In this document: piece after piece, positions 1-64,000 of the stretch
Layout of the letters: each line of letters starts with the position of its first letter
Position numbering within the stretch: position 1 is the first letter of the stretch
From: Candidatus Eiseniibacteriota bacterium
GTDB taxonomy: Bacteria; Eisenbacteria; RBG-16-71-46
Length of the DNA: 64,000 nucleotides
Assembly: GCA_041483195.1 (NCBI GenBank)
Contig: JBGPFC010000004.1
Coordinates: 32,001-96,000 of the forward strand
Direction: 5' to 3'
The notes under the pieces: model-generated
Database searches by the model: none
Told to the model about the DNA's origin: nothing
Seen by the model: the letters and a program-made list of their open reading frames with translations, nothing else
Program-made: the position numbers and the translations under genes

Positions 1-517
1 CGAGGAATCGGGGAAGGAATCGCGACCGGTACACGAGGATCCCCAGCGGGAACAGCCATAGTCCCCAGAAGATCTCAGCGGCGACGACTTCCCGGTCGTG
101 CAGGCGCAGGAACAGCATGGCCAGGGCCTCCCGCTGAGGTTTGTCGAAGACAGACAGGAAGTCGCCGCCGCGCACGAGCATCTCGGCGGCAAAGTCGTTC
201 AGCACGTTGAAGAAGTAGATGGCGGCCGGCATCACGCCCCCCAGGACCACCACCAGCATCGCGAGGTTCTGATCCACCCCCTTGAACAACCGATAGAGCG
301 CCAGCGCGACGAAGATCAGAAGGGTTCCGCCGATCAAGTCGCTGACGATGCCGAGGTGGAAGAGCGAAGCGTGCGCGGAGATGTTGCTGGCCGTCGCGGC
401 CGCGTTGCCGGTCACGATCATGGTGTTGGGGATGTAGATGAGGCGGAGCGGACCGGCGAGCACGATCCCGAGATACAGGAGCCCCGCGACTCTGGCGTTC
501 TTGCTGGTCGAAGTCAT
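1..517 (-). CDS. DUF4386-like integral membrane protein (runs off the window edge)
   Basis: Not in the ORF track because it is truncated. ATG at 517 follows GGAAGGAAG. Translates MTSTSKNARVAGLLYLGIVLAGPLRLIYIP...ALALYRLFKGVDQNLA...IFWGLWLFPLGILVYRSRFLPRFL, a multi-TM pattern typical of DUF4386. Confidence 0.75.
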   Translation of the reverse strand, partial: MTSTSKNARVAGLLYLGIVLAGPLRLIYIPNTMIVTGNAAATASNISAHASLFHLGIVSDLIGGTLLIFVALALYRLFKGVDQNLAMLVVVLGGVMPAAIYFFNVLNDFAAEMLVRGGDFLSVFDKPQREALAMLFLRLHDREVVAAEIFWGLWLFPLGILVYRSRFLPRFL

Positions 518-681
518 GCGCTTCCTTCCGTGGGGGGTAGGGGCCGGAGTACGGCGGAGGGCGTAGGAAGTTCCGGCTCCCTCGAGAGCGTGAGGGTTGA
601 GCGGGTCCGCCCATCACGGTAAGGTGACGCGCCCTCCGTTCGGAAGCGCGCGCTCACCAGGCCGTTGGTGGAGTCCGAGGA

Positions 682-3105
682 ATGAAGCTGCGTCGCGGCG
701 TGGCCGTGCTGGCCCTGCTGCTGATTCACCCGCGCGTTCTCCATGCGCAACCGCCCACCGAGGGCGTGGTCACTGGCATCGTGACCGACGCGTCGACCCG
801 CGCCCCGCTGGAAAACGCCAACTTGCTGCTGCGCAGCCGGGCCGATTCCAGCCGCGTCTTCGCGACCACGACCCTCAAGGATGGCGCGTTCCTCTTCCCC
901 CACGTTCCGCCCGGCGCCTACGTCGTGGAATGCAGCCTCATCGGGCATACCAGCTTCCGCTCGCCGGAGTTCGTGCTCGGCGCGGCGAGCCCACGCATGG
1001 ATCTTCGGACCATCTCCCTGAAACCATCGGCACTGCTGCTCGACGAGGTCGTGATCACTTCGGAGAGGAGTCTCTTCAACAACAGCATCGACCGCCGCGT
1101 GTACAACGTCGATCACGACCTGATGGCCAAGTCCAGCTCGGTAAGCGATCTCCTGCAGAACATCCCATCGGTCCAGGTGGACGTCGATGGCGGCGTTAGC
1201 CTGCGCGGCTCGCCCGACGTGATGATCCTGATCAACGGCAAGAAGTCGCCGCTGATGGGCAAGAGCCGGGCGGACGTGCTGCAGCAGCTCCCGGCCGCCA
1301 CCATCGAGAAGATCGAGGTGATCACGAACCCCTCGGCCCGATTCACGCCAGAGGGCACGTCGGGCATCATTAACATCGTCACCAGGAAGGGCGCCGGATC
1401 CGGGGTCAACGGCGACGTGACGGGGCACGTGGGCACGGCGAGCCGAAGCAACGAGAACCTCTCGCTCGGATACAGGCCGGGCAAGCTCGAGCTGTTCGTG
1501 AACTACAGCCACCGCGACGACCGAAGAAAGCGCATCGGCACGGACGCGCGGAGCCAGATTGCCTCGGGCTCGACGCACAATTCCCTCGAAGACAATCAGA
1601 TCGCGATGCGCCCGCGCGTGCACCTCGGAACTCTGGGCTTGAGCTACCACCCGGATCCGAAGAACACCCTGGAGCTTTCGTCGGAGTACTTCGACCGCCG
1701 GCCCTCGCGCGAGGGGCTCTCCACGATCGTCTCGCAGGGCACTGGCGGCGCGATCCTCTCGGACTACGACCGGCGGCAGTCGGGCTACGAGTCGGAGCAA
1801 GAGACGGGCGGCACCGCCGCATTCGAGCACGACTTTCCGAAGGAGGACCACAATCTGCGGGTCGAGGCCAACGTCTCCGACGTCCCGCAGACGGAGCTGG
1901 CGAACTTCGTCGAGCACTGGCGCACGCCCGCGAAGCCCGATCCCGCGAGCACCATTCTGCTCCGACAGACGGAGCGCCAGGGGCACGTCACGCTCGATTA
2001 CGCCGACCCGGTGGACGAGCAGTCGAAGCTCGAGGCGGGTTACGCGCTGGAAGTGCACCGACAGGACATCCGCTCCGACGCCGAGTCGCTCGACGTGATC
2101 CAGCAGGCGTTCCGACAGGACCTCTCGAAGACGTATCGGTTCAAGCTGGATCAGGCGATCCATGCGGTGTACGGCACCTACGAGCGCTCGCTCGGCAAGT
2201 TCAGCGTGCTCGGAGGGCTGCGGGCGGAGTACGCAAGCGTGAGGTCCGACCTCGTCACCGGCGGGTCGCCGTTCGACGATAAGTACTCCGGGCTCTATCC
2301 GACGCTGCACATGGCCTACCAGGCAAGCGAGCGCGGCCAGGTGCAGCTCAACTACAGCCGCCGGATCCGGAGGCCGGAGAGCGACGACCTCAATCCGTTC
2401 CCGGAATACACGGACCCGTACAACATCGATTCCGGCAACCCGCGGCTCAAGCCCGAATCGATCCACTCGTACGAGCTCGGCTACCGGCTGCGGGGCGAGC
2501 ATTTCTCCTTGGCCCCCACGATCTACTACCGCGACCGGCGCGATGGATTCACGCGGGTGACGCAGGCGATCAACGACTCCACGTTCCTCCGGACCATGGC
2601 GAATCTCGCGAGCGATCGATCCGCGGGGCTCGAGCCGGTGGTGACGATGTCGGTGGGGCGGGCGCTGCAGGCGAACCTGAACGGGAACGTGTTCTACGAC
2701 CAGATCGACGCGTCGAACATCGGGTACGCCGGCAAGAAGTCGGTGGTCTCGTGGAGCGGGACGTTCAACGCGACCGTCACCCCGTGGACCGCGACCGCGT
2801 TCGAGCTGAACTCCAACTACCGCTCGGCCCGGCTCACCCCGCAGGGAGACTCGCGCCCGAGCTTCGGCCTGAACGTGGGGGCGAGACAGAATCTGTTTCG
2901 CGATCGAGTCTCAGTGACCGTTGCCGTCTCGGACCTGCTCAAGACCCAGAGGCAGGAGACGCGGCTGGATGTCTCCGGGATCCAGCAGCGGGTGACGAAT
3001 AAACGGGATGCGCAGATCGTGTACGCGGGCGTTACCTATCACTACGGGCGGCCGGCGAAGGACGAGAAGAAGGAGAAGGGGCTGCAGTGGGAGGACGCGC
3101 CGTAG
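682..3105 (+). CDS. TonB-dependent receptor / outer-membrane beta-barrel family protein
   Basis: Signal peptide, CarboxypepD-like N-domain, plug motifs (DLLQNIPSV, IEKIEVITNPSARF, GIINIVT) and barrel motif GNPRLKPE. Confidence 0.93.
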   Translation: MKLRRGVAVLALLLIHPRVLHAQPPTEGVVTGIVTDASTRAPLENANLLLRSRADSSRVFATTTLKDGAFLFPHVPPGAYVVECSLIGHTSFRSPEFVLGAASPRMDLRTISLKPSALLLDEVVITSERSLFNNSIDRRVYNVDHDLMAKSSSVSDLLQNIPSVQVDVDGGVSLRGSPDVMILINGKKSPLMGKSRADVLQQLPAATIEKIEVITNPSARFTPEGTSGIINIVTRKGAGSGVNGDVTGHVGTASRSNENLSLGYRPGKLELFVNYSHRDDRRKRIGTDARSQIASGSTHNSLEDNQIAMRPRVHLGTLGLSYHPDPKNTLELSSEYFDRRPSREGLSTIVSQGTGGAILSDYDRRQSGYESEQETGGTAAFEHDFPKEDHNLRVEANVSDVPQTELANFVEHWRTPAKPDPASTILLRQTERQGHVTLDYADPVDEQSKLEAGYALEVHRQDIRSDAESLDVIQQAFRQDLSKTYRFKLDQAIHAVYGTYERSLGKFSVLGGLRAEYASVRSDLVTGGSPFDDKYSGLYPTLHMAYQASERGQVQLNYSRRIRRPESDDLNPFPEYTDPYNIDSGNPRLKPESIHSYELGYRLRGEHFSLAPTIYYRDRRDGFTRVTQAINDSTFLRTMANLASDRSAGLEPVVTMSVGRALQANLNGNVFYDQIDASNIGYAGKKSVVSWSGTFNATVTPWTATAFELNSNYRSARLTPQGDSRPSFGLNVGARQNLFRDRVSVTVAVSDLLKTQRQETRLDVSGIQQRVTNKRDAQIVYAGVTYHYGRPAKDEKKEKGLQWEDAP

Positions 3106-3397
3106 GGGGGTGAGTGCGGGCGCGGCGCGTGATCGAGAACGTCGCTGCGGTGCTGGAGGCGGGCTGCATCGCTGTTGTGACGCTTCCAAAGGAGTTCTCG
3201 CTGCCGTTCGTGAAGGCGGCGTTCAAGTGCGGGCTGACGGGTAAGGCGCGCGATCCGGTGTTTGAGGATCGCCCCGCCTCGCATTCTGGAGGGCGATGAA
3301 ACTCTTCGAGGGCGTGGGGCTGGAGCGGTATTGCTCGCGATGCCTTGGGTCTCGATTATCAAGGCCACGGATGCGTCCAGAGCGTTGCAGACGCCAT

Positions 3398-4039
3398 TCA
3401 CTCTGGTTTCTTCGCCCCACGGGCAGCTGAATCGCGCACTCCCGGCGCAAGACCGCGCACAAGTCCACGAGCGCTGTCAGGACTTGAGCGGAGAACCGCC
3501 GCCGTCTCCAATGAGGGCGCTTGCCGTGGGATCACCGCTGTGTCCATCGCACCGACAAAGTCGCGCTCGATCGTAGGAGCAAGCCGCGGGACCGCGTAGT
3601 TGGCGCCCATGCTCGCGAGCACACCGAGGCCAAACACCACAGCGCCCCGAAGAAACTGACGCCACCGTGTCTTGTGTCGGACAAAGAATGGCATGGACCT
3701 GACTACCCACTCCCCCAGGGCAAATCCCAAGAGCACGCTTACAAACCCGAGCATCCAGGTGCCCGAGGCACGATAGGCCACAAGCATCCAGTAGAAGCTC
3801 AGGGTCGCCATCGTCGAAGCGAAGACCCATTTGAACGCCAGCAGCTTCGCACTATCCCGTCCTGGTGGCGGAAACGTCTCGAATGTCTCCTGCATGAGTA
3901 AGAGCGCCAGCAGGATGAAACAGCTCTCGAGCCACGCCGCTGACTTTCCCCGCCCGAGGCCCCGACTGAAGACCGCGGCTGCAATCGTGAAACTCGTCAC
4001 CGTGACAAGGGCCGAGTTGTTCCTGACCCACTCCCGCAA
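3398..4039 (-). CDS. hypothetical multi-pass membrane protein, possibly 5'-truncated
   Basis: About 5 hydrophobic segments. TTG start without a clear RBS, and the frame stays open upstream into the MITE at 4095. Confidence 0.45.
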   Translation of the reverse strand: MREWVRNNSALVTVTSFTIAAAVFSRGLGRGKSAAWLESCFILLALLLMQETFETFPPPGRDSAKLLAFKWVFASTMATLSFYWMLVAYRASGTWMLGFVSVLLGFALGEWVVRSMPFFVRHKTRWRQFLRGAVVFGLGVLASMGANYAVPRLAPTIERDFVGAMDTAVIPRQAPSLETAAVLRSSPDSARGLVRGLAPGVRDSAARGAKKPE

Positions 4040-4094
4040 TTCATGGCGAATGGGCAGAACCTGATCGGGGTCGACGATCAGGGGGCTCTCCTCG

Positions 4095-4170
4095 GAGCCT
4101 GTCCTGATTTCTGTGCAAGCCCCTTCCCGGTCACGCGGTCAGGCGCTTACACAAAATCAGGTACAGGCTC
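4095..4170. mobile_element. 76-bp MITE / internally deleted IS256-like remnant
   Basis: Imperfect ~26-bp terminal inverted repeats: GAGCCTGTCCTGATTTCTGTGCAAGC (4095-4120) and GCTTACACAAAATCAGGTACAGGCTC (4145-4170). The ends resemble IS256-family IRs. No target duplication seen. Confidence 0.6.
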
Positions 4171-4317
4171 GGCGATTTTCCGACACCCTTGGAGATTGGA
4201 GCTTTCACTACGCTGGCTCCCCGTGATGCCCCTGTGCCGCGACGCCCGCTCCGCCAGTTCGCCGAACCAAGAGGTTGCTCCGAGTTGTATGTTCCTCGAA
4301 GGCAAAATGCCGTCCGC

Positions 4318-5685
4318 CTAGAGTTCGCGCCGCAGCCGCTCCTCCGCGGCGCGGATTTCTCGGTTCAAACGCACCCAGAGCGCGCCGACCTGCTTCCGCA
4401 ACGGCATGCTTTCCGCCGCCAAGGCTGCGTCGCGTCCGTAGTGGATGAAGTTCCGATTCCGGGCGCGCTTCGGGTCTTGCGGTCCAAAAGTTCTGGCACT
4501 TCGACCCATGAACGAGAACTTCCGATACAACTTCCGCCGAAAGATCCTATCAATACGATTCCGCCGAGCCGCTGACTCTGCCGACCGAACACCATGCACC
4601 ATCTTCGCGATGAATCCCGCGACTGTTGCTTGCCTCAGCCGAATCGCATTCCCATCCCAGGCAAGGCCAAGGTACTGCAGAGAAACCGGCGACTTGTCCA
4701 GCACTTGCCCCTCTGTCGAGAGCCCAAGACCCGTCTGCCGACCAGCCGTTGATCGGAACGCCACCCGAATCGTCTTGGATTCCTGCACCGTAAGCTTAAC
4801 GCCTTCGACTGCCGAGATGACTGTAGCTTCGGCTTGTCTTGCGTATCCCGGCGGGCAGACCACCAGGATATCGTCGCTGTAGCGTCGATAGCTCGCCCCG
4901 AATTCGCCCAACTGTTCATGCAACGACTCGTCCCCTGCCAACATGTAGAGGTTCGCCAACACCGCGCTAATGGGCGAACCCTGAGGGATGCCGGCCGCCG
5001 AGCGGTTGCATTGAACGTGTGGGCGCAGCATGCTCCTGAACTCCTCAGGGCTGCATACGCGGGCGCCGGCGCGGCCTCGCCGGCGCGGAACGTCCCGACC
5101 CAGGAGATTGCGCACGCTTCCCCGATCGATCCAGCTGTACCGGGTGATTGCCCTGTAGATCGCGAAATGGTCTCTTGGGAGCGTTCGCCCCGTCCCCAAT
5201 ATGCCCAGCCAACGCGCTTTCAGAACACCGTGGTCAAGACTACCGAAGAAATCCTTGAGGTCGAGCGCGATCACATCGCAGTCGCCCGCATGTGCAATCT
5301 CTCGAAATGCGGCAACTGCAAAATCTACGTTGTTCCTCGGTGGACTCAGTTGACGATACGCAAGAACCGAAGCGCCAAAAGGACGCCGATAGTGCTGATC
5401 GAGCATCGTGGTGAGGTCAGAGGCGTACTTCGAGTAAATGTGGCTATCCATGTGGGCCGCAGAGCAGAGCTCACGCTGCTTGGGCTGACCCCGATGGCGC
5501 TTTTTCGTGTCAGGGTCCCGGACATAGCGTGGGGTAGTCTTCGTGAAGCGAAGAAATGGCCAGAACGCGTGTCTGGCGACACATTCGGGATCGACGCAAT
5601 AGGCGATGGCGCGGTCCGGGGCGACCGGCCGGTCGAAATGCGCGTATCCGCGCTGGCGGAACAACGGATGTCTCTCGGCGCTCAC
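4318..5685 (-). CDS. drt2: DRT2-type (UG2) antiviral reverse transcriptase, ~455 aa
   Basis: RT motifs LDLKDFFGSLDH, GIPQGSPISAVLANLYM, YRRYSDD, LQYLG. N-terminus HPLFRQRGYAHFDRPV...HAFWPFL...AAHMDSHIY and C-terminus RKLYRKFS...RNFIHYG match my recollection of Klebsiella DRT2 (PWFRKRGYLHFDEPV, SSHLDSHIY, KKLYARYS, RNFLTYG). GTG at 5685 is preferred over ATG 5727, which lies inside an RNA hairpin. Confidence 0.9.
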   Translation of the reverse strand: MSAERHPLFRQRGYAHFDRPVAPDRAIAYCVDPECVARHAFWPFLRFTKTTPRYVRDPDTKKRHRGQPKQRELCSAAHMDSHIYSKYASDLTTMLDQHYRRPFGASVLAYRQLSPPRNNVDFAVAAFREIAHAGDCDVIALDLKDFFGSLDHGVLKARWLGILGTGRTLPRDHFAIYRAITRYSWIDRGSVRNLLGRDVPRRRGRAGARVCSPEEFRSMLRPHVQCNRSAAGIPQGSPISAVLANLYMLAGDESLHEQLGEFGASYRRYSDDILVVCPPGYARQAEATVISAVEGVKLTVQESKTIRVAFRSTAGRQTGLGLSTEGQVLDKSPVSLQYLGLAWDGNAIRLRQATVAGFIAKMVHGVRSAESAARRNRIDRIFRRKLYRKFSFMGRSARTFGPQDPKRARNRNFIHYGRDAALAAESMPLRKQVGALWVRLNREIRAAEERLRREL

Positions 5686-5699
5686 GGATGATTTCCGAT

Positions 5700-5978
5700 G
5701 TAGCGGTGGAGGGCGGATCGACGGCATCCGCAGACGCCCTCCACCTCAAAGTTACCGAAGCACCGTGACGAAGCACTTCGAGTATGTCCACGCCCGTCGT
5801 CCTAGGACAATCGAAAGGAGCGTATGATCGTGATGCTGATCCTGCTCGTCGCGCTGATCGTCTCACCGTGGCCCGACTTCGGGCGGCAGGTGGCCGGCTG
5901 GGCCGGGTCCGCGTTGGTTGCGGCACTCACAGGCGAGTTGCAGCACACCCCTCCGCTTGAGCATCAACCCCAAGCGCG
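5700..5978 (-). ncRNA. DRT2-associated ncRNA (template + scaffold), ~280 nt
   Basis: Lies directly upstream of the RT and downstream of a sigma70 promoter. Stems (+ coordinates): 5954-5959/5971-5976, 5817-5826/5944-5954, 5871-5884, 5894-5906, 5785-5789/5805-5809, 5756-5760/5776-5780, 5705-5715/5735-5745. Loop-loop complement 5719-5724/5794-5799. Confidence 0.8.
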
Positions 5979-5985
5979 CAGGTAG
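5824..5985 (+). CDS. neo: Neo-like hidden ORF antisense to the DRT2 ncRNA (single genomic unit, 53 aa)
   Basis: AAAGGAG-cgt-ATG, then MIVMLILLVALIVSPWPDFGRQVAGWAGSALVAALTGELQHTPPLEHQPQARR*. Helix-Pro break-helix pattern, and the frame is stop-free across the predicted template. Below the ORF-track size cutoff. Confidence 0.6.
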   Translation: MIVMLILLVALIVSPWPDFGRQVAGWAGSALVAALTGELQHTPPLEHQPQARR

Positions 5986-6013
5986 AGTAAGTCCCGCGTT
6001 GGGCGCCGGTCAA
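5984..6013 (-). promoter_or_regulatory. sigma70-type promoter for ncRNA-drt2
   Basis: Minus strand TTGACC (6013-6008)-N18-TACTCT (5989-5984). The predicted TSS near 5977 falls at the base of the first hairpin. Confidence 0.7.
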
Positions 6014-6118
6014 GCACCTGATCAGCTGTTGGAGGCCAGGGACCCGAGCCGGGATTCCCTAGGCTCCATTCCTTAAGAGGGGACACCCCACGAGCTTGGG
6101 CACGTTAGAGCTACCGGT

Positions 6119-8317
6119 TCACTCAGCAAGGATCTCGTCCGCGAGATCGTCGAGGCCCGCGCGTGCGACAGGACCAACTTTCGTCTTCGCTCGGTTAATG
6201 TGATCCCGCACCCGGCGCCTGATCACGCGCTCCGGGAGATCCCGAATCCCCTCACGCACTGCCTCAGCCTCGTCCAGAATTTCCGGCGTCATGTAACGCA
6301 CAATACCAGCATCCATAATAAGGGGCAGGCGCTCTTCTGTGGCTTTTGTGACCCGTCGCCTAACTGGGCCAAACGCCAAGTAGTTCACGAGAAAGTCTGC
6401 GCTCAGAACCGGCGAGTCAGGCGCCGTCCCTTTCATGAGCGATCCGAGGCGCGGTCTGAGATCAAACGCGCGCCGATCGATAGTCAGCCACCACGCATCA
6501 TATCCGAATGGGGATGCCTTCTGCATCGACCGCAACTGTGTGATCCCACAATAGCATTCTACGTCGTGCTCCACCAAATGCGTGATAGCCATCTCATCAA
6601 TCAACATGTCCTTCGGTCTCCGACGCGCCTCATGAGCCTCATACCAGACCTGCTGCAGGGCGTTTCTTAGGTCCGCACCTGCTCTATCCCGCTCCTCGTG
6701 CAAGTCGCGACGCTGCACCCCAAACTCATCTTCGAGATAGCTCGCGATATCGTTCTCCGGCTGTTCGTCCCCACGAAAGTTTTCCAGCCAGCCCGCAAAC
6801 TCTCCCCGCGTGCGACCGCTGGCTGCGAAGCGGTCGAGCAAGTAGGGTACTCTTCCAATCCACTGCCCAGCCTTCATTCGTGCGCACGCCACAGCACGGT
6901 TCATGTGCCGCTCGATTTCTTCGATTACGCCGGCGGTCACGTAAAGCTCGATACCTGCCTCGCGCGCCGCTCGCATCATTCTCGTAAACCGTCCGCCTCC
7001 TTCTTCGTCAAGAGACTCTGCCAAGAGCGGCAACGCTATTGTCGTGTCGAGCCAGAGCCTTCCGCCAGAAAACATCTTCCCAACCGCCGCTTCGACATCT
7101 GGCGTTTGTCGCAAGAACGCGAGGAGTGTATGCGCATCGATCAGCGTGCGCAGATGCCCCCGAATCGCCGGGTCATCGCTAAGAACCACCTCGCTGACAC
7201 CACCCTCAAGTGCCGCCATCCAGTCCACGCCGTCGCGCTTTGGTAATGCGTTTGCCGCCAAGTCAGCCAGTGCTGCTGTCTTGAGATCGTCGCTTGGGGG
7301 CATCGTCGGCCCGCCGCTCTGCACGGCCAAGGCAAACGCCTGACTGCGCTGGAAGAGGACAGCTTCTGACGTTCTCCTCATAGCGGCAGCGAGGAGTCGG
7401 CTGTCCTCAGGTGCAGCAGTGCTGTCCTGCAAGGTCGCGTCAGCAAGATTCTGTATCGCATCCTGGAGCCTAGCTTCAGCAAGTGCCGCTGCAATCTTGA
7501 ATTCGGCCAAGCGCAAGAGCTCCTCATGACTCAGGCAGAACTCGTCGTCCTTCGGGTAATGCCTTATGGCCTTTTTTGCCAAGCGCCTCAGAGCTGACTC
7601 AACGTAGGGCGCAATATCCTTCGCGTCGTGCCCCGGGAGCACGGCGCACACTCGCTCCCGCACCGCAGCACGGCTAAGCCGGTGGTTCGGGTCGGTGTGC
7701 GCCAACGCCGAGCGCACAAGTGCCTCAAAGGCCAGCTTTGTTAGGCCCTTCTCTCTGATGTCGTCCTGCCACTGGAGGCCGAGGTAGGTGAGTGCCGCTA
7801 CGGCCTCGGTGCCCGTGAGATCAGTTGCCCCTCTCGGACGGAGACCGTAATCGACGAGCAGTGGCTCGACTATCACCCGAGCCAGTTCATCTGCCGCGGC
7901 CTCCCGGGCATGATCTGTGTTGACGCGCTCGATGAACCAGCGCAGATCGCGAACATCCAGTCCTAGCGAGAACTCCTTGCGAAGCCTGCGCTTCAATTCA
8001 TCGGCAGCTGCACCTATGTTCTGGTTGCACATGTAAACTAGCGCGATCGCTTGTGGATGCGTCTTCTTCAGACGCTGCGCTGTCTTTACAATCTTGTTCT
8101 CCCAATTCGCGGCGACCGAGTACTGTACGGCGACCTGCGGCTCGTGTTCAGGGGAGAATAGCTCGCTGTCACGACCTCCATCGCCGCTAGCCGCTGCCGT
8201 CGTGCGAAGTTCGGAGAATTCCGCGGCCAAGAATACGGACGACAAGTGCTCAAAACGCTCCCAATCAGAGGGCTGAAGCCTCTCCAACGCCAGCTGAAAG
8301 CGCCCGCTGTTCATCAT
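6119..8317 (-). CDS. hypothetical ~732 aa protein: N-terminal PD-(D/E)xK/Mrr-like nuclease domain + central PIN-like domain (candidate defence protein)
   Basis: GGAGG RBS before ATG 8317. N-terminal WERFEHL...GDGGRDSELF...VAVQYS (restriction-endonuclease-like). LWLDTTIALPLL...YVTAGVIEEIERH...EHDVEC...WWLTIDR (PIN-like acidic residues). Confidence 0.65.
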   Translation of the reverse strand: MMNSGRFQLALERLQPSDWERFEHLSSVFLAAEFSELRTTAAASGDGGRDSELFSPEHEPQVAVQYSVAANWENKIVKTAQRLKKTHPQAIALVYMCNQNIGAAADELKRRLRKEFSLGLDVRDLRWFIERVNTDHAREAAADELARVIVEPLLVDYGLRPRGATDLTGTEAVAALTYLGLQWQDDIREKGLTKLAFEALVRSALAHTDPNHRLSRAAVRERVCAVLPGHDAKDIAPYVESALRRLAKKAIRHYPKDDEFCLSHEELLRLAEFKIAAALAEARLQDAIQNLADATLQDSTAAPEDSRLLAAAMRRTSEAVLFQRSQAFALAVQSGGPTMPPSDDLKTAALADLAANALPKRDGVDWMAALEGGVSEVVLSDDPAIRGHLRTLIDAHTLLAFLRQTPDVEAAVGKMFSGGRLWLDTTIALPLLAESLDEEGGGRFTRMMRAAREAGIELYVTAGVIEEIERHMNRAVACARMKAGQWIGRVPYLLDRFAASGRTRGEFAGWLENFRGDEQPENDIASYLEDEFGVQRRDLHEERDRAGADLRNALQQVWYEAHEARRRPKDMLIDEMAITHLVEHDVECYCGITQLRSMQKASPFGYDAWWLTIDRRAFDLRPRLGSLMKGTAPDSPVLSADFLVNYLAFGPVRRRVTKATEERLPLIMDAGIVRYMTPEILDEAEAVREGIRDLPERVIRRRVRDHINRAKTKVGPVARAGLDDLADEILAE

Positions 8318-8690
8318 GTCGTCCCTCCAATCACAGCTAGATCCTGCGCCCTCGGCCACTCCATAGATATTCGAGGACGTAGTGGGGATCCTTGTCATGA
8401 GTCATTGGCCCTACCGTCGCGAGATGGTTTCGCCCCTCGCCTACGAAGAGTTCCGCGCGACGCAGATCGCGCTGCGATGGCATCCGCGCCCCGAATGATT
8501 CGACAGCGGTCCCAGTCTTCACCATAGCAAAGCGCGGGAGAGGTTCCCAGTCCGTCGGGCCTTCGCCTTCGAAACTTCGCGATGAACCAACTGATCGCTG
8601 CTCGGAGTTGTGTAGGTCGTGCTCGTCCGCGATTGCAAGACTGTCGGATTCAAGCCTTGTCTCAAGGCTGCCGCGTACGACTTCCATCTT

Positions 8691-9008
8691 CTACCCCTCC
8701 CCCCGCTTCTTCGCCAGCACGCCCTCCCACGCCTTCATCCGCCTCGCGATCTCCGCCTCGAATCCCTCCTGCGTCGGCTCGTAAAACCGACGCCCCGCGA
8801 GTTCATCCGGCAGGTGCGCCTGATCGGTGATCCGATCCGGGTCGTCGTGTGCGTACTGGTAGCCCGCGCCGTAGCCCAGGTCCTTCATTAGCCGCGTCGG
8901 CGCATTGCGGATCACGAGCGGCGGCGGCAGGCTGCCGCACTTCTCGACCTCCTCGTTCGCGCGTCCGAAGCCCGCGTACACCGCCTCGCTCTTGGGCGCG
9001 ACGGCCAG
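8691..9008 (-). pseudogene. rarA: orphan duplicate of the rarA 3' end (direct repeat of 11560-11869)
   Basis: 8699-9008 aligns ungapped with 11560-11869, with about 27 mismatches in 310 bp by hand count. Encodes LAVAPKS...PPPLVIRNAPTRLMKDLGYGAGYQYAHDD...KKRGEG* with no rarA 5' part. Confidence 0.9.
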
Positions 9009-9039
9009 CCCTTGCGAATCGCGCCCACTGCCAGCGCGG

Positions 9040-9942
9040 CTAAGCACGGTCCTTTGGCCGCCTGATGTGTCGGTCGATTGAATCTTGGAGGGACCTCGTC
9101 ATGCCTGCCTCCATCGCCACCGCCTGAACCAATCTGTTGCCGCGCTGGACCAGCGCACGCGCCAGATCCAGCCTCTCGGGCCCGAGCGTGTCACCATCCA
9201 TGTCACCCAGCAGGGAAACTAGCTTTTCCTGGTAAGCGACTACCTCTTCGGCAAGACCCGTCGTAATTCTCGGCCTTCTTGTGGCCTCGGAAACCTCCGC
9301 CAAGAGCGGCCTCAGCTCTCCGCTAAGGACCTCGCGCAGGACGTTCAGCGGAACCCCGCCCCCCCCGTCGCCGATCCTCTTCTCGACGCTCGCGACCGAG
9401 ATTCGAAGCTCCCCTACGGCTGCCAACACATCCGCGAGCTGCCGCTGCTCAGGATTGCCGCTTCGTCTCAGGAATTCGAGGTCCAGGGCGACCGAAATGG
9501 GGCTGTCCACTTCAGCCCCGGGCTGTTGCAGGCTCTTCATCTGCCGCTCAATCTCTCCTCTTGCCGCCTCCACGCTATCCAGATCGCGGTGGTCTACCTC
9601 CACGCTTCTGATGGCGGCAACATCGAATGGAATTCTTTCCCCTCGCTGTATTAGTTGGACGTATGGCTTTCTCAAGACATGGCGAATCGCCAATTCATAG
9701 AACACATTAGGATTGCGCTCCGTTAGGTCGGCGATCACGATTGGATCATCGACAATGTGTTGAATCACTTGTGTCGTTATCAGTCCCGGCTCACTAATCT
9801 GATCCGCGCGGATGGCATTATATCCACAGGCCCGCGCAGCTGGCTGGACAACGTACCGGAGGATTTGGTCCGATCGTCGCCGTGTATCTGAGTCCACGTC
9901 ACCAATCGGAGCTATGAATAGGCAAATCTTCTTGTCGTCCAT
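9040..9942 (-). CDS. nucleoside 2-deoxyribosyltransferase (NDT)-like domain protein with helical C-terminus
   Basis: GGAGG RBS. Motifs CLFIAPIG...RRRSD...RADQISEPGLIT...IVIADLTERNPNVFYELAIRH...IPFDV. Confidence 0.8.
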   Translation of the reverse strand: MDDKKICLFIAPIGDVDSDTRRRSDQILRYVVQPAARACGYNAIRADQISEPGLITTQVIQHIVDDPIVIADLTERNPNVFYELAIRHVLRKPYVQLIQRGERIPFDVAAIRSVEVDHRDLDSVEAARGEIERQMKSLQQPGAEVDSPISVALDLEFLRRSGNPEQRQLADVLAAVGELRISVASVEKRIGDGGGGVPLNVLREVLSGELRPLLAEVSEATRRPRITTGLAEEVVAYQEKLVSLLGDMDGDTLGPERLDLARALVQRGNRLVQAVAMEAGMTRSLQDSIDRHIRRPKDRA

Positions 9943-10047
9943 TGATCCACCTCCGAGACCTCTACGCCACCAGGCGCATGTGACCGCAGGCCCTCAAGCA
10001 GATCGCACGCTGAACGACTTGCTGCGGGGTCTGCACCGGTTCGACGC

Positions 10048-11193
10048 CTACAAAAAACTGACGCTCACGAGCGTCACGTCGTCCTCCTGTCCAATCTCGG
10101 CAGAGAACTCCGTCCCCGCTGAAATAAGCTCGTCGAGAAGCACCTCACCCCCCATTGGCCAACGCGCAATCTGCTCAACGACTCGCGTCGCGCCGAAGAA
10201 GTCGTCTGGGCCTCTAAGATCCAGCATTCCATCCGTGAGGAGAAGAAGTCGCTCGGAGCCCACAAACGGCACTACTTGTTTTACGTGCGGAAGCGATCGC
10301 AGCTCAGGCATCGGTGAAATCATTGGTCCACTTTCCGTCAGAGGCACCGGTGGCCAATCGACTCCCCACTTGTATGGTGACGGGTGGCCCGCGTTCACGT
10401 ACTCGAGCACCTCGTTGTCGGGATCAATGCGCATCGCTACGAGTGTCACAAAATGAGTTTCAGTGCACTGGGCGAGTGACTCAGAGACGCGATGGACGAC
10501 GGCGTCTGGGGCAAAGTCTTCGGCGTTCGAGCTGTGAAACGCCGACTTCACGACAGCGGTCAGCATCGCCGGAGCGAGGCCGTGGCCGGCGATGTCCGCA
10601 AGAATCAACGCGACGCGCGAGCCGTCAAGGACTGCATAGTCTGCGAAATCACCACCGAGGCGAAATCGCGGTTTATAGCGGCAGGACAGTGAGAGCCGCC
10701 CGACGTTGGGGAACTTGGCTGGAACGAGGCCAGCCTGCAGGGCTCGCGCATCTTCAACTTCTCTCTTGTACCGCTGCCCGATGTGATATTCCTCGAGGAG
10801 CCATCGTTGGCTGAGACAGCGCTCCACAATGGCGCATAGCTCTTCGTCGCCAAACGGTTTCTGCAGATAGTAGAATGCGGTCTTCTGGAGTGCTTGCATG
10901 AGCCGATCGCCGAGCGTCTTGTAACCGGTCATGAGGATCACGTCTACGTCCGGAAGGAGCAGCTTCAGTTGATCGAGGAGTTCAAACCCAGCACTGTCGC
11001 TTTGGCCAAGAACCACATCGAGCATGATGAGCTTCGGGCGGAATTCTCTAGCGAGGTCTGGCGCTGCTCGCCAAGAGGCTGTGGTGGCGAGGTCATGCTG
11101 ATCCTGCAGCGCGAGATCAATTCGATGAAGTAGCTTTGGGTCGTCGTCGACGACCAGGATCCGCGTTCGGCGAGGACGACCATCCTGAATCAT
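10048..11193 (-). CDS. response regulator receiver + PP2C/SpoIIE (RsbU-like) phosphatase
   Basis: REC domain (ILVVDDD, LIMLDV, YLQKPF) and PP2C motifs GGDFAD, ADIAGHG, VNAGHP, LLTDGM, EDDVTLV. Start uncertain (11193 vs 11319). Confidence 0.88.
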   Translation of the reverse strand: MIQDGRPRRTRILVVDDDPKLLHRIDLALQDQHDLATTASWRAAPDLAREFRPKLIMLDVVLGQSDSAGFELLDQLKLLLPDVDVILMTGYKTLGDRLMQALQKTAFYYLQKPFGDEELCAIVERCLSQRWLLEEYHIGQRYKREVEDARALQAGLVPAKFPNVGRLSLSCRYKPRFRLGGDFADYAVLDGSRVALILADIAGHGLAPAMLTAVVKSAFHSSNAEDFAPDAVVHRVSESLAQCTETHFVTLVAMRIDPDNEVLEYVNAGHPSPYKWGVDWPPVPLTESGPMISPMPELRSLPHVKQVVPFVGSERLLLLTDGMLDLRGPDDFFGATRVVEQIARWPMGGEVLLDELISAGTEFSAEIGQEDDVTLVSVSFL

Positions 11194-11536
11194 CCGCGGA
11201 AACTCCTGTGGGCTTGCGCGGCGAGTGAAAGTTGCATCGCCTTCGCCAGTTCCTCTCGGGGGTGCGCACGCACATTCGCTGGCACGGAGATTGACGGCAG
11301 AGACGCGGAAAGCAGCCAACGAGGAGAGATTGATGAGTTGAGCGCTGGCAGGATAGCATACAAAGTCAAATCACGCTGGAAGATCCTCATGAACTTGGCT
11401 GCCGAAGCTCTCGAAATCGGGGAGATTTGATTCGAGCGCGAGGAGCGGGGATCCTTCACCTCGGTCGATGCGCGGCGATTGACTGTGCGGAACTCACACG
11501 CATTCGATGGTTGGTGAAAACTGAGTTCACGCCAGT

Positions 11537-12889
11537 CTAGGACTCGCGTGTTTTGGCGCCCCCCCGCTTCTTCGCCAGCACGCCCTCCCACGCCTTCATC
11601 CGCTTCGCGATCTCCGCCTCGAATCCCTCCTGCGTCGGCTCGTAGAACTTTCGCCCCGCGAGTTCATCCGGCAGGTGCGCCTGATCCGTGATGCGATCCG
11701 GGTCGTCGTGCGCGTACTGGTAGCCCGCGCCGTAGCCGAGGTCCTTCATCAGCCGCGTCGGCGCGTTGCGGATCACGAGCGGCGGCGGCAGGCTGCCGCT
11801 GGATTCGATCTCGGCGTTCGCCTTCCCGAATCCCGCGTACACCGCGTTGCTCTTGGGCGCGACCGCCAGGTACACGCAGCACTGCGCGAGCGCCAGCTCG
11901 CCCTCCGGGGATCCGAGCTGGTGATACGCCTGAAACGCCGCGACCGCGAGCGGCAGCGCGTGCGGATCGGCGTTGCCCACGTCCTCGCTCGCGAATCGCA
12001 CCAGCCGCCGCGCCACGTAGAGCGGGTCGTCGCCCGCGGCCAGCATGCGCGCGAGCCAGTAGAGGCCGGCGTGCGGGTCGGAGTCGCGCAGCGACTTGTG
12101 CAGCGCCGAGATCAGATTGAAGTGCTCCTCCCCCGCGCGGTCGTAACGCAGGTGGCGGCGCGCGAGCGCGGTGCGCACGTCCTCGGCGGTGATGCGCCCC
12201 GCCTTCGCGCCGGCCGCGGCCACCTCGAGCGTGTTGAGCGCGCGCCGCGCGTCGCCGTCTGCGGCCTGCGCCAGCAGCTCGAGCGCGTCATCGTCCGCCG
12301 CGATCTTGCCGCCGAAGCCGCGCTCGGGATCCGCGAGCGCGCGTTCCACCAGCTGCCGCAGATCGGCGGGCGCGAGTTCCTTCAGCACCACGACCCGCGC
12401 GCGCGAGAGCAACGCGGCGTTCACCTCGAACGATGGGTTCTCGGTGGTGGCGCCGATCAGCACGATGTCGCCCTTTTCGACGTGCGAGAGGAACGCGTCC
12501 TGCTGCGCCTTGTTGAAGCGGTGGATCTCGTCGACGAACAGGATGGTCGAGCGCTTGGTGCGGCGCCGCTCCTGCGCGGCGCGCTGCATGATCTCCTTGG
12601 CTTCCTTCACGCCCGAGAGCACGGCGCTCACCGCGACGAAGGGCGCGCCCGCGGTGCGCGCGATCAGGCGCGCGATGGTGGTCTTGCCGCTCCCGGGCGG
12701 GCCCCACAGCACGATCGAGGAGAGATGCTTCCCGTCGCGCATGAGCGCGAGCGCGCTGCCGGGGGCGAACAGCTGCGACTGCCCGAGCAGCTCGTCGAAC
12801 GTGCGCGGGCGCATGCGGTCCGCGAGCGGGGCGCCGGGGTCGGGCGCTCCCTGCGCGGCGGCCGCGTTGCCGAATAGATCGTCTGTCAT
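11537..12889 (-). CDS. rarA: replication-associated recombination protein A (MgsA/RarA AAA+ ATPase)
   Basis: PLADRMRP, WGPPGSGKTT, FVDEIHRFNKAQQD, GATTENPSFEVN, LISALHKSLR, ASEDVG. Confidence 0.97.
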   Translation of the reverse strand: MTDDLFGNAAAAQGAPDPGAPLADRMRPRTFDELLGQSQLFAPGSALALMRDGKHLSSIVLWGPPGSGKTTIARLIARTAGAPFVAVSAVLSGVKEAKEIMQRAAQERRRTKRSTILFVDEIHRFNKAQQDAFLSHVEKGDIVLIGATTENPSFEVNAALLSRARVVVLKELAPADLRQLVERALADPERGFGGKIAADDDALELLAQAADGDARRALNTLEVAAAGAKAGRITAEDVRTALARRHLRYDRAGEEHFNLISALHKSLRDSDPHAGLYWLARMLAAGDDPLYVARRLVRFASEDVGNADPHALPLAVAAFQAYHQLGSPEGELALAQCCVYLAVAPKSNAVYAGFGKANAEIESSGSLPPPLVIRNAPTRLMKDLGYGAGYQYAHDDPDRITDQAHLPDELAGRKFYEPTQEGFEAEIAKRMKAWEGVLAKKRGGAKTRES

Positions 12890-13827
12890 TCGCGCTCGTC
12901 CGGGCCGCCCGCGCGCGCGTGCGGGGGACGCTCGGGCTCGAGCGACGGGGCGATCGCGGGGCGCGGGAGTTCCGGAAGCGAGACGACCTCGTCTCGCGGG
13001 GCCCACCGCATGATCGCGCGCGCCGCCTCCTCAACGTCGATCGGGCGCCCGAGCTTCGCGCCGAGCGATTCGAGCCGCGCGAACAGCTCGGCGAGCACCG
13101 GCGGCTCGATGTTGCTGCGCAGCAGCATCGCGGGATCGCGGAAGATCTCGCGCGGCGCGCCCTGCGCCACGATCTCGCCGCCGCGCAGCAGCACGTACAC
13201 CATGTCGGCCATCGCGGGCACCACGTTCACGTCGTGGGTCGCGATCACGAGCGTCACGCCGTGCTCGGTATGGAGCCGGTTCAGGAGCGCGACCAGGTCG
13301 CGGCGCGATGCGGGATCGAGCCCCTCGAACGGCTCGTCGAGCACCAGCAGCTCGGGCGAGAGCACCAGCGCGCCCGCGAGCGCCACCTTGCGCTTCTCGC
13401 CGCCCGAGAGGTGATGGCACACCTTGTCGCGCAGGTGCGCGATGCCCACCTTCTCGAGCGCGGCGTGCACCAGGCGATCGACCTCTTCGTCGGCGTAGCC
13501 GTAGTTGCGCGGCGAGAACGAGACGTCGTCCCACACGGTGGGCGCGATGATCTGCTCCTCGACGTTCTGCAGCAGCACGCCCACGCGCTCGCGGATACGG
13601 TTGAAGTGGCGGGCGGGATTGACGCCGAACACCGAGACCTCGCCCTCCTGCGGCTCGAGCAGCCCGAGGATGTGGAACAGCAGGGTGGTCTTGCCGCAGC
13701 CGTTGGGCCCGAGGATCAGCACGCGCTGGCCCCTCGCGACCACGAAGTCGAGCCCGCACAGGTGGACCTGGGTGCGATCGGGATAGGTGTGCCGCACGCA
13801 CGAGACGCGCACCACGGTCTCGCTCAT
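12886..13827 (-). CDS. cbiO: ECF transporter ATPase (CbiO-like)
   Basis: GPNGCGKTT, LSGGEKRKVALAG, LVLDEP. ATGA overlaps with both neighbours. Confidence 0.85.
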   Translation of the reverse strand: MSETVVRVSCVRHTYPDRTQVHLCGLDFVVARGQRVLILGPNGCGKTTLLFHILGLLEPQEGEVSVFGVNPARHFNRIRERVGVLLQNVEEQIIAPTVWDDVSFSPRNYGYADEEVDRLVHAALEKVGIAHLRDKVCHHLSGGEKRKVALAGALVLSPELLVLDEPFEGLDPASRRDLVALLNRLHTEHGVTLVIATHDVNVVPAMADMVYVLLRGGEIVAQGAPREIFRDPAMLLRSNIEPPVLAELFARLESLGAKLGRPIDVEEAARAIMRWAPRDEVVSLPELPRPAIAPSLEPERPPHARAGGPDERE

Positions 13828-14543
13828 CCCATCCTCCATAGGGTCACCGCGCCGGCGGCGAGCAATGCGCCCGCGAACACCACCCACGCGTCGTCGCGCG
13901 TCCACTCCGCCCAGTGGCGGCAGCCGCAGATGCGCCCCGAGTGCCCGCGCAGCAGCATGGTCGAGTAGAGCCGCTGGCTGCGCTCGAACGAGTAGAGCAC
14001 CAGGGTCGCGAGCCCCTCGCCCGCGAGCGGCAGGCGCTTGCGCGCGGGCAGGCCGTCGCCGCCGCGCAGGTGAAGCGCGCGGAACCAGCGCTGCGCGCGC
14101 GCGAGCAGCTCGAACAGCGCGCGATAGGTGAGGAACAGCCCATCGCCCACGCTGCGCGGCAGCGCGCGCGAGATGGGCGCGAACAGGTCGGGATAGGGCG
14201 TGGTGCCGATCAGCCACACCACGAACATGCTGGCGGTGAGCGGGCGCAGTATGAGGCGCAGCGGGGTCTCGAACGTCCCGTCCCAGCGCAGCCCGACGAA
14301 CAACCCAACGAACAGCAGCGGATAGCCGGCGGCCGCGATCAGCAGCCGGAACGGAATGCGGCTGGTGATCGCGAGCACCGCGCCCGCGGCGAACAGCCCG
14401 GCCTGCAGCCGCCAGCCCGGCGCGAACACCGCGAGCAGCACCGCGACCACCGCGAGGACCAGCTTCGAGAGCGCGCTCGCGCGGTGCCATGGCGAGCGGC
14501 CGGCGTTCGCGATGTAGTCGATCTGCGCGATGGTGTTGATCAC
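13824..14543 (-). CDS. cbiQ: ECF transporter T component (CbiQ-like)
   Basis: SPWHRASALSKL, TTPYPDLF, LTYRALF, SFERSQRLYSTMLLRG. Confidence 0.85.
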   Translation of the reverse strand: MINTIAQIDYIANAGRSPWHRASALSKLVLAVVAVLLAVFAPGWRLQAGLFAAGAVLAITSRIPFRLLIAAAGYPLLFVGLFVGLRWDGTFETPLRLILRPLTASMFVVWLIGTTPYPDLFAPISRALPRSVGDGLFLTYRALFELLARAQRWFRALHLRGGDGLPARKRLPLAGEGLATLVLYSFERSQRLYSTMLLRGHSGRICGCRHWAEWTRDDAWVVFAGALLAAGAVTLWRMG

Positions 14544-15241
14544 GTCGTGCTCCGCGCGGCGGGCGTGGCGAGCGTGGGCGTCGGGGCCGCGGCGTTCGGC
14601 AGCAGGTCGGGCCTCACGCGCATGAGGAATCGTCCGATCCCGAACGCCACCGCGGACTCGATCACGATCGCGAGCAGCCACAGCGCAGCGCTGATGGCCG
14701 CGAACACGCCGATGCGCGCGACCCCCTGCACCAGCGCCGGGGTCGCCGACGGCGCGACCCGCAGCGCGAGCGCGATGAGCGCGAACCAGAGCGCGCCCGA
14801 CACCAGCTGGGTCGCGGCGGTCGCGATCGCGAGCGAGGCCGGCGCGCCGAAGCGAGCCGCGCAGCGGTCGTACACCGGCCGCGCGATCGCGGCGCCAGCG
14901 CCCATCACGATCATGTTGAGTCCCACCACCGTCAGTCCGCCCTGGCCGAGCATCGCGAGAATCACGACCACCACCGCGATCACCTGATAGCTGCCCGCGG
15001 GGCCGAGCAGCACGCCCACCGGACCCGCCAGCGTCAGACAATACTCCAGCGCGAACACCGGGAGCGGAATGCTCATCACGGCGAGCATCAGCCCGCCGAG
15101 CGCGCCCTGGAGCGCGATGCGCTTGGGCGAGCGGTCGCGCGCCGCGCGCGCGCTCCACACCAGCGCGATCAGCGCGAGCGCGAGGCCGGGCGCCCACAGC
15201 AGCGGCGGCAGCACGCCGTCTGGAATGTGGAGGTGCGACAT
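14540..15241 (-). CDS. cbiM: Co/Ni ECF S component (CbiM/NikM-like)
   Basis: N-terminal HIPDGVL, GVLLGP, GQGGLTVVGLN. Confidence 0.85.
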   Translation of the reverse strand: MSHLHIPDGVLPPLLWAPGLALALIALVWSARAARDRSPKRIALQGALGGLMLAVMSIPLPVFALEYCLTLAGPVGVLLGPAGSYQVIAVVVVILAMLGQGGLTVVGLNMIVMGAGAAIARPVYDRCAARFGAPASLAIATAATQLVSGALWFALIALALRVAPSATPALVQGVARIGVFAAISAALWLLAIVIESAVAFGIGRFLMRVRPDLLPNAAAPTPTLATPAARSTT

Positions 15242-15243
15242 GG

Positions 15244-15966
15244 CTACTGCGCCCAGGCCAGCGTCGCGCCGGTCGCGCGCGCGCCGGCGTCCGCCAGCGC
15301 GTCGAGGCACGCCTCGAGCGTGGCCCCGGTGGTGAGCACGTCGTCCACGATCACGATGGTCCGTCCCTTCAGCGCGCTGGGCCGCCGCGCGCGAAACGCG
15401 CCGGCCACGTTCTCGCGGCGCGCGCGCTGATCGAGCCGCGCCTGCGGGCGCGTGTCGCGCACGCGCTCGAGCGCGCGATCGAGGCGCGGCGCGCCGATGG
15501 CCTCGGCGAGCGCGTCGGCGAGCAGCTCGGCCTGATTGTACCCCCGCTCGCGGCGGCGGGCCGGATGGAGCGGCACCGCGAGAATCAGGTCGGGCTTGAG
15601 CGCGGTCGGGAGCGCGCGCGCGATCTCGGCGCCGAGTCTCGCCGCGAGCCCGAGGCGCGCCTCGTACTTCAGCGCGTGGACCACGCGGGCGGCGCGCTCG
15701 TCGTAGAGCCACGCCGACCACACCGCGTGTCCGGGATGGCGCACGCACCCGGACGGATCGTCGCCGCGCACGAGGCAACGCGCGCAAAGCGGCGTCGCGA
15801 GCCGCGGGATCGCGTCGAGGCACGCGGCGCACAGGAGATCCGCCGGCGGCGCCGGCGCGTCGCATCCGGGGCAGCGCTGCGGAAACGCGAACGCCATGAG
15901 GTCGCGGGCGATCGCGGCGGCGGTCGAGTGCAGGCGCTTCGCCGCGGCGGCGGGGTGCAGGCTCAT
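15244..15966 (-). CDS. comF: ComF family phosphoribosyltransferase
   Basis: Zn-finger CxxC motifs, VPLHPARRRERGYNQA, IVDDVLTTGATL. Confidence 0.93.
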   Translation of the reverse strand: MSLHPAAAAKRLHSTAAAIARDLMAFAFPQRCPGCDAPAPPADLLCAACLDAIPRLATPLCARCLVRGDDPSGCVRHPGHAVWSAWLYDERAARVVHALKYEARLGLAARLGAEIARALPTALKPDLILAVPLHPARRRERGYNQAELLADALAEAIGAPRLDRALERVRDTRPQARLDQRARRENVAGAFRARRPSALKGRTIVIVDDVLTTGATLEACLDALADAGARATGATLAWAQ

Positions 15967-16760
15967 CGCGGCCACCCCACCGCGCGCGCGAGCGGATCGA
16001 GCGGCACCTCGCGCCCGGTCCAGAGCGCGAGCGAGCGGCGCGCCTGATGGACCAGCAACCCGAGCCCGTCCCACGCTGCGAACCCGCGCGCGCGCGCGGC
16101 GCGCACCCAGGGCGTGATCGCCTCGCGGTAGGTGAGATCGATGACGAGCGTGGAGGGCGCGAGTGCAGCGGGATCGACCGGCCCGGTCTCGCCCGCGTCG
16201 GGCGCGGCGTTCACCACCGCCGTCGCCTCGCGAATCTCGTGCGCCTCGTCGCCGCGGCGGACGATGCGGGCGCCGGCGATCGCGCGCCATGCCGCTTCCG
16301 CACGCGACGGGTCGCGCGTGGCCATCGTGAGGCTCGCGCAGCCCGAGGCGATCAGCGCGAGCGCGAGGCTGCGCGCCGCGCCGCCCGCGCCGAACATCAC
16401 GACGCGCTCGCGCGCGGGATCGCGTCCGAGATCGGCGAGCCAGTCCACGAAGCCCGCGCCGTCGGTGGTGTCGCCCCACGCGCCCTCCGGCGCGAATCCC
16501 ACGGTGTTGACCGAGCGCGCGCGCCGCGCGGCGTCCGAGACCCGCGCCAGATGATCGAGCGCGGCTTCCTTGAGCGGGTGAGTCAGGTTCACGCCGGTGT
16601 ACCCCTCGGCCGCGAGAGCCGCGAGCCGCGCGCCCAGCTCGCTCGCGGGGGTGCGGATCGCGCGCGACTCGCACGCGATCCCGAGCGCCGCGAGGCCGGC
16701 GCGATGCAGGTCGGGCGAGCGGGTGTAGGGCAGCGGATCGCCCAGCACGGCGAGCTTCAC
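15963..16760 (-). CDS. aroE: shikimate dehydrogenase
   Basis: LGDPLPYTRSP, GVNLTHPLKE, SVNTV, GAGGAAR, DGLGLLVHQA. Confidence 0.92.
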   Translation of the reverse strand: MKLAVLGDPLPYTRSPDLHRAGLAALGIACESRAIRTPASELGARLAALAAEGYTGVNLTHPLKEAALDHLARVSDAARRARSVNTVGFAPEGAWGDTTDGAGFVDWLADLGRDPARERVVMFGAGGAARSLALALIASGCASLTMATRDPSRAEAAWRAIAGARIVRRGDEAHEIREATAVVNAAPDAGETGPVDPAALAPSTLVIDLTYREAITPWVRAARARGFAAWDGLGLLVHQARRSLALWTGREVPLDPLARAVGWPR

Positions 16761-16770
16761 GCGCCCGACC

Positions 16771-17565
16771 TCACGCCGCGGCGGGCGGGGCCGCCTGGCG
16801 ACGGAGGCGCAGGATCATGAGCGCCCCGAACAGCGCCATCGCGAGGCTGGTGAGCTGGCTCTCGGTGATGGGGACACCGCCGATGTTGACGAGGTCGGTG
16901 CCGGGCTCGTAGGCGCGGGTGAAGTCGAGCGGGATTCGCACCAGCGCGAACAGCAGGATGAACGTCCAGAACAACACCCCGGGCGCGAGCTTGCGCGCCC
17001 GCACCGCCCACAGCACCACGAACAGCACGAGCCCCGCGAGCGCGAAATAGAGTTGCGATGGATGAAGCCGCGCGTTGCCGAACTCGAGTCCCGCGAACGA
17101 ATCCGGGGGAAAGGCGATGCCCCAGGGCAGCGTCGTGGGACGCCCGTAGCAGCATCCGTTCAAGAAGCAGCCGGTGCGCCCGAACACGGTGCCGAGCGCG
17201 ATCGAGGGGGTGAGCGCGTCGGCCACGGTCCACATCGGGAGCTTGAACCGGCGCGCGGCGAGCAGGCCCGCGAACGTGCCGGCGACCAGCCCGCCGTAGA
17301 GCGTGAGCCCGCCCTGCCAGAGCGCGAGCGCGCTCCCCCACTCGCGGCGGAACTCCGGGACATGCTCGAGCACGTAGAGCGCGCGCGCGCCGAGCACGCC
17401 CGACACCAGCGCGACCAGGATCACGCTCACCAGCCGGTCCTCGTCGAGCTGCAGGCGGCGCGCCTCGCGCAGCGCGAGCCAGGTGCCGAACAGGAACGCG
17501 ATCGCCAGCATCAGCCCGTAGGAGCGGATGTGGAGGAAGCCCCAGTGGAAGAGTTCGGGATACAC
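16771..17565 (-). CDS. lgt: prolipoprotein diacylglyceryl transferase
   Basis: IRSYGLM, LGARALYV, WQGGLTLYGG, GRTGCFLNGCCYG, HPSQLY. Confidence 0.95.
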   Translation of the reverse strand: MYPELFHWGFLHIRSYGLMLAIAFLFGTWLALREARRLQLDEDRLVSVILVALVSGVLGARALYVLEHVPEFRREWGSALALWQGGLTLYGGLVAGTFAGLLAARRFKLPMWTVADALTPSIALGTVFGRTGCFLNGCCYGRPTTLPWGIAFPPDSFAGLEFGNARLHPSQLYFALAGLVLFVVLWAVRARKLAPGVLFWTFILLFALVRIPLDFTRAYEPGTDLVNIGGVPITESQLTSLAMALFGALMILRLRRQAAPPAAA

Positions 17566-18816
17566 TCAGAGTTCCCGGCGCCGCAGCGCCACGTTTTGAA
17601 GCATGCCGATCTGCACGCCGCCGGCGAGCAGGGCGGTGCCTCCGTACGAGATCAGCGGGAGCGGGAGTCCGGTCACCGGCGCCCACCCCACGGTCATCAG
17701 CATGTTCACCATGATGTGATAGAAGAGCCCGGTCACGAGCCCCACCGCCATCAGGCTCGCGAATCCGTTGCGGCAGGCGACGGCCAGCCGGTACCCGCGC
17801 AGGATGATGACGACGTACAGTAGCACCAGCGTCAACGACCCGACGAGGCCCAGCTCCTCGCCCACCACCGAGTAGATGAAGTCGGTGTGGCGCATCGGCA
17901 GGAACGCGAGCGCCTTCTGCGAGCCCTTGAGGTAGCCCTTGCCCGCGATCCCGCCGGAGCCGATCGCGATCTTGGACTGGATGATCTGGTAGCCCGCGCC
18001 GTACGGATCGTCTCCCGGGTTGAGGAAGGTCTCGATGCGCCGCTTCTGGTAATCGTGGAGATGGTCCCAGAGATGCGGCACGGCGTACGCGACGACGCCG
18101 TTCAAGGCGACCACCGCGATCAGCGGCATGAGCCGCGGTCGGACCACGCCGAGCAGCACCGCGAACAGCCCGGTGAACCACCACAGCGAGCCGGTCACGA
18201 AGAACAGCGCGACGTTGAACACCGGCGAGAGCCCGAGCAGCATCGCGCCCGGCGAGAGCCCCGCCCAGAAATACATCGCGACCAGGATCGCGGGAAACGC
18301 GAGCGAGGTTCCCAGGTCGGGCTCCTTCGCGACCAGCGCCAGCGGCAGCAGCACGATTCCGAGCGGCGGCAGCCAGAAGCGTAAGCGACGCAGGTCGAGC
18401 TGGGGATTGTCGAAGAAGCGCGCGAGCACCAGCACGCTCGCGATCTTGGCCAGCTCCGATGGCTGGAAGCGCACCGGGCCCAGGTCGAGCCAGCGCTTCG
18501 CGCCCATCGCGCTGCTGCCCATGAACAGCACCGCGGCCAGCATCAGCAGCGAGACCCCGTAGGCGGGCCACGCCAGCGTGTCGTACACGCGGTAGGGAAT
18601 CGCGGCCGCGATCCAGGCGGCGACGAACGCGATCATCGCCCACTGGAGCTGCTTCGCCCACAGGCCGTGATGGGCGCCCGGCATCGAGGTCGCGCTGTAC
18701 ACGGTCGCGAGGCCGAACGCGACCAGCGCCAGCGCTGCGATCGCGAGCGGCACGTCGATCGACGGCATGCGAAGCCGCGGCAGCATCGACAGGCGCGGCC
18801 AGCCGCTAGTCGCCAC
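17566..18816 (-). CDS. rodA: rod shape-determining protein RodA
   Basis: GAKRWL, FQPSELAK, EPDLGT, GYQIIQSKIAIGSGG, HTDFIYSVVGEE, GLPLPLISYGG. Confidence 0.96.
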   Translation of the reverse strand: MATSGWPRLSMLPRLRMPSIDVPLAIAALALVAFGLATVYSATSMPGAHHGLWAKQLQWAMIAFVAAWIAAAIPYRVYDTLAWPAYGVSLLMLAAVLFMGSSAMGAKRWLDLGPVRFQPSELAKIASVLVLARFFDNPQLDLRRLRFWLPPLGIVLLPLALVAKEPDLGTSLAFPAILVAMYFWAGLSPGAMLLGLSPVFNVALFFVTGSLWWFTGLFAVLLGVVRPRLMPLIAVVALNGVVAYAVPHLWDHLHDYQKRRIETFLNPGDDPYGAGYQIIQSKIAIGSGGIAGKGYLKGSQKALAFLPMRHTDFIYSVVGEELGLVGSLTLVLLYVVIILRGYRLAVACRNGFASLMAVGLVTGLFYHIMVNMLMTVGWAPVTGLPLPLISYGGTALLAGGVQIGMLQNVALRRREL

Positions 18817-20662
18817 GTTCGACCTCCGAGGTGTCCGCTGCGATCCGCGGCGCGAGGATCCTGGTTTGCAGCGTGTCCGGCAGGAATATCCGCGCGAGCA
18901 CCTGGCGCGCGATCGGGGCGGCGATGCTGCCGCCGTGGCCGCTGTTCTCGACCACGAACGCCATCGCGATGGTGGGCGCTTCGGCCGGCGCGTAGCACAC
19001 GAACAGCGCGTGATCCTTGCCGTGCGGATTCTGCGCGGTGCCGGTCTTGCCAGCCACCCGCAGGCCGGGAACCCTGGCCGCGGTTCCGGTGCCGGAGTCG
19101 ATGACGCGCTCGAGCGCGGTGTGCAGCGTGTTCCACACCCCGGCCTCCGCCGGGACGCCGCTGCGGATCGATCGCTCCGGGCGGAAGCCGGGCTCGCCCC
19201 GCACCCGCATGACCACGTGCGGGCGCAGCGACCGCCCGCCGTTGCCGGCCTCGGCCGCGAGCAGCGCGAGCTGGAGCGGCGTGAGCAGCAGCTCGCCCTG
19301 GCCGATCGCGAGGTTCAGGAGCAATCCCTGCCTCCAGTGCCCCGCGCCCCAGCGCCGGTCGTACCAAGCCACGCTCGGAATCAGGCCGCGTCGCTCCTCC
19401 GGAAGATCGATGCCGGTCCGATCCCCGAGGCCGAAATCACGAGCGGCGGCCTCGAGCCGCGGCAGGCCGAGGCGCGGACCGAGCTGATAGAAGTACACGT
19501 CGCACGATTGCTGCATCGCCTCGATGAAATTCAAGGAGCCGTGTCCGTTCTTGTTCCAGCAGCCGAAGCTGCGGCCGCCAAATGTGTAGTAGCCGCCGCA
19601 GGGCTGGAGCCTCGTCTCGGGCCCCGCGATACCGGCGCGTAGCGCAGCGAACATGGTGACGATCTTGAAGGTGGAGCCGGGCGGGTACATGCCCTGAATC
19701 GCGCGATCCAGCAGCGGATTCGATCCGCCGCTCGACAGCTCGCGCCAGCGGTCCACCGAGAGCCCGTGCGAGAATTCGTTGGGATCATAGGCGGGCCGGC
19801 TCACCAGCGCGAGGATCGAGCCGTCGCGCGGATCGATCGCGATGCCCGCGCCCCGCTCGACCTTCGCCATCGCCTCCTCCATCGCGCGCTGCACGTTGAG
19901 GTCGATGGTGAGCACCAGGTCGTGCCCGTTGACCGGGGGCCGAGGCGGCTCCTCGCTCAGCGTCGAGACCCGCTTCCCCATCGCGTTCACGACCACGAAC
20001 TCGGCGCCGTCGTGCCCCCGCAGGAACTCCTCGTAGCGACCCTCGATCCCGCTGCGTCCGATCAGGTCGCCCGACTGATATCCGGCCACCGCGAGCGAGT
20101 CCACCTCGACGTCGTTCACCTCGCCCGCGTAGCCGAGCAGATGCGCGGCGAGCATGCCGTGCGGATAGCGGCGCAGCGGCTCGATCTGCACCTCGAGCCC
20201 CGGCAGCTCTGCGCGCGACTCCTCGACGGCGGCCAGCACCTTGAACGTCGCGTCGCGCCGCAGCAGCGCGCTGTGCCCGCTCCGATTCGCGAGCGTGATC
20301 TGGCGCTGCACCTCGGCGCTGTCGGTCCCGACCAGCGATGCGACGTGCGCGACCCACGAGCCGCCCAACGTGACCTGCGCGAGGCGGGTGCTCTCAGCGG
20401 GGAACGGGCGGAACACGATGCTGAAGCTGGGCGCGCTGTCGGCGAGCAGCTGGCCGTTGCGGTCGTAGATCGCGCCGCGCGGCGCGCGCAGGACCTCGAG
20501 CCGTACCCGGTTCTCCTTCGAGAGCTCGATGTACTTCTCGTGATCGACGACCTGGAGCCGCAGCAGCGCGACCGCCACCAGTCCGAAGCCGAGCGCCACC
20601 AGCCCGGCCAGGAACGCGTAACGCGACTCCTTAAGCTGCCGAATCCGGGGAGAAGGAAGCAT
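18806..20662 (-). CDS. mrdA: penicillin-binding protein 2
   Basis: APRGAIYDRNG, YPPGSTFK (SxxK), SCDVYFY, AGKTGTAQ. Confidence 0.96.
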   Translation of the reverse strand: MLPSPRIRQLKESRYAFLAGLVALGFGLVAVALLRLQVVDHEKYIELSKENRVRLEVLRAPRGAIYDRNGQLLADSAPSFSIVFRPFPAESTRLAQVTLGGSWVAHVASLVGTDSAEVQRQITLANRSGHSALLRRDATFKVLAAVEESRAELPGLEVQIEPLRRYPHGMLAAHLLGYAGEVNDVEVDSLAVAGYQSGDLIGRSGIEGRYEEFLRGHDGAEFVVVNAMGKRVSTLSEEPPRPPVNGHDLVLTIDLNVQRAMEEAMAKVERGAGIAIDPRDGSILALVSRPAYDPNEFSHGLSVDRWRELSSGGSNPLLDRAIQGMYPPGSTFKIVTMFAALRAGIAGPETRLQPCGGYYTFGGRSFGCWNKNGHGSLNFIEAMQQSCDVYFYQLGPRLGLPRLEAAARDFGLGDRTGIDLPEERRGLIPSVAWYDRRWGAGHWRQGLLLNLAIGQGELLLTPLQLALLAAEAGNGGRSLRPHVVMRVRGEPGFRPERSIRSGVPAEAGVWNTLHTALERVIDSGTGTAARVPGLRVAGKTGTAQNPHGKDHALFVCYAPAEAPTIAMAFVVENSGHGGSIAAPIARQVLARIFLPDTLQTRILAPRIAADTSEVERGD

Positions 20663-21143
20663 GACCGAAGAGAGGGCGTCCGGTGGCGCGCCGCATCAGC
20701 GCGAGGAGCAGCGTTCCCACCGGCGCGGTCGCGACGGCCGCCAGGATCAGGCGCTGCAGCAGGAAGGGCCAGCCCGCGAGGCCCGAGAGCTCGAACGCGA
20801 CGCTCCACGCCTGGTGAACGAGCGTCGCGATCAGCAGCAGCCCGCATTGCGTGCTGGCGCGATCGCGCACCAGCGTGTGGCCGAGCCGGCCGACGCCGTA
20901 GCCGAGCAGCGCGAGGATCAGTGCGTGCCGCCCCAGCCAGTGCGCGGCGTCGAGATCGGCCGCGAGCCCCACCAGGAATCCGAACGATGCGCCCCAGCTC
21001 TCGCCGTGGCGCAGCGCCCAGACCACGGTCGCGAAGGCGAGCACGTCGAGCACGATGCCGCGCGCCGCGAGCGCGCTGAGCGCGGTCGATCGCATGAGCA
21101 GGGCCACCAGGATCAGCCCGATCATGGCGGAGATCCCCCTCAC
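20631..21143 (-). CDS. mreD: rod shape-determining protein MreD
   Basis: Hydrophobic protein between mreC and mrdA with GFLVGLAADL. GTG start overlaps the mreC stop. Confidence 0.85.
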   Translation of the reverse strand: MRGISAMIGLILVALLMRSTALSALAARGIVLDVLAFATVVWALRHGESWGASFGFLVGLAADLDAAHWLGRHALILALLGYGVGRLGHTLVRDRASTQCGLLLIATLVHQAWSVAFELSGLAGWPFLLQRLILAAVATAPVGTLLLALMRRATGRPLFGHASFSPDSAA

Positions 21144-21949
21144 GGCCGTGCCTCGGGCGGCGCGGGGTGCGAGAGCACGTACGCGTGGCGCAGGCGCGAG
21201 AGCCGGACCGCGGGGCTCACCTCGATGTCGAGCATCAGCCCGCTCGCATCGGGCGTGACGCGGGCGACGCGGCCCACCAGCAGCCCGCGCGGATAATGTT
21301 GAGAGAGCCCGGAGGTCAGCACGCTCTCCCCCGCCCGCACCGTGTCGGTGAGCGGCACGTTGGTCAGCACCAGGCGCGGATGGGGCAGTAGCGTGAAGCG
21401 CAGCACGCCCAGCACCCCGGTGCTCTCGACCTCGCACGCCACCGCGGAGTTGGGATCGGTGAGCAGCACCACGCGGCTCATCCCGCCGTAGCTCTCGCCG
21501 ATCCGGCCCAGCAATCCGTCGCCGGTGACCACCGCGTCGCCCGGGGTCACGCCCTGATGCCGGCCGCCGCTCACGGTGGCGGCGGCGGGAATGGCCTCGC
21601 CGGAGAGCGCGAGCACCTCGACCGGCTTGGGCGCGAAGCCGCGCACCGCGGGAAGGCCGAGATCTTTTCGCAGCCGCTGGTTCTCGAAGCCGTCGAGGCG
21701 CAGGCGCTCGTTCTCGAGCGACAGCTCTGCGATGCGCTGATGCAGGCGCTGGTTCTCGCGCCAGGCGGCCGCCATGCGGTCGACCGAGAGCACGACCCGG
21801 TCGAGCGGGGCGAAGCAGAACGCGCCGATGCCGCGGAGCGATGCGGTCGGGATGCGCTCGCCGGTGAGCAGCAGCAGGAGCGAGAGCACCGCGTAGATTC
21901 CCAGCAGCGCTCCGCTGCGACGCTCGGCCGGGGGGAGGAAGCCTCCCAT
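21140..21949 (-). CDS. mreC: rod shape-determining protein MreC
   Basis: TM helix + coiled coil (ENQRL), GLLGRI, VLTSGLSQHYPRGLLVGRV. Confidence 0.92.
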   Translation of the reverse strand: MGGFLPPAERRSGALLGIYAVLSLLLLLTGERIPTASLRGIGAFCFAPLDRVVLSVDRMAAAWRENQRLHQRIAELSLENERLRLDGFENQRLRKDLGLPAVRGFAPKPVEVLALSGEAIPAAATVSGGRHQGVTPGDAVVTGDGLLGRIGESYGGMSRVVLLTDPNSAVACEVESTGVLGVLRFTLLPHPRLVLTNVPLTDTVRAGESVLTSGLSQHYPRGLLVGRVARVTPDASGLMLDIEVSPAVRLSRLRHAYVLSHPAPPEARP

Positions 21950-21953
21950 CGCG

Positions 21954-22991
21954 TCAATCCTTGTGGCCGCTGAGGAGCACCTTCTCGTAGATCTCGAGGT
22001 TCTCGAGGATCTTTCCGGCACCGAGGACCACGCAGGTCAGCGGGTCCTGCGCGACGCGAATGTTGAGGTTCGTGACCTCGCGCATGAGCAGGTCGAGCCC
22101 GCGCAGCAGGGCCCCGCCTCCGGTCATGAAGATGCCGCGGTCCACGATGTCGGCGGCGAGCTCGGGGGGCGTGCGCTCGAGGCACTCGCGCAGCGCGTTG
22201 ACGATGGCGCCCACCGGCTCCTGGAGCGCCTCGCGGATCTCGACGCTCGAGACCCGCAGCGTGCGCGGGATGCCGCGCACCAGATCGCGCCCCTTGATCT
22301 CCATGTCCATCTCTTCGGGAAGCGGGAACGCGGAGCCGATCTCGATCTTGATCCGCTCCGCGGTCTGCTCGCCGATCAGCATGTTGTACGCCTTCTTCGC
22401 GTACGTCATGATCGCCTCGTCCATCTCGTCGCCCCCGACGCGGATCGAGGTGCGGGTGACGATGCCGTTGAGCGCGATCACCGCGATCTCGGTGGTGCCG
22501 CCCCCGATGTCCACCACCATGTTCCCGGTCGGGGTGTCGACCGGCAGCCCCACGCCGATGGCGGCCGCGATCGGCTCCGGCACCAGCTTCACGTCGCGGG
22601 CGCCGGCGCGCTCTGCCGAGTCCTGCACGGCGCGCTTCTCGACGGCGGTGATTCCGGAGGGGACGCAGATGACGATGCGGGGCCGGACGTTGAACTTGTG
22701 CTTGTGCACGCGATGCACGAACTCGCGCAGCAAGGCCTCGGTCAGCTCGAAGTCGGCGATCACGCCGTCCTTGAGCGGGCGCACGGCATTGATCTCGTCG
22801 GGAGTGCGGCCCAGCATGAGCTTGGCCTCGGTCCCGACCGCGAGGACCCGGCCGCTGGCCTTGTCGACGGCCACCACCGATGGCTCGTTGAGGACGATGC
22901 CCCGCCCCTTCACGAACACCAGGGTGTTGGCGGTGCCGAGGTCCATGGCGACGTCCGTGGAGAAGAAGCCCATCAGGTTATCGAGAAACAT
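21954..22991 (-). CDS. mreB: rod shape-determining protein MreB
   Basis: MDLGTANT, EPSVVA, PLKDGVIADF, VDIGGGTTE, TGGGALL. Confidence 0.98.
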   Translation of the reverse strand: MFLDNLMGFFSTDVAMDLGTANTLVFVKGRGIVLNEPSVVAVDKASGRVLAVGTEAKLMLGRTPDEINAVRPLKDGVIADFELTEALLREFVHRVHKHKFNVRPRIVICVPSGITAVEKRAVQDSAERAGARDVKLVPEPIAAAIGVGLPVDTPTGNMVVDIGGGTTEIAVIALNGIVTRTSIRVGGDEMDEAIMTYAKKAYNMLIGEQTAERIKIEIGSAFPLPEEMDMEIKGRDLVRGIPRTLRVSSVEIREALQEPVGAIVNALRECLERTPPELAADIVDRGIFMTGGGALLRGLDLLMREVTNLNIRVAQDPLTCVVLGAGKILENLEIYEKVLLSGHKD

Positions 22992-23608
22992 CCTTGCCTC
23001 TCTCAAGGCCGGCTGATGAGCCGACTGTCACCGCGCTTTACGACGGGATGGGAGGAGGACTGCGGCGTGAAGCCATCGAGGTGCATACCCCACAAGTGTC
23101 GGCACGCTAGCACCTGAAACTTGAGTGCCGCAAGGCGATTGTCCCCCCCGCCGGCCCGGACGCTGGGGGCCCGCCGCGGCGGCGCGCGCCCCAGAACGCG
23201 CCCAGCGCGCCTGGGTCTGATCTCGCGCGGGCTCCGGATCGTTGGAATTGGCGACGTTTTTCCTCCGCGAAATGTCGGGGCGCGCCCGGCGCGGGGCCCT
23301 CCAACACGCCCCGGCGCGGGGGATCTTCCGCGCGGGCGGACGGTTAGGCATCCGGGGGCGCTGGCGCGCGCGGCTGGTCCGCTCCTTGCGGAACCCCCGT
23401 TGTGACGCCGCGGGTCCGTGCCCGCGGCATTCCATGCGCGCTCCTCCCGATGGCTCTCCGAGCGCGCGGTGCCGGCCCCTTCGGGGGCCGGCGCTCAATG
23501 ACGCACCGCCGAACGGAATGCGCGTCGCGTGGTGCGAAGCGCGCGTTGACCCTCGTTCCTCGCGGATGCTACGCTCGTTACCGTGAACGCGCAGCATCGC
23601 GCTACCGC

Positions 23609-25774
23609 ATGACCCGGCCTGCCCGGCTCCTTTTTCTCCTTGTCCCGCTTGTGCTTGGGCTCGTGTTCCTCTACCTGCCCGGTCGCGCGCAGCAGGCCCC
23701 GGCGGGGCGTTTTGCGTTCTCCGACACCACGCTCCTGCGCGACACGCTCGGCCTGAAATTCGATCGCCTGTTTCCGCTCGCCGACAGCCTGAGCCTCACG
23801 CCCGACACGCTGCGCGCGCTCTCGATCCGCTACCGCTTCACGCTCGCCCGCCTCGTGCATCTCGCCGACAGCCTCGGCATGCCGGTCGACAGCGTCGGCG
23901 AGACCATGCGGCGCGAGAGCTTCAATCCGCTCGCGAAGTCCGCGCGCACGCGGAACTCTTTCGAATACCGGAGCAGCTACGACGTGCAGCAGCAGACCTC
24001 GGACTGGAGCAACACCTCGAGCTTCAACCGGGACATCGGCTCGATCTACCTCACCAACGCCACGACCATCGCGATGCACCGTTACTACGCGGGCGGGCGC
24101 ACCAGCCTGCAGCAGTCGCGGTCCTCCGACACCAAGGCCGGCTGGACGTTCTCTCCCAACATGTCCGCGGGCGGCAGCGCGACCCTGACCCGCTACGACG
24201 CGCTCGATCCGCTGTCGGTCAACAACGAGGTCGAGACCAAGAACGACTTCGGGCTCGCGATGAACAGCCGGCAGCGCCCGAACAAGTCGATCAATTCCGA
24301 GGCGAACCTGCTGGCCGGCCTGCTCGATCTGACCAACAGCACCATCGTCAAGCGCGGGTTCTCCGGTAATTTCAACGGCCGGATGCGCTATCACCCCGGA
24401 GGGTGGCTCACGAACGACGCGTCGGTCCAGGTCGACGGCAACCTCGCCCGCTCGCGCCTTCCGGCCCGGATCCAGCAACTCAGCACCAACGACGTGAACA
24501 GCAACGTGCACGGCACGCTCGGGGTGCTCCCGAACGGCCCGGCGAACCTCAACGTCAACTATGGGCTGCGGAACTCGCGGGTCGAGACGCTGAGCGACAC
24601 CGGCAGCGTTCAGCAGGTGCGCACCAACAACAACAGCGTCAATTCCGCGCTCCGGCTGCACCAGGGCACCGAGCGCTCGATCATCTTTACGCACCGGCTC
24701 GGCAACACCCGCCAGGCCACCGCGACCGCGATCAACAATCAGAGCACGCGCGACGACAACGGCATCGCGATCAACGGGCGCTACGGGTGGCAGGACTGGA
24801 CGCTGGAGAGCAACTTCGGCCGCGCCCGGGCCACCTCGAAGTACCCGCGCCGCTCGGCCTCCGGCGGGTACGGCGAGCGGCAGGATCTGCGCTCGATCGA
24901 CGCGACGCTGAGCTGGAGCATGTCCCGCCGCATGGTGGCGAAGCTCAGCGGCAACGCAGGGCTCACCAAGCTCCGCTACTTCATCATCGGGACCTATCTC
25001 GCGCCCCCGGTCCCGCGCGATCAGTACACGCAGCTCTATCTCGTCGAATGGCGGTTCACCCAGTCCGATCGCATCAACACCACGCTCCGCATGGACGTGG
25101 GCCGAACGCTCTTCATCAACATCCCCGAGAAGAGCACCTCGGCGAACACCGAGAATCGCAGCTACCACGCGGAGTGGGACTGGAGCGATCGCCTGCTGCC
25201 GGGGCTCACCGCCACGCAACGCAACCAGCTGACCGCCGACTACACGTACTACACGTTCCTGCCCGTGAACAACGACCGGCTCGCGCTCGACTACAACACC
25301 TCCACGACGCTCAACGCGGTGATCACCCCGCGCCTGAGCTTCGACATGACGCATTCGGTGCGGTTCCAGCCGAGCGGCAACTATGCGCCGCTCGATGCGC
25401 CGCTCGACGACGGCCTCGTGTACTTCAAGCGCGCCGACGAGAATCGCCAGGCCTCGCTCACGGCGACGCTCACCTACCGGCCCTCGCAGTTGCTGTCGCT
25501 CACCGTCAATCCCAGCTATCTGGCCTCCGATCGCAGGTCGACATCGGGCGGACAGGTCGTGCCGCAGCGCAGCTCGCGGACGCTTCGTTTCTCGGGCGGC
25601 GCGTTCCTGAATTTCCCGGTCGGCGCCTGGGGGCAGCTCTCGGGCCAGATCAATCGTCAGTTCAACGCCGACCGCACCACCAACTTCACAGCGGGGGTTC
25701 CGCGGCTCACCCCCGCTTCGGAGACCGACTACTGGTCGGGGCACCTGGAGTTCTCATGGCAACCCACTCACTGA
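23609..25774 (+). CDS. hypothetical secreted protein, probable large outer-membrane beta-barrel
   Basis: Signal peptide; Asn/Ser/Thr-rich alternating strands; C-terminal YWSGHLEFSW strand. Confidence 0.7.
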   Translation: MTRPARLLFLLVPLVLGLVFLYLPGRAQQAPAGRFAFSDTTLLRDTLGLKFDRLFPLADSLSLTPDTLRALSIRYRFTLARLVHLADSLGMPVDSVGETMRRESFNPLAKSARTRNSFEYRSSYDVQQQTSDWSNTSSFNRDIGSIYLTNATTIAMHRYYAGGRTSLQQSRSSDTKAGWTFSPNMSAGGSATLTRYDALDPLSVNNEVETKNDFGLAMNSRQRPNKSINSEANLLAGLLDLTNSTIVKRGFSGNFNGRMRYHPGGWLTNDASVQVDGNLARSRLPARIQQLSTNDVNSNVHGTLGVLPNGPANLNVNYGLRNSRVETLSDTGSVQQVRTNNNSVNSALRLHQGTERSIIFTHRLGNTRQATATAINNQSTRDDNGIAINGRYGWQDWTLESNFGRARATSKYPRRSASGGYGERQDLRSIDATLSWSMSRRMVAKLSGNAGLTKLRYFIIGTYLAPPVPRDQYTQLYLVEWRFTQSDRINTTLRMDVGRTLFINIPEKSTSANTENRSYHAEWDWSDRLLPGLTATQRNQLTADYTYYTFLPVNNDRLALDYNTSTTLNAVITPRLSFDMTHSVRFQPSGNYAPLDAPLDDGLVYFKRADENRQASLTATLTYRPSQLLSLTVNPSYLASDRRSTSGGQVVPQRSSRTLRFSGGAFLNFPVGAWGQLSGQINRQFNADRTTNFTAGVPRLTPASETDYWSGHLEFSWQPTH

Positions 25775-26430
25775 GACGCGCCAGGGGCGCCGCCCTGCTG
25801 GCGCTGGTGTGGCTCATGAGCACCGGTCTGTTCGGCCAGTGCGAGTTCTTCAAACCGACGTCGCCGGATCGACCGACGGCGAAGAACCCGATCTTTCCGG
25901 ACTACACCAGCCCGACCCTGACGCTGGAGACCCTGCGGCTGGGCATCGTGGACAAGAACGGGAGCAATGGGCAGGACGTCTACGTTCGGGCCTTCGCCGA
26001 CAGCCTCCCCACCGGGGCCGACGGCACGAACTTCATCGCGAACTTCGACGTGTCCGACCTCGATCAGTCTCCGCGCTGGGATCGCGGCGGAGTCTGGAGT
26101 CGCGGGCTCGAGCAGGCGTTCTACGTTTCGTTCGTCACTTTGTTCAGTCTGCCGTACGAGATGACCTGGGAGCCGTACGAGGCCAACGGCAACGATTCCG
26201 GCACGAACAGCGACTCGCTGCTCCACCGCCAGTACAAGATCTACTCGGTCGCGTCCGGCACGAAGAGTCTGATCGCCACTGGAGTCGCCGACCTTTACTT
26301 CGTGAAATCGCCGGGTACCGCGAATCGCTGGGCGATCAGGCGCTGGGACGATATGATCTCCCCCGACGCGCGGCCCACCCAGTTCCCGGATGAGGTCTCG
26401 CTCGGACTTCGGAGGCTTCGCACCCAATGA
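25756..26430 (+). CDS. hypothetical exported protein/lipoprotein (NTF2/SnoaL-like)
   Basis: Signal-like N-terminus with Cys (GLFGQC). Overlaps the upstream gene and resembles the next gene (WAIRRWDD vs WYIERWED). Confidence 0.7.
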   Translation: MATHSLRRARGAALLALVWLMSTGLFGQCEFFKPTSPDRPTAKNPIFPDYTSPTLTLETLRLGIVDKNGSNGQDVYVRAFADSLPTGADGTNFIANFDVSDLDQSPRWDRGGVWSRGLEQAFYVSFVTLFSLPYEMTWEPYEANGNDSGTNSDSLLHRQYKIYSVASGTKSLIATGVADLYFVKSPGTANRWAIRRWDDMISPDARPTQFPDEVSLGLRRLRTQ

Positions 26431-27236
26431 ATCGCTCTCGAGGTATCGGTCCGGGGCGCGCGGCGCTCGGGATGACGGGCGTGATGATCGCGGTCCTCGT
26501 CACGGGCTGCTTCAACCCGTTCAGCCCGAAGGTCGCGCCCAATCGCGGCGTCTCCAAGGCCCCGCCCGCGCCCAGCTCCGCCGAGGGCGTCGTGCGTCTG
26601 TTCGAGTGGTGCTGGAACAATCAGGACATCGATCAGTACCAGGAGATCTTCACCGACGATTTCAAGTTCCAGTTCGGGGCCACCGACACCGCGGGAAACG
26701 CGTTCCGCGATCGCGCGCTCACCCGGGGGGACGAGATCGACACCGAGCGCCACCTGTTCGTCGGCGGAAGCCCGACCGAGCGACCGGCGAACAAGATCTC
26801 GCTCGTCCTCGACCAGAATCTCATCGCGCAGACGGATAGCCGGCCCGGCAAGCAGGACTTCACGTACCACCGGGAGATCCTGACCCAGGTCGTGCTCAAG
26901 ATCGAGACCGATGCCGAGAGCTTCCAGGTGACGGGGGCCGCGCGATTCTTCGTGATCCGCGGCGATTCCGCGATCATCCCCGGCGACATGCTCCAGAAGG
27001 GGTTCCGCCGCGACTCGAAGCGCTGGTACATCGAGCGCTGGGAGGACGAGACCGTCGGCAGCGTGGCTCAGGCCGCGGCGCGCCACGCCCCGGGCCCGGA
27101 AGCGCGCGCGGTGCGGGCCTCGATCGCGGCGGAGCCGGCCGCGGCATCGCTGGCGCGAACCGCGGCCCCGGGAGAGGCGCAGAACCTGAACGTCACCTGG
27201 GGATTCGTGAAGCGCACGTACTATCCGCGGCGCTAG
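26427..27236 (+). CDS. hypothetical lipoprotein (NTF2/SnoaL-like)
   Basis: Lipobox LVTGC followed by FNPFSP; YQEIFTDDFKFQF. ATGA overlap with the upstream gene. Confidence 0.8.
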   Translation: MNRSRGIGPGRAALGMTGVMIAVLVTGCFNPFSPKVAPNRGVSKAPPAPSSAEGVVRLFEWCWNNQDIDQYQEIFTDDFKFQFGATDTAGNAFRDRALTRGDEIDTERHLFVGGSPTERPANKISLVLDQNLIAQTDSRPGKQDFTYHREILTQVVLKIETDAESFQVTGAARFFVIRGDSAIIPGDMLQKGFRRDSKRWYIERWEDETVGSVAQAAARHAPGPEARAVRASIAAEPAAASLARTAAPGEAQNLNVTWGFVKRTYYPRR

Positions 27237-27281
27237 CCACCGGGCAGGGCCCGCGCCGCGGGCGCGATCCGCGGGCCGAGT

Positions 27282-27311
27282 TTGTCGCGTTTCCGCGGGC
27301 CGATCTATACT
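27282..27311 (+). promoter_or_regulatory. sigma70-like promoter of gdh
   Basis: TTGTCG-N18-TATACT. Confidence 0.5.
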
Positions 27312-27420
27312 GCGCGCCGCCTTTCCGGATGCGCCGTTCTCGCGACCCCACGCATCGCCCACCGGCCGCACGCTGCGGCCTCTCGAAACCGCGGCTCACG
27401 CGAGCCCGGCGGAGGACGCC

Positions 27421-28689
27421 ATGCCCGATGAAGGCGCCAACATTCAAAGAGAGCTCAACCCGCTCGCCAACGCCGAACGCCAGTTCGACGAGGCGGCGTC
27501 CCGGCTCAATCTCCCGGAGGGCATCCGGGAGGTCATCAAGCATCCGCGGCGCGCGACGATCGTTTCGCTCCCGGTCCACATGGACGACGGCACGCTGCGG
27601 GTGTTCACCGGCTACCGCGTCCAGCACTCGATCGTGCGCGGCCCGGCGAAGGGCGGCATCCGCTACCACCCCGACGTCACCCTCGACGAAGTGGCCGCGC
27701 TCGCGGCGTGGATGACGTGGAAGTGCGCGGTGGTCAACATCCCGTTCGGGGGCGGCAAGGGCGGCGTCATCTGCGATCCGTCTCGGATGTCGAAGGGCGA
27801 GCTCGAGCGCCTCACCCGGCGCTACGCCGCGGATCTGTCGGACCTGTTCGGGCCCGAGAGCGACGTCCCAGCCCCCGACGTGAACACCAACGAGCAGGTG
27901 ATGGCCTGGATCGTCGACACCTACTCGATGCACGAGCGGCGCACGGAGTACGCGGTGGTCACGGGCAAGCCGCTCGAGGTCGGCGGCTCGGCCGGGCGAC
28001 GCGAGGCGACGGGTCGCGGAGTGATGTTCTGCGTCCGCGAGGCCTGCCAGCACCTGGGATTCTCCCTCAGCGGCGCCCGGGTCGCGGTGCAGGGGTTTGG
28101 AAACGTGGGCTCGGTCTCGGCCGACCTCATGACGCGCGAGGGCGCGAAGATCGTGGCGGTCTCCGACGTGAGCGGCGGCGTGCACGAGCCGAACGGGATC
28201 GACGTCGCGGCGCTCATGAAGTGGGTGGCCGATCACCGCGGGGTCGCGGGCTTCCCGGGCGCCAGGCCGCTCACGGCGCCGATCGTCGAGTACGACTGCG
28301 ACATCCTGATCCCGGCGGCGCTGGAGAACCAGATCACCGCCGAGAACGCGAAACGCGTGCGGGCCCGGATCATCGCCGAGGGCGCGAACGGGCCCACCAC
28401 TCCGGACGCCGACGGGATCCTGTCGAAGATGGGAGCGTTCGTCATCCCGGACATTCTCTGCAATTCGGGCGGGGTCACGGTCTCGTACTTCGAGTGGGTG
28501 CAGAATCGCATGGGATTCTACTGGACCGAGGCCGAGGTCAACGCGCGGCTCGAGCAGTACATGGTGCAGGCGTTCCAGGACGTGCTGAAGAAGGCGCTCG
28601 AGCACAAGGTGAACATGCGGGTGGCCGCCTTCATGGTGGCGATCGAGCGGGTGGTGAAGGTGATCATGCTGCGCGGGGTGTACGCGTAG
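27421..28689 (+). CDS. gdhA: Glu/Leu/Phe/Val dehydrogenase (glutamate dehydrogenase)
   Basis: GPAKGGIRYHP, MTWKCAV, GGGKGG, DVPAPDVNT, QGFGNVG, EGANGPTT, GGVTVSYFEWVQN. Confidence 0.95.
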   Translation: MPDEGANIQRELNPLANAERQFDEAASRLNLPEGIREVIKHPRRATIVSLPVHMDDGTLRVFTGYRVQHSIVRGPAKGGIRYHPDVTLDEVAALAAWMTWKCAVVNIPFGGGKGGVICDPSRMSKGELERLTRRYAADLSDLFGPESDVPAPDVNTNEQVMAWIVDTYSMHERRTEYAVVTGKPLEVGGSAGRREATGRGVMFCVREACQHLGFSLSGARVAVQGFGNVGSVSADLMTREGAKIVAVSDVSGGVHEPNGIDVAALMKWVADHRGVAGFPGARPLTAPIVEYDCDILIPAALENQITAENAKRVRARIIAEGANGPTTPDADGILSKMGAFVIPDILCNSGGVTVSYFEWVQNRMGFYWTEAEVNARLEQYMVQAFQDVLKKALEHKVNMRVAAFMVAIERVVKVIMLRGVYA

Positions 28690-28764
28690 GCAATCTTCGA
28701 CAGCGGGCGATGCGTCGACGGCCCGGGGGCTCCGCGCTCCCGGGCCTCTGCGTTGGTGCGCGGG

Positions 28765-28804
28765 AGAAAGAAGCGCGGGGGCGTCCGATGGACCGCCCCC
28801 GCGC
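28765..28804 (-). terminator. intrinsic terminator downstream of the porin-like gene
   Basis: 11-bp stem GCGCGGGGGCG/CGCCCCCGCGC, followed on the minus strand by TTCTTTCT. Confidence 0.65.
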
Positions 28805-28827
28805 GTGCTTCAGCCGTTCCGGTGCGG

Positions 28828-30144
28828 CTAGAACGGATAGGTTGCCGTGACCTTCGGGAAGAAACCGCCGGTCGGCGTCGCGCCGCCCAGCAGCCCGTTC
28901 GCGTACGAGTACGAGTTGTCCGCCATGACCGCGTCGAACATCAGCGAACCAACCTTGACCCCGCAGCCGATGTTCATGTCGAACGTCGTGCCGGTGGTCT
29001 CGAACTTGCCGCGCGTGCTGCGCGTGTACTCGTTCTTCAGCTTGCTGTACGCGCCCTTGCTGGCGCCCATCCGCAGCGTGAGCCACGAATTCACGTGGGT
29101 CTCGAGCGCGGCGAACATGCGGGGCATGACGCTCTCGGTGACGGTGGTCGAGTCGGTCGCTCCGCTTCCCGCGAACGAGAAGATGGGATCGATCTGGTCG
29201 GCCTTGTTCTGGATGAAGTCGATACCCCAGACCAGCATGTCGTTCGAGGCCAGCGCCCAGTTGGCCGCCGCACCGATCTGCCAGCCCTTGAGGGAGTTGT
29301 CGAACGTGCTCGTGGTGCCGCCCGTGATCGACTTGCGCGACAGATCATAGGAGTACCACTTGAAGATCGGCGTCACCATGACGTTCGGCTGCCACTGCCA
29401 CATCGCACGGGCCGAGAACAAGTAGCTGGTGGGGCTGTCCTCGCTGCCGTTCGTTGCGCCGCCGATCGGTGACACCGTGCTCTCCCAGGTACGGCTCTGG
29501 TAGAGCAGCGCCAGCTCGACGTTCGTGTTCGGGTTCATCTCGAATCCGACACCGCCACCCAGACCCATGATGTTGCGGGCCAGGTTCTGGCCCTGCGGCG
29601 TGCCACCGCCGCTCGGATCGAAACCGAGCGTCGTCGTCACGGCGGGGTTGGAAGCGACGGTCTGGTAGAAGGAGCGATTGAGGCGGGCGCCGATCGAGGT
29701 GCCGCCCAGCTTCCTTCCCCACATGATGTCGAACTCTTCGTTGTTGTTCGTGTTCGGGTCGCCACTCGGGTTGATGGAGCCCCCCACGGACCCGGTCAGA
29801 TCGCCGTGGCCGAGTTCCGGCGTGGACTGGCGAAGATGGAACGCCCACGTGCCGAACTTGCCATCGCAGATGTTGCCCATCACCGAGCCCACTGAACGGT
29901 CGTTGACCGTGCCCGGGTTCAGGAACGAGCCGCCGCCGAACGTGTTGCCGACTTCGGCGTAGAACAGGTTGCCGACGTTCGAAACCTGTGACGGATACGT
30001 GTAGATACTCGTGTAGTCCTTCACGTAGTCACCCTGCAGCGTCATGCCCTCAAGGCGCGAGGTCTGGGCCGAAGCCACGACCGGAAGCGCGATGGCGAGC
30101 GCGACTGCGAGGGCGACCGACTTCTTGATCCAGCGAGACGACAT
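28828..30144 (-). CDS. outer-membrane porin-like beta-barrel protein
   Basis: AAGGAGG RBS, signal peptide (ASA-Q), Gly/Thr/Asn-rich strands, terminal KVTATYPF. Confidence 0.75.
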   Translation of the reverse strand: MSSRWIKKSVALAVALAIALPVVASAQTSRLEGMTLQGDYVKDYTSIYTYPSQVSNVGNLFYAEVGNTFGGGSFLNPGTVNDRSVGSVMGNICDGKFGTWAFHLRQSTPELGHGDLTGSVGGSINPSGDPNTNNNEEFDIMWGRKLGGTSIGARLNRSFYQTVASNPAVTTTLGFDPSGGGTPQGQNLARNIMGLGGGVGFEMNPNTNVELALLYQSRTWESTVSPIGGATNGSEDSPTSYLFSARAMWQWQPNVMVTPIFKWYSYDLSRKSITGGTTSTFDNSLKGWQIGAAANWALASNDMLVWGIDFIQNKADQIDPIFSFAGSGATDSTTVTESVMPRMFAALETHVNSWLTLRMGASKGAYSKLKNEYTRSTRGKFETTGTTFDMNIGCGVKVGSLMFDAVMADNSYSYANGLLGGATPTGGFFPKVTATYPF

Positions 30145-30328
30145 AATTCAAAGCCTCCTTGGCGAGATTCGTGTGAGAGCTACGAGTGCCACGATGCAGA
30201 ATGCAAGCCGGTACGTGGCCTGTTCACTACAACGCGGTGTCGGTCGAAGCCCCACCTCCTTTCAGAGCCGTCTTGAATACTTTCGATCAAGCGAATAGCC
30301 CCATCACTTCCGTGGGATGAGGCACATG

Positions 30329-30369
30329 AAAAAGCCAGGACCACACCTCCCTCATGGAAGGATCCTGGC
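30329..30369 (-). terminator. terminator-like hairpin after the NlpC/P60 gene
   Basis: Minus strand GCCAGGA...TCCTGGC followed by TTTTT. Confidence 0.55.
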
Positions 30370-30382
30370 GAACGCCCGAAGC

Positions 30383-30412
30383 AACTTAGGAAAGTTCCCG
30401 AAACCTTGTCAA
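30383..30412 (-). promoter_or_regulatory. sigma70-like promoter toward the porin-like gene
   Basis: TTGACA-N18-TAAGTT, overlapping the NlpC/P60 stop codon. Confidence 0.5.
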
Positions 30413-31269
30413 GCCGATTCTCCGGTTTGGAGCCCCCGGAAGGGCCTCCCGGAGGGTGCTTTTCGGGGTCTTCCGAAGCCGCTCAACTGAGGCATCAACG
30501 CCATGTCGCACAACGGGTTATCGATGTCCAACGAGCTCACACGGACATACCCCCTGGCATGGGCAAAATACCCCCCCCCAATGATCAGCCCGACGTGCCC
30601 GGCGGGCCCCCCCGGAACACCGAAAAAAACCAGATCGCCGGTCCGGGGGGAATCTCCGGTCTTGAGCCTCGAACACGCGCGAAATTGTTCCTGAGCGTCG
30701 CGAGGAAGCGCGAGTCCCTGTTCGAGCAGCACCTGCTGGGTGAATCCCGAGCAATCGAATCCCAGCGGGGTTCGTCCGCCCCACAGATAGGGCACTCCGA
30801 GGAGGCTCCGCACCCGCGCGACCAGATCGATCCGAGCGGGGCCCGAATGGAGCGCCGCGCTCGCGACCCAGCCCCGGCGTCCGTCCGGCAATTCCACCGG
30901 ACGAGACTTCCCCCGCGCGCGCCCGGCGATCACGCGGCTGTTCAGCACCAGCGGGCTCACGAGCGTCGAGGACCCGGGGCTCGCCACGATTTCGGAGAAC
31001 GGCCGCACGGCCCGCGCCCGCGCCCGGCGGGCCCATCGCATGGCCCGGGTCCGCGAGGCCCCGACCAGGCCCCAGGTCTTCACCCATCCACGGTCGCCGT
31101 CCGCGAGATTCTGCACGCGCCACCAGGAGCCCGCGGCCGCGCCACTCAGCACCCGAACCACCTCGCCGAGCAGCAACTGGCTCGCGAGCTCGCTCCGATG
31201 ATCGGGCCTGCGTCGCAAGTCCAGGGCGGCCAGGCTCACCACCGCGTGACTGGGACGGCGGGCGCTCAT
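30409..31269 (-). CDS. SH3-NlpC/P60 (C40) peptidase
   Basis: LASQLLLGE SH3-like N-domain; LLGVPYLWGG...GFDCSGF...GDLVFF...HVGL. Confidence 0.9.
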   Translation of the reverse strand: MSARRPSHAVVSLAALDLRRRPDHRSELASQLLLGEVVRVLSGAAAGSWWRVQNLADGDRGWVKTWGLVGASRTRAMRWARRARARAVRPFSEIVASPGSSTLVSPLVLNSRVIAGRARGKSRPVELPDGRRGWVASAALHSGPARIDLVARVRSLLGVPYLWGGRTPLGFDCSGFTQQVLLEQGLALPRDAQEQFRACSRLKTGDSPRTGDLVFFGVPGGPAGHVGLIIGGGYFAHARGYVRVSSLDIDNPLCDMALMPQLSGFGRPRKAPSGRPFRGLQTGESA

Positions 31270-32540
31270 TCCGGGATCGGAGTGATGAGCAGGTACCGTC
31301 CGAAGCCCTCGCGATCTTCGAACACCAGCCTCCGATAGGGCCGGTTGTAGTACCAGATTTCCTGCTGCACGGTCTGCGAGCTCGCGGGCCGGGTCTCGAC
31401 CTGATCGGGCGGACCGAGCTTGATGTAGATCCTCCCCATGTCGGACCGCCATCCCGGGCCGAACCCCTGAAAATGCTGCTCCGCGTAATGCACCCGCCGG
31501 AAGAACTCGAGCATTGCCTCGTTGCGCGCAGTCTCCGGGGTGGGGTCGCGCCGGCGCCAGAATGCGTCCCAGCCTGCCGGCTGCTGCTCGGGGGGGAGCG
31601 CCCGCAGGGCCTCGATCTCACCCGCATCCGCGATGTAGCCGAGTGGCTCGAGCATGCGCTCGAACTCGCGCCCCCGTGGCGGACCGCTCTCCTCCACCTC
31701 GAACGAGCGCTCGACCCGCCAGCGCGAATGACCCTCGACCAGATCGAGCTGGAAGACATAGGAGCCGACGAAGAGCTCGGAGGCCGGCGGGCGGATGATC
31801 ACCGGCTGCGCCGATCGATCGACGCTCGCCTCCTGACTCCCGTTCGACAGCTCGTCCCCGCGCTCGTCGATGATCCGGTAGCGAAAGGAGTAGCGGCGCG
31901 GCCAGGAGCCGGGACGGCGGTCGAACACCGCGGCTCGCGCCGCGAGCCGCGAGGCATTCATGCCGAGCCGTCGCGTCGGCATCGCGACGAATGCCCCCGA
32001 CGAATCGCTCACCCCGAGGTCGAGGTCGGCGAACCCGACCGGCACCTTCGAGTAATCGGGCACCTCGATGCGCTGGCTGGCCGATGAGCCCTCATCCGCG
32101 CTCAAGTCGGCGACCGACACCCGCATGTCGTACCGGCCCGGGGGCAGCGCGAAGTCGCGCTTCTCGATCAGCGCCGCGTTCGGGGAGCGCGTCGCCTCGA
32201 AGCTGGGGACGGCGATCCGGCGTTCCCACACGTCTCCGTAGCTGCGTCCGCGGCCCTTCGGCTGGAACACGACGGCGAGCTCCACGCCCATCCCATAGCC
32301 CCGGTCGAGCCGAATCCACTGGACGTCCTGATAGGGCACGGTCACCGAGACCTGCATGGCGGGACGGCCGGCGGAATCGACCGAGACCGCGATGTCGGCG
32401 GTGAAGAAGGGGGCGCGATCCGCGCGCAACTGCGGAAAATCCAGAGCGGAAGACAACGATGGGGTCGCGGCCGGGATCAGGGCCATCGCGAAAACCACCG
32501 TCAGGTGGCGAGATACGGTCCGCAACATGGTCTTCCGCAC
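31266..32540 (-). CDS. GWxTD domain-containing protein
   Basis: FWRRRDPTPETARNE...RRVHYA...GWRSDMGRIYIKLGPPD...EIWYY; signal peptide. Confidence 0.88.
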   Translation of the reverse strand: MRKTMLRTVSRHLTVVFAMALIPAATPSLSSALDFPQLRADRAPFFTADIAVSVDSAGRPAMQVSVTVPYQDVQWIRLDRGYGMGVELAVVFQPKGRGRSYGDVWERRIAVPSFEATRSPNAALIEKRDFALPPGRYDMRVSVADLSADEGSSASQRIEVPDYSKVPVGFADLDLGVSDSSGAFVAMPTRRLGMNASRLAARAAVFDRRPGSWPRRYSFRYRIIDERGDELSNGSQEASVDRSAQPVIIRPPASELFVGSYVFQLDLVEGHSRWRVERSFEVEESGPPRGREFERMLEPLGYIADAGEIEALRALPPEQQPAGWDAFWRRRDPTPETARNEAMLEFFRRVHYAEQHFQGFGPGWRSDMGRIYIKLGPPDQVETRPASSQTVQQEIWYYNRPYRRLVFEDREGFGRYLLITPIPE

Positions 32541-32653
32541 GTTGGTGGGACGCTAGCACAGGGCTTCGGGCTCGGCTAGTCCCGAGGGTCGAACGTGGAT
32601 CCGGGAAATGAACCCTGACGCCGGCCCCTGGTTCGCGCTATAGTCGAAGCACG

Positions 32654-35521
32654 GTGGCCGGGCTTGCGTCACCTACCGGAGTCTCATGGGCAGACGTGCG
32701 CTTTCGTAAAATTCGCAGGACGCATCTCGTTCTCGTCGCGTTGCTCGCGATTCGGTTGGGAGCCGTCTCGCCAGCGCTTGCGACAGCGCCTCCGCAGACC
32801 GGATCCCTCCCCATCGAGGTCGCGGACGCGTATCAGCGGGGATTGTTCGCGCTTCCCGCCCGCCCGTCCCCGCTGTCGACCAGCGCCGCGCAAACGGTCT
32901 GGCGAATTCCCATCATCCTCGTCCAGTTCCCCGACAAGGCGCTCACGTATTCCGCTGCGGACTTCAAGACCGGAATCTTCGACACGACGGGATCGACTCT
33001 GACCGGCTCCGTGTTCGACTACTACCAGTGGGCGTCCGGGGGGCGCCTGCGCGTCGTGGGCGATGTGGTCGCGACCGTCCAGTTGCCGGGTGACCGCACC
33101 TACTACGGAAACCAGAGTTGGGGGCTGTCGACGACCACCACCCCGAACAACATCTATGGGATGGTGCACGATGCGCTCTCGCTATCGACGAGCCAGGTCG
33201 ACTGGTCGCTGTACGACATGGACCACGATGGATACGTGGACATGCTCTGGATCGTCCACGCCGGCATCGGGGGCGAAGGCTCTCCCGACCGCAACAACGC
33301 GTGGTCGATCACGTCGCGCATGTCCGGGGGATGGCGGACCGGCGCGGCGTTTCTCACGAACCAGCTGATTCCGGGCACGAGTTCCCAGTTCTATCGGCTG
33401 GACCGATTCTCGACGCTCCCCGAGCTGTCGACGGTCCACCTGGGGAAACGCTCCGAGATCGGCGTGTACTGCCACGAGTTCGGACATGCCCTCGGGCTTC
33501 CCGACCTCTACGACACCTCGAACCTCGCCGCGGTCTCCAATATCGGCCCGGGAAACTGGTCGCTCATGTCGACGGGCGGACGGGGGGGCGACGGCGCCTC
33601 GCCGCAATACCCGTCTCACCTCGGCGGCTGGTGTTCCCTGTTCCTCGGGTGGAATCCGACGTTTCGTCCCACGACCGATACGACGCTCGTCATCCCACCG
33701 CTCGAGCGGGGTGGACCCGTCGTCGAGCTCTGGTTCCAGGGCGAGTCGTATCCCGAGCACTTCCTCATCGAGAACCGCCAGCGTGACGGGTTTGATCGCA
33801 ACCTTCCCAACGCGGGGCTGATCATCACGCACGTGGACGAGGCGGCCATCGGGCAACGCATCGGGGGCAACAAGATCAACGTGGGCACGACGCCGGGCAT
33901 GTGGCTGCTCGAAGCGGACGGCGACAGCGACCTGGTTGTCGGCCGGAATCGCGGCGACGCCAATGACCCGTTCCCGGGCGCGCTCGATCGCATCGCGATC
34001 GACGACCTGAGCAGCCCGAACACCCGCACGTTCTCGGGCGCGGTCACGAACCTCGGCCTGAGCGACATCCTGCGCACGAATCTCGACGTCCAGGCGCATC
34101 TGCAGGTGCTCGCGCCGGGCTGGCTACCGGCGACCGACCAGACGCTCGATGGGTTTTCCCCCGCCGGATTCTCGGGGCCCGCGCATCGTGCCGTGATCGA
34201 GCCCGACGGCACGATCGATGTCGTCCATAGCGAAATGCGCGGCAGCTACCCGCAGATCGTCCTGCGCTCGAAGCGCCGCTCGGGCTGGCAGCCGCCGCTG
34301 CAACTCAGTGCGTCACCCGAGGCCGCGCTCGATCCCGCGATCGCGTCGCTGCCAGACGGGAATCTCGCCATCGTGTGGAGCGACACCCGGGGGGGGCGCG
34401 CACGCATCCTGTACCGATCGCGATTGCAGGGGGTGTGGAACGGCGAGCAGATCCTCGCGGACGTGCCGGGCGATAATCGTGCCCCGGCGATGGGCGCCGA
34501 TGCCCACGGCCGGGTGGAGGTCGCATGGCTCAACGTGTCCGGAGACGTCCCGCGCCTGTATTTCATGCGCTTCCTCTACTTCGCCCCGTTCGGCCAGCCG
34601 ATCGCGGTGACCGCGCCCGAAGAGATTCCCGGCCGCCCCGCGCTCGAGGTGAGCCGTGAGGGCGTCGGCTACCTGCTCTGGCCGGACGCGTCGCTGAGCC
34701 CGCAACGTTACCTGTTCTCCCGCTTTCATCCGGATTCCGGCCTCTCCCCGCTCCACCTCCCGCTCACGCCCGGAACCGCGAATCCACAGACCGCGATCTC
34801 GGCGGTGGTGGATAGCGCGGGAACGCTGCACTCCCTATGGCAGGTGAGCGGGGCGGGTATCAGCGAACTCCACTATCAGGAGCGTTGGAAGAGCGCTCAT
34901 CCCGCGCCGCGCGATACCACCGTGGAGCTGCGGGGAGCGCCGATCTCCGATGCGGTCATCGCCGCGGATCCACTCGGCAGCCTGCACGTCGCGTTCGCGG
35001 CTACCTCCGCGAGCGGACAACAGATTTACTACAAGCGATGGAGAGCGGGCCTGGGCTGGGATTTTCGCAGCACGCAGGTCAGCTCCCCGCTCGACGGGAG
35101 CGCGGCGAGTCCGATGCTCGCTCCATCGACCCCGGGCAACGTGACCTTGCTGTATGCGGCGTACCCCGCCGGCAGCGCTCGATTCATCGAACGGCTGCGG
35201 CGCCTCGACGGCGCGGATCCGGTCGCGGTGACGCCGGTCGCGATCGCGCCCCGGCCGGTCCTCGAGCTCGGCCCGAATCCGCTGCGCTCCGGGGCGGCGC
35301 TCGAGTTCCGCTGGCGCGGCGCGGCGCCGGCGGCTGTCCCCACCGTCGACATCTTCGATCTCGCCGGCCGGCGGGTCGCGTCCGTTCCGCTCGACGATGC
35401 CGCGGGGATCTGGCGTGGCCGGCTCGGGTCGTCCACCACCGCCGGATGGGCTTCCGGAGTGTATTTCGCGAAATTGAAGGGCGAGCGCGGCGGTAACGCG
35501 CGCCTCGTTCTCCTGCGCTGA
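32654..35521 (+). CDS. M6 family (immune inhibitor A-like) metalloprotease with beta-propeller-like region and FlgD/T9SS-like C-terminal domain
   Basis: IILVQFPD, IVHAGIGGE, IGVYCHEFGHALGLPDLYDT, WSLMSTG, EHFLIENRQ; C-terminal PNP...IFDLAGRRV...SGVYFAKL. Start uncertain. Confidence 0.9.
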   Translation: MAGLASPTGVSWADVRFRKIRRTHLVLVALLAIRLGAVSPALATAPPQTGSLPIEVADAYQRGLFALPARPSPLSTSAAQTVWRIPIILVQFPDKALTYSAADFKTGIFDTTGSTLTGSVFDYYQWASGGRLRVVGDVVATVQLPGDRTYYGNQSWGLSTTTTPNNIYGMVHDALSLSTSQVDWSLYDMDHDGYVDMLWIVHAGIGGEGSPDRNNAWSITSRMSGGWRTGAAFLTNQLIPGTSSQFYRLDRFSTLPELSTVHLGKRSEIGVYCHEFGHALGLPDLYDTSNLAAVSNIGPGNWSLMSTGGRGGDGASPQYPSHLGGWCSLFLGWNPTFRPTTDTTLVIPPLERGGPVVELWFQGESYPEHFLIENRQRDGFDRNLPNAGLIITHVDEAAIGQRIGGNKINVGTTPGMWLLEADGDSDLVVGRNRGDANDPFPGALDRIAIDDLSSPNTRTFSGAVTNLGLSDILRTNLDVQAHLQVLAPGWLPATDQTLDGFSPAGFSGPAHRAVIEPDGTIDVVHSEMRGSYPQIVLRSKRRSGWQPPLQLSASPEAALDPAIASLPDGNLAIVWSDTRGGRARILYRSRLQGVWNGEQILADVPGDNRAPAMGADAHGRVEVAWLNVSGDVPRLYFMRFLYFAPFGQPIAVTAPEEIPGRPALEVSREGVGYLLWPDASLSPQRYLFSRFHPDSGLSPLHLPLTPGTANPQTAISAVVDSAGTLHSLWQVSGAGISELHYQERWKSAHPAPRDTTVELRGAPISDAVIAADPLGSLHVAFAATSASGQQIYYKRWRAGLGWDFRSTQVSSPLDGSAASPMLAPSTPGNVTLLYAAYPAGSARFIERLRRLDGADPVAVTPVAIAPRPVLELGPNPLRSGAALEFRWRGAAPAAVPTVDIFDLAGRRVASVPLDDAAGIWRGRLGSSTTAGWASGVYFAKLKGERGGNARLVLLR

Positions 35522-35622
35522 TTCCGGGCCCGGGCCCGCGCCGTCTCGCCATCCTGCTCGCGATCGGAGCCTCGGCAGTCGGCGCCGCTTCCCCGCAAGC
35601 GCAAACCCATCCGATCGCGGGC

Positions 35623-36684
35623 GTGTTCGCGATGCGCGCGGGGGACGACCGGCGCTGGGGATGGACCGGGGCCTGGCTGTTTCCGGTGGGCGACCCTCGC
35701 GATTTTCAGAGCCCCGCGCCGGATGGCACGGCGGGGTATCGAGTGAATCGTGGCGTGGGAGATCCCGGGGAGGGCAGCGCGCCGCATGAGGGCGCGGATC
35801 TCGCGAACGGTCGCGGGGGCGGCGTGGTTCGAGCCGCCGCGCACGGGCTGGTCGTGGTCTCCGCGCGGACCGGCTGGCAGGGTGGATACGGGCGCCACAT
35901 CGTGATCGCGCATCGGCTCGAGGACGGCACGATCGCCTTCAGCGTCTACGCCCATCTCTCCCCCGGCTCGGTGCGCCCGCGCACCGGGGAGATCGTCGCG
36001 GCCGGCCAGGCGCTCGCCTGCGTCGGGCGCAGCGGCCGGGCCTCGACCGAGCATCTCCACTTCGAGATTCGAATCGCGGCGGATCCGCAGGCGCGATGGG
36101 AACACGCCCGCGTGGTGGATCCCGTTGCGTTCGTCACCGCGCGCCTGCCGGCGGATCGAGGGGAGAGCGGACCGCTCGCGCCCTACCTCGAGTGGGGGGA
36201 ATGCGGCTCGTTGCTGTCGCCCGATGACGCTTCGGACGCCGGCCTCACGCGTGCGCGCTGGTGGCGCATCCTCGCCCGCGGCGCGCGCCACGGGCTGCAG
36301 ACCATCCCCGGGGATCTCGCGGCGCTCCGCACCGCGCTCATCGGCCAGGGCCTCGTGCCCGGGGCTGAGAGCGAAGCCAGCGACGAAGTCGTTTCATGGT
36401 CCGAGCTCGCGCGCGACCTCACCCGCGTTCGAACCGCCGGCACCCGGCTGGCTCACCCGCCGATGGGCACTTCGGCCCATCGCGCCACCTGCGCGGCCAG
36501 GCTCGGCCTGCCCGAGCCCCGGCGCGGCCTCGATCGGCTCGGCCGCCGCGTCGGGTCGCCGCCGTCGGTCGCCGACGCCTGCGTCGCGCTCGCGGACCTC
36601 TCGGGCACGTGGGAAACCCCGCGCCCGAAGGGGGTCATCCGCCGTCGAGGTGGAGCTCGGCCTGCCGTGGGTAGCGGCGCTTGA
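35623..36684 (+). CDS. M23 family metallopeptidase
   Basis: HEGADL, GYGRHIVIAH, YAHL, GRSGRASTEHLHFEIR. Start uncertain. Confidence 0.85.
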   Translation: MFAMRAGDDRRWGWTGAWLFPVGDPRDFQSPAPDGTAGYRVNRGVGDPGEGSAPHEGADLANGRGGGVVRAAAHGLVVVSARTGWQGGYGRHIVIAHRLEDGTIAFSVYAHLSPGSVRPRTGEIVAAGQALACVGRSGRASTEHLHFEIRIAADPQARWEHARVVDPVAFVTARLPADRGESGPLAPYLEWGECGSLLSPDDASDAGLTRARWWRILARGARHGLQTIPGDLAALRTALIGQGLVPGAESEASDEVVSWSELARDLTRVRTAGTRLAHPPMGTSAHRATCAARLGLPEPRRGLDRLGRRVGSPPSVADACVALADLSGTWETPRPKGVIRRRGGARPAVGSGA

Positions 36685-37285
36685 GGTCGAGGACCAGCTG
36701 CGTAAACGCCGGGGTGTCTCCCTGCAGGGGTACGCGATCGGTGTCGATCTCGAGCACCTCGAGATCGTTCCGCGCGCGCGTCATCCAGTCGTCGTAGGCG
36801 CGGTTGAGCCGCTCGATGTAATCGATGCCGATCGCGCGCTCGCTCGGCCGCCCGCGACGCGCGATCCGCTCCATCAGCACCTCGGGGCTGGCCTTCAGGT
36901 AGATGATGAGGTCGGGCCTGCGAAGGAACGAAGCGAGAATCTCGAACAGCGATACGTAGTTCCGGTAGTCGACCTCGCTCATCGAGCCCTGCTGGCTCAG
37001 GGTGCGCGCGAAGATCTCGGCGTCCTCGTAGATCGTGCGGTCCTGGATGAACGGCAGCGAGCTCTTCCCGATCTCGACCTGCGCCTTGAAACGCTCGCTC
37101 AGGAAATAGATCTGGAGGTGGAAGCTCCAGCGCGGCATGTCACGGTAGAACGAATCCAGGTAGGGATTCTCGATGACCGGCTCGTAGTAGGCCATCCATC
37201 CGAGCTCGGCGCTCAGCCGGTTGGTGAGCTCGGTCTTTCCCACCCCGATGTTGCCGGCGATCGCGAGAAAATAGCCCTGACTCAC
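36635..37285 (-). CDS. deoxynucleoside kinase
   Basis: AIAGNIGVGKT, YEPVIENPYL, FHLQIYFL, QDRTIYEDA, PDLIIYL. GTG start after GAGGAG. Confidence 0.92.
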   Translation of the reverse strand: MSQGYFLAIAGNIGVGKTELTNRLSAELGWMAYYEPVIENPYLDSFYRDMPRWSFHLQIYFLSERFKAQVEIGKSSLPFIQDRTIYEDAEIFARTLSQQGSMSEVDYRNYVSLFEILASFLRRPDLIIYLKASPEVLMERIARRGRPSERAIGIDYIERLNRAYDDWMTRARNDLEVLEIDTDRVPLQGDTPAFTQLVLDLKRRYPRQAELHLDGG

Positions 37286-37521
37286 GCCACGAGCTCCTCT
37301 TTCTGTCAAGCCAGTGTTCAGACGTGAGGCTTCGGTTGACGCTTTCAGGACGTTTACTTTACGACGATGGACCGAAGGGGATCCGGAATCTACGCCACGG
37401 AATTTTCTCGAACCCGATTTGAACCGCCCGCATCTCGATAGCGCAATTCGCAGTTGGGGGGCTAGTTCGATGACATTCGCGTGCGGCCCGCGATTCTGAG
37501 AACGACGTCCCCCATTTTCTT

Positions 37522-37557
37522 TCACCCCGCGAGGTCTGCGTTCACCTCGCGGGGTGA
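37522..37557. repeat. perfect 14-bp inverted repeat (hairpin)
   Basis: TCACCCCGCGAGGT-N8-ACCTCGCGGGGTGA between prsR and the kinase gene. Confidence 0.7.
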
Positions 37558-37655
37558 GTCGTTTCTTCCCGCGAAACCGCGGAGCCCTGCGCGACGGGTG
37601 CGGCCCGCCTCTCGAGCGCGACCCGCTGCACGCTAGCCGCCCCGGATCGAGATCG

Positions 37656-39085
<1,430 letters not shown>

Positions 39086-39089
<4 letters not shown>

Positions 39090-41242
39090 GCCGGCCGCTC
39101 CCGCCCGGGGGCGACGGCCGCGGCCGGCAGACACACCGACACCGTGGTGCCGGCGCCTAAGCGGCTCTCGATCGTGAGCTCGCCGCCGTGCGCCTCGGCG
39201 ATGCTCCGGCACTGCATGAGCCCGATGCCGAGTCCCGCCGGCTTGGTGGTGGAGAACGGCCGGAACAGCGCGCCGCGCATGAACTCCTCGCTCATGCCGC
39301 GCCCGCTGTCGCGCACGGTCAGCGCGAAATCGCCAGCGCCATTCGGACCGGGCCGCACCACGCCCGTCAGCTCGATCTCCCCATCGCCGTCCAGCGCCTC
39401 CCGCGCGTTGACGAGCAGGTTCGTAACGAGCCGCAGCATCTGAGATCGATCGACCTGCACCGACGTCTCGCGATCACACCGCACTTCGACGCGTGCGACC
39501 GGATGCGCCCCGGCGCTCAGTCCCGCCGCCGCGACCGCATCGTCGAAGAGCGCTCCGAGCGCGCAGGGCTCGGGGTGGACCTCGGTGGGCCGTGCCACGC
39601 TCGAGACCTGGCTCATCAGCTCTCGCAGGTTCGCGACGGTGCGCTCCAGCACGGTGAGCGCGTCGCGCTGAAATTCCGGATCGGACAGGTGCTGGCGCGC
39701 GTTCTCGACAACGAGCGAGAGGCCCGACACGTGGTTCTTGATGTCGTGCAGCACGAAGGACGAGAGACGGTGAAGGGACTCGAGCTGGCGAGTCTCGGCG
39801 AGCTGCTCGGCCTGGCGGGCGAAGCCGAGCGCGGCCGCGATCTGGCGCGACACCGCGCCCAGGAACTGAACGTCCTCCGCCGTGTAGTCCTCCTCGTTCC
39901 GCTTCTCGGACAGCCAGATCAGGCCGACCCGATCGCCGCCGATCGTGAGCGAGGCGCAGACCGCCGCGGACACCGCGCGGATGGCCTCGCGATTCTCCAC
40001 GGCGACCGGAATCAGATCGAGGTCCTGCGCCATCTCGCGGAACACGACCGGCGCCCCCGAGCGCTGAAGCTCCTGCACCAGCGGATTCTCCGGCGCGATC
40101 ACGGGCGGCATCGCCGGCGGGCCATACGCGCGGCGGAAGCCGCCGCCGCGCTCGTCCGCGAGGTAGAGCGCGATGCGCTTGGCCTCGAAGATCGTTCCCA
40201 TCAGGGTCTCGATCTGGCGATACAGATCGTCGGGGCGCGCCGAAGGAGCGATGGCATTCGTCACGCGCTCCCACTCACGACGATAGTCGTAGCGATTCGC
40301 GTAGAAATTGCGATCGATGAACCGCTTGACGGCGCGATTCGCGCGCGGGCTGAGCGTCAGCAGCAACCCGCCCCCTCCCGCCAGCAGATAGAACGCGAGG
40401 CTCACGCCCCGCTTCCATTCGGGGGTGAGGATCGGGACCAGCTTCGAGAGCACGGCCATCGTGAGCAGGAACGCGCCCGCCAGCGTGAGCGAAACCGACG
40501 AGTAGTAGATGACCGGCCGGGCGAGCGGAACGCTCATGTCCGAGAGCCGCCGGCGCGCGAGCGCGAACGAGGTCACGACGCCCGCGCCGAACATCGGCGC
40601 GGCGCTCGCCGCGAGCCACGAGACGCGCACGCCGCCGTAGAGCAATCCCCCGGAGACGACCAGCAGCTCGCTCAGGATCCCCACCAGGAACGCGAGAAAC
40701 ATCGGCCGCAGCCGGCGCTTGGAGGCCGCCGGCGCGGTGCGCAGCGTGCGCTCGATGTTCATCAGCACGGCGACCATCACGACCACGAGATACATGAGGT
40801 AGATCTTGCCCATGCCGGCGAGCACGATCACCCCGCGACCGCCCTGGCCCGCCACCTCGCGAACGATGAAGGGAGTTTCGGACGCGGCGGACATCGCGAC
40901 ACAGCCGATCAGGGCGAGGATCAGGTAGGCCGCCGAGTTCTTGATCTGCGACCAGGGATCCGAGCGAGCCAGCACCACGCTCAGGCTCAGCCACAGCCAG
41001 GAGGCGAGGGCGGAGACCTCGGCGAGATAGGTCGCCCACATGCGCGCGGTCCCGGGAGTGGCGGCCTCGAGGATGCCGAGCGTCCCCGCCTGGAATGCCG
41101 CCATCGACAGGAAGGCCGCCGAGAACACCAGGGTCGTCAGCCAGTGTCCCCGCCGCAGCGTGGCGAGCACGCCGATGACCGCGGCGAGCCAGGCGCTCGC
41201 GACCACCAGCGTCACCTGGATCGGCGATGTCGCGAATTCCAC
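39086..41242 (-). CDS. prsK: PEP-CTERM system histidine kinase PrsK-like
   Basis: Multi-TM N-domain, RNFYANRYDYRREW, GAF domain, SSFVLHDIKN, LFRPFSTTK..GLGIGL. Confidence 0.88.
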
Positions 41243-41257
41243 TCGTCCTCCTGGCCT

Positions 41258-42796
41258 TCAGTCCTGGCCCAGCCGGGCAGCCGCGGCCCGGGCGCGCTGC
41301 CGGGATCCGGGATCCGTCGCGCGTTCGGCGATGTCACGATACAGCCCGCGCGCGCGGCCGCGATCCACGAGGGTCGATTCGGCGATGCCGGCCGCACGCA
41401 TTCCCGCCTCCGCGCCGGCGGTCGTGCCTGCGTACCGCCGCCAGAGATCCGCGAGCGCATCGCACGCTCCCGTGGAATCGCCGAGCGCGACCAGCAGGTC
41501 GGCTCGCGTGCGCCGCGCCAGCTGCTGCACCTCGTCGTCGCGCTGGGTCGCGATCAGGTAGTCCATGTTTTCGAGCGCCCGCCTCGCTTCCACGCGGGCG
41601 ATTTCGATCTCACCCCGGTGAAGGTGATACCGCACGATGCGCAGCACCGATTCGAACGCGAGCGGATGCGTAGGTCGCGCCGCCGCCAGTGCGCGATACT
41701 CGCTGCGCGCCGCCTCCCACGAACCCGCCGCCTCCAGAATCGCCCCGCGGCGGAACCGCGCTTCGGCCGCCGGATCCTGCGCCTCCGGGCAGGCTTCGAG
41801 CAAGCGGCCGAACGCGGCGAGCGCGGAATCGGGACGATGGCTCGCCTCCCATGCCCGCGCGAGGATCAGCATCGCATCCGCGCGATCCGCCGGCGCGGCG
41901 CCGATCGCGGCCCACGCCGCGTACACGCGTGCAGTGTCGGGGCGCCCCGATTCGAGCGCGGTGCGCGCCAGCGTCATGACGCGCCGGGACGCGTTCGCCC
42001 GGTCCGCCGGCTCGCCCAGAACGCCGCGGAGCGCCGCGAGCGCGCCGTCGCCGTCTCCGCGCGCGGTCCGGGTCGCCGCGAGCGCGAGCCAGAGATCCGG
42101 CGCGGCCCGCGTCCCCCGCGCGCCCGCCAGCCCATCGAGCAGGCGGCGATCCGCGGCGCGCAGCACCGAATCCCGCGCCGCGTCCCGGCCGGCGGCATCG
42201 AGCAGCGCCGCGATGCGGAGCGGCGCATCGAGCACCGCCTGCGACGCGACATGCCGCGCGGGATCGACCGGCGGATAGTCCGCGGCGACGACGCTCCAGG
42301 CGGCGAGCGCATCGGGGCCCCGCCCCAGTTCCGAGAGCAGCTCGGCCCTGGCCGCCGCCGCCTCGACCCCCACCGACCCGAGCGTTCGATAGTCCGAGAT
42401 CGCGCGGGCGTAACCCGCGAGCGCCAGCTTCTCGTGCCCGCGCATCTCCTCGATGCGCGCGCACGCGATCGCCGCGCGCCCCGACACCTCCCCCACCTCG
42501 AGCGCCATCGGTCCCTCGCCGGTCCCGGCCCACACCCCCGGCGGGAACGCCCTGGTGATTTCGCGGAACGCCGCCATCGCCCGCTCGTAGTCCGCGTCCG
42601 TCGCCAGCGCGGGATTGAGCTGGAGCCGCTCCGCGAGGCGACGGGCATGCCAATACGATTTCTCGGCGCGGTATCGGGCCCAGAGCGCCGAATCGCCGCA
42701 GCCGGCGACCGCGATCAGACCGGCGGCCAGCACGCAGCGCGCGACCCGCACCGCCACCCGGCGCCGCGGCCTGCGATCCGCGCTCACGGCGCCCAC
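41258..42796 (-). CDS. TPR-repeat lipoprotein
   Basis: Lipobox-like AVAGC; Ala-rich helical TPR-like repeats. Confidence 0.7.
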   Translation of the reverse strand: MGAVSADRRPRRRVAVRVARCVLAAGLIAVAGCGDSALWARYRAEKSYWHARRLAERLQLNPALATDADYERAMAAFREITRAFPPGVWAGTGEGPMALEVGEVSGRAAIACARIEEMRGHEKLALAGYARAISDYRTLGSVGVEAAAARAELLSELGRGPDALAAWSVVAADYPPVDPARHVASQAVLDAPLRIAALLDAAGRDAARDSVLRAADRRLLDGLAGARGTRAAPDLWLALAATRTARGDGDGALAALRGVLGEPADRANASRRVMTLARTALESGRPDTARVYAAWAAIGAAPADRADAMLILARAWEASHRPDSALAAFGRLLEACPEAQDPAAEARFRRGAILEAAGSWEAARSEYRALAAARPTHPLAFESVLRIVRYHLHRGEIEIARVEARRALENMDYLIATQRDDEVQQLARRTRADLLVALGDSTGACDALADLWRRYAGTTAGAEAGMRAAGIAESTLVDRGRARGLYRDIAERATDPGSRQRARAAAARLGQD

Positions 42797-43638
42797 CCGT
42801 CGTCCGGGTTCGCCATCGCGCCCAGGTACACCAGGGTCGCGCTGCCCGCGAGCAGGAACCAGACGCCCAGCGACGCGACCACCTCCAGCGTGACCAGCCA
42901 GCCCACCAGCTCCGGGTCGCCGCGATTCACGAGCAGCGCGGCGCGATCGGAGAGCGCATGCAGCGGGAGCAGCAGCACGAGCGGCGTGAAACCCAGCGCC
43001 AGCCCGGCCCAGAATCCGCGCGCCCAGGTGCGGGGCAGCGCGGCGAGCGCCGAGAGCGCGCTCCTCCGCTCGATCATCACCAGCGCGGCCACATACAGGA
43101 ACAGCGACTGGATCACGACCGGCCCCGCGATCAGGCCGAATTCGAGGAGCCGGCCCGTGAGTCCGCCCCCTCCGCGGCGGAGCAGCCAGCCGTCGAGCAG
43201 GGTGGACAGCCCGACGACCGCGACGTTGAACGGGAGCTGCGCAAGGATGAGCGATCCGCCGCGGCGCAGCGCTTCACGCAACGCGACGCCAGCACGCGGA
43301 CGGCCGCCGCGGAATTGCTCTGCGAACATCACGGTCGCCGCGCCGATCATCACCGAGCCGAGCAGCGTGCCGATCGCCAGATCGACGCGCGAGAACAAGT
43401 CGGGCATCGCGCTCATGAGATTCGGATACCTGAGGACCTCGGCGCCCGCGACGCGAGTGAGTAGCGGCGCCATGAACCACGAGACGGCCGGGTGGGCGAA
43501 GCCCCACAGCAGCGCGACGATCGCGAGCTGCACCGATCCCAGCACCAGCCACGGGACCCACAGCACGGGCTTCGGAAACAGGCGGAGGGTGCGGAGCATG
43601 GCCTGGATCGCGAGCGCGACCTGCTCGAACAGATTCAT
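42784..43638 (-). CDS. hypothetical integral membrane protein
   Basis: MNLFEQVAL... with multiple TM segments; overlapping start and stop with neighbours. Confidence 0.75.
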   Translation of the reverse strand: MNLFEQVALAIQAMLRTLRLFPKPVLWVPWLVLGSVQLAIVALLWGFAHPAVSWFMAPLLTRVAGAEVLRYPNLMSAMPDLFSRVDLAIGTLLGSVMIGAATVMFAEQFRGGRPRAGVALREALRRGGSLILAQLPFNVAVVGLSTLLDGWLLRRGGGGLTGRLLEFGLIAGPVVIQSLFLYVAALVMIERRSALSALAALPRTWARGFWAGLALGFTPLVLLLPLHALSDRAALLVNRGDPELVGWLVTLEVVASLGVWFLLAGSATLVYLGAMANPDDGWAP

Positions 43639-44282
43639 CGCGCCGCCCGGCCCGGAGCGGCCGCCGCCGCGAGCGTGGCGGGCAGCACCGCGGCGATCCG
43701 GGCGGAGAAATCGTCGAGCCTGCGCGCCGCGGCCGCCTCGTCGCCGCCCTGGATCGGAGTCTCGACCCGCACGAACGCTCCCCACGAGCGATTCTCGAGC
43801 GCGCCGCGCAGCGCCATCTGCCGGCGGAACGATGTGACGTCCATGGTGGTGAGCCCCGCGGTGGTCCACCAGTAGCGGACCAGGCGCCGGCGGCGGGGCG
43901 CGTCCGCGACGAAGCTGTTGACCCACAGGCCCTGCTCCGAACCGTCCGCGACCAGCGCCCGCGAGGGGCGCTCGACGACGTAGCCCTGCGATTCGTAGCA
44001 GACGCGCGGGTCGTGCGCCCCGTAGCGCCGGTTCTGATGGAACACGATGCACAGCCAGACCACGTCGCCGCCCCGCTCGTAGCGGCGGATCAGCAGGTCG
44101 TCGGACTGGAGCTCCTCGACGACCGCGTCCTCGAACGACAGCTCGATCCCGCTCCATGCTCCGAACACCGCGGGGACCGAACGCAGCGCTCCCCGCCCCA
44201 CCGCGAGATTGACCGGCGGGTGGAGCCACACGTACGCGCCGGTCGCGGCCAGCATCGCGAACACGATGGCGAAGCGCCTCAT
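43635..44282 (-). CDS. epsI: EpsI family exosortase-associated protein
   Basis: VPAVFGAWSG, DDLLIRRY, HDPRVCYESQGY, LVRYWW, GAFVRV. Confidence 0.85.
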   Translation of the reverse strand: MRRFAIVFAMLAATGAYVWLHPPVNLAVGRGALRSVPAVFGAWSGIELSFEDAVVEELQSDDLLIRRYERGGDVVWLCIVFHQNRRYGAHDPRVCYESQGYVVERPSRALVADGSEQGLWVNSFVADAPRRRRLVRYWWTTAGLTTMDVTSFRRQMALRGALENRSWGAFVRVETPIQGGDEAAAARRLDDFSARIAAVLPATLAAAAAPGRAAR

Positions 44283-45166
44283 GACCGGGCGATCCTCCCG
44301 GGCGGGCCCGGCTCGAGCGCGGCCCGGACCGCGAACATCGCGAACAGCGCCACGACGTAGAGCAGCACGCCCGAGACGTCGTGGAGCGTCCGCGTCACAC
44401 GCGCGATGCCGGCGTAGTGCGCGACCAGGATGAGCAGGGTGATGCGCATCGCGTTCACGGCGATCGCAACTGGCACCGCCGCGAGGAAGAGCAATCCGCG
44501 CCGCCACCATGTGCCGCGCAGGTGCGCGGCCAGCAGCGCGCCGAGCCCGAGCAGCGCGATCAGCGAGCGCAACCCGCTGCACGGATGCTCGACGCGCAGC
44601 TCGCCGCTCGCGACGAACAGGCTCATGCCGCTGCGCTGAAGCTCCACGCCCAGCATCTCGGCGGCGCGGGTCGCGAGCCCCACCGCGATGTCCTTGAGTC
44701 CGAAGCTGACCTGGTTCACGAGCAGCGGAGGGAAGGTGAGCATGAACACCAGGTAGCCGATGGGAAGGGCGAGCACGCGGGTGCGCGCGGTGCCCAGGAA
44801 CGCGAGCGCGAGCCCGAACAGCATGAGGACGAACGAATCGCCCTGCAGCATGAGCACGTCGGAGCGGATGCCCGCGAGCTGCAGCGCGCAGGCCAGCCCC
44901 ACCAGCGCCACGCCCCGTCCGTCGCCGGCCGCGGGCGCGGCCGCGATCCGATGGCGCCGCATCCACACCAGCGCGAGCGAGACCAGCGGCACCAGCGGGC
45001 CGTGCGAGTAGTTGTCGTTGGTCGTCCACACGCCCCACAGGGCGATCGCGGTGCGGGAGTAGATCGCGATCAGCAGGGCGAGCAGCAGCGTCGCCCCCGC
45101 GGCCCGCGCCGCGCTCACCCCCGCCGGCGCGGCGGTCGCCCCCTGCGCGCCGGCCGTCATGACCAT
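44279..45166 (-). CDS. exosortase (EpsH family)
   Basis: NYSHGPLVP, VEHPCSGLRSL (catalytic Cys), NAMRIT, LHDVSG. Confidence 0.92.
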   Translation of the reverse strand: MVMTAGAQGATAAPAGVSAARAAGATLLLALLIAIYSRTAIALWGVWTTNDNYSHGPLVPLVSLALVWMRRHRIAAAPAAGDGRGVALVGLACALQLAGIRSDVLMLQGDSFVLMLFGLALAFLGTARTRVLALPIGYLVFMLTFPPLLVNQVSFGLKDIAVGLATRAAEMLGVELQRSGMSLFVASGELRVEHPCSGLRSLIALLGLGALLAAHLRGTWWRRGLLFLAAVPVAIAVNAMRITLLILVAHYAGIARVTRTLHDVSGVLLYVVALFAMFAVRAALEPGPPGRIARS

Positions 45167-45179
45167 CCGCCCCGGTCCA

Positions 45180-45794
45180 TCAGTACACCCCGCGGGACGA
45201 GACGAGCGTGATCGCCGTGCGCAGCATGATCGACAGGTCGAGCCGCCACCCGACGTGCTCCGCGTAATGCCGGTCGAGGCGCACCTTCTCATCGAGCGCG
45301 ATGTCGTCCCGGCCGTTGACCTGCGCCCACCCGGTGACGCCCGGCCGCAGCGCGTCAACCCCCGCCGCGCGTCGCATCGCGATGAGATCGTCCTGGTTGA
45401 AGAGCGCCGGCCGCGGCCCCACCAGCGCCATCTCGCCGCGAACGACGTTCCACAGCTGCGGCAGCTCATCGATGCTGAAGCGCCGGAGTACGCGGCCCGC
45501 GCGCGTCACGTGGCTCGCGCCCGGTCCCATCAGGTGCGAGGCGAGGTGCGGCGTCCCGACCCGCATGGTGCGGAACTTGAAGATCACGAACTCGCGCGAT
45601 CCGCGCCCGATGCGGCGCTGGCGGAACAGAGAGGGTCCTGGCGAATCGAGCCGCACCAGCACCGCGACCAGCGCCATCAGCGGCGAGCACACGACCAGCA
45701 GCGCGAGCGCGGTCGCGACGTCCAGCGCACGCTTCGCCGCGCCGTAGAACCCGCCAGGGCGCGGGACCACTTCGCTCGCACGCGCCCCGCTCAC
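45180..45794 (-). CDS. bacterial sugar transferase (phosphoglycosyl transferase)
   Basis: KRALDV, DSPGPSLFRQRRIG, FKFRTM, LRRFSIDELPQLWNVVRGEMALVGPRP, RPGVTGWAQVNGR. Confidence 0.93.
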   Translation of the reverse strand: MSGARASEVVPRPGGFYGAAKRALDVATALALLVVCSPLMALVAVLVRLDSPGPSLFRQRRIGRGSREFVIFKFRTMRVGTPHLASHLMGPGASHVTRAGRVLRRFSIDELPQLWNVVRGEMALVGPRPALFNQDDLIAMRRAAGVDALRPGVTGWAQVNGRDDIALDEKVRLDRHYAEHVGWRLDLSIMLRTAITLVSSRGVY

Positions 45795-46828
45795 GACTCC
45801 GCCTCCTGCCCGCCCGCCCTCACCGAGCGGAATGCTGCCGCCACGCGCACCCGCGCGCTCCTCCACAGGGCCTCTGAGGCATTCGCCATCGCCCATCTCG
45901 CCCCGCCCCCCAGCCAGCAATGCATGGCGACCGGCGCGCCCAGCGGCCCGGTCACGTCGCGCTTGAAGAAAGTGTCGCCGCCCCAGTTGAGCCAGCGAAG
46001 GCCGCGATCGCGGGCGCGTCGCGCGGCCTCGTATGCGAGCAGCACGAAGGCCCCGGCGCGCCGCGCCTCGACGGTCGAGGCGGCGGCCCGGCTCTCGATC
46101 AGCGCTCCGGGACCGAGCGCGAAACCGAAACCCGAGCCCACCTCCTCGCCGCGCACCGCGAGCAGCAGCCACATCCACGGCAGCTCCCATTCGCGCCACC
46201 GCTCGCCGGGAGCGGGATCTGCGGCCGGCTCGGTCGCGATCGAGCGTCCATGACGCGCCTGGGTCTCGTGCTGCACGCGCTCGAACTTGCGGAGCCACGC
46301 GAGCTCCGACGTCTCGACGACGCGATAGCCCTCCCGCTCGGCGCGCCGGATGGCGCTGCGCTTGGTCTTGTCCATCGCGCGAATCAGCGCTTCGTCCGGC
46401 CGATCGATCGCGTGCAGCAGCGTCTTGCCCGCGAGGTAGCCCGGAATCCCGCGCGGCGGCGCGCATGGAAGGAAGCAACGCACGCGCTCGCCGCGCGTGC
46501 AGCGGGCGAGATGCGCGAACAGCAGGGCGGCCTCTTCGCTCGCGAGCGCGGCCGCGGGCGGACGGCCGGTCTGCTCGACCGCAACATGCCAGCGCCATGG
46601 CAATCCACTCACCCACACGCCGCGCTCGAATCGCGCGACGATCGCGCCCGTCACGGGCGGCTCGTGGACCAGCACCGCGATCGACGGCGTGCCGTGCCGC
46701 GCCTCCCACCGCATGAGATCCAGCCGCAACGAGTGATTCGCGAAGGGCAGGCGCGCGACGCATGCGTCCCACGCGCTCTCGAACGCCGGCTCCAGCGGCG
46801 TCTCGCTGTGCCAGGAGAGCACGCTCAC
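45791..46828 (-). CDS. GNAT/FemAB-like acyltransferase
   Basis: MDKTKRSAIRRAEREG and WLNWGGDTFFKR motifs; located in the EPS cluster. Confidence 0.65.
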   Translation of the reverse strand: MSVLSWHSETPLEPAFESAWDACVARLPFANHSLRLDLMRWEARHGTPSIAVLVHEPPVTGAIVARFERGVWVSGLPWRWHVAVEQTGRPPAAALASEEAALLFAHLARCTRGERVRCFLPCAPPRGIPGYLAGKTLLHAIDRPDEALIRAMDKTKRSAIRRAEREGYRVVETSELAWLRKFERVQHETQARHGRSIATEPAADPAPGERWREWELPWMWLLLAVRGEEVGSGFGFALGPGALIESRAAASTVEARRAGAFVLLAYEAARRARDRGLRWLNWGGDTFFKRDVTGPLGAPVAMHCWLGGGARWAMANASEALWRSARVRVAAAFRSVRAGGQEAES

Positions 46829-46901
46829 GCTCGCCTCGCGAATTCGGGGGCGCGCATCATCCGCCGCTTCACGTGCCGCTCACGCGCCGGCATGCCGCTC
46901 G

Positions 46902-48050
46902 TCACCCGAGCCCGTTCGCGTCTCGAGCCCGGACCCCGCGTCGCGCCAGCTCCGCCCGGTACAGCGCCTCGGTCTCGCGCACCATGCGCTCCGCCGTGTA
47001 GCGCTCGGCCCACCTCGCCCGGCCCGCCGCGCCCATCGCATCGGCGCGGGCGCGATCCGAGAGCAGCGCGTGAAGCGCCTCCGCGAGCGCGGTGGCGTCG
47101 CCGGGTTCGACCAGCAGGCCGGTGCTTCCGTCCGCGACCGCCTCGGCATTCCCCCCGGCGCGCGTCGCCACCACCGGTCGCCCGGCGCGCATCGCCTCCA
47201 GCAGCGTGATGGAAAGCCCTTCGCGGCGCGAAGACAGCACGAACACGTCGGCCGCCGCGATCAGGTCGGCGGCGTCGATCCGCGCGCCGAGCAGCCGCAC
47301 GCTGTCGCCGAGCCCGAGGCGCTTCGCCTGATCCGCCAGCGCGCCGCGCAACGGCCCGTCGCCCGCGATCAGCAGGCGTGCATCCGGCAGGCGGGCGCCG
47401 ACGCGGGCGAATGCATCGAGCAGGAGGTCCTGCGCCTTCTGCCGGGTCAGGCTGCCCACGGTGAGCAGCACCGGCTGCGCCTCGCCGAGCAAGAGCCCCG
47501 CGCGCGTCGCGTCACGCGGGCGCGCGCCCGGCGCTGGCGAGATGCCGTTCGCCACCGTCACGAAGCGCTTCGCCGCCCACCGCAGGCGGCGCACGTGGCT
47601 CTCGCGCACAGCATCGCACACGCACACCACGCGTCGCGTCATCGCGGTGGTCACCATCTCCAGCAGCGGATAGAGCCCGGAATGCCGGCCGGCGTAGTGG
47701 ATGCTGTGCTCGGTGCGCAGCACCACCGGCACCCCGGCCCATGCCGCGGCGAGCGTTGCGTAGAGTGCGCCGGTCGGGTTGTGGCCGTTCACAACGTCCA
47801 CCCGCTCCTCGCGCATCAGCCCCGCGAGCCGGCGCAGCGCGAACGCCCGCCGCCCGAGCTTGCCGAGCATGAAGGTGCGCGCGCCCAGGCGTTCTGCCGC
47901 CTCGAGCGCCGGTCCGCCGCGATTGAGGGCGCAGACCATGCTCTCGACGTCCGGGCCAGCGTGGCGCACGTGCTCGACGATCACCGACTCCGCGCCGCCC
48001 ATCTGCATCGCCTCGATCACGTGCAGCACCCGCATGCGGACCGCGCTCAC
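46902..48050 (-). CDS. glycosyltransferase family 4
   Basis: GGAES, VGSLTRQKA, DVFVLSSRREGLSITLLEAM. Confidence 0.9.
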   Translation of the reverse strand: MSAVRMRVLHVIEAMQMGGAESVIVEHVRHAGPDVESMVCALNRGGPALEAAERLGARTFMLGKLGRRAFALRRLAGLMREERVDVVNGHNPTGALYATLAAAWAGVPVVLRTEHSIHYAGRHSGLYPLLEMVTTAMTRRVVCVCDAVRESHVRRLRWAAKRFVTVANGISPAPGARPRDATRAGLLLGEAQPVLLTVGSLTRQKAQDLLLDAFARVGARLPDARLLIAGDGPLRGALADQAKRLGLGDSVRLLGARIDAADLIAAADVFVLSSRREGLSITLLEAMRAGRPVVATRAGGNAEAVADGSTGLLVEPGDATALAEALHALLSDRARADAMGAAGRARWAERYTAERMVRETEALYRAELARRGVRARDANGLG

Positions 48051-49282
48051 GACCCGGCCCCCGCCGGCCGCGCCGCGCGGCCGCCGCCGGCGAACAACGC
48101 GTAGAGCCGCTCGAAATTGCGATCCGCGTCGAAGGCATCGGCCACGCTCGAGCGCGCAGCATCGCTCATCCGGTCGATCCGCGCGGGCTCGCGGATCAGC
48201 GCCTCGATCGCGTCAGCGAGCGCGACGGGATCCTCGGGCGGCACGAGCCAGCCGGTCTCGCCGTGGACGATCGCCTCCTCGAGCCCCGCGGCGCGCGCGC
48301 CGACGCATGGCAGCCCCATCGCCAGCGCCTCGACGATGACGTTCGGAATCCCGTCGCGCCGGCCGTTCGCGAGCACGCGGCTCGGCGCCAGCAGCAGCCA
48401 CGCGCGCCGGTAGAGCGGCAACAACTCGGTCTGAGCGATCCAGCCGCGGATCTCGACCTGCGGCGCGACGCCGCCCTCGCGAGCGAGCCGCTCGAGGCGC
48501 GGCCGTTCCGGCCCGTCGCCCACGAACATCACGCGCGGCCTGATCCCGCGGCGCGCGAGCACGGCAAGCGCCTCGACCGCGAGATCGAATCCCTTGGTCT
48601 CGGCGAGCCGGCCCACCGCGACCAGCAGCGGTTCCGGATCGCGCGCGCGTCCCACTCCGTTGAAGCGCGAGCGATCCACGCCATGGTAGATCCACTCGAT
48701 GCGCGCGCCGTCCCCCGCGAGCGCGCGCAGCATGTCTGCGTTGCCGCGCACGCAGGTCGCGACGAAATCCGCGGCCCGCGCCTTCTGCGCGAGGAAGGCC
48801 TGGGTGCGGTAGAGATCGGAGCCGGCGTGACCCGCCATGCTGAACCTGCACCCGGTGAGCCGCGCGGCGAGATAGGCAACGGTGGCCGGAAAATGCGCCC
48901 AGGCGCCGTGCACGCGCTCCGCGCCATCGGCCTCGATCAGCGTCGCGACCCGCGCCGCTGCGGGCAGGTACCCGAGGTGGCCGGCGAGCGCGTACAGGCT
49001 GCCGCGCGACGCCCACAGCAGGCGCGCGACCTCCGGCACCAGCACCCGCGGGCGGCGCATCAGCCACCCGAGGAGCGCGGCCCACGAGCGCGGATCGAGC
49101 GGCGAGCCGACGCACACCGTGATCGGCAGCAGCGCCGCGTACTCCGGCTGAAAGTTGGCGCGCAGCGGGCGCAGCGTGTAAACGCGCACCGCCACGCCGC
49201 GCCGGCGCAGGCGGAGGATCTCGTTCTCGATGAACGCCGCGAAGGTGGGAAACGTCGTCGTGACGTATGCGATCGGCTTCAC
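48047..49282 (-). CDS. glycosyltransferase family 4 (WcaL-like)
   Basis: VGRLAETKG, RDGIPNVIVEALAMG. Confidence 0.88.
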   Translation of the reverse strand: MKPIAYVTTTFPTFAAFIENEILRLRRRGVAVRVYTLRPLRANFQPEYAALLPITVCVGSPLDPRSWAALLGWLMRRPRVLVPEVARLLWASRGSLYALAGHLGYLPAAARVATLIEADGAERVHGAWAHFPATVAYLAARLTGCRFSMAGHAGSDLYRTQAFLAQKARAADFVATCVRGNADMLRALAGDGARIEWIYHGVDRSRFNGVGRARDPEPLLVAVGRLAETKGFDLAVEALAVLARRGIRPRVMFVGDGPERPRLERLAREGGVAPQVEIRGWIAQTELLPLYRRAWLLLAPSRVLANGRRDGIPNVIVEALAMGLPCVGARAAGLEEAIVHGETGWLVPPEDPVALADAIEALIREPARIDRMSDAARSSVADAFDADRNFERLYALFAGGGRAARPAGAGS

Positions 49283-50409
49283 CGCGCCTCCCCTCCCGCG
49301 GCCCCGATGTAGAACGCCTCGTGAGCGCGCACCATCGCCTCGATGCTGAGGCGCTCGACCACCGCACGGTGCGCCGCGGCCCCGCGCCGCGCCGCCTCGG
49401 CGGGATCGCGCAGCGCGGATTCGATCGCGGTCGCGAGCGCCTCCGGCTCGCCGGGCGGCACCAGCCACCCGGTCACGCCGTCCTGCATCACCTCGGGGGT
49501 GCCGCCCACCGCGGTGGCGATCGAGGGTCGCGATGCGGCCATCGCCTCGAGCAGCGCGTTGGGAATCCCTTCCTCGCGCGAGGAGAGGACGAATACGTCC
49601 ATCGCAGGGAGCAGGCGCTCGACGTCCCCCCGCTCGCCGAGGAACCGCACGCGCGAGCCGAGGCCCAGCGCGCGCGCCCGCGATTCCAGCGCCGCGCGCT
49701 CCGGCCCCTCGCCGACCAGCGCCAGCTCCGGTTCGATTCCGCGCCGCGCGAGCGCGGCCAGCGCCTCCAGCAGCGTGCCGTAGTCCTTGCGCGGCGCGAG
49801 GCAGCCCACGCTCCCGATCACGGCGCCGCTTCCGTTCACGCCGAGCGCGGAGCGATCGGGCGCGGCGGCCGCGAAGCGCGCGGCGTCCACGCCGTTGGGG
49901 ATGACCGTGATGCGTTCGCGCGGAACGCCGAGCGCGACGACGGTCTCGGCCACCGCCTCGCTCACCGCCGTCACGTGGGTGGCGAGCCGGTGCGTGAAGC
50001 GCTGCACCCGGGCCTGGCGCGGCGTCTCGAACGCATCGATGTTGCGCTTCGCGACCGCGATCACGCGCACGCCCGCACATCTTCCGGCGAGCACCGCGAA
50101 CAGGTTGGGTCCGAACAGATAGCCGTGGATCACGTCGGGACGGAAGCTCAGCACGAGGTGGAGCAGGCGCAGGAGTCCGCGTGCGCCCGATGCGTCGTAC
50201 ACGCGCCGCCCGACGCCCAGCACCCGCACCGGCCATCCCAGCGCTGCGACCTCCCCGGCGAACTGGCCTTCGTTGCGGAAGCAGGCGATCTCGACCTCGA
50301 AGCGCGAGCGGTCGATGCGCCGCCAGAGCTCGAGCAGGTGGCGCTCGGCCCCTCCGGCCACGAAATTGCCGACCACGAACAGCACGCGCAGTCGCGCGCG
50401 GGCGCTCAT
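49279..50409 (-). CDS. glycosyltransferase family 4
   Basis: GGAERH, VIPNGVD, DVFVLSSREEGIPNALLEAMA. Confidence 0.9.
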   Translation of the reverse strand: MSARARLRVLFVVGNFVAGGAERHLLELWRRIDRSRFEVEIACFRNEGQFAGEVAALGWPVRVLGVGRRVYDASGARGLLRLLHLVLSFRPDVIHGYLFGPNLFAVLAGRCAGVRVIAVAKRNIDAFETPRQARVQRFTHRLATHVTAVSEAVAETVVALGVPRERITVIPNGVDAARFAAAAPDRSALGVNGSGAVIGSVGCLAPRKDYGTLLEALAALARRGIEPELALVGEGPERAALESRARALGLGSRVRFLGERGDVERLLPAMDVFVLSSREEGIPNALLEAMAASRPSIATAVGGTPEVMQDGVTGWLVPPGEPEALATAIESALRDPAEAARRGAAAHRAVVERLSIEAMVRAHEAFYIGAAGGEAR

Positions 50410-51419
50410 GGCTGCGGCCCGGTCCCGCGCAGGCGGTCGAACGCGCCGTCGAGCTCCGCGCGCGCCAGCCGCCGCGAGAAGCGCCCGTCGGGGCCGAGGC
50501 ACGCGCCATCCGAGAGGCCGCGCCGCGGGAGCTCGAAACGCGCCGCCGCCGGAGCGACGTCGCCGGCGCGCGTCGTGACCGCGTATTCGAGACCGCGCGC
50601 CCGGGCGATCGCGACGCTCGCCGCGTCGTAGTCGCCCCCGGGATAGGCGAGCCCGCGCGGTCGCACGCCCAGCCGCCGCTCGATCCGATCGATCGAACCC
50701 GCGATCTCGCGATCCTGCGCGGGACGATCGAGCAGGCTCAGGAACGGATGACTCAACGTGTGGGCGCCGAGCTCCATGCCGGCCTCGGCCAGTCGCGTCG
50801 CCTGATCCCAGGTCGCGAGCTCGCACGGCGCCGGGTCGCGCACCTCCAACCGTTCGCGCAGCGCATCGAGCGCCGCGCGCTGGGTGGCCGGTTCGCTCCG
50901 CAGCCCGGGCAGCAGCGCGCGCAGCGCGCGCGCGCGCGACCCCGGATCGCGGAGCGGGAGCGCTGCGGCCCGGCTCCCGCGATCGATCGCGGGAATCTCC
51001 GCGGCGCGCGTCGCCTCGAGCGCGTGCGCCAGCTCGTCCCACCATGGCGCGCGGCGCTCGTCGATGAGCCCGGCCGCGAGGTAGAACGTGGCGCGCGCGC
51101 CGCGCGCGCTCAGCAGCGGCAGGGCGCGCGTGACGTTGTCGGCGTACCCGTCGTCGAAGCTCATCGCGACGCGATGCCCCGGCTCGCCTGCGCCGAGGGC
51201 GGCGAGGCCCTCCGCGACCGTGACCGGGGTCATCCCGAGCGCGACCAGCATGTCGAGCTGCGCCGCGAGCACGCTCTCGCTCACCCCCAGCCGGTAGAGC
51301 GGCCGCTCGCCGTCACCATACACGCGGTGATGGCGGACGATCGTGAGCCGCGGCCCGGCGGCGCCGTTCCGCGCGCGCGGGGCGAGGCTCATGATCCAGC
51401 GGATCGCGCGCCCGCTCAC
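50406..51419 (-). CDS. polysaccharide deacetylase
   Basis: MSFDDGYADN, ELGAHTLSHPFL, LAYPGG. Confidence 0.88.
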   Translation of the reverse strand: MSGRAIRWIMSLAPRARNGAAGPRLTIVRHHRVYGDGERPLYRLGVSESVLAAQLDMLVALGMTPVTVAEGLAALGAGEPGHRVAMSFDDGYADNVTRALPLLSARGARATFYLAAGLIDERRAPWWDELAHALEATRAAEIPAIDRGSRAAALPLRDPGSRARALRALLPGLRSEPATQRAALDALRERLEVRDPAPCELATWDQATRLAEAGMELGAHTLSHPFLSLLDRPAQDREIAGSIDRIERRLGVRPRGLAYPGGDYDAASVAIARARGLEYAVTTRAGDVAPAAARFELPRRGLSDGACLGPDGRFSRRLARAELDGAFDRLRGTGPQP

Positions 51420-52858
51420 GCCGCGGATCCTTTCGACTCGTCCACGATGTCGCTCGCGAGGGCGCACAGCAGCCAGAAATTCCCGGTGATGACGATCGGG
51501 AAGAAGCGGTCGCCGAACGCGCAGCAGGCGGCGAGCGTGAGCGTCGCCCCCATCAGGCCCACGCCCAGCTGGCGATCGAACGGCGAAGCCGCGCGCCGCG
51601 CCGCATCGCGCGCGAGCGCGAGACACTTCCAGAGCAGCCACAGGAAGAATGCGAGGCCGAAGATCCCCATCTCGCCGAGGAAGCGCAGGTAGGTGTTGTG
51701 GGCCGAGTCCTTCACCTCCACGCCGAGCGCGGTGCCGGTCTCGGGCAGCACGTAGCCGAGACCCGCGAACCCGACGCCATCCAGCGGGTGGCTGGTCACG
51801 ACCTCGAGGATCGCGCGCCAGGTATCGATCCGCAGCTGCGATGAGGATTCGAGCGTCGTCGCGTCCTCATCGCCGCTCTCGACCTGGGTGTGCAGGATGC
51901 GGTCCTTCACGTAGTCGGGCGTCCAGAGCGGCGAGGTCAGGAGCACGGCGAGCACCACGAAGGTGAGCACGCGCGAGCTGCGGAAGGCGACGAACAGCAA
52001 TCCCACGCCGAGCGCTGCGATCGCGCCCCGCGACACCGTGAACAGCACCGCGACCGTCCCGGCGACGACCGCCCCCGTGATCAGCAGCTTCCCGACCAGC
52101 CGGCGCGTCCCGGGAACCAGCGCGGCCGCGAACACCGTGAAGATCGCGAGGAACGCGCCCAGATCGTTGGACTGCCCGAACGAGCCGGTCGCCCGCCCGG
52201 CATGGCCGCTGCGGCCATAGAGGATCGTCACGATCGCCTCGGCGGCGAGTCCCACGACCACCGCGGCGCTCAGCATGCGTCGATCCTTCGGGCCGCGGGT
52301 CATCGCGTAGCCGATGAAATAGCACATGAACGTCATGCTGGTGCGGAACCACTGGAGGCCCGCGTCGGTCGCGTCGTATCGATAACCGGTGGGAAACGCC
52401 GCGCCGCGCAACACCGCGAGGCCGGTCATGAGGATCAGGCCCGAGAGCAGCAGATCGAGCGGGCCGCGCCGGAAGAACCACTGGCCGCGCGCCACGCGCG
52501 ACACCGCCCAGAACGAGAACACCGAGAACAGCAGCAGGTTCACGGGGTTCACGCCCGGAATCGGCACCTTCGGAATCCAGGGCAGGAACGGGGTGAGCAC
52601 CGGCAGCGCGAACAGTCCGACCCGCGGCCACACCACCATGCCCGCGAGCAGGCCCGCCCCGAGCAGGATCTTCACGAGCCGATGCGCGTCCTGCCCGAAA
52701 CGGTAGTCGAGCAAGACGAAGAGCGCGACGATCGCCACGCCGGCCGCGGAACCGCCCAGCACGATGAACCCGACCGGCATCGCGCGGGCGTGACGGCGCG
52801 CGGTCTCGCGCGCCTCGCGGACGGTGGAGCCGGGTGAGATGGGGGGATCGAGGGTCAT
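51416..52858 (-). CDS. O-antigen ligase / Wzy polymerase family protein
   Basis: Multi-TM; TVSRGA, RIDTW, HPLDGVG, AHNTYLRFLGEMGIFG. Confidence 0.88.
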   Translation of the reverse strand: MTLDPPISPGSTVREARETARRHARAMPVGFIVLGGSAAGVAIVALFVLLDYRFGQDAHRLVKILLGAGLLAGMVVWPRVGLFALPVLTPFLPWIPKVPIPGVNPVNLLLFSVFSFWAVSRVARGQWFFRRGPLDLLLSGLILMTGLAVLRGAAFPTGYRYDATDAGLQWFRTSMTFMCYFIGYAMTRGPKDRRMLSAAVVVGLAAEAIVTILYGRSGHAGRATGSFGQSNDLGAFLAIFTVFAAALVPGTRRLVGKLLITGAVVAGTVAVLFTVSRGAIAALGVGLLFVAFRSSRVLTFVVLAVLLTSPLWTPDYVKDRILHTQVESGDEDATTLESSSQLRIDTWRAILEVVTSHPLDGVGFAGLGYVLPETGTALGVEVKDSAHNTYLRFLGEMGIFGLAFFLWLLWKCLALARDAARRAASPFDRQLGVGLMGATLTLAACCAFGDRFFPIVITGNFWLLCALASDIVDESKGSAA

Positions 52859-53874
52859 GCCGGCTTCTCCGCCTCGCGCGATGAACGGAGCACGACGCGC
52901 CGCTGCCGCCCGAGCGGCGCCGCGATTCCCTCGCGCGCCCAGCGCTGCCGGCGGAGCCCCGCGCGCCAGCCGGAAGGCAGCAGGCTCGCCGCCCACGCCG
53001 CGCTCACCGCGACCGCGCGCTCCGGGAAGATCCACGCGAGCTTGAGCCAGCGCCGGCACTCGTCCGCGCGCCCCTCGCGCATCGCCGCGATCGCGAGCTT
53101 GTAGTGCGCGAGCGCCGCGCGTCGCCGCGCGCGGCGGCGCAGCCCGGCCGGGAGCGTCCCGTCATCCGCGAGCCGCCGGAACAGGATGGCGTTCCCGGTG
53201 AGCCGCGCCTCGAGCTGGCGCGTGAGACCGCCCACGCGATGCTGGTAGCGCACCAGCGCGCGGGACGAGCCGGCCGCCGGGCCGCGGCGCGCGAGACGGA
53301 TCCAGAGATCCAGGTCCTCCGCGTGCGTCATGTCCTCGCGAAATCCGTCGAGCGCATCGATCGCGTCCCGGCGCACGATCACCGACGACGTCAGGACGAA
53401 GTTGACCTCGAACAGCTCGGCGAGCGGCGACCCCAGATAGTGCGGATCGAGCACGGCGTAGTGCGCGAGCCAGGATGGCTCGAGCACCCCCTCCAGCGTG
53501 CGGAAGGCGCCGTCGCTGAAGAACCACAGGGCCCGGGGCGCCGCCGCGAGCGCGGCGCCCGCGGTCTCGAGCTTGTCGGGAAACCAGAGATCGTCTGCAT
53601 CGAGGAACGCGACCCACGGCGAGCGCGCCGCGCGCCATCCCGCGTTGCGCGCGGCGGCGGCGGAGCCGAAGCGCCCGCGCACCACGCGCACCCGGTCGCC
53701 ATACCTTCGCTCGACGGCGTCGCCGGTGCCGTCTCCAGAGTCATCGTCCACCACCACCACCTCGGCCGGGGCGAGTGACTGCTCGAGCGCTGAGGCCACC
53801 GCTTCGATCACGTCGGGCATTCCATCGTGCGCCGGGATCACGGCGGCGACGCGAAACTCCGTGGCGGTCGCCAT
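52855..53874 (-). CDS. glycosyltransferase family 2
   Basis: VVVDDDSGD, AARNAG, AFLDADDLWFPDKLE, AEDLDLW. Confidence 0.92.
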   Translation of the reverse strand: MATATEFRVAAVIPAHDGMPDVIEAVASALEQSLAPAEVVVVDDDSGDGTGDAVERRYGDRVRVVRGRFGSAAAARNAGWRAARSPWVAFLDADDLWFPDKLETAGAALAAAPRALWFFSDGAFRTLEGVLEPSWLAHYAVLDPHYLGSPLAELFEVNFVLTSSVIVRRDAIDALDGFREDMTHAEDLDLWIRLARRGPAAGSSRALVRYQHRVGGLTRQLEARLTGNAILFRRLADDGTLPAGLRRRARRRAALAHYKLAIAAMREGRADECRRWLKLAWIFPERAVAVSAAWAASLLPSGWRAGLRRQRWAREGIAAPLGRQRRVVLRSSREAEKPA

Positions 53875-53876
53875 CG

Positions 53877-55415
53877 TTATCCGGCGATCCCGGCCGCCGC
53901 CGGCTTTCGCCCGAACAGCGCCGGCACCATGATGAGCCAGCGTTCGCGCTCGCCCGCGTTCATGCCGAAGCGCCACGCGAACCACGCGAAGACCGCCCAG
54001 CACCCGCCGGTCGCGGCCGCGAGCGGCACCCAGCCGACCGGATGCCAGAGCCACTCCACGGCCAGCGCGGGGATCGCGAACGCGAGGCACGCGAGCCCGG
54101 GGCGGCCCATGCCCTCCCACAGGTAGCGCGAGAACGGCATCTCGAGCGCGTGACAGGCGTAGAGCATCATCGCCATCCCGCTGATCAATCCGAGGGGGAT
54201 CGCCGTCCCCATCGCGACGCCGGTGAGCCCGAACGGCTTCACCCACCAGATCGAGAGTCCCAGGTTGAGCAGCGCGTTGAGCATGGAGAGCGTCACGACG
54301 CCCTTGTGCCGGCTCACCCCGAACAGCAGCGCCGAGGCGGCGGACTGCGGCAGCGAGATCAGCGTGGGAACCGCGAGGATCGCGAGCAGCGATGACGCCG
54401 AGGCATACTGCGGGCCCACCCACGTCACGAGAAACCCGCGCCCGAAGACGAGCAGGCCGGCCAGCACCGGCCAGCTCAACAGCACCGAGTACATCGAACC
54501 CGCGATCAGCATGGCGTGCAGCTTTCCGGTCTCACCCCGGGTCTCCAGCTCGCTCGCGGTCGGCGAAAGCACGTAGGTCGCGGAGTGCACGATCGCGCGG
54601 ACGTTTTCGACCAGTCCGGCCGCGAGCGCGAACGGCGTGACCGCGGCGGCGCTCATGAACGCCGTGATGACCAGCGCGTCGGTCTGGAACGTGATGCTGG
54701 TCGCGAGCGCGCCCAGGATCGCGATGCCCCCGTACGACCCGATCAACGAGACGTGGTCGCGCGTGACGAAGCGCAAGCCGTAGCGAAGGCCGGGGAGCAG
54801 GCGGCGCACCGCGATCCACGAGAGCAGGTAACCGATCAGGCTCATCGCCAGCGAGGCCCACGCGAGCCCTACCAGTCCGCCGCCGAGACGCAGCACCGCG
54901 ACGAACGCGAGCGCGCGCACGATGGCGACCGCGATGCCGATGCCGTTGCCCAGGTCGTAGCGCTGGAGGCCCGAGAGCACCGCGCCGTACACGCCGAGCG
55001 GAAACCCGACCGCCACCGAGCCGCCCGCCACCAGCACCACGGTGGAGGCGACCCTGGCGTTCGCCGGGTCGATGTGAAACCAGTGCACGAACCGCGCGGC
55101 CACCACCGCCGTCACCCCGAGCGCGATCAGGCCCACCACCGTGAACAGCGCGATGGCGGTGTTCACGGTGCGCTCGAGGCCCTCACGGTCGTCGCGCGCG
55201 TGATCGCGCGAGATGTATCTCACGAGCGAGGGACGGATGCCCTGATCGAAGAGCCCGAAGTAGCCGGTGAACGAGAACACCGTGACCCACAGCCCGTACG
55301 ATCCGTCGCCCATGACGTGGACCATGATCGGGGTGATGACGAGTCCGATCAGCCCGCCCATGATGAAGCGCAGGTAGTTGGTGACGACGTTCTTGAATAC
55401 GCGAATGCTGCGCAC
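53877..55415 (-). CDS. wzx: polysaccharide flippase (Wzx/MOP family)
   Basis: About 12-14 TM segments; YGLW...FDQGI N-terminal motif. Confidence 0.85.
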   Translation of the reverse strand: MRSIRVFKNVVTNYLRFIMGGLIGLVITPIMVHVMGDGSYGLWVTVFSFTGYFGLFDQGIRPSLVRYISRDHARDDREGLERTVNTAIALFTVVGLIALGVTAVVAARFVHWFHIDPANARVASTVVLVAGGSVAVGFPLGVYGAVLSGLQRYDLGNGIGIAVAIVRALAFVAVLRLGGGLVGLAWASLAMSLIGYLLSWIAVRRLLPGLRYGLRFVTRDHVSLIGSYGGIAILGALATSITFQTDALVITAFMSAAAVTPFALAAGLVENVRAIVHSATYVLSPTASELETRGETGKLHAMLIAGSMYSVLLSWPVLAGLLVFGRGFLVTWVGPQYASASSLLAILAVPTLISLPQSAASALLFGVSRHKGVVTLSMLNALLNLGLSIWWVKPFGLTGVAMGTAIPLGLISGMAMMLYACHALEMPFSRYLWEGMGRPGLACLAFAIPALAVEWLWHPVGWVPLAAATGGCWAVFAWFAWRFGMNAGERERWLIMVPALFGRKPAAAGIAG

Positions 55416-55524
55416 CCGCGAAGCCCTCCCTGCCGGATGAGACGCGAGGCCGCGATCTACCCGGTGCGTGGATCCCGGACGGCGGGCCCGGTCCGCGCGT
55501 GACCCGAACGGCCGATGGGCCGCG

Positions 55525-57765
55525 TCAGGACTCTCCCCCGGCCACTTCCGTGGTATAGCCGTAGGTGTTCGAGCGGTAACCGTAGTACTGCGGAAGAATC
55601 TCGCCGGCGTCGTTGAGCAGCACGCCCAGCACGTTGTCGCGCGCCTCGCGCTGCACCTTGACCCCGTACTCCGCGGCCTTGCGCACCGTGCTCCCGGCCT
55701 TGATCACGTAGAGCACGCCTTCGACCGCCCGGCCCAGGATGAGCGAATCCGGCACCGCGAGGTTGGGCGCGGAGTCGATCAGCACCAGCGGCCAGCGAGA
55801 CGAGGCCTCGCGCACGAACCAGTCCACGCTCTCCGAGTCGATCAACTCCGAGGCCGGGCGCTCGCTCTTGCCCGCCGGAAGGAAATCGAGGCCGGGCAGC
55901 ACCGTCTGCCGCACGAAGCGCTCGTCGAAGCTGCGCTGCTTCAGCATCTGCGCCAGCCCCCAGCTGCTGCTCGGCACGCCGAGGGCGCGGTGCAGCGCGG
56001 GGCTGCGCAGATCGAAGTCCACCAGCAGGAGTTTCTCGTGCGCCTCGCGGGCGAGCGTGATCGCGAGGCAGGCCGTGGTCGTGGTCTTGCCCTCGCCGCG
56101 GGTCGCGCTGGTGATGAGCAGCGTGCGCGGCAGCGTGCGCCCGCGCGACTTCGCGAGGTTGAGGTAGATCCGGCGGAACTCGAGACCCAGCGGACTCTCG
56201 ACCTTGAGGCGGTGCAGCAGCCCGCCGTCGCGCGCGGCCGGCAACCCGGGCGCGGAGGTCGTGATCGGGCGCGCGCGCCGCGACGAACGCTCGAGATCCT
56301 CCACCCGGGGAATCGCGCCCAGCACCGGGAGCCCGAGCAGATTCTCCACCTCTTCGGCGTTCTTCATGGACTGGTCGTGCTGCTCGACGACCAGCACGGT
56401 GCCGATCCCGATCAGCCCGCCCACCAGGAAGGCGAGCACCACCAGCAGCGGCCGGTTCGGCTTGCCCGGCGCGCGCGGCAGGTTGGCGGGTTCGAGCACG
56501 CTGAAGCGGCCGCTCAGCTTCGCGTTCTCGAACGCCTCGGAGATCTGCGCGGCGGCCGACTGCTGGAGGAACGAATTGTAGAGCGCCTGATTGTTGTCAA
56601 CTTCCTGCTGGAGGCGGGCGAGCGCGAGGTCGCGATCGGGAGAGGCCACGGCGGTGCGTTCGAACTGCGCGACCTGGTCCGCGAGATAGACGCGGCGCGC
56701 CTGGCGCGCCACCAGATCGGACTGCGCCATGCGCAGGCGCACCAGCAGGTCGCGCACGTCCGCCGGGAGCGCCGGCAGCGCGATCGCGGCGCCGCGCTGA
56801 TAAGCCGCATCGAGCTCCGAGGACTTGCGCGCCAGCGACGAGCGGATCGCCGCGCCCTGGTCGCCGGTGGCGTCGGTGAGCAGCGCGGCGGCCAGCTGGC
56901 GCTCGAGCGCCACGACCTGATCCGCGAGGTTCGAGGTCTCGGCCGTTGTGAGCAGCCCCGCGTCGTTGTCCCGCACCTTGCCGGTGAGCTGGGTGCGGAT
57001 GTCCTCGACCCGCTGGCGCTGGCTCTCGATCTCGAGGTCGGCCTGATCGGCCAGCCCGCGGGCGCGCACCAGGTTGTTGGGCGTCACGGCGGCGCCCGAG
57101 ATGGTGTTCGCGATCGACGCGCGGCGCGCCGCGTCGAGCCGGGCCTGGCTCTCGTCCAGCTTGTGCTTGTAGATCTGCTGCTGCTCGACGCTGAACTCCT
57201 GGGTCGCGCGCACCGCCTCGAGCTGGGCGGCCTTCGACGAGAGCACGAACTGATTCGACACCGCCTCCGCGAATCGCCGCGCCCGCTCACGCGTGTAGTC
57301 TCCGACCGCGATCTGGAACACGTCGCCGCGATTGCGGCGGATCGTGATCGCGTCCCGCAGGTGGTCGATCAGCGCGGCCTCGATCGTCTCCTCCGCGGTC
57401 TGGCCGGGATCGGGGCGCCGCGACTTGAGCGCCCACGCGCGGGTCTCGAGGTCGCTCATCATGCCGGACGCGGTGATGACGGTGCGCAGGAACAGGCTAC
57501 TCTGCACCTGCTCGCGCATGATCTCGGCCTGCTGGTCCGCCCCGCCGCCCCCGCCCACCATGCCGCCGAGCGGGCCCGAGAGCTGGGTCGGATGCTCGAG
57601 CAGGAGCGTCACGTTGCTGAAGTAGATGGGCTTGAGCAGCAGCGCGGCGGCGACCCCCGCCAGCGTGGCGATCGTCCACGGCGCGATCAACAGCCACTTG
57701 CGGCGCGCGACGATCCGGAGGATGGCGCCCGGATCGATCGAAGGAGCGGATGGCGTTTCGGTCAT
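55525..57765 (-). CDS. wzc: polysaccharide co-polymerase / tyrosine autokinase (Wzc-like)
   Basis: Wzz N-domain, coiled coil, SATRGEGKTT, DFDLRSP, IDSAP, C-terminal Tyr cluster YYGYRSNTYGY. Confidence 0.92.
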   Translation of the reverse strand: MTETPSAPSIDPGAILRIVARRKWLLIAPWTIATLAGVAAALLLKPIYFSNVTLLLEHPTQLSGPLGGMVGGGGGADQQAEIMREQVQSSLFLRTVITASGMMSDLETRAWALKSRRPDPGQTAEETIEAALIDHLRDAITIRRNRGDVFQIAVGDYTRERARRFAEAVSNQFVLSSKAAQLEAVRATQEFSVEQQQIYKHKLDESQARLDAARRASIANTISGAAVTPNNLVRARGLADQADLEIESQRQRVEDIRTQLTGKVRDNDAGLLTTAETSNLADQVVALERQLAAALLTDATGDQGAAIRSSLARKSSELDAAYQRGAAIALPALPADVRDLLVRLRMAQSDLVARQARRVYLADQVAQFERTAVASPDRDLALARLQQEVDNNQALYNSFLQQSAAAQISEAFENAKLSGRFSVLEPANLPRAPGKPNRPLLVVLAFLVGGLIGIGTVLVVEQHDQSMKNAEEVENLLGLPVLGAIPRVEDLERSSRRARPITTSAPGLPAARDGGLLHRLKVESPLGLEFRRIYLNLAKSRGRTLPRTLLITSATRGEGKTTTTACLAITLAREAHEKLLLVDFDLRSPALHRALGVPSSSWGLAQMLKQRSFDERFVRQTVLPGLDFLPAGKSERPASELIDSESVDWFVREASSRWPLVLIDSAPNLAVPDSLILGRAVEGVLYVIKAGSTVRKAAEYGVKVQREARDNVLGVLLNDAGEILPQYYGYRSNTYGYTTEVAGGES

Positions 57766-57771
57766 GGCGTC

Positions 57772-58740
57772 CTAGGGCGTGCTGCGATGCTTGATCGCGT
57801 CGCTGATCAGGATGATGTTCGCGACGTCGCGCGAAACGGCGAGCAGTTGCGTGAAGCCGCCCCAGGTGCGGGCGAAGCCGCTTGCCCCGGTGGGCGTCAC
57901 GACGATCACGTCGCCGCGCTGCACGAGGGTCGGGGCGCCGCCGCCGTGCTGGAGAATTTCCTTCAGGTTGAGCGACGTGACCTGCTGACCGTCGGCGCTC
58001 ACCTTGATGACGCGCACCTTGGTCAGGTCGCCACGGCCCGTGATCCCACCCGCCTGAGCGAGGAGCATCCACAGGTTCATGCCTCCGCTCACCGAGTAGA
58101 GCCCGGGCTTGGCGACCTCGCCGATCACGGCGGCCGCGTCTCCCGGCACCGCCCCGAACGCGCCGGCGAAGGATGGAACGACGATGGTGTCGCCGGGCTT
58201 GATGTCCGGCAGACCGCCGCCTGTGCCCTCGCGCAACGAGGTCGCGACGTCCGCGATGATGATGCGGCGCGCATCGCCTTCCTTTCGCAGGATCTGCACC
58301 CGCGTGAGGTCCGCGCCCGGCACGCCGCCGCCCGCGCCGTTCAGCACGTCGACCAGCCCCGGGATGCGCTCGAACCCGTAGCGTCCGGGCGCGCCCACCG
58401 CGCCCTGCACGTAGACGCTCTGGCTCATGTATTGCGCCACCGTCACGGTGACGGTCACCGTCTCGCGCAGGTAGGACGACAGCCGGTCCGCGATGCGGTC
58501 GGAGAGCTGCGCGGTGGTGATCCCCGCCGCCTTCAGCGATCCGATCGGAGGGAAGATGATGTTGCCGTCGGAGTCGATGGCGACCTTGCGCTCGAGCTCC
58601 GGGTGACGCCAGACCGAGAGCGCGATCACGTCGTCGGAGCCGAGCACGTAGTCCGCCGCCCGCGCGGCGATCGCCGCGGGTCCGCCGAGCAGCAGCATCG
58701 TCAGCGCTCCGCACTTCAGCCAGCGCAGCCCTCGCCTCAT
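57772..58740 (-). CDS. wza: polysaccharide export protein (Wza-like, SLBB domains)
   Basis: YVLGSDDVI, DGNIIFPPIG, VYVQGAVGAPGRY, VIGEVAKPGLY. Confidence 0.88.
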   Translation of the reverse strand: MRRGLRWLKCGALTMLLLGGPAAIAARAADYVLGSDDVIALSVWRHPELERKVAIDSDGNIIFPPIGSLKAAGITTAQLSDRIADRLSSYLRETVTVTVTVAQYMSQSVYVQGAVGAPGRYGFERIPGLVDVLNGAGGGVPGADLTRVQILRKEGDARRIIIADVATSLREGTGGGLPDIKPGDTIVVPSFAGAFGAVPGDAAAVIGEVAKPGLYSVSGGMNLWMLLAQAGGITGRGDLTKVRVIKVSADGQQVTSLNLKEILQHGGGAPTLVQRGDVIVVTPTGASGFARTWGGFTQLLAVSRDVANIILISDAIKHRSTP

Positions 58741-61355
58741 CGTGTCACTCCTTTGACTGCGGGCGGATTGCCCGCGATGGCCGGTCCGGGCCGCTCCGCG
58801 GCCGCGTGTGCCGGAAGCCGCCGCGGGCGCCGGAGCACGACCCCCACGGTGCGCAGCAGCGTGCGAATGTCGAGCACCAGAGAGCGGTGCTCGATGTAGT
58901 GCAGGTCGAACTGAACGCGCCGCCCGATGCGCCCGGAATCACCGTCGGAATATTCCGCGATCTGGGCCAGCCCGGTGATGCCGGGCAGCACCGTGAAGCG
59001 GCGCTCGTATTCGGGCAGCACGCCCTTCCAGCGCAGCACCATATCTTCTCTCTCGGCGCCCGGTCCGACCAGCGCCATTTCGCCGCGCAGCACGTTGAGC
59101 AGGAACGGCAGGGTGTCCAGCCGGCGGCGCGCCGTCCAGCGGCTCACCGGGCCGAGGTCGCTGCGGAAGCGCGCGCAGTGAATGGGCGTTCCGAGCAGAT
59201 CCTGGGTCCTGCGCTGGATGCTGCGGCGATCGATGGCGGGTAGATCCCGCTGCCCGCGCCGCTCCAGGGCGCGGCGGGTCCTCCCGATTCGCGTCTCGCG
59301 CAGCAGGATGTCGCGGGCTCCGCGCAGCCTCCCCTCGACCACGAGCAACGCCCACAGCGGCGAGGCGAGCGCGAGCAGCGCGAGCGCCAGCGCCCAGTCC
59401 AGCGCGCCGCGCGCGGTCGCGCGCAGGTCTCGCGCGGTCGCGTACGCCCGCGGACGCTGGGGGACCGACACCGGGAGCTCGATGACCGCGCTCGCGGGCG
59501 GCGGCGCTGCCGCGTCGATCCGCGGCTCCCGGTAGTCGGGCACCAGCCGGTGGAGTTGCCGCTTCACCGCCTCGCGATCGCCATTCTCTGCGATCGCGAT
59601 GAGCTCGACGACCTCGGAGAGCAGGCCCGCCTCGTCGCGCGCGTCCAGCTCCCACATGATGATGCGCTCGTGGCGCGTGAGGCGGGTGCGCTCGGCCGCG
59701 GAGTGCAATTCCTCGTAGAGTTTCTCGCCGGGCCGCAGCCCGGTGTACACGATCTCGATGTCATCCCCCTCGCGCAGCCCCGACATCCGGATCAGCTGTC
59801 GCGCGAGATCGACGATGCGCACCTGCTCACCCATGTCGAGCAGGAAGACTTCGCCCCCGTGTCCCATCGCGCCGGCCTGCAGCACCAGCCGGACCGCCTC
59901 GGGAATGGTCATGAAGAAGCGACGGGCCTCGGGGTGGGTCACCGTGATCGGCCCGCCGCGATCGATCTGGCGCTGGAAGAGCGGGATCACCGACCCGTCG
60001 CTCCCCAGCACGTTGCCGAACCGCACCGCCATGAACCGGGTGCGGCTGTGCTGGGAGCGGCTCTGGAGGATCATCTCGCAGACGCGCTTCGATGCGCCCA
60101 TCACGCTGGTGGGGTTGACGGCCTTGTCGGTCGAGATCAGGACGAACTTGTCGACGCCGAAGCGATCGGCGATGTCGACCAAGAAGCGCGTGCCCATGAT
60201 GTTGTTGAGCACCGCCTCCCGCGGGTTGGCTTCGAGCAGCGGCACGTGCTTGTGGGCTGCGGCATGGAACACGACCGTGGGGCGGAAGCGGCGAAACGCG
60301 ATCTCGAGCCCTTCCGCGTCCTTGATATCCGCGACCACCGCGTTCAGCGTGAGCCCGGGGTGCTCCGCGTCGAGCTCGTTGTGAACGTAGTAGAGGCCGT
60401 TCTCCGCGTGATCGAGCAGTATCAATTCGGCGGGCTCGAACCCCGCGACCTGGCGCGCCAGCTCCGAGCCGATCGAGCCGCCCGCGCCGGTGACCATCAC
60501 ACGCTGGCCCCGCAGGAATTCCGCGAGCTCTCCCATGTTGAGCTGCACCGGCTCGCGCCCCAGCAGATCCTCGATCCGCATGTCGCGCATCTGCGAAAGC
60601 GCGGTGCGCCCGTGCTGCATCTCGGAGAGGCCGGGCAGCGTCTTCACCCGGACGTTGGCCTCCGCGCAGAAACGCGCGATCTCGCGCACGACCTTCGCGG
60701 GAACGCCGACGTCCGAGATGATCACCATCTCCGCGCGCTGATCCTCGAGAACCCGCGGGAGCTCTGCGATCGTGCCCCACACCCGCACCCCCTCGACCAG
60801 GTGACCGGTGAGGCGGCCGTCGTCGTCGATGAACCCCACCGGGTTCAGCGTCTCTGCGCCGTCGTGCGCGCGCCGCATCTCCTGGATCAGGTGGACGCCG
60901 GTGTGATCGGCCCCCACGATCAGCGTGCGCAGCGCGCGGCTCGGCATCGGGCCCAGCACGCGCTCGCGGGAGAGACGCCATGCGAAGCGGGTCCCCCCCA
61001 GCAGCACCAGCTCCCAGATCCAGATCATGACGATCAGGCTGCGTGGGAACAGCGGCTCGGGGGTGAACAGCATGATCCCCACCAGCGCCGCGGCGGAGAG
61101 CGTGACGCCCTTGAAGACCTGGAAGAGCGTCACGGTGCTGGCGTATCGCCACAGGCCGTGGTACAGACCGGATGCGAAGAATCCCGCCAGCGAGAGCGCC
61201 GTGAACCAGGGGGTGGCGAGCAGGTATCCGTGCCAGTATCGCGCGGGGATGTCGCCTTCGAATCGCAGCAGCAGCGAGACCAGGAAGCAGGCCTGGAGCA
61301 GCACGGAATAGCCGACGGTCAGCAGGAAGAACCGCGGCGCTTTCTTCAGTCCCAT
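58737..61355 (-). CDS. CapD/PglF-type nucleotide-sugar 4,6-dehydratase fused to a C-terminal sugar-transferase-like domain
   Basis: VTGAGGSIGSEL, HAAAHKHVP, ISTDKAVNPT, VRFGNVLGS, GLRPGEKLYEEL, then ...LLNVLRGEMALVGP...VLPGITGLAQI...DLHYIEHRSLVLD. Confidence 0.9.
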   Translation of the reverse strand: MGLKKAPRFFLLTVGYSVLLQACFLVSLLLRFEGDIPARYWHGYLLATPWFTALSLAGFFASGLYHGLWRYASTVTLFQVFKGVTLSAAALVGIMLFTPEPLFPRSLIVMIWIWELVLLGGTRFAWRLSRERVLGPMPSRALRTLIVGADHTGVHLIQEMRRAHDGAETLNPVGFIDDDGRLTGHLVEGVRVWGTIAELPRVLEDQRAEMVIISDVGVPAKVVREIARFCAEANVRVKTLPGLSEMQHGRTALSQMRDMRIEDLLGREPVQLNMGELAEFLRGQRVMVTGAGGSIGSELARQVAGFEPAELILLDHAENGLYYVHNELDAEHPGLTLNAVVADIKDAEGLEIAFRRFRPTVVFHAAAHKHVPLLEANPREAVLNNIMGTRFLVDIADRFGVDKFVLISTDKAVNPTSVMGASKRVCEMILQSRSQHSRTRFMAVRFGNVLGSDGSVIPLFQRQIDRGGPITVTHPEARRFFMTIPEAVRLVLQAGAMGHGGEVFLLDMGEQVRIVDLARQLIRMSGLREGDDIEIVYTGLRPGEKLYEELHSAAERTRLTRHERIIMWELDARDEAGLLSEVVELIAIAENGDREAVKRQLHRLVPDYREPRIDAAAPPPASAVIELPVSVPQRPRAYATARDLRATARGALDWALALALLALASPLWALLVVEGRLRGARDILLRETRIGRTRRALERRGQRDLPAIDRRSIQRRTQDLLGTPIHCARFRSDLGPVSRWTARRRLDTLPFLLNVLRGEMALVGPGAEREDMVLRWKGVLPEYERRFTVLPGITGLAQIAEYSDGDSGRIGRRVQFDLHYIEHRSLVLDIRTLLRTVGVVLRRPRRLPAHAAAERPGPAIAGNPPAVKGVTR

Positions 61356-61647
61356 GGCGTCGATCCTGGCAATCCGGAATTCCCCCGGCCCTCGAGGGCC
61401 GGAGGACGAGGCTGATTGAGATGGCTGCTGGCAAACGCCGGCATGGGATGCCGAATGCGAAGCGACCCGGCAGCGTCCGAAACGCCGGCGCCCATGCAGC
61501 GACGTCCGTGCCCGAGCGATTGGCACCCGCCCGCGACCCAGCACCGGAGTCGATCCCGGCACCGGAATTCGCCCGGTCGTACTTAAGGTCGGCAGGTACC
61601 TCCATCCGGGTGAGCGTTTCCCCCGGCCGCGCGCTTCGCCGGAAGGC

Positions 61648-61677
61648 ATTCTATTTGGCTGTGGAGAATACTGTCAA
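61648..61677 (-). promoter_or_regulatory. sigma70 promoter of the EPS operon
   Basis: TTGACA-N18-TAGAAT, about 290 nt upstream of the ATG at 61355. Confidence 0.65.
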
Positions 61678-61831
61678 GAAAAGCGACTGTAAGGCTTTAG
61701 CGTCGCGTGCGTGTGCATCTTGCGAGGTCGCGTTGCAAATCGCGCTGCGCCTCGGTCCAGGCAGCGCGCACGCTCGCTCGGGCCCCGAGGCACCCCGGGT
61801 CCGGGCTCACCTTCACGCGGGAGAATGATCG

Positions 61832-62320
61832 ATGGAAACGGCAGGATCCACCACGCCGGATTTCGGGACGCGCCTCGCACATCTCGAACGGCGCAACCTC
61901 ACGCTCTCCGGTGTGGTCGCGATGCTCGGAGTCCTCGTGCTGGTGATGATCGCGTGGCGGATGCTGCCCGCCCGCCGCACCCTCGACGTCGAACAGATCG
62001 TGCTGCGCGATCGCGAAAACCACGCCCGCGGCGAGCTCGCGGTGGGGTCCGACGGAACCGCGGCGCTGCGGCTCAACGACGTTCGGGGCAAGGCCCGCGC
62101 GCTCTGGCGGGTCATGGCCGACGGCTCGGTCTCGATGCACTTCCGTGACGAGCGCGGCGTTTCGCGCGCGGAGCTCGCGATCGATCCGGCGGGGGTGCCG
62201 AGCCTCGCGCTCACCGGCGCGGACGGTCACACGCGCACGTGGCTCGGCCTGGTCGAAGCGAACGCGGCCGGCATCACCCTGCGCGATCCATCGAACACCA
62301 CGGTGTGGCGCGCGCCATGA
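61832..62320 (+). CDS. hypothetical membrane-anchored protein with beta-hairpin repeats
   Basis: RLAHLERRN + TM helix + ~23-aa repeats of the form LxLxDxxGxxRAxLxV. Confidence 0.7.
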   Translation: METAGSTTPDFGTRLAHLERRNLTLSGVVAMLGVLVLVMIAWRMLPARRTLDVEQIVLRDRENHARGELAVGSDGTAALRLNDVRGKARALWRVMADGSVSMHFRDERGVSRAELAIDPAGVPSLALTGADGHTRTWLGLVEANAAGITLRDPSNTTVWRAP

Positions 62321-62332
62321 GCCCGCGAAACA

Positions 62333-63916
62333 CTATGGCGATGGGCCGCGATGGAGCGCGGCGCTGTCCGGCGCGCCGTCCGGCGCCCGCAGGTAGGCGA
62401 TGATCGTGGGCGAGACCAGGAGCCCGGCCGCGAGCCGCGCGTTCGAGGTCGGCCGGAATACGAGCGGACCGAGATAGCGCCCCGCGGGGGGCGGCGCGTG
62501 GAGCGGATCCCACCACGCCGCGCGCGCGACGGAGTCGGAACGGAAGAAGTACTGATCGAGCGTGGAGAGCAGCACGACGTCCCCGCGGGGCGCGTGCGGG
62601 TCGCTTCGCAGCGAATCGGGCGACGTGTAGAACACCGCGGCGCCGCGCGGCGGGCGCGCCTGAAAGCGCGGATTGCCCGCGACCTCGACCGTCGCCCCCG
62701 CTGGCAGGTGCGAGTCCAGCCAGCGGCCGGCCGCGTAGCGCGGATCGCCCAGCATCAGCGCGTCGAGATTGGGCCCGCCGAGCAGCGCGAGCCCCGCCAC
62801 CGCGACCCCGAGCGCGGCGCGGCGTTCGGGAAACGCGGCCCAAGCTGCGCTCCATCCGCGGGCCGCGAGCGGGAACGCGATCAGCACCAGCGGGAGCAGG
62901 AATCGCGGGTACACGTACCCGACGGCGCCCACGAATCCCACCAGGTAGAGCGCGAGCGCGAGCGCACGCGAGCCGAGGCCCTCCGGCCGCACCCGCAGCG
63001 CCGCCGCCCATCCGATCCCGGCGATCGTGAGCCAGCCCAGCACCACCGGCAGCTCGGCGAGGCCGTGCGCCGCGAGCGCCGCGAACCCGCGCAGGGTCGC
63101 CGGGTAGTCGCGGTCGTAGCGCGCGACGTGGAGGATGAAATCGTGGTGCGCGCGCCACCCCGCAAGATTCCAGGGCAGCTGCCACGCCAGCGCGTAGGCG
63201 GCCGCTCCGGCGAGCCCGACCCAGGCGACCGCCCCCGCGCGCCCTGCTCCCGCGTCGAGCCGCGATGCTCGCCACGCCGCGAGCGCGAGGATCACGACCG
63301 CGATCGGCGCGGCCTGCTCCTTCGAGCACACCGCGAACGCCGCGGCGACCGAAGCCCCCGCGAGCTGGCGCAGCGTGGGCGCCGGGCGTTCGGCGAGGTG
63401 CATGCCGAGCCACAGCCAGAAGAGGTACTGCAGATCGACGTTCGAGGTCCGCGCGTAGTAGACGAACGTGGCCGATCCGAGCGCGAGCAGCGGGAGCAGC
63501 CACGCATCGCGCCGCGCCGCGCCGCGGGCGTGATCGCGCACGGCGAGCCAGACCACTCCGAACGCCATGAGCGCCGTGACGAGTCGCGCGAGCACGATCA
63601 GGGCGAAGATCGAGCGCTCGGGATGCGCGAAGCCCCAGGGATAGGCGGCCTGCGGCGTTCCGATCTCTCCTCCGAGACGCATGGCCGCGAGCACCGGAAG
63701 GTACGCGGCGCCGGTGAGCAGGTACGGAACGGGACCGTACGAAGAATGCCAGCCCGGCCCGTAGTGGTCGGCGATCGCCCGCAGCACCGAGCCCGGAGCG
63801 ATGTTATCCGGGTCCCACGAGTACGGCTGGTGCGCGCCCCACCCGATCGGCGCGAGCACGACCACGATCAGCGCCACCCACGCCGCCGTGAGAGCGGGTT
63901 CGCGGCGAGCAGTCAC
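62333..63916 (-). CDS. GT-C (ArnT/PMT-like) membrane glycosyltransferase
   Basis: WDPD periplasmic loop, ARLVTALM, YYARTSNVD, CSKEQA, YPRFLLP; multi-TM. Confidence 0.72.
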   Translation of the reverse strand: MTARREPALTAAWVALIVVVLAPIGWGAHQPYSWDPDNIAPGSVLRAIADHYGPGWHSSYGPVPYLLTGAAYLPVLAAMRLGGEIGTPQAAYPWGFAHPERSIFALIVLARLVTALMAFGVVWLAVRDHARGAARRDAWLLPLLALGSATFVYYARTSNVDLQYLFWLWLGMHLAERPAPTLRQLAGASVAAAFAVCSKEQAAPIAVVILALAAWRASRLDAGAGRAGAVAWVGLAGAAAYALAWQLPWNLAGWRAHHDFILHVARYDRDYPATLRGFAALAAHGLAELPVVLGWLTIAGIGWAAALRVRPEGLGSRALALALYLVGFVGAVGYVYPRFLLPLVLIAFPLAARGWSAAWAAFPERRAALGVAVAGLALLGGPNLDALMLGDPRYAAGRWLDSHLPAGATVEVAGNPRFQARPPRGAAVFYTSPDSLRSDPHAPRGDVVLLSTLDQYFFRSDSVARAAWWDPLHAPPPAGRYLGPLVFRPTSNARLAAGLLVSPTIIAYLRAPDGAPDSAALHRGPSP

Positions 63917-64000
63917 GCGAATGGAGACACGATCGACGGCGGGGCCAGCGCGGAAACACGGGGAGCGGGCGACGTCGGTGCACGCCGGGCCGCGGCGCGG

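Follow-up and report, generated by a model that had tools for sequence, protein, structure and literature searches.

A divergent DRT2-type reverse transcriptase of Candidatus Eiseniibacteriota and its predicted templating RNA, with a stop codon in each predicted repeat

The reverse transcriptase gene and its start codon

On the minus strand of the window, by which we mean the whole 64-kb stretch of DNA analysed, positions 4318-6013 hold a reverse transcriptase (RT) gene, a stretch predicted to encode a non-coding RNA (ncRNA) upstream of it and, beyond that, a putative promoter. The longest ORF of the RT gene is intact (4318..5727, minus strand, starting at ATG 5727; 469 aa), ends in a TAG stop codon and contains the motifs GIPQGSPIS and YRRYSDDIL. 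A preliminary description of this DNA had reported an RT with QGSPIS and YSDD motifs and had assigned it to DRT2, and both statements hold. The PADLOC Drt2 profile PDLC03757 matched residues 18-462 of the ORF (E 2.6e-121, 404 bits), a second Drt2 profile, PDLC02173, matched over the whole length (E 1.2e-108, 362 bits), and the solved DRT2 chains (9c0i, 9lje) aligned to residues 18-458 at E 1e-73. Residues Y283, S284, D285 and D286 were invariant in 20/20 aligned homologues, and Pfam found RVT_1 alone, without an added or fused effector domain. We consider it almost certain that the enzyme is a DRT2 (UG2) RT.

The RT is divergent, as had been proposed. Its identity to proteins named 'antiviral reverse transcriptase Drt2' by their sources was 35-37%, and a quick tree placed it in a separate clade of nine rows (SH-aLRT 95). 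Compared with the solved enzyme, it has extra residues in its C-terminal third, about 15 of them within residues 401-429 and a few near 325-340, which correspond to the C-terminal insertions mentioned in the preliminary description. For the closest homologues (P0002-P0006, 52-57% identity), protein sequences alone are known; the RTs P0008 and P0009 are 45-47% identical. Among relatives with DNA, the closest is the DRT2 locus of a Planctomycetota MAG (JBGATX010000007.1, hereafter L002), whose RT was 46% identical, the value of the best relative in the genome scan, and fell into the same nine-row clade. The metagenome scan gave nothing above 37% identity among the matches listed, and the viral contigs gave nothing above 34%. 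DNA of the locus itself was found only in sediment-metagenome runs (runs listed: 23 DNA, 0 RNA), in keeping with the earlier suggestion of a probably uncultured lineage. Judged by its sequence, the module is distantly related to the DRT2 anti-phage system already known.

The flanking genes, of 759 aa and 213 aa, had 0 Pfam and 0 PADLOC matches. By tblastn, they were absent from the other 160 of the 162 loci and found only in the two self loci. This lack of recurring neighbours fits a stand-alone module of an RT and an RNA.

We noticed that ATG 5727 falls within a long hairpin of the predicted 3' scaffold of the RNA (5705..5745, minus strand), at the boundary of the inner stem and the loop. The hairpin consists of an outer helix (GGTGGAGG/CCTCCACC) and an inner helix (GCGGAT/ATCCGC), with the internal loop GCGTCT and the apical loop GCCGTCG, which is of the GCCGY type. 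Given that ATG 5727 lies inside the hairpin, GTG 5685 is the likelier start of the RT, and the likely reading frame (4318..5685, minus strand) encodes 455 aa. The profile and structure alignments and the N-termini of the homologues point to the same frame. In the PDB alignment, query residue 18 pairs with residue 4 of the DRT2 chain, and only 12-15 residues precede the motif YAHFD in five of the 10 homologues in which it was detected (12 sequences listed). Thus, a start at GTG 5685, with an RNA reaching approximately 5686, appears more likely. In the over-extended N-termini of the close homologues P0002 and P0005, the hairpin loop sequence is translated as KDAVDP. The longest-ORF start of such RT genes can intrude into the RNA scaffold, and database entries for the closest homologues share this error.

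The upstream region and the predicted non-coding RNA

The putative promoter of the ncRNA-RT transcript (5984..6013, minus strand) is exactly the sequence described previously, with TTGACC (6013-6008) separated by 18 nt from TACTCT (5989-5984). A sigma-70 consensus scan of 4000-6500, however, returned 0 sites (0.6 +/- 0.8 in shuffles), and the -10 hexamer TACTCT agrees with TATAAT at three of six positions. The promoter is no more than a plausible sequence, and the word 'complete' that had been applied to the module goes beyond what the sequence shows. A 16-mer that overlaps the -35 hexamer (GTGCTTGACCGGCGCC, 6017-6002) has an identical counterpart in another locus, L094, about as far upstream of its DRT2 RNA (blastn-short E 0.006).

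The 391-nt gap between 5728 and 6118 contains no same-strand gene. A transcript predicted to start near 5978 would include a DRT2 ncRNA of about 290 nt (5686..5978, minus strand) composed of a 5' domain, a template and a 3' scaffold. An extent of roughly 5978 to 5690 agrees with the anatomy of related loci and is in line with the ~280-nt upstream ncRNA proposed earlier. The predicted 5' domain (5911..5978, minus strand) forms a local hairpin at 5976-5954 when 5981-5900 is folded alone. A closing helix abutting the template, ending at 5913-5909 on the minus strand, is tentatively proposed from a two-sequence RNAalifold with L002. The long-range helix of this fold (5978-5967/5918-5910) is a hint only, as it had zero probability in the full-length ensemble and would cost about 8 kcal/mol.

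Support for a functional RNA comes from comparison, namely from the GCCGY-loop hairpin and the collinearity of the upstream regions of the window and L002, whose alignment (z 3.7) had a score reached by 0/300 shuffles. The folding energy does not support the earlier description of the non-coding stretch as structured: the MFE of the upstream region was -127.2 kcal/mol, compared to -122 +/- 5.4 kcal/mol in shuffles (z -0.96), and 17/100 shuffles were at least as stable. The hairpin was evaluated by counting its pattern against controls, in place of RNAalifold on aligned segments; RNAalifold on 22 MAFFT-aligned hairpin segments had found 0 pairs, as the segments had been aligned out of register. 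The two-helix hairpin with a GCCGY loop occurred on the sense strand of 24 of 144 sequences, i.e., 143 related loci and the window's own upstream stretch, compared to 1/144 on the antisense strand, 9/715 windows inside RT genes and 5/144 stretches further upstream. In the 64-kb window, which is 69% GC, the loose hairpin pattern occurred 92 times and the strict form (>= 6 and >= 8 pairs, thresholds chosen after the hairpin had been seen) occurred twice.

The Rfam family RT-12 (RF03016) lies directly upstream of the DRT2 gene of L094 and of a plasmid-borne, annotated drt2 of Photobacterium (L171), and RNAalifold of eight RT-12-type loci gave 22 pairs, with compensatory changes at 15. RT-12 has a long hairpin with a GCCGC loop, and that of the window is built alike. 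The window differs in having one 9-bp hairpin instead of the two small hairpins of RT-12, and it gave no reportable score for RT-12 or RT-13 (RF03017). In Rfam searches of 4000-6500 (E <= 1) and 5640-6020 (E <= 10), the only match was a chance one to mir-943 (E 2.5). We also built a covariance model, R1, from eight RT-12-type RNAs with the window left out. With default filters on the 64-kb window, R1 did not match the locus and gave only an unrelated match at 8096-8134 (E 1.4). With the filters off, the hairpin was its best local match (model positions 67-107, 5.6 bits, E 0.13 in 701 nt). The covariance search that had been suggested as a check on the ncRNA thus gave no significant match with either Rfam or R1. 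As far as the sequences go, the RNA appears to belong to a distinct, uncurated subtype common to L002, whose hairpin loop reads GCCGUCA where that of the window reads GCCGUCG. A templating RNA encoded in cis is probable, and we put the probability that the locus encodes a DRT2 RT with its own templating RNA at roughly 0.78.

The predicted template and its antisense frame

The predicted template (5803..5910, minus strand) was placed by homology. It is 108 nt in length, a multiple of 3, and lies between direct repeats of only 4 nt, GGAC, one copy of which is inside the template (5910-5907) and the other just 3' of it (5802-5799), with a period of 108 nt. In the alignment with L002, the 5' copy falls opposite the corresponding 5' copy of that locus, and the 3' copy is part of a 14-mer (UAGGACGACGGGCG, 5804-5791) that was aligned by eye with the similar start of Rfam RT-12 (UAACAuUuGCGGCg). 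The placement of these jump repeats is based on a single relative, whose template shares 45% of its nucleotides with that of the window (35/78), and on the by-eye 14-mer. No stem was found that pairs the 3' repeat copy with the 5' flank, unlike the SL2 of the passages of 10.1101/2024.05.08.593200. The repeat junction reads TGGCCG, 17 nt and GACAAT, which match the consensus boxes at 3/6 and 4/6 positions, a consensus that may not be that of the host; relatives of the window carry TATAAT-like and TTGACA boxes. On balance, the odds slightly favor that the template is mapped correctly.

The same mapping on L171, L094, L085 and L002 gave units of 111, 99, 78 and 99 nt, respectively, each with an open SD/ATG frame (L002 without SD). 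L094 shares a 15-nt match with the window where both frames read GWAG. L002 has the 5-nt repeat AUGGA and a 99-nt unit, whereas the window has GGAC, 108 nt and a linker 9 nt longer. The stretch from ATG 5833 to the junction comprises 26 codons in the window and in L002, with 9/26 residues identical, and both hydrophobic 26-codon segments end in Ser. The ATG frame of L002 is open round the circle without an SD, while that of the window has an SD and an in-frame TAG.

In cDNA sense, the predicted repeat unit (5803..5910, plus strand) reads TAG at 5803-5805, the -10-like GACAAT at 5806-5811, the SD AAAGGAG at 5814-5820 and ATG at 5824. From ATG 5824 to TCC 5908-5910 there are 29 codons, with further starts at GTG 5830 and ATG 5833. 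The circular reading of this frame, termed frame A, is a stop followed by DNRKERMIVMLILLVALIVSPWPDFGRQVAGWAGS. On the chromosome, the same frame is a 53-aa antisense ORF (5824..5985, plus strand), the 50-aa form of which, starting at ATG 5833, is the gene-caller record P0121. In 5824-5910, GC3 is 28/29 in frame A (P ~3e-4 at the local GC content), compared to 20/29 and 14/29 in the other two frames, and it drops to 16/24 in frame A beyond 5910. The peptide has a hydrophobic N-terminus (mean Kyte-Doolittle value 3.61 for residues 1-13). The SD and ATG that open this hydrophobic frame with its GC3 of 28/29 are taken to mark the proto-gene of neo, and an antisense SD and ATG layout recurs upstream of unrelated DRT2 genes.

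Further analyses revealed that frame A carries a TAG at the predicted repeat junction (5803-5805), that frame B has several stops, and that the sole open frame, frame C, has no ATG or SD-preceded start and is the one with a GC3 of 14/29. A neo frame free of stops, as in the published mechanism, is thus not obtained from the predicted repeat unit, and the in-frame TAG would result in a finite 29-aa peptide per repeat rather than a never-ending ORF. The TAG is no sequencing artefact, as two further samples have contigs that cover it with 0 differences (X3 over 5550-6200 and X7 over 5772-5922). The contigs of X3, X6, X7 and X8 were identical, with no joints, and such contigs cannot reveal rare repeat junctions. 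Amber suppression was rejected, given that the anticodon CUA was found in 0/63 tRNAs. The TAG arises from the register of a conserved UA; no single substitution that would have closed an open frame is obvious.

We also ran a generic neo finder that asked for an SD-ATG, a flanking repeat of at least 4 nt and an open circular frame. It returned solutions in 71/144 sequences, compared to 12-19/144 in five shuffled sets and 32/144 on the opposite strand, and it missed the hand-verified L094 and L002; it is too noisy to settle the case of the window. Its only solution in the window, a 141-nt unit with the repeat GAGC, was rejected, as it splits the SD from the ATG.

Proposed mechanism and alternative readings

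An anti-phage module of this kind consists of one RT gene and an upstream ncRNA on the same transcript, which would be bound and copied by the RT. In the window, transcription would begin near 5978, and the RT would be held by the 3' scaffold of the RNA, to which the GCCGUCG-loop hairpin (5745-5705) belongs, and would copy the 108-nt template from 5910 to 5803. By jumping from the 5' GGAC back to the 3' GGAC, it would produce head-to-tail cDNA repeats that, once double-stranded, would each carry the SD, the ATG and the very hydrophobic 29-codon frame. Since this frame meets the TAG at the junction, the array would serve as tandem minigenes for a short membrane-type peptide and not as one never-ending ORF. 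We tentatively suggest, at less than even odds, that this finite peptide is the working effector. Still more speculative is a DRT2 subtype whose rolling-circle array of complete minigenes (RBS, start and stop) would express a 29-residue membrane-active peptide and be toxic by gene dosage, not by polymer length.

The toxins of type I toxin-antitoxin systems are short and hydrophobic. By description only, the predicted peptide resembles them in its size of about 30 residues, its very hydrophobic N-terminal stretch and the membrane harm that it might cause if abundant. It differs in that the window lacks the logic of an antisense-RNA antitoxin and that expression would need a gene array made by the RT. 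To our knowledge, DRT2 is the only case of a cell writing a gene that is absent from its genome, and all the tested DRT2 examples that we know of make a stop-free repeat protein.

The reference for these comparisons is the DRT2 of Klebsiella pneumoniae, KpnDRT2 (Tang et al., 2024, 10.1101/2024.05.08.593200; Wilkinson et al., 2024, PMC12039810; structures 9c0i and 9lje). The module of the window resembles KpnDRT2 in belonging to the same RT family over the whole length, in having a single RT gene after ~280-290 nt of non-coding DNA, in the long hairpin of its 3' scaffold, in the antisense SD and ATG inside the presumed template, and in the short direct repeat around a template divisible in length by 3. 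KpnDRT2 has YCDD, ACA repeats and a 120-nt unit, whereas the window has YSDD, GGAC repeats and a 108-nt unit; the YSDD/YCDD difference noted in the preliminary description agrees with a passage of PMC12039810 and with our alignment. The window also differs in the ~15 additional residues within 401-429, in the lack of a recognizable -35/-10 pair across the junction and in the TAG in frame in every repeat, which leaves no never-ending ORF. Its peptide segment is strongly hydrophobic, whereas Neo is described, in passages of the KpnDRT2 papers, as helical repeats without a known domain.

The TAG could also lie outside the cDNA repeat, if the true jump sites differ from those mapped and the locus is a canonical DRT2 with a never-ending neo. 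We regard this as possible but rather unlikely. The mapped repeat is just 4 nt and has no SL2-like stem with the 5' flank, frame A is open on the chromosome from 5806 to 5982, and the frames are open in 4/4 comparators. Enumeration gave 235 candidate units flanked by a repeat of 2 nt or longer, and 11 units whose repeat is 3 nt or longer leave frame A open; one of the 11 (5810-5947, 138 nt) would set TTGCAG 17 nt before TATGAT. Some open units are, however, expected by chance among 235 candidates, and 11/11 of those found begin at or after 5807, inside or beyond the -10-like hexamer and the SD, which is not where the homologous jump site of L085, L094, L171 and L002 lies. Any unit that starts at or before 5803 and has a length divisible by 3 includes the TAG in frame A, and the fall in GC3 past 5910 looks as if coding ends there.

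With a similarly low probability, the RT and RNA may be intact while the in-frame stop renders the array harmless, so that the system is decaying. According to passages of PMC12039810, defence was lost when the Klebsiella template was given a stop codon, and toxicity increased as repeats were added; a stop in each repeat may thus mean that the system in the window is dead. Consistent with this are the open frames of the relatives and the lack of an evident junction promoter. The module is also the sole one among 206 genomes of the phylum, with a match in 0/205 of the others, and is located in a low-GC stretch; it may therefore have arrived recently, in which case selection need not be acting on it. 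The RT frame is nevertheless intact with all motifs kept, the unit length remains a multiple of 3, GC3 in the peptide frame is as high as 28/29, and the TAG is present in contigs of other samples and stems from the register of the conserved UA, with no obvious point change.

The locus is a clonable example with an intact RT, a scaffold hairpin, a codon-biased hydrophobic frame and a stop at the predicted junction. Defence by this locus would mean that the DRT2 strategy can do without a never-ending frame, and if it fails to defend, it is a natural knock-out showing which features decay first.

Far less probable is that the antisense ORF (5824-5985) is an ordinary gene for a 50-53 aa membrane protein unrelated to the RT, with the spacer as a 5' leader. 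Its strong SD and ATG, its record P0121 and its hydrophobic N-terminus would be expected of such a gene. In a word-based search for proteins of 29-93 aa, however, the ORF found only itself (1 protein among 2 candidates), no plus-strand promoter-like site was called in 4000-6500, GC3 is lower in the last 24 codons, and the SD-ATG layout is the one also seen upstream of unrelated DRT2 genes. That the RT is of some other kind (a retron, group II intron or CRISPR-associated RT, or a member of a different UG/DRT clade) can practically be dismissed, and the profile check proposed earlier agrees: 77 PADLOC families (e.g., UG17, Drt3a, Drt9 and retron RTs) matched at E <= 0.01, weakly and over the catalytic core, but the best of them outside Drt2, RT_UG17, reached only E 3.9e-19 and 66.8 bits over the core, compared to the whole-length Drt2 matches, and retron RTs in the PDB aligned only at E > 1e-4, compared to E 1e-73 for the DRT2 chains. 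Rfam likewise found no intron RNA or retron msr/msd family.

Reverse transcriptase and its relatives

The reverse transcriptase (RT) that the preliminary description had recognized by its QGSPIS and YSDD motifs is encoded by an intact minus-strand ORF of 469 aa (4318..5727), which carries GIPQGSPIS and YRRYSDDIL. The identity of the locus as a DRT2 module is secure. A PADLOC Drt2 profile matched RT residues 18-462 with an E-value of 2.6e-121 (404 bits) and a second Drt2 profile matched with 1.2e-108, whereas the next PADLOC family, RT_UG17, matched the catalytic core only (3.9e-19). With Pfam, RVT_1 alone was found. The top matches among solved structures were three DRT2 chain sequences (e.g., 9c0i and 9lje; E from 1e-73 to 2e-71), whose residues 4-423 aligned with RT residues 18-458, while retron RTs gave E > 1e-4. 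In this alignment YSDD is opposite the YCDD of the DRT2 chains, and YCDD is also the motif described for Klebsiella DRT2 (Wilkinson et al., PMC12039810), which bears out the substitution proposed earlier. The C-terminal insertions noted at the same time correspond to about 15 additional residues in the 401-429 region and a small number around 325-340.

Among 8000 candidates scored, 1341 were homologous to the RT at E <= 1e-20, and the five closest (P0002-P0006) were 57, 56, 52, 52, and 52% identical to it. A quick maximum-likelihood tree (73 rows, no outgroup) placed the RT in a 9-row clade (SH-aLRT 95) together with P0002-P0006, P0008, P0009, and L002, a Planctomycetota locus (JBGATX010000007.1) that is the closest relative with available DNA. 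The named Drt2 proteins fell in the other half of the tree, as did the loci carrying the Rfam RNA RT-12. The separate clade and an identity of only 35-37% to proteins that their source names "antiviral reverse transcriptase Drt2" agree with the view that this is a divergent DRT2. The module is present in one copy in its own genome, which is the only one of 206 genomes of the phylum to contain it.

The RNA upstream of the RT

A templating RNA is likely encoded upstream of the RT, although the structured non-coding stretch described there was confirmed only in part. The folding energy of the 301-nt upstream stretch was no better than that of shuffled sequences (z -0.96; 17 of 100 shuffles equal or better). 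The Infernal search suggested for DRT2 RNAs did not identify it: no Rfam family matched the window locus, and a covariance model built without the window scored only 5.6 bits for its hairpin (E 0.13 in 701 nt). None of the sequencing runs found to contain the locus was an RNA run.

Evidence for the RNA came from comparison. Of 20 related loci searched, L094 had RT-12 (RF03016; 2856-2973) immediately upstream of its RT, and L046, L060, and L072 had RT-13 (RF03017; ~2901-2972) there. RT-12 was also found at 549-661 on a Photobacterium plasmid (L171), ahead of an annotated drt2 gene starting at 680. Given these positions directly upstream of DRT2 RTs, both families correspond to the 3' scaffolds of DRT2 RNAs; their description had been limited to "RNA" located ahead of RT genes. 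Both are characterized by a long hairpin of two helices and a GCCGC loop, and RNAalifold of eight RT-12-type loci gave 22 pairs, 15 of them with compensatory changes. We searched for a GCCGY loop with an inner helix (4 or more pairs) and an outer helix (5 or more pairs) at a position 25-140 nt 5' of a fixed RT residue. The pattern was found on the sense strand of 24 of 144 sequences (143 related loci and the window's own upstream stretch), compared to 1/144 on the antisense strand, 9/715 windows inside RT genes, and 5/144 further upstream; the helix sequences varied among loci. The window hairpin (5745-5705, minus strand) consists of GGTGGAGG, GCGTCT, GCGGAT, GCCGTCG, ATCCGC, and CCTCCACC, and the corresponding loop in L002 is GCCGTCA. 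In the window, with 69% GC, the loose pattern occurred 92 times and a strict form only twice. The whole upstream regions of the window and L002 were collinear (z 3.7; none of 300 dinucleotide shuffles reached the score), which we consider stronger evidence for the RNA than the hairpin pattern or the covariance score.

The hairpin also bears on the RT start. ATG 5727 is at the boundary between its inner helix and loop, and the GGAGGG 9 nt 5' of this ATG is part of the hairpin. The more probable start is GTG 5685 (455 aa), 13 residues ahead of YAHFD. It is favored because RT residue 18 pairs with chain residue 4, where the solved DRT2 chains begin aligning, because among 12 sequences listed, YAHFD was found in 10 homologues, 5 of which have only 12-15 residues ahead of it, and because the likely L002 start is 7 codons ahead of residue 23. 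The recorded N-termini of P0002, P0005, and P0008 run over into the RNA scaffold, the loop region being translated as KDAVDP in the first two and NDAVSRVP in the third, which suggests a systematic overextension of longest-ORF gene calls at the 5' end in this clade. KDAVDP is the window loop region read in another frame; thus, the hairpin is probably conserved in P0002 and P0005 too.

The promoter proposed for the module (TTGACC at 6013-6008, 18 nt, and TACTCT at 5989-5984, minus strand) reads as written but did not rise above chance: a sigma-70 consensus scan of 4000-6500 found no site compared to 0.6 +/- 0.8 in shuffles, and only 3 of the 6 bases of TACTCT agree with the -10 consensus. A 16-mer that includes the putative -35 box, GTGCTTGACCGGCGCC, is identical in the window (6002-6017, minus strand) and L094 (~2664-2679) and comparably spaced from the DRT2 RNA downstream of it in each; the two RTs share only ~32% identity. 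The L094 copy is one arm of a perfect hairpin.

An antisense frame and its predicted in-frame stop

In the DRT2 mechanism published in 2024, neo is antisense to the RNA (10.1101/2024.05.08.593200; PMC12039810). On the plus strand of the window, a Shine-Dalgarno sequence (AAAGGAG, 5814-5820) precedes ATG 5824, which opens the frame MIVMLILLVALIVSPWPDFGRQVAGWAGS, followed by a chromosomal continuation to TAG 5983-5985. This frame has a coding signature: GC3 of 5824-5910 is 28/29, compared to 20/29 and 14/29 in the other frames (P ~3e-4 at local GC), and drops to 16/24 beyond 5910; host housekeeping genes have 0.89-0.90. The antisense SD-ATG arrangement, which on the sense strand appears as CAT, CTCC, the complement of a TATAAT-like box, and a GCGGC motif, is repeated upstream of many relatives.

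The Klebsiella RT is described as copying template bases 148 to 29 and then jumping back, aided by ACA trinucleotides at the template 5' end and just 3' of the template, and unit lengths as multiples of 3 (10.1101/2024.05.08.593200; PMC12039810). Applied to four comparators, this flanking-repeat rule gave AGAU and a 111-nt unit with one open frame and TATAAT and TTGACA boxes in L171, ACA and 99 nt with an open SD-ATG frame in L094, AGCAAU and 78 nt, also open, in the related locus L085, and AUGGA and 99 nt with an open ATG frame in L002. Each of the four has its 3' repeat copy among the initial bases of the RT-12-type opening motif; in RT-12 itself, the first bases, UAACA, contain the 3' jump repeat. 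The window counterpart of this motif, aligned by eye, is UAGGACGACGGGCG (5804-5791). GGAC occurs at 5802-5799 and again at 5910-5907, and our best guess from homology for the template is the resulting 108-nt unit, 5803-5910. From the aligned ATG (window 5833) to a junction that ends in TCC, the window and L002 both span 26 codons, with the same residue at 9 of the 26 positions; their linkers are 10 and 7 codons, respectively.

In the circular 108-nt unit, the frame of ATG 5824 reads as a stop, TAG 5803-5805, followed by DNRKERMIVMLILLVALIVSPWPDFGRQVAGWAGS. The second frame has several stops, and the third, the only open one, lacks both an ATG and an SD-preceded start and has a GC3 of 14/29. 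No clear promoter is apparent across the predicted repeat junction (TGGCCG, 17 nt, GACAAT). In all five loci (the window, L094, L085, L171, and L002), the cDNA unit starts with or runs across a TAG or TAA that derives from a UA conserved in the RNA; relative to the start codon, this triplet is in frame in the window but not in the four relatives.

Provided that the map is correct, every repeat would be a minigene for a 29-residue peptide, whose predicted N-terminal half is very hydrophobic (mean Kyte-Doolittle 3.61 for residues 1-13). We give a working variant that makes such a finite peptide a probability of about 0.35; it is supported by the intact RT, the strong codon signature, and a unit length that is still a multiple of 3. 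That a mis-mapped junction conceals a normal neo seems rather unlikely: TAG stays inside the frame in every unit with a length divisible by 3 and a start no later than 5803, and the 11 alternative units (repeat of at least 3 nt) without it all begin at or after 5807, within the -10-like box or the SD. We are equally doubtful that the locus is a crippled DRT2 copy; in favor of this reading, a stop in the Klebsiella template is reported to have abolished defence (PMC12039810), and against it, the window RT is intact. An assembly slip is ruled out by contigs of two other samples that span TAG 5803-5805 without difference, and suppressor read-through by the lack of an anticodon CUA among 63 tRNAs; the RT gene's own stop is TAG. 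Tang et al. (10.1101/2024.05.08.593200) describe divergent clades in which RNAs are present and Neo is hard to annotate. A literature search, with clade-wise supplementary listings outside its scope, found no later work on stop-containing neo units.

Genomic surroundings

The module is in a lower-GC stretch (0.55-0.63 from ~3300 to 11400, compared to 0.65-0.73 outside). Directly upstream, 391 nt (5728-6118) from the RT ORF, ends a same-strand 759-aa ORF (6119-8398, minus strand). The GC3 of the RT (0.68) and of this ORF (0.66), compared to 0.89-0.90 in host genes, suggests acquired DNA. No Pfam or PADLOC family matched the 759-aa protein, and the Atlas clusters nearest to it (feature score 0.98) comprise unnamed hypothetical proteins of ~700-735 aa; its gene could be an independent defence gene carried by the acquired stretch. 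Neither direct neighbour of the RT was found beside the DRT2 genes of the 160 other loci searched. Further upstream, a 300-aa ORF (9040-9942, minus strand) had no Pfam match and a weak PADLOC match to a TIR effector (E 2.8e-7, residues 23-140), which suggests that it forms a small defence island with the DRT2 module within the low-GC stretch. A response-regulator receiver fused to a SpoIIE/PP2C phosphatase domain is encoded at the margin of this stretch (10048-11319, minus strand).

Follow-up and report, generated by a model that had tools for sequence, protein, structure and literature searches.

The window analysed here comprises the whole stretch of 64,000 nucleotides taken from contig JBGPFC010000004.1 of a Candidatus Eiseniibacteriota bacterium, and all positions refer to it. 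Its minus strand carries a reverse transcriptase gene preceded by a spacer of 391 nt whose predicted RNA, read from that same strand, resembles DRT2 non-coding RNAs (ncRNAs) in architecture. The features of this part of the locus are the following:

4318..5727, minus strand: Drt2 reverse transcriptase gene (PADLOC, NCBIfam and PDB matches)
5705..5745, minus strand: predicted 'tower' hairpin within the 3' scaffold of the ncRNA, with an 11-bp stem and a 19-nt loop (pair probabilities 0.81-1.0)
5794..5799, minus strand: CGACGG, candidate 5' strand of a pseudoknot whose other strand would be CCGUCG (5719-5724, tower loop)
5944..5953, minus strand: 5' strand of the basal stem, straddling the 5' edge of the proposed template and pairing with 5815-5824 (MFE structure)
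5954..5976, minus strand: hairpin adjoining the basal stem on its 5' side, candidate 5' handle (predicted pairing)

At the protein level, profile and structure matches make the product of 4318-5727 a member of the Drt2 family. It is assigned to Drt2 by the PADLOC model PDLC03757 (E 2.6e-121) and matches the solved Drt2 structures PDB 9c0i and 9lje with E about 1e-73 (1.4e-73 for 9c0i), which places it at some distance from those enzymes; with 392.2 bits it passes the NCBIfam equivalog NF041746, whose cut-off is 390, by only 2 bits. Its active site, YSDD, is aligned to YCDD in the solved Drt2 enzyme, the residues Y283, S284, D285 and D286 being invariant across 18 relatives. The longest open reading frame (ORF) of the gene starts at ATG 5727, a codon that falls within the tower loop, and the true start is probably GTG 5685, judging from two comparisons that bear on this choice: the alignment with 9c0i sets query residue 18 opposite chain residue 4, and the N-termini of the related proteins P0003, P0004 and P0007 lie 10-12 aa ahead of the RGYAHFD motif. 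Read in another frame, the tower loop encodes the peptide DAVDP, which P0002 and P0005 also contain in their N-terminal extensions, and the distance from DAVDP to RGY is 76 nt here versus 75-78 nt in those two relatives. Together with the putative structured RNA encoded upstream on the same strand, the reverse transcriptase would make of 4318-6060 a DRT2 (UG2) anti-phage system. The locus is a divergent example of this known system and not a new kind of system.

Relatives of the enzyme were searched for in genome contigs (14 loci, 24-37% identity) and in metagenomes (at least 80 loci, 26-37% identity), and the closest relatives with DNA among the matches listed have a reverse transcriptase 26-38% identical to the one studied here. 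Higher identities, of 45-57%, are those of the related proteins P0002-P0009. A total of 94 DRT2 loci (L002-L096) were fetched, 82 of which were scanned for joints. Within the same phylum, relatives of the reverse transcriptase appeared in none of 205 other genomes; no such relatives were found in viral contigs, and the 22 plasmid records retrieved all remained below 35% identity to the enzyme.

As regards the RNA, RNAfold predicts a basal stem in which 5953-5944 pair without interruption with 5815-5824 (10 pairs, four of them G-U), with a probability of about 0.47-0.63. The first-pass annotation of this DNA had closed its repeat unit with a stem of slightly different register. Its strands can indeed pair in the minus-strand RNA (GGAG 5954-5951 with CUCC 5820-5817, GUGUG 5948-5944 with CAUAC 5826-5822), but RNAfold favours the shifted register and the duplex is no stronger than those of shuffled sequences (z -0.3). 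The fold of the whole spacer is likewise no better than that of shuffles (z -0.02). Basal-stem duplexes yield z-values close to 0 at this locus and in the relatives alike, so that these statistics carry no weight. The relatives show the geometry predicted here, their 5' flank being paired with template bases complementary to the Shine-Dalgarno and -10 region. The hairpin at 5954-5976, in which 5954-5956 pair with 5974-5976 with a probability of 0.73-0.98, is a candidate for a 5' handle by analogy with the published one. A search of Rfam over 4000-9000 on both strands returned no match, just a sub-threshold chance snoRNA-like score; blastn and nhmmer detected no sequence similarity between the ncRNA and the 94 fetched loci, and a covariance model (R1) built from ten scaffolds of the clade of relatives with AUUG triplets gave no meaningful match in 5500-6300 (best E 5.4).

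The proposed neo frame and its split promoter

The strand opposite the ncRNA contains an ORF and promoter-like hexamers in an unusual order. The first-pass annotation had taken the plus strand as the cDNA and proposed that a promoter split between the two ends of a repeat unit, and a reading frame without end (neo), are assembled only when the unit is concatemerised. All the motifs on which it relied are present on the plus strand, including the GAG triplets at 5818-5820 and 5935-5937, which were confirmed by direct reading:

5815..5826, plus strand: Shine-Dalgarno AAGGAG (5815-5820) and ATG (5824-5826) of the neo frame (direct reading)
5823..5828, plus strand: candidate -10 element TATGAT, overlapping the ATG (direct reading)
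5918..5923, plus strand: TTGCGG, -35 element of a 117-nt alternative (direct reading)
5938..5943, plus strand: candidate -35 element TTGCAG, brought to N17 spacing ahead of TATGAT by a 138-nt joint only

In its linear form, the DNA between 5600 and 6250 contains no complete promoter. Across a 138-nt joint, TTGCAG-N17-TATGAT matches the consensus at 8 of 12 positions, a consensus that is that of E. coli and may not be the host's. Hexamers resembling the -10 are infrequent in this genome of 70% GC (0.065 per kb per strand). The -35 is weak on its own, since TTGCAG agrees with TTGACA at three of six positions and only through TTG, and with four TTG triplets within 5915-5960, it is not unusual for one of them to be suitably spaced.

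In the frame of ATG 5824, the stretch 5806-5982 is free of stops, the flanking ones lying at 5803 and 5983, and there are further in-frame starts at GTG 5830 and ATG 5833. This is why the 46-aa and 39-aa repeats put forward earlier are both in frame and stop-free as claimed. Nevertheless, any period divisible by 3 within this 59-codon open frame would be stop-free, so that stop-freeness constitutes weak evidence. As to codon composition, 37 of 41 codons of the ATG 5824 frame, and of that frame only, end in G or C (binomial p 9e-5 versus local GC), and this bias is present before 5947 versus 7 of 12 codons after it (Fisher p 0.02). The mean Kyte-Doolittle hydropathy over 19 aa reaches a peak of 2.17 in each 46-aa repeat.

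Conservation of the frame was found in P0127, an 88-aa ORF on a 3353-nt Logan contig. It probably comes from the same contig as P0003, also on a 3353-nt contig, a reverse transcriptase that is 56% identical to the Drt2 of the locus and the nearest of those found to be accompanied by an ORF of this kind. P0127 is identical to the neo frame at 27 of 48 positions (56%) with one 3-aa gap and no frame-breaking gap (E 4e-16 in the pairwise comparison, 2.9e-7 against 1.84 billion proteins), and the motif G-E-L is retained in both. A word-based search with the neo peptide recovered the window's own ORF only, and a search with alignment recovered P0127 too. As this conservation is seen in a single relative and in the protein only, it counts weakly as a sign of a conserved gene. 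HMMER additionally matched P0125, P0126 and P0128, which were rejected as unrelated repeat proteins sharing a PWP-x-YG-like motif.

The end of P0127 is informative with respect to where the unit stops. Its upstream part corresponds to frame 1 of the window, while its PLRLS corresponds to frame 2 at 5948, a match obtained by exact-word matching and inferred nucleotides; BLASTP of P0127 against window frame 2 gave no alignment. This frame switch suggests that coding conservation ends between 5941 and 5947, and that 5948-5962 is apparently conserved as nucleic acid.

These data bear on whether there is a Neo protein at all. The reverse transcriptase and its RNA might instead provide defence without one, perhaps by means of a cDNA serving some other purpose, as is suspected for divergent DRT2 clades, the plus-strand ORF and the hexamers then arising as by-products of structured RNA in DNA rich in GC. 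Such a situation would fit with the statement of Tang et al. 2024 (bioRxiv 10.1101/2024.05.08.593200), in the part of that report drawn on here, that they could not annotate Neo in divergent DRT2 clades, where it proved difficult to annotate and other mechanisms are possible. It would also fit with the weak -35, the narrow passing of the Drt2 cut-off, the shuffle-like stem and fold statistics, and the frequency of stop-free frames at this GC content, two of the three plus-strand frames being open over the unit. Nonetheless, a by-product would not be expected to confine its third-position bias to one frame, to bring together a Shine-Dalgarno, an ATG and a rare -10 hexamer, to persist without frameshift in a relative whose ORF has diverged to the same extent as its reverse transcriptase, and to lose its frame in that relative exactly at the predicted end of the unit. 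Moreover, of 1200 random genome windows of 460 nt, just 14 united all four features, namely a joint with microhomology, a frame without stops, a junction promoter with a score of at least 8 and a Shine-Dalgarno with a start codon. Defence without Neo is therefore considered quite improbable.

The proposed repeat joint and its period

The position of the joint was approached through the 82 scanned relatives, in which candidates with a promoter score of 11 or more were collected on the cDNA-sense strand, the opposite strand serving as control. In the Klebsiella-like relatives the scan returned ACA(G) triplets in the RNA, a -35 at -12, a -10 at +11 and periods of 99-126 nt, thus recovering the published architecture. 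Among all 82 loci, the period was divisible by 3 in 39/52 cDNA-sense candidates versus 14/39 on the control strand, and a stop-free candidate was present in 34 loci versus four on the control strand. A Shine-Dalgarno with an in-frame start is present in 32 of the 34 confident relatives. Periods divisible by 3 range from 99 to 159 nt and include 138 nt in L070 and L073. The realignment triplets differ between clades (ACA, CGUU, AUUG, CAA, and UUGUA in 3/3 Xanthomonadaceae loci), and consequently a triplet other than ACA is normal.

At the locus itself, six frame-preserving joints with a microhomology of at least 3 nt exist, and only one of them, with a period of 138 nt, keeps both the Shine-Dalgarno and the -35/N17/-10 arrangement with the joint inside the promoter spacer. 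It defines the following elements:

5810..5947, plus strand (neo sense): proposed repeat unit of 138 nt and 46 codons, with its template in the minus-strand RNA (joint analysis)
5807..5809, minus strand: proposed realignment triplet X-2, reading UGU as RNA and ACA in the cDNA sense, immediately beyond the template 3' end
5945..5947, minus strand: proposed triplet X-1, UGU, the last template bases copied

The two ACA triplets (5807-5809 and 5945-5947) lie 138 nt apart, and the match extends to five of six positions when 5804-5809 is compared with 5942-5947. Across the joint 5947|5810 the ATG 5824 frame stays open and AAGGAG 5815-5820 is kept, with the -35 at -10 and the -10 at +13; in 33 of 34 relatives these elements lie at 6-12 nt. 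The geometry is that of the family also in the 3' scaffold, whose offsets are consistent with a template end at 5810. The tower occupies +65 to +105 from that end and matches the towers of the relatives in size and offset, and the candidate pseudoknot strand lies at +11, within the +5 to +15 of clear relatives. In the AUUG clade the corresponding strand is found at +11 to +15, where its pairing covaries, and the tower at +70 to +117 with a loop of 20 nt. The pseudoknot at the locus comprises six Watson-Crick pairs and remains a candidate, such pairing being reached in about 10% of shuffles (502/5000). On these sequence comparisons, 138 nt is the best supported of the periods considered, and the joint is proposed to lie at 5947|5810.

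Two side observations concern the joint: the +13 of its -10 element is just beyond the 6-12 range of the relatives, and 3-nt microhomologies are common, as the number of frame-preserving joints at the locus illustrates.

The same DRT2 mechanism, with the same period and the identical TTGCAG-N17-TATGAT promoter, could also operate with a joint at 5954|5817, that is, with the stem-bounded unit 5817-5954 of the first-pass annotation and T-P-P-E-R as junction codons. This placement would bring the -10 to +6, inside the range of the relatives, and would retain GGAG ahead of the ATG in an open frame. It is, nonetheless, probably wrong. There is no microhomology at 5954|5817, single-base matches only being available at period 138; the pseudoknot strand would fall at +18, beyond the +5 to +15 of clear relatives; and the stem of the relatives has its 3' half within the template, which it does not bound. 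In addition, the bases 5948-5954 belong to the stretch that P0127 reads in another frame, past the point at which coding conservation seems to stop. Altogether, a joint at 5954|5817 looks unlikely.

The alternative of 117 nt and 39 codons, which would arise by realignment on the GAG triplets (unit 5821-5937, joint 5937|5821, promoter TTGCGG-N16-TATGAT), combines a 3-nt microhomology with an open frame, and 117 nt is the commonest period reported in the published account for Klebsiella-like systems. With this period the second triplet would also fall within the right-hand half of the basal stem, in agreement with the model described by Tang et al. 2024, a geometry that 117 nt or a 123-nt joint at 5944|5822 would fit better than 5947|5810 does. 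Against it, the Shine-Dalgarno before the ATG would be lost, and the joint would follow the -35 by 14 nt and precede the -10 by 2 nt, as it does in none of the 34 relatives. The pseudoknot strand would be displaced to +22, and the Leu after GE would be dropped although G-E-L is kept in P0127. Only a slim chance is given to this period.

Marginally slimmer still is the chance that the system uses another of the frame-preserving joints, of 123 nt (5944|5822), 141 nt (5962|5822), 153 nt or 156 nt (5978|5823), all of which leave the frame open. Each has some merit: the 123-nt joint is the best fit to the published arrangement of one triplet abutting the stem and the other in its right half, the 141-nt joint has the longest microhomology (4 nt), and the 156-nt joint yields the highest-scoring promoter (9/12, TTGAGC-N16-TATGAT). 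However, the 123-, 141- and 156-nt joints are without Shine-Dalgarno, the 123- and 141-nt joints have no promoter, the 153-nt joint keeps the Shine-Dalgarno but lacks the promoter, and the 156-nt joint falls directly at the -10. The three longest units would moreover take in 5948-5962, which is in a different frame in P0127, together with the A/T-ending codons found after 5947.

Proposed mechanism and known systems compared

By homology with the Klebsiella system, the Drt2 reverse transcriptase would copy an internal template of the ncRNA, from 5947 to 5810. On reaching the 5' end of this template, the 3' end of the nascent DNA would re-anneal to the short repeat lying beyond the template 3' end, UGU 5947-5945 being exchanged for UGU 5809-5807, and successive re-annealing would generate tandem cDNA repeats. 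Second-strand synthesis would then set TTGCAG 17 nt upstream of TATGAT at each joint, and the tandem repeat would read as an endless ORF. Each repeat would comprise AAGGAG, the ATG, a helix of strong hydrophobicity, another rich in Gly and Ala, and a short linker with charged residues. As the -10 overlaps the ATG, a transcript would be translatable only from the following repeat onward. Concatemers, transcript, production of the protein, exact joint and toxicity are all inferred for this locus. We give a slightly better than even chance to the whole reading, namely a DRT2 system with a 138-nt template at 5947-5810, UGU realignment, a junction promoter and an endless neo ORF.

The core of the first-pass annotation, in which the plus strand is the neo sense with a split promoter and an ORF endless only on concatemerisation, is thus supported: a Drt2 gene adjoins the unit, distant relatives have the same architecture and a close relative has a conserved ORF. 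In contrast, its description as a new Neo variant was overstated, given that the periods of the relatives already include 138 nt and that published work describes DRT2 loci by the thousand and repeats of varying length. Contigs assembled at about 5x depth from four of 23 sediment metagenome runs (X1, X3, X6 and X7) contained no joints, variants or junction-bearing loose ends, although contigs cannot reveal rare cDNA.

The closest known counterpart is the DRT2/neo system of Klebsiella pneumoniae (Tang et al. 2024, bioRxiv 10.1101/2024.05.08.593200; Wilkinson et al. 2024, PMC12039810). As far as the published descriptions drawn on here extend, both loci have a Drt2 gene with an ncRNA, predicted here, upstream on the same strand, and a template, proposed here, whose antisense ORF is stop-free across the joint. 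In both, a -10 is located near the cDNA 5' end and a -35 near its 3' end, which at the present locus would likewise form a promoter only at joints, and a Shine-Dalgarno and an ATG lie inside the unit. Here the 5' flank is predicted to pair with the -10 region as well, the 3' hairpin is long with a candidate pseudoknot, and the repeat would also be hydrophobic and helical. The differences are also clear: the period is 138 nt (46 aa) here versus 120 nt (40 aa), the proposed triplets are UGU versus ACA, the promoter is TTGCAG/TATGAT versus TTGACA/TATAAT, and the ncRNAs have no detectable sequence similarity. A further difference from Klebsiella is that the -10 and the start codon overlap here and that the promoter spacer contains the Shine-Dalgarno. 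With the fetched loci, the present one shares the use of clade-specific realignment motifs and a joint inside the promoter spacer, whereas most of them have near-consensus promoters. The start codon is located at least 14 nt downstream of the -10 start in 31 of 34 relatives, the nearest approaches to the overlap seen here being L037, where the ATG directly follows the -10, L043 and the wrapped start of L074.

It is tentatively conceivable, although doubtful, that these differences mark a divergent GC-rich clade, which would realign on UGU and not ACA, overlap its -10 with the start and keep the Shine-Dalgarno in the promoter spacer, and whose product would be a membrane-inserting helical-hairpin toxin and not a soluble solenoid. 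In such a clade, the overlap and the position of the Shine-Dalgarno would leave only cDNA of at least two repeats translatable, a threshold against leaky single copies. If true, the -10/start overlap and the membrane-like repeat would broaden current views on the gating and the delivery of toxicity; otherwise the locus would be one more among thousands of catalogued DRT2 loci. A hidden gene of the neo type would be recognisable from raw sequence in an environmental bacterium of 70% GC far from Klebsiella, a setting in which neither the published ACA rule nor the consensus promoter holds, and a concrete joint (5947|5810, 138 nt) can be proposed for a clade where the annotation of Neo has been reported as difficult.

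Outside DRT2, the realignment of a DNA 3' end on a short repeat beside the template, and a template flanked by a stem on its 5' side and a pseudoknot on its 3' side, recall DRT10 and telomerase in the comparison presented in PMC12039810. Their repeats are of a few nucleotides and non-coding, while the 138-nt unit proposed here would be read as a gene. Circularised insertion sequences, an analogy drawn in the published work, likewise have -35 and -10 elements that are misordered in linear DNA and become united by end-joining, but there the joint is made on DNA by a transposase, whereas here it would result from template jumping by the reverse transcriptase.

The Drt2 gene and its surroundings

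By sequence comparison, the minus-strand ORF at 4318-5727 is a Drt2 reverse transcriptase: its product matches Drt2 in PADLOC (E 2.6e-121), scores 392.2 bits against the NCBIfam Drt2 equivalog (cut-off 390) and aligns with the solved Drt2 structures (E 1.4e-73), its YSDD lying opposite YCDD. Translation probably starts at GTG 5685 rather than at ATG 5727, because the alignment with the solved enzyme begins with residue 18 opposite structure residue 4 and the N-termini of the related reverse transcriptases P0003, P0004 and P0007 extend 10-12 residues ahead of the RGYAHFD motif. Such a start would leave 5690-6060 free for the ncRNA. Within 5685-5727 (minus strand), a conserved hairpin of the ncRNA has the ATG of the longest Drt2 ORF in its loop, and similar N-terminal extensions translating the ncRNA are found in P0002, P0005 and P0008; on both grounds, the annotated Drt2 starts in the clade of this enzyme are probably placed too far upstream.

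The GC content is 56-63% over the ~8 kb around the locus (3000-11500), against 70% for the genome, and a search of 205 further genomes from the same phylum turned up no Drt2 gene. The region looks like an acquired defence island: besides the DRT2 locus it carries a TIR-like gene, a RarA-like fragment and a 759-aa gene whose family is unknown.

Neighbouring ORFs of the DRT2 locus
6119-8398, minus strand: 759-aa ORF whose end adjoins the upstream side of the ncRNA
8691-9047, minus strand: 118-aa ORF matching RarA-type AAA ATPases in its C-terminal part only (E 4e-12)
9040-9942, minus strand: 300-aa ORF, weakly matched by a TIR effector in PADLOC (E 2.8e-7)

Searches of Pfam, PADLOC and PHROG gave no match for the 759-aa ORF, and NCBIfam only a partial, sub-threshold one to the BPSL0761 family (20 bits, E 0.00053); its ESM Atlas neighbours are hypothetical-protein clusters of 694-735 aa, mostly from Pseudomonadota (score 0.98). 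The 118-aa ORF scores far under the RarA-type family cut-offs and is probably a gene fragment. PHROG 3634, a family whose function is unknown, is matched strongly by the 300-aa ORF (E 5.5e-43).

The probable neo frame on the plus strand

In Klebsiella DRT2, as outlined by Tang et al. (bioRxiv 10.1101/2024.05.08.593200) and Wilkinson et al. (PMC12039810), the template for reverse transcription is a 120-nt part of an upstream ncRNA, and the enzyme jumps back via two ACA triplets, one within the template and the second just past it, to give a tandem cDNA. After second-strand synthesis TTGACA-N17-TATAAT spans every joint, and a stop-less ORF runs antisense to the ncRNA. Periods of 111, 117, 120 or 129 nt are reported there for close homologues, and Tang et al. 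describe Neo in divergent clades as difficult to annotate; a count of 13,034 DRT2 loci appears in a 2026 preprint.

The first-pass annotation had proposed that an endless ORF and its promoter assemble here by head-to-tail joining, either of a 138-nt unit (joint 5954|5817, the last unit base being joined to the first) or of a 117-nt unit (joint 5937|5821) via GAG triplets. The elements on which it relied are all present:

Elements read from the sequence
5818-5820, plus strand: GAG triplet
5823-5828, plus strand: TATGAT
5824, plus strand: ATG of the neo frame
5918-5923, plus strand: TTGCGG
5935-5937, plus strand: GAG triplet
5938-5943, plus strand: TTGCAG

The frame of ATG 5824 has stops at 5803 and 5983 and none from 5806 to 5982, so both proposed repeats (138 nt/46 aa and 117 nt/39 aa) are indeed in frame and stop-free. 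The proposed RNA stem likewise exists on the minus-strand RNA, although RNAfold prefers to shift the register, pairing 5953-5944 with 5815-5824 in an unbroken run of ten (pair probability ~0.5-0.6).

Stop-freeness (two of three frames open), the stem (z ~0), the -35 TTGCAG (3/6 matches, with four TTG triplets close by) and the pseudoknot (10% chance level) were graded as weak evidence. Graded stronger were the -10-like hexamer (0.065 per kb per strand), GC3 (37/41 in one frame, p 9e-5), homology of the frame to the 88-aa ORF P0127, and the co-occurrence of joint, frame and promoter with a Shine-Dalgarno site and start: of 1200 random windows, 14 show all of these (124 when the Shine-Dalgarno/start requirement is dropped). 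The locus is very probably a real DRT2 with a neo-type gene and template.

P0127 lies on a 3353-nt Logan contig, and the contig of P0003 is also 3353 nt long. P0003 is 56% identical to the reverse transcriptase studied here, and P0127 is 56% identical to the neo frame across 48 aa. The residues that follow the neo-like part of P0127, PLRLS, match frame 2 at 5948; the stretch 5948-5962 thus seems conserved, but in a frame that differs between the two loci. Being read in different frames, it would be conserved as RNA, with coding conservation stopping between 5941 and 5947, as judged from P0127 nucleotides deduced from protein.

The locus was found in 23 sediment metagenome runs, each represented by contigs and none labelled as RNA; in four of them the contigs represent the same strain at ~5x depth and show no joints, though data of this kind cannot reveal rare cDNA. 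At 5824-5861, ~35-nt stretches of other metagenome contigs match at ~85-89% with unrelated flanks, and probably reflect chance similarity in other organisms.

The 46-aa repeat comprises a hydrophobic segment, a turn, a Gly/Ala-rich helix and a charged linker. Its Met-led segment is very hydrophobic (Kyte-Doolittle 19-aa mean up to 2.17), and the repeats of relatives likewise have an initial Met followed by a hydrophobic helix; membrane activity is plausible. The linker includes N-R-K-E-R, coded by 5809-5823, whose first codon is formed across the joint in the repeat. Were a transcript to start at ~5835, its translation would begin no earlier than the following repeat, which is compatible with a concatemer.

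Joints in DRT2 relatives

Relatives with DNA comprised at least 94 loci (reverse transcriptase identity 24-38%), and no ncRNA sequence similarity was found between the 94 listed and the locus studied here. A scan of 82 loci looked for joints that had at least 3 nt of microhomology, recurred every 90-180 nt, left one frame free of stops and were spanned by a promoter; L039 was left out, its reverse transcriptase start lying beyond the contig end, as were 11 loci with <250 nt of upstream DNA or without a usable reverse transcriptase match. In Klebsiella-like loci the scan reproduces the published rule (RNA ACA(G), -35 at -12, -10 at +11). At a promoter score of at least 11, periods are divisible by 3 in 39 of 52 cDNA-sense candidates versus 14 of 39 control-strand candidates, and a stop-free candidate is present in 34/82 versus 4/82 loci. 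The joint signal is family-wide across the scanned relatives.

Periods span 99-159 nt, with 138 nt in L070 and L073, and realignment motifs are clade-specific (ACA, CGUU, AUUG, CAA and UUGUA), with UUGUA and 144 nt in all three Xanthomonadaceae loci. The -10 starts 6-12 nt past the joint in 33 of the 34 confident loci, and 32 of the same 34 carry a Shine-Dalgarno site and an in-frame start. Within the template, the segment complementary to the Shine-Dalgarno site and -10 is base-paired to the template's 5' flank. L002, L004 and L006 (Luteimonas, Pseudoxanthomonas and Stenotrophomonas) share a 144-nt candidate period with 5-nt microhomology (RNA UUGUA) and a conserved antisense ORF; a junction promoter of E. 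coli-consensus type was found in 0/3.

Choice of joint and period

Six joints at the locus are frame-open with microhomology of at least 3 nt (117, 123, 138, 141, 153 and 156 nt), and only that of 138 nt retains both AAGGAG ahead of the ATG and TTGCAG-N17-TATGAT with the joint in the spacer. Its microhomology is the cDNA-sense ACA at 5807-5809 and 5945-5947 (extended match 5/6), on account of which the unit is placed, with modest confidence, at 5810-5947 (joint 5947|5810) rather than at 5817-5954. The period itself is probably 138 nt. The earlier 138-nt proposal thus keeps its period and promoter and loses its joint, 5954|5817, which lacks microhomology. The drawing of Tang et al., which puts the second triplet into the basal stem's right half, counts against 5947|5810 and would favour joints giving 123 or 117 nt. 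Two further features count against it: its -10, at +13, lies one base beyond the range of the relatives, and its -10 overlaps the ATG while the spacer holds the Shine-Dalgarno site, an arrangement approached only by L037, L043 and the wrapped start of L074.

The scaffold offsets fit 5810 as the template 3' end. Counted from 5810, the tower, the 3' scaffold hairpin (11 bp, 19-nt loop), occupies +65 to +105, and the strand of the candidate pseudoknot is found at +11; in relatives with the AUUG motif, where pseudoknot covariation is seen, the strand lies at +11 to +15 and the tower at +70 to +117 (20-nt loop). The frame switch in P0127 would fit the same end. In another frame the tower loop encodes DAVDP, a peptide that P0002 and P0005 also contain in their over-long N-termini, equally far from RGY in all three; the loop sequence therefore appears conserved, also in agreement with a template ending at 5810.
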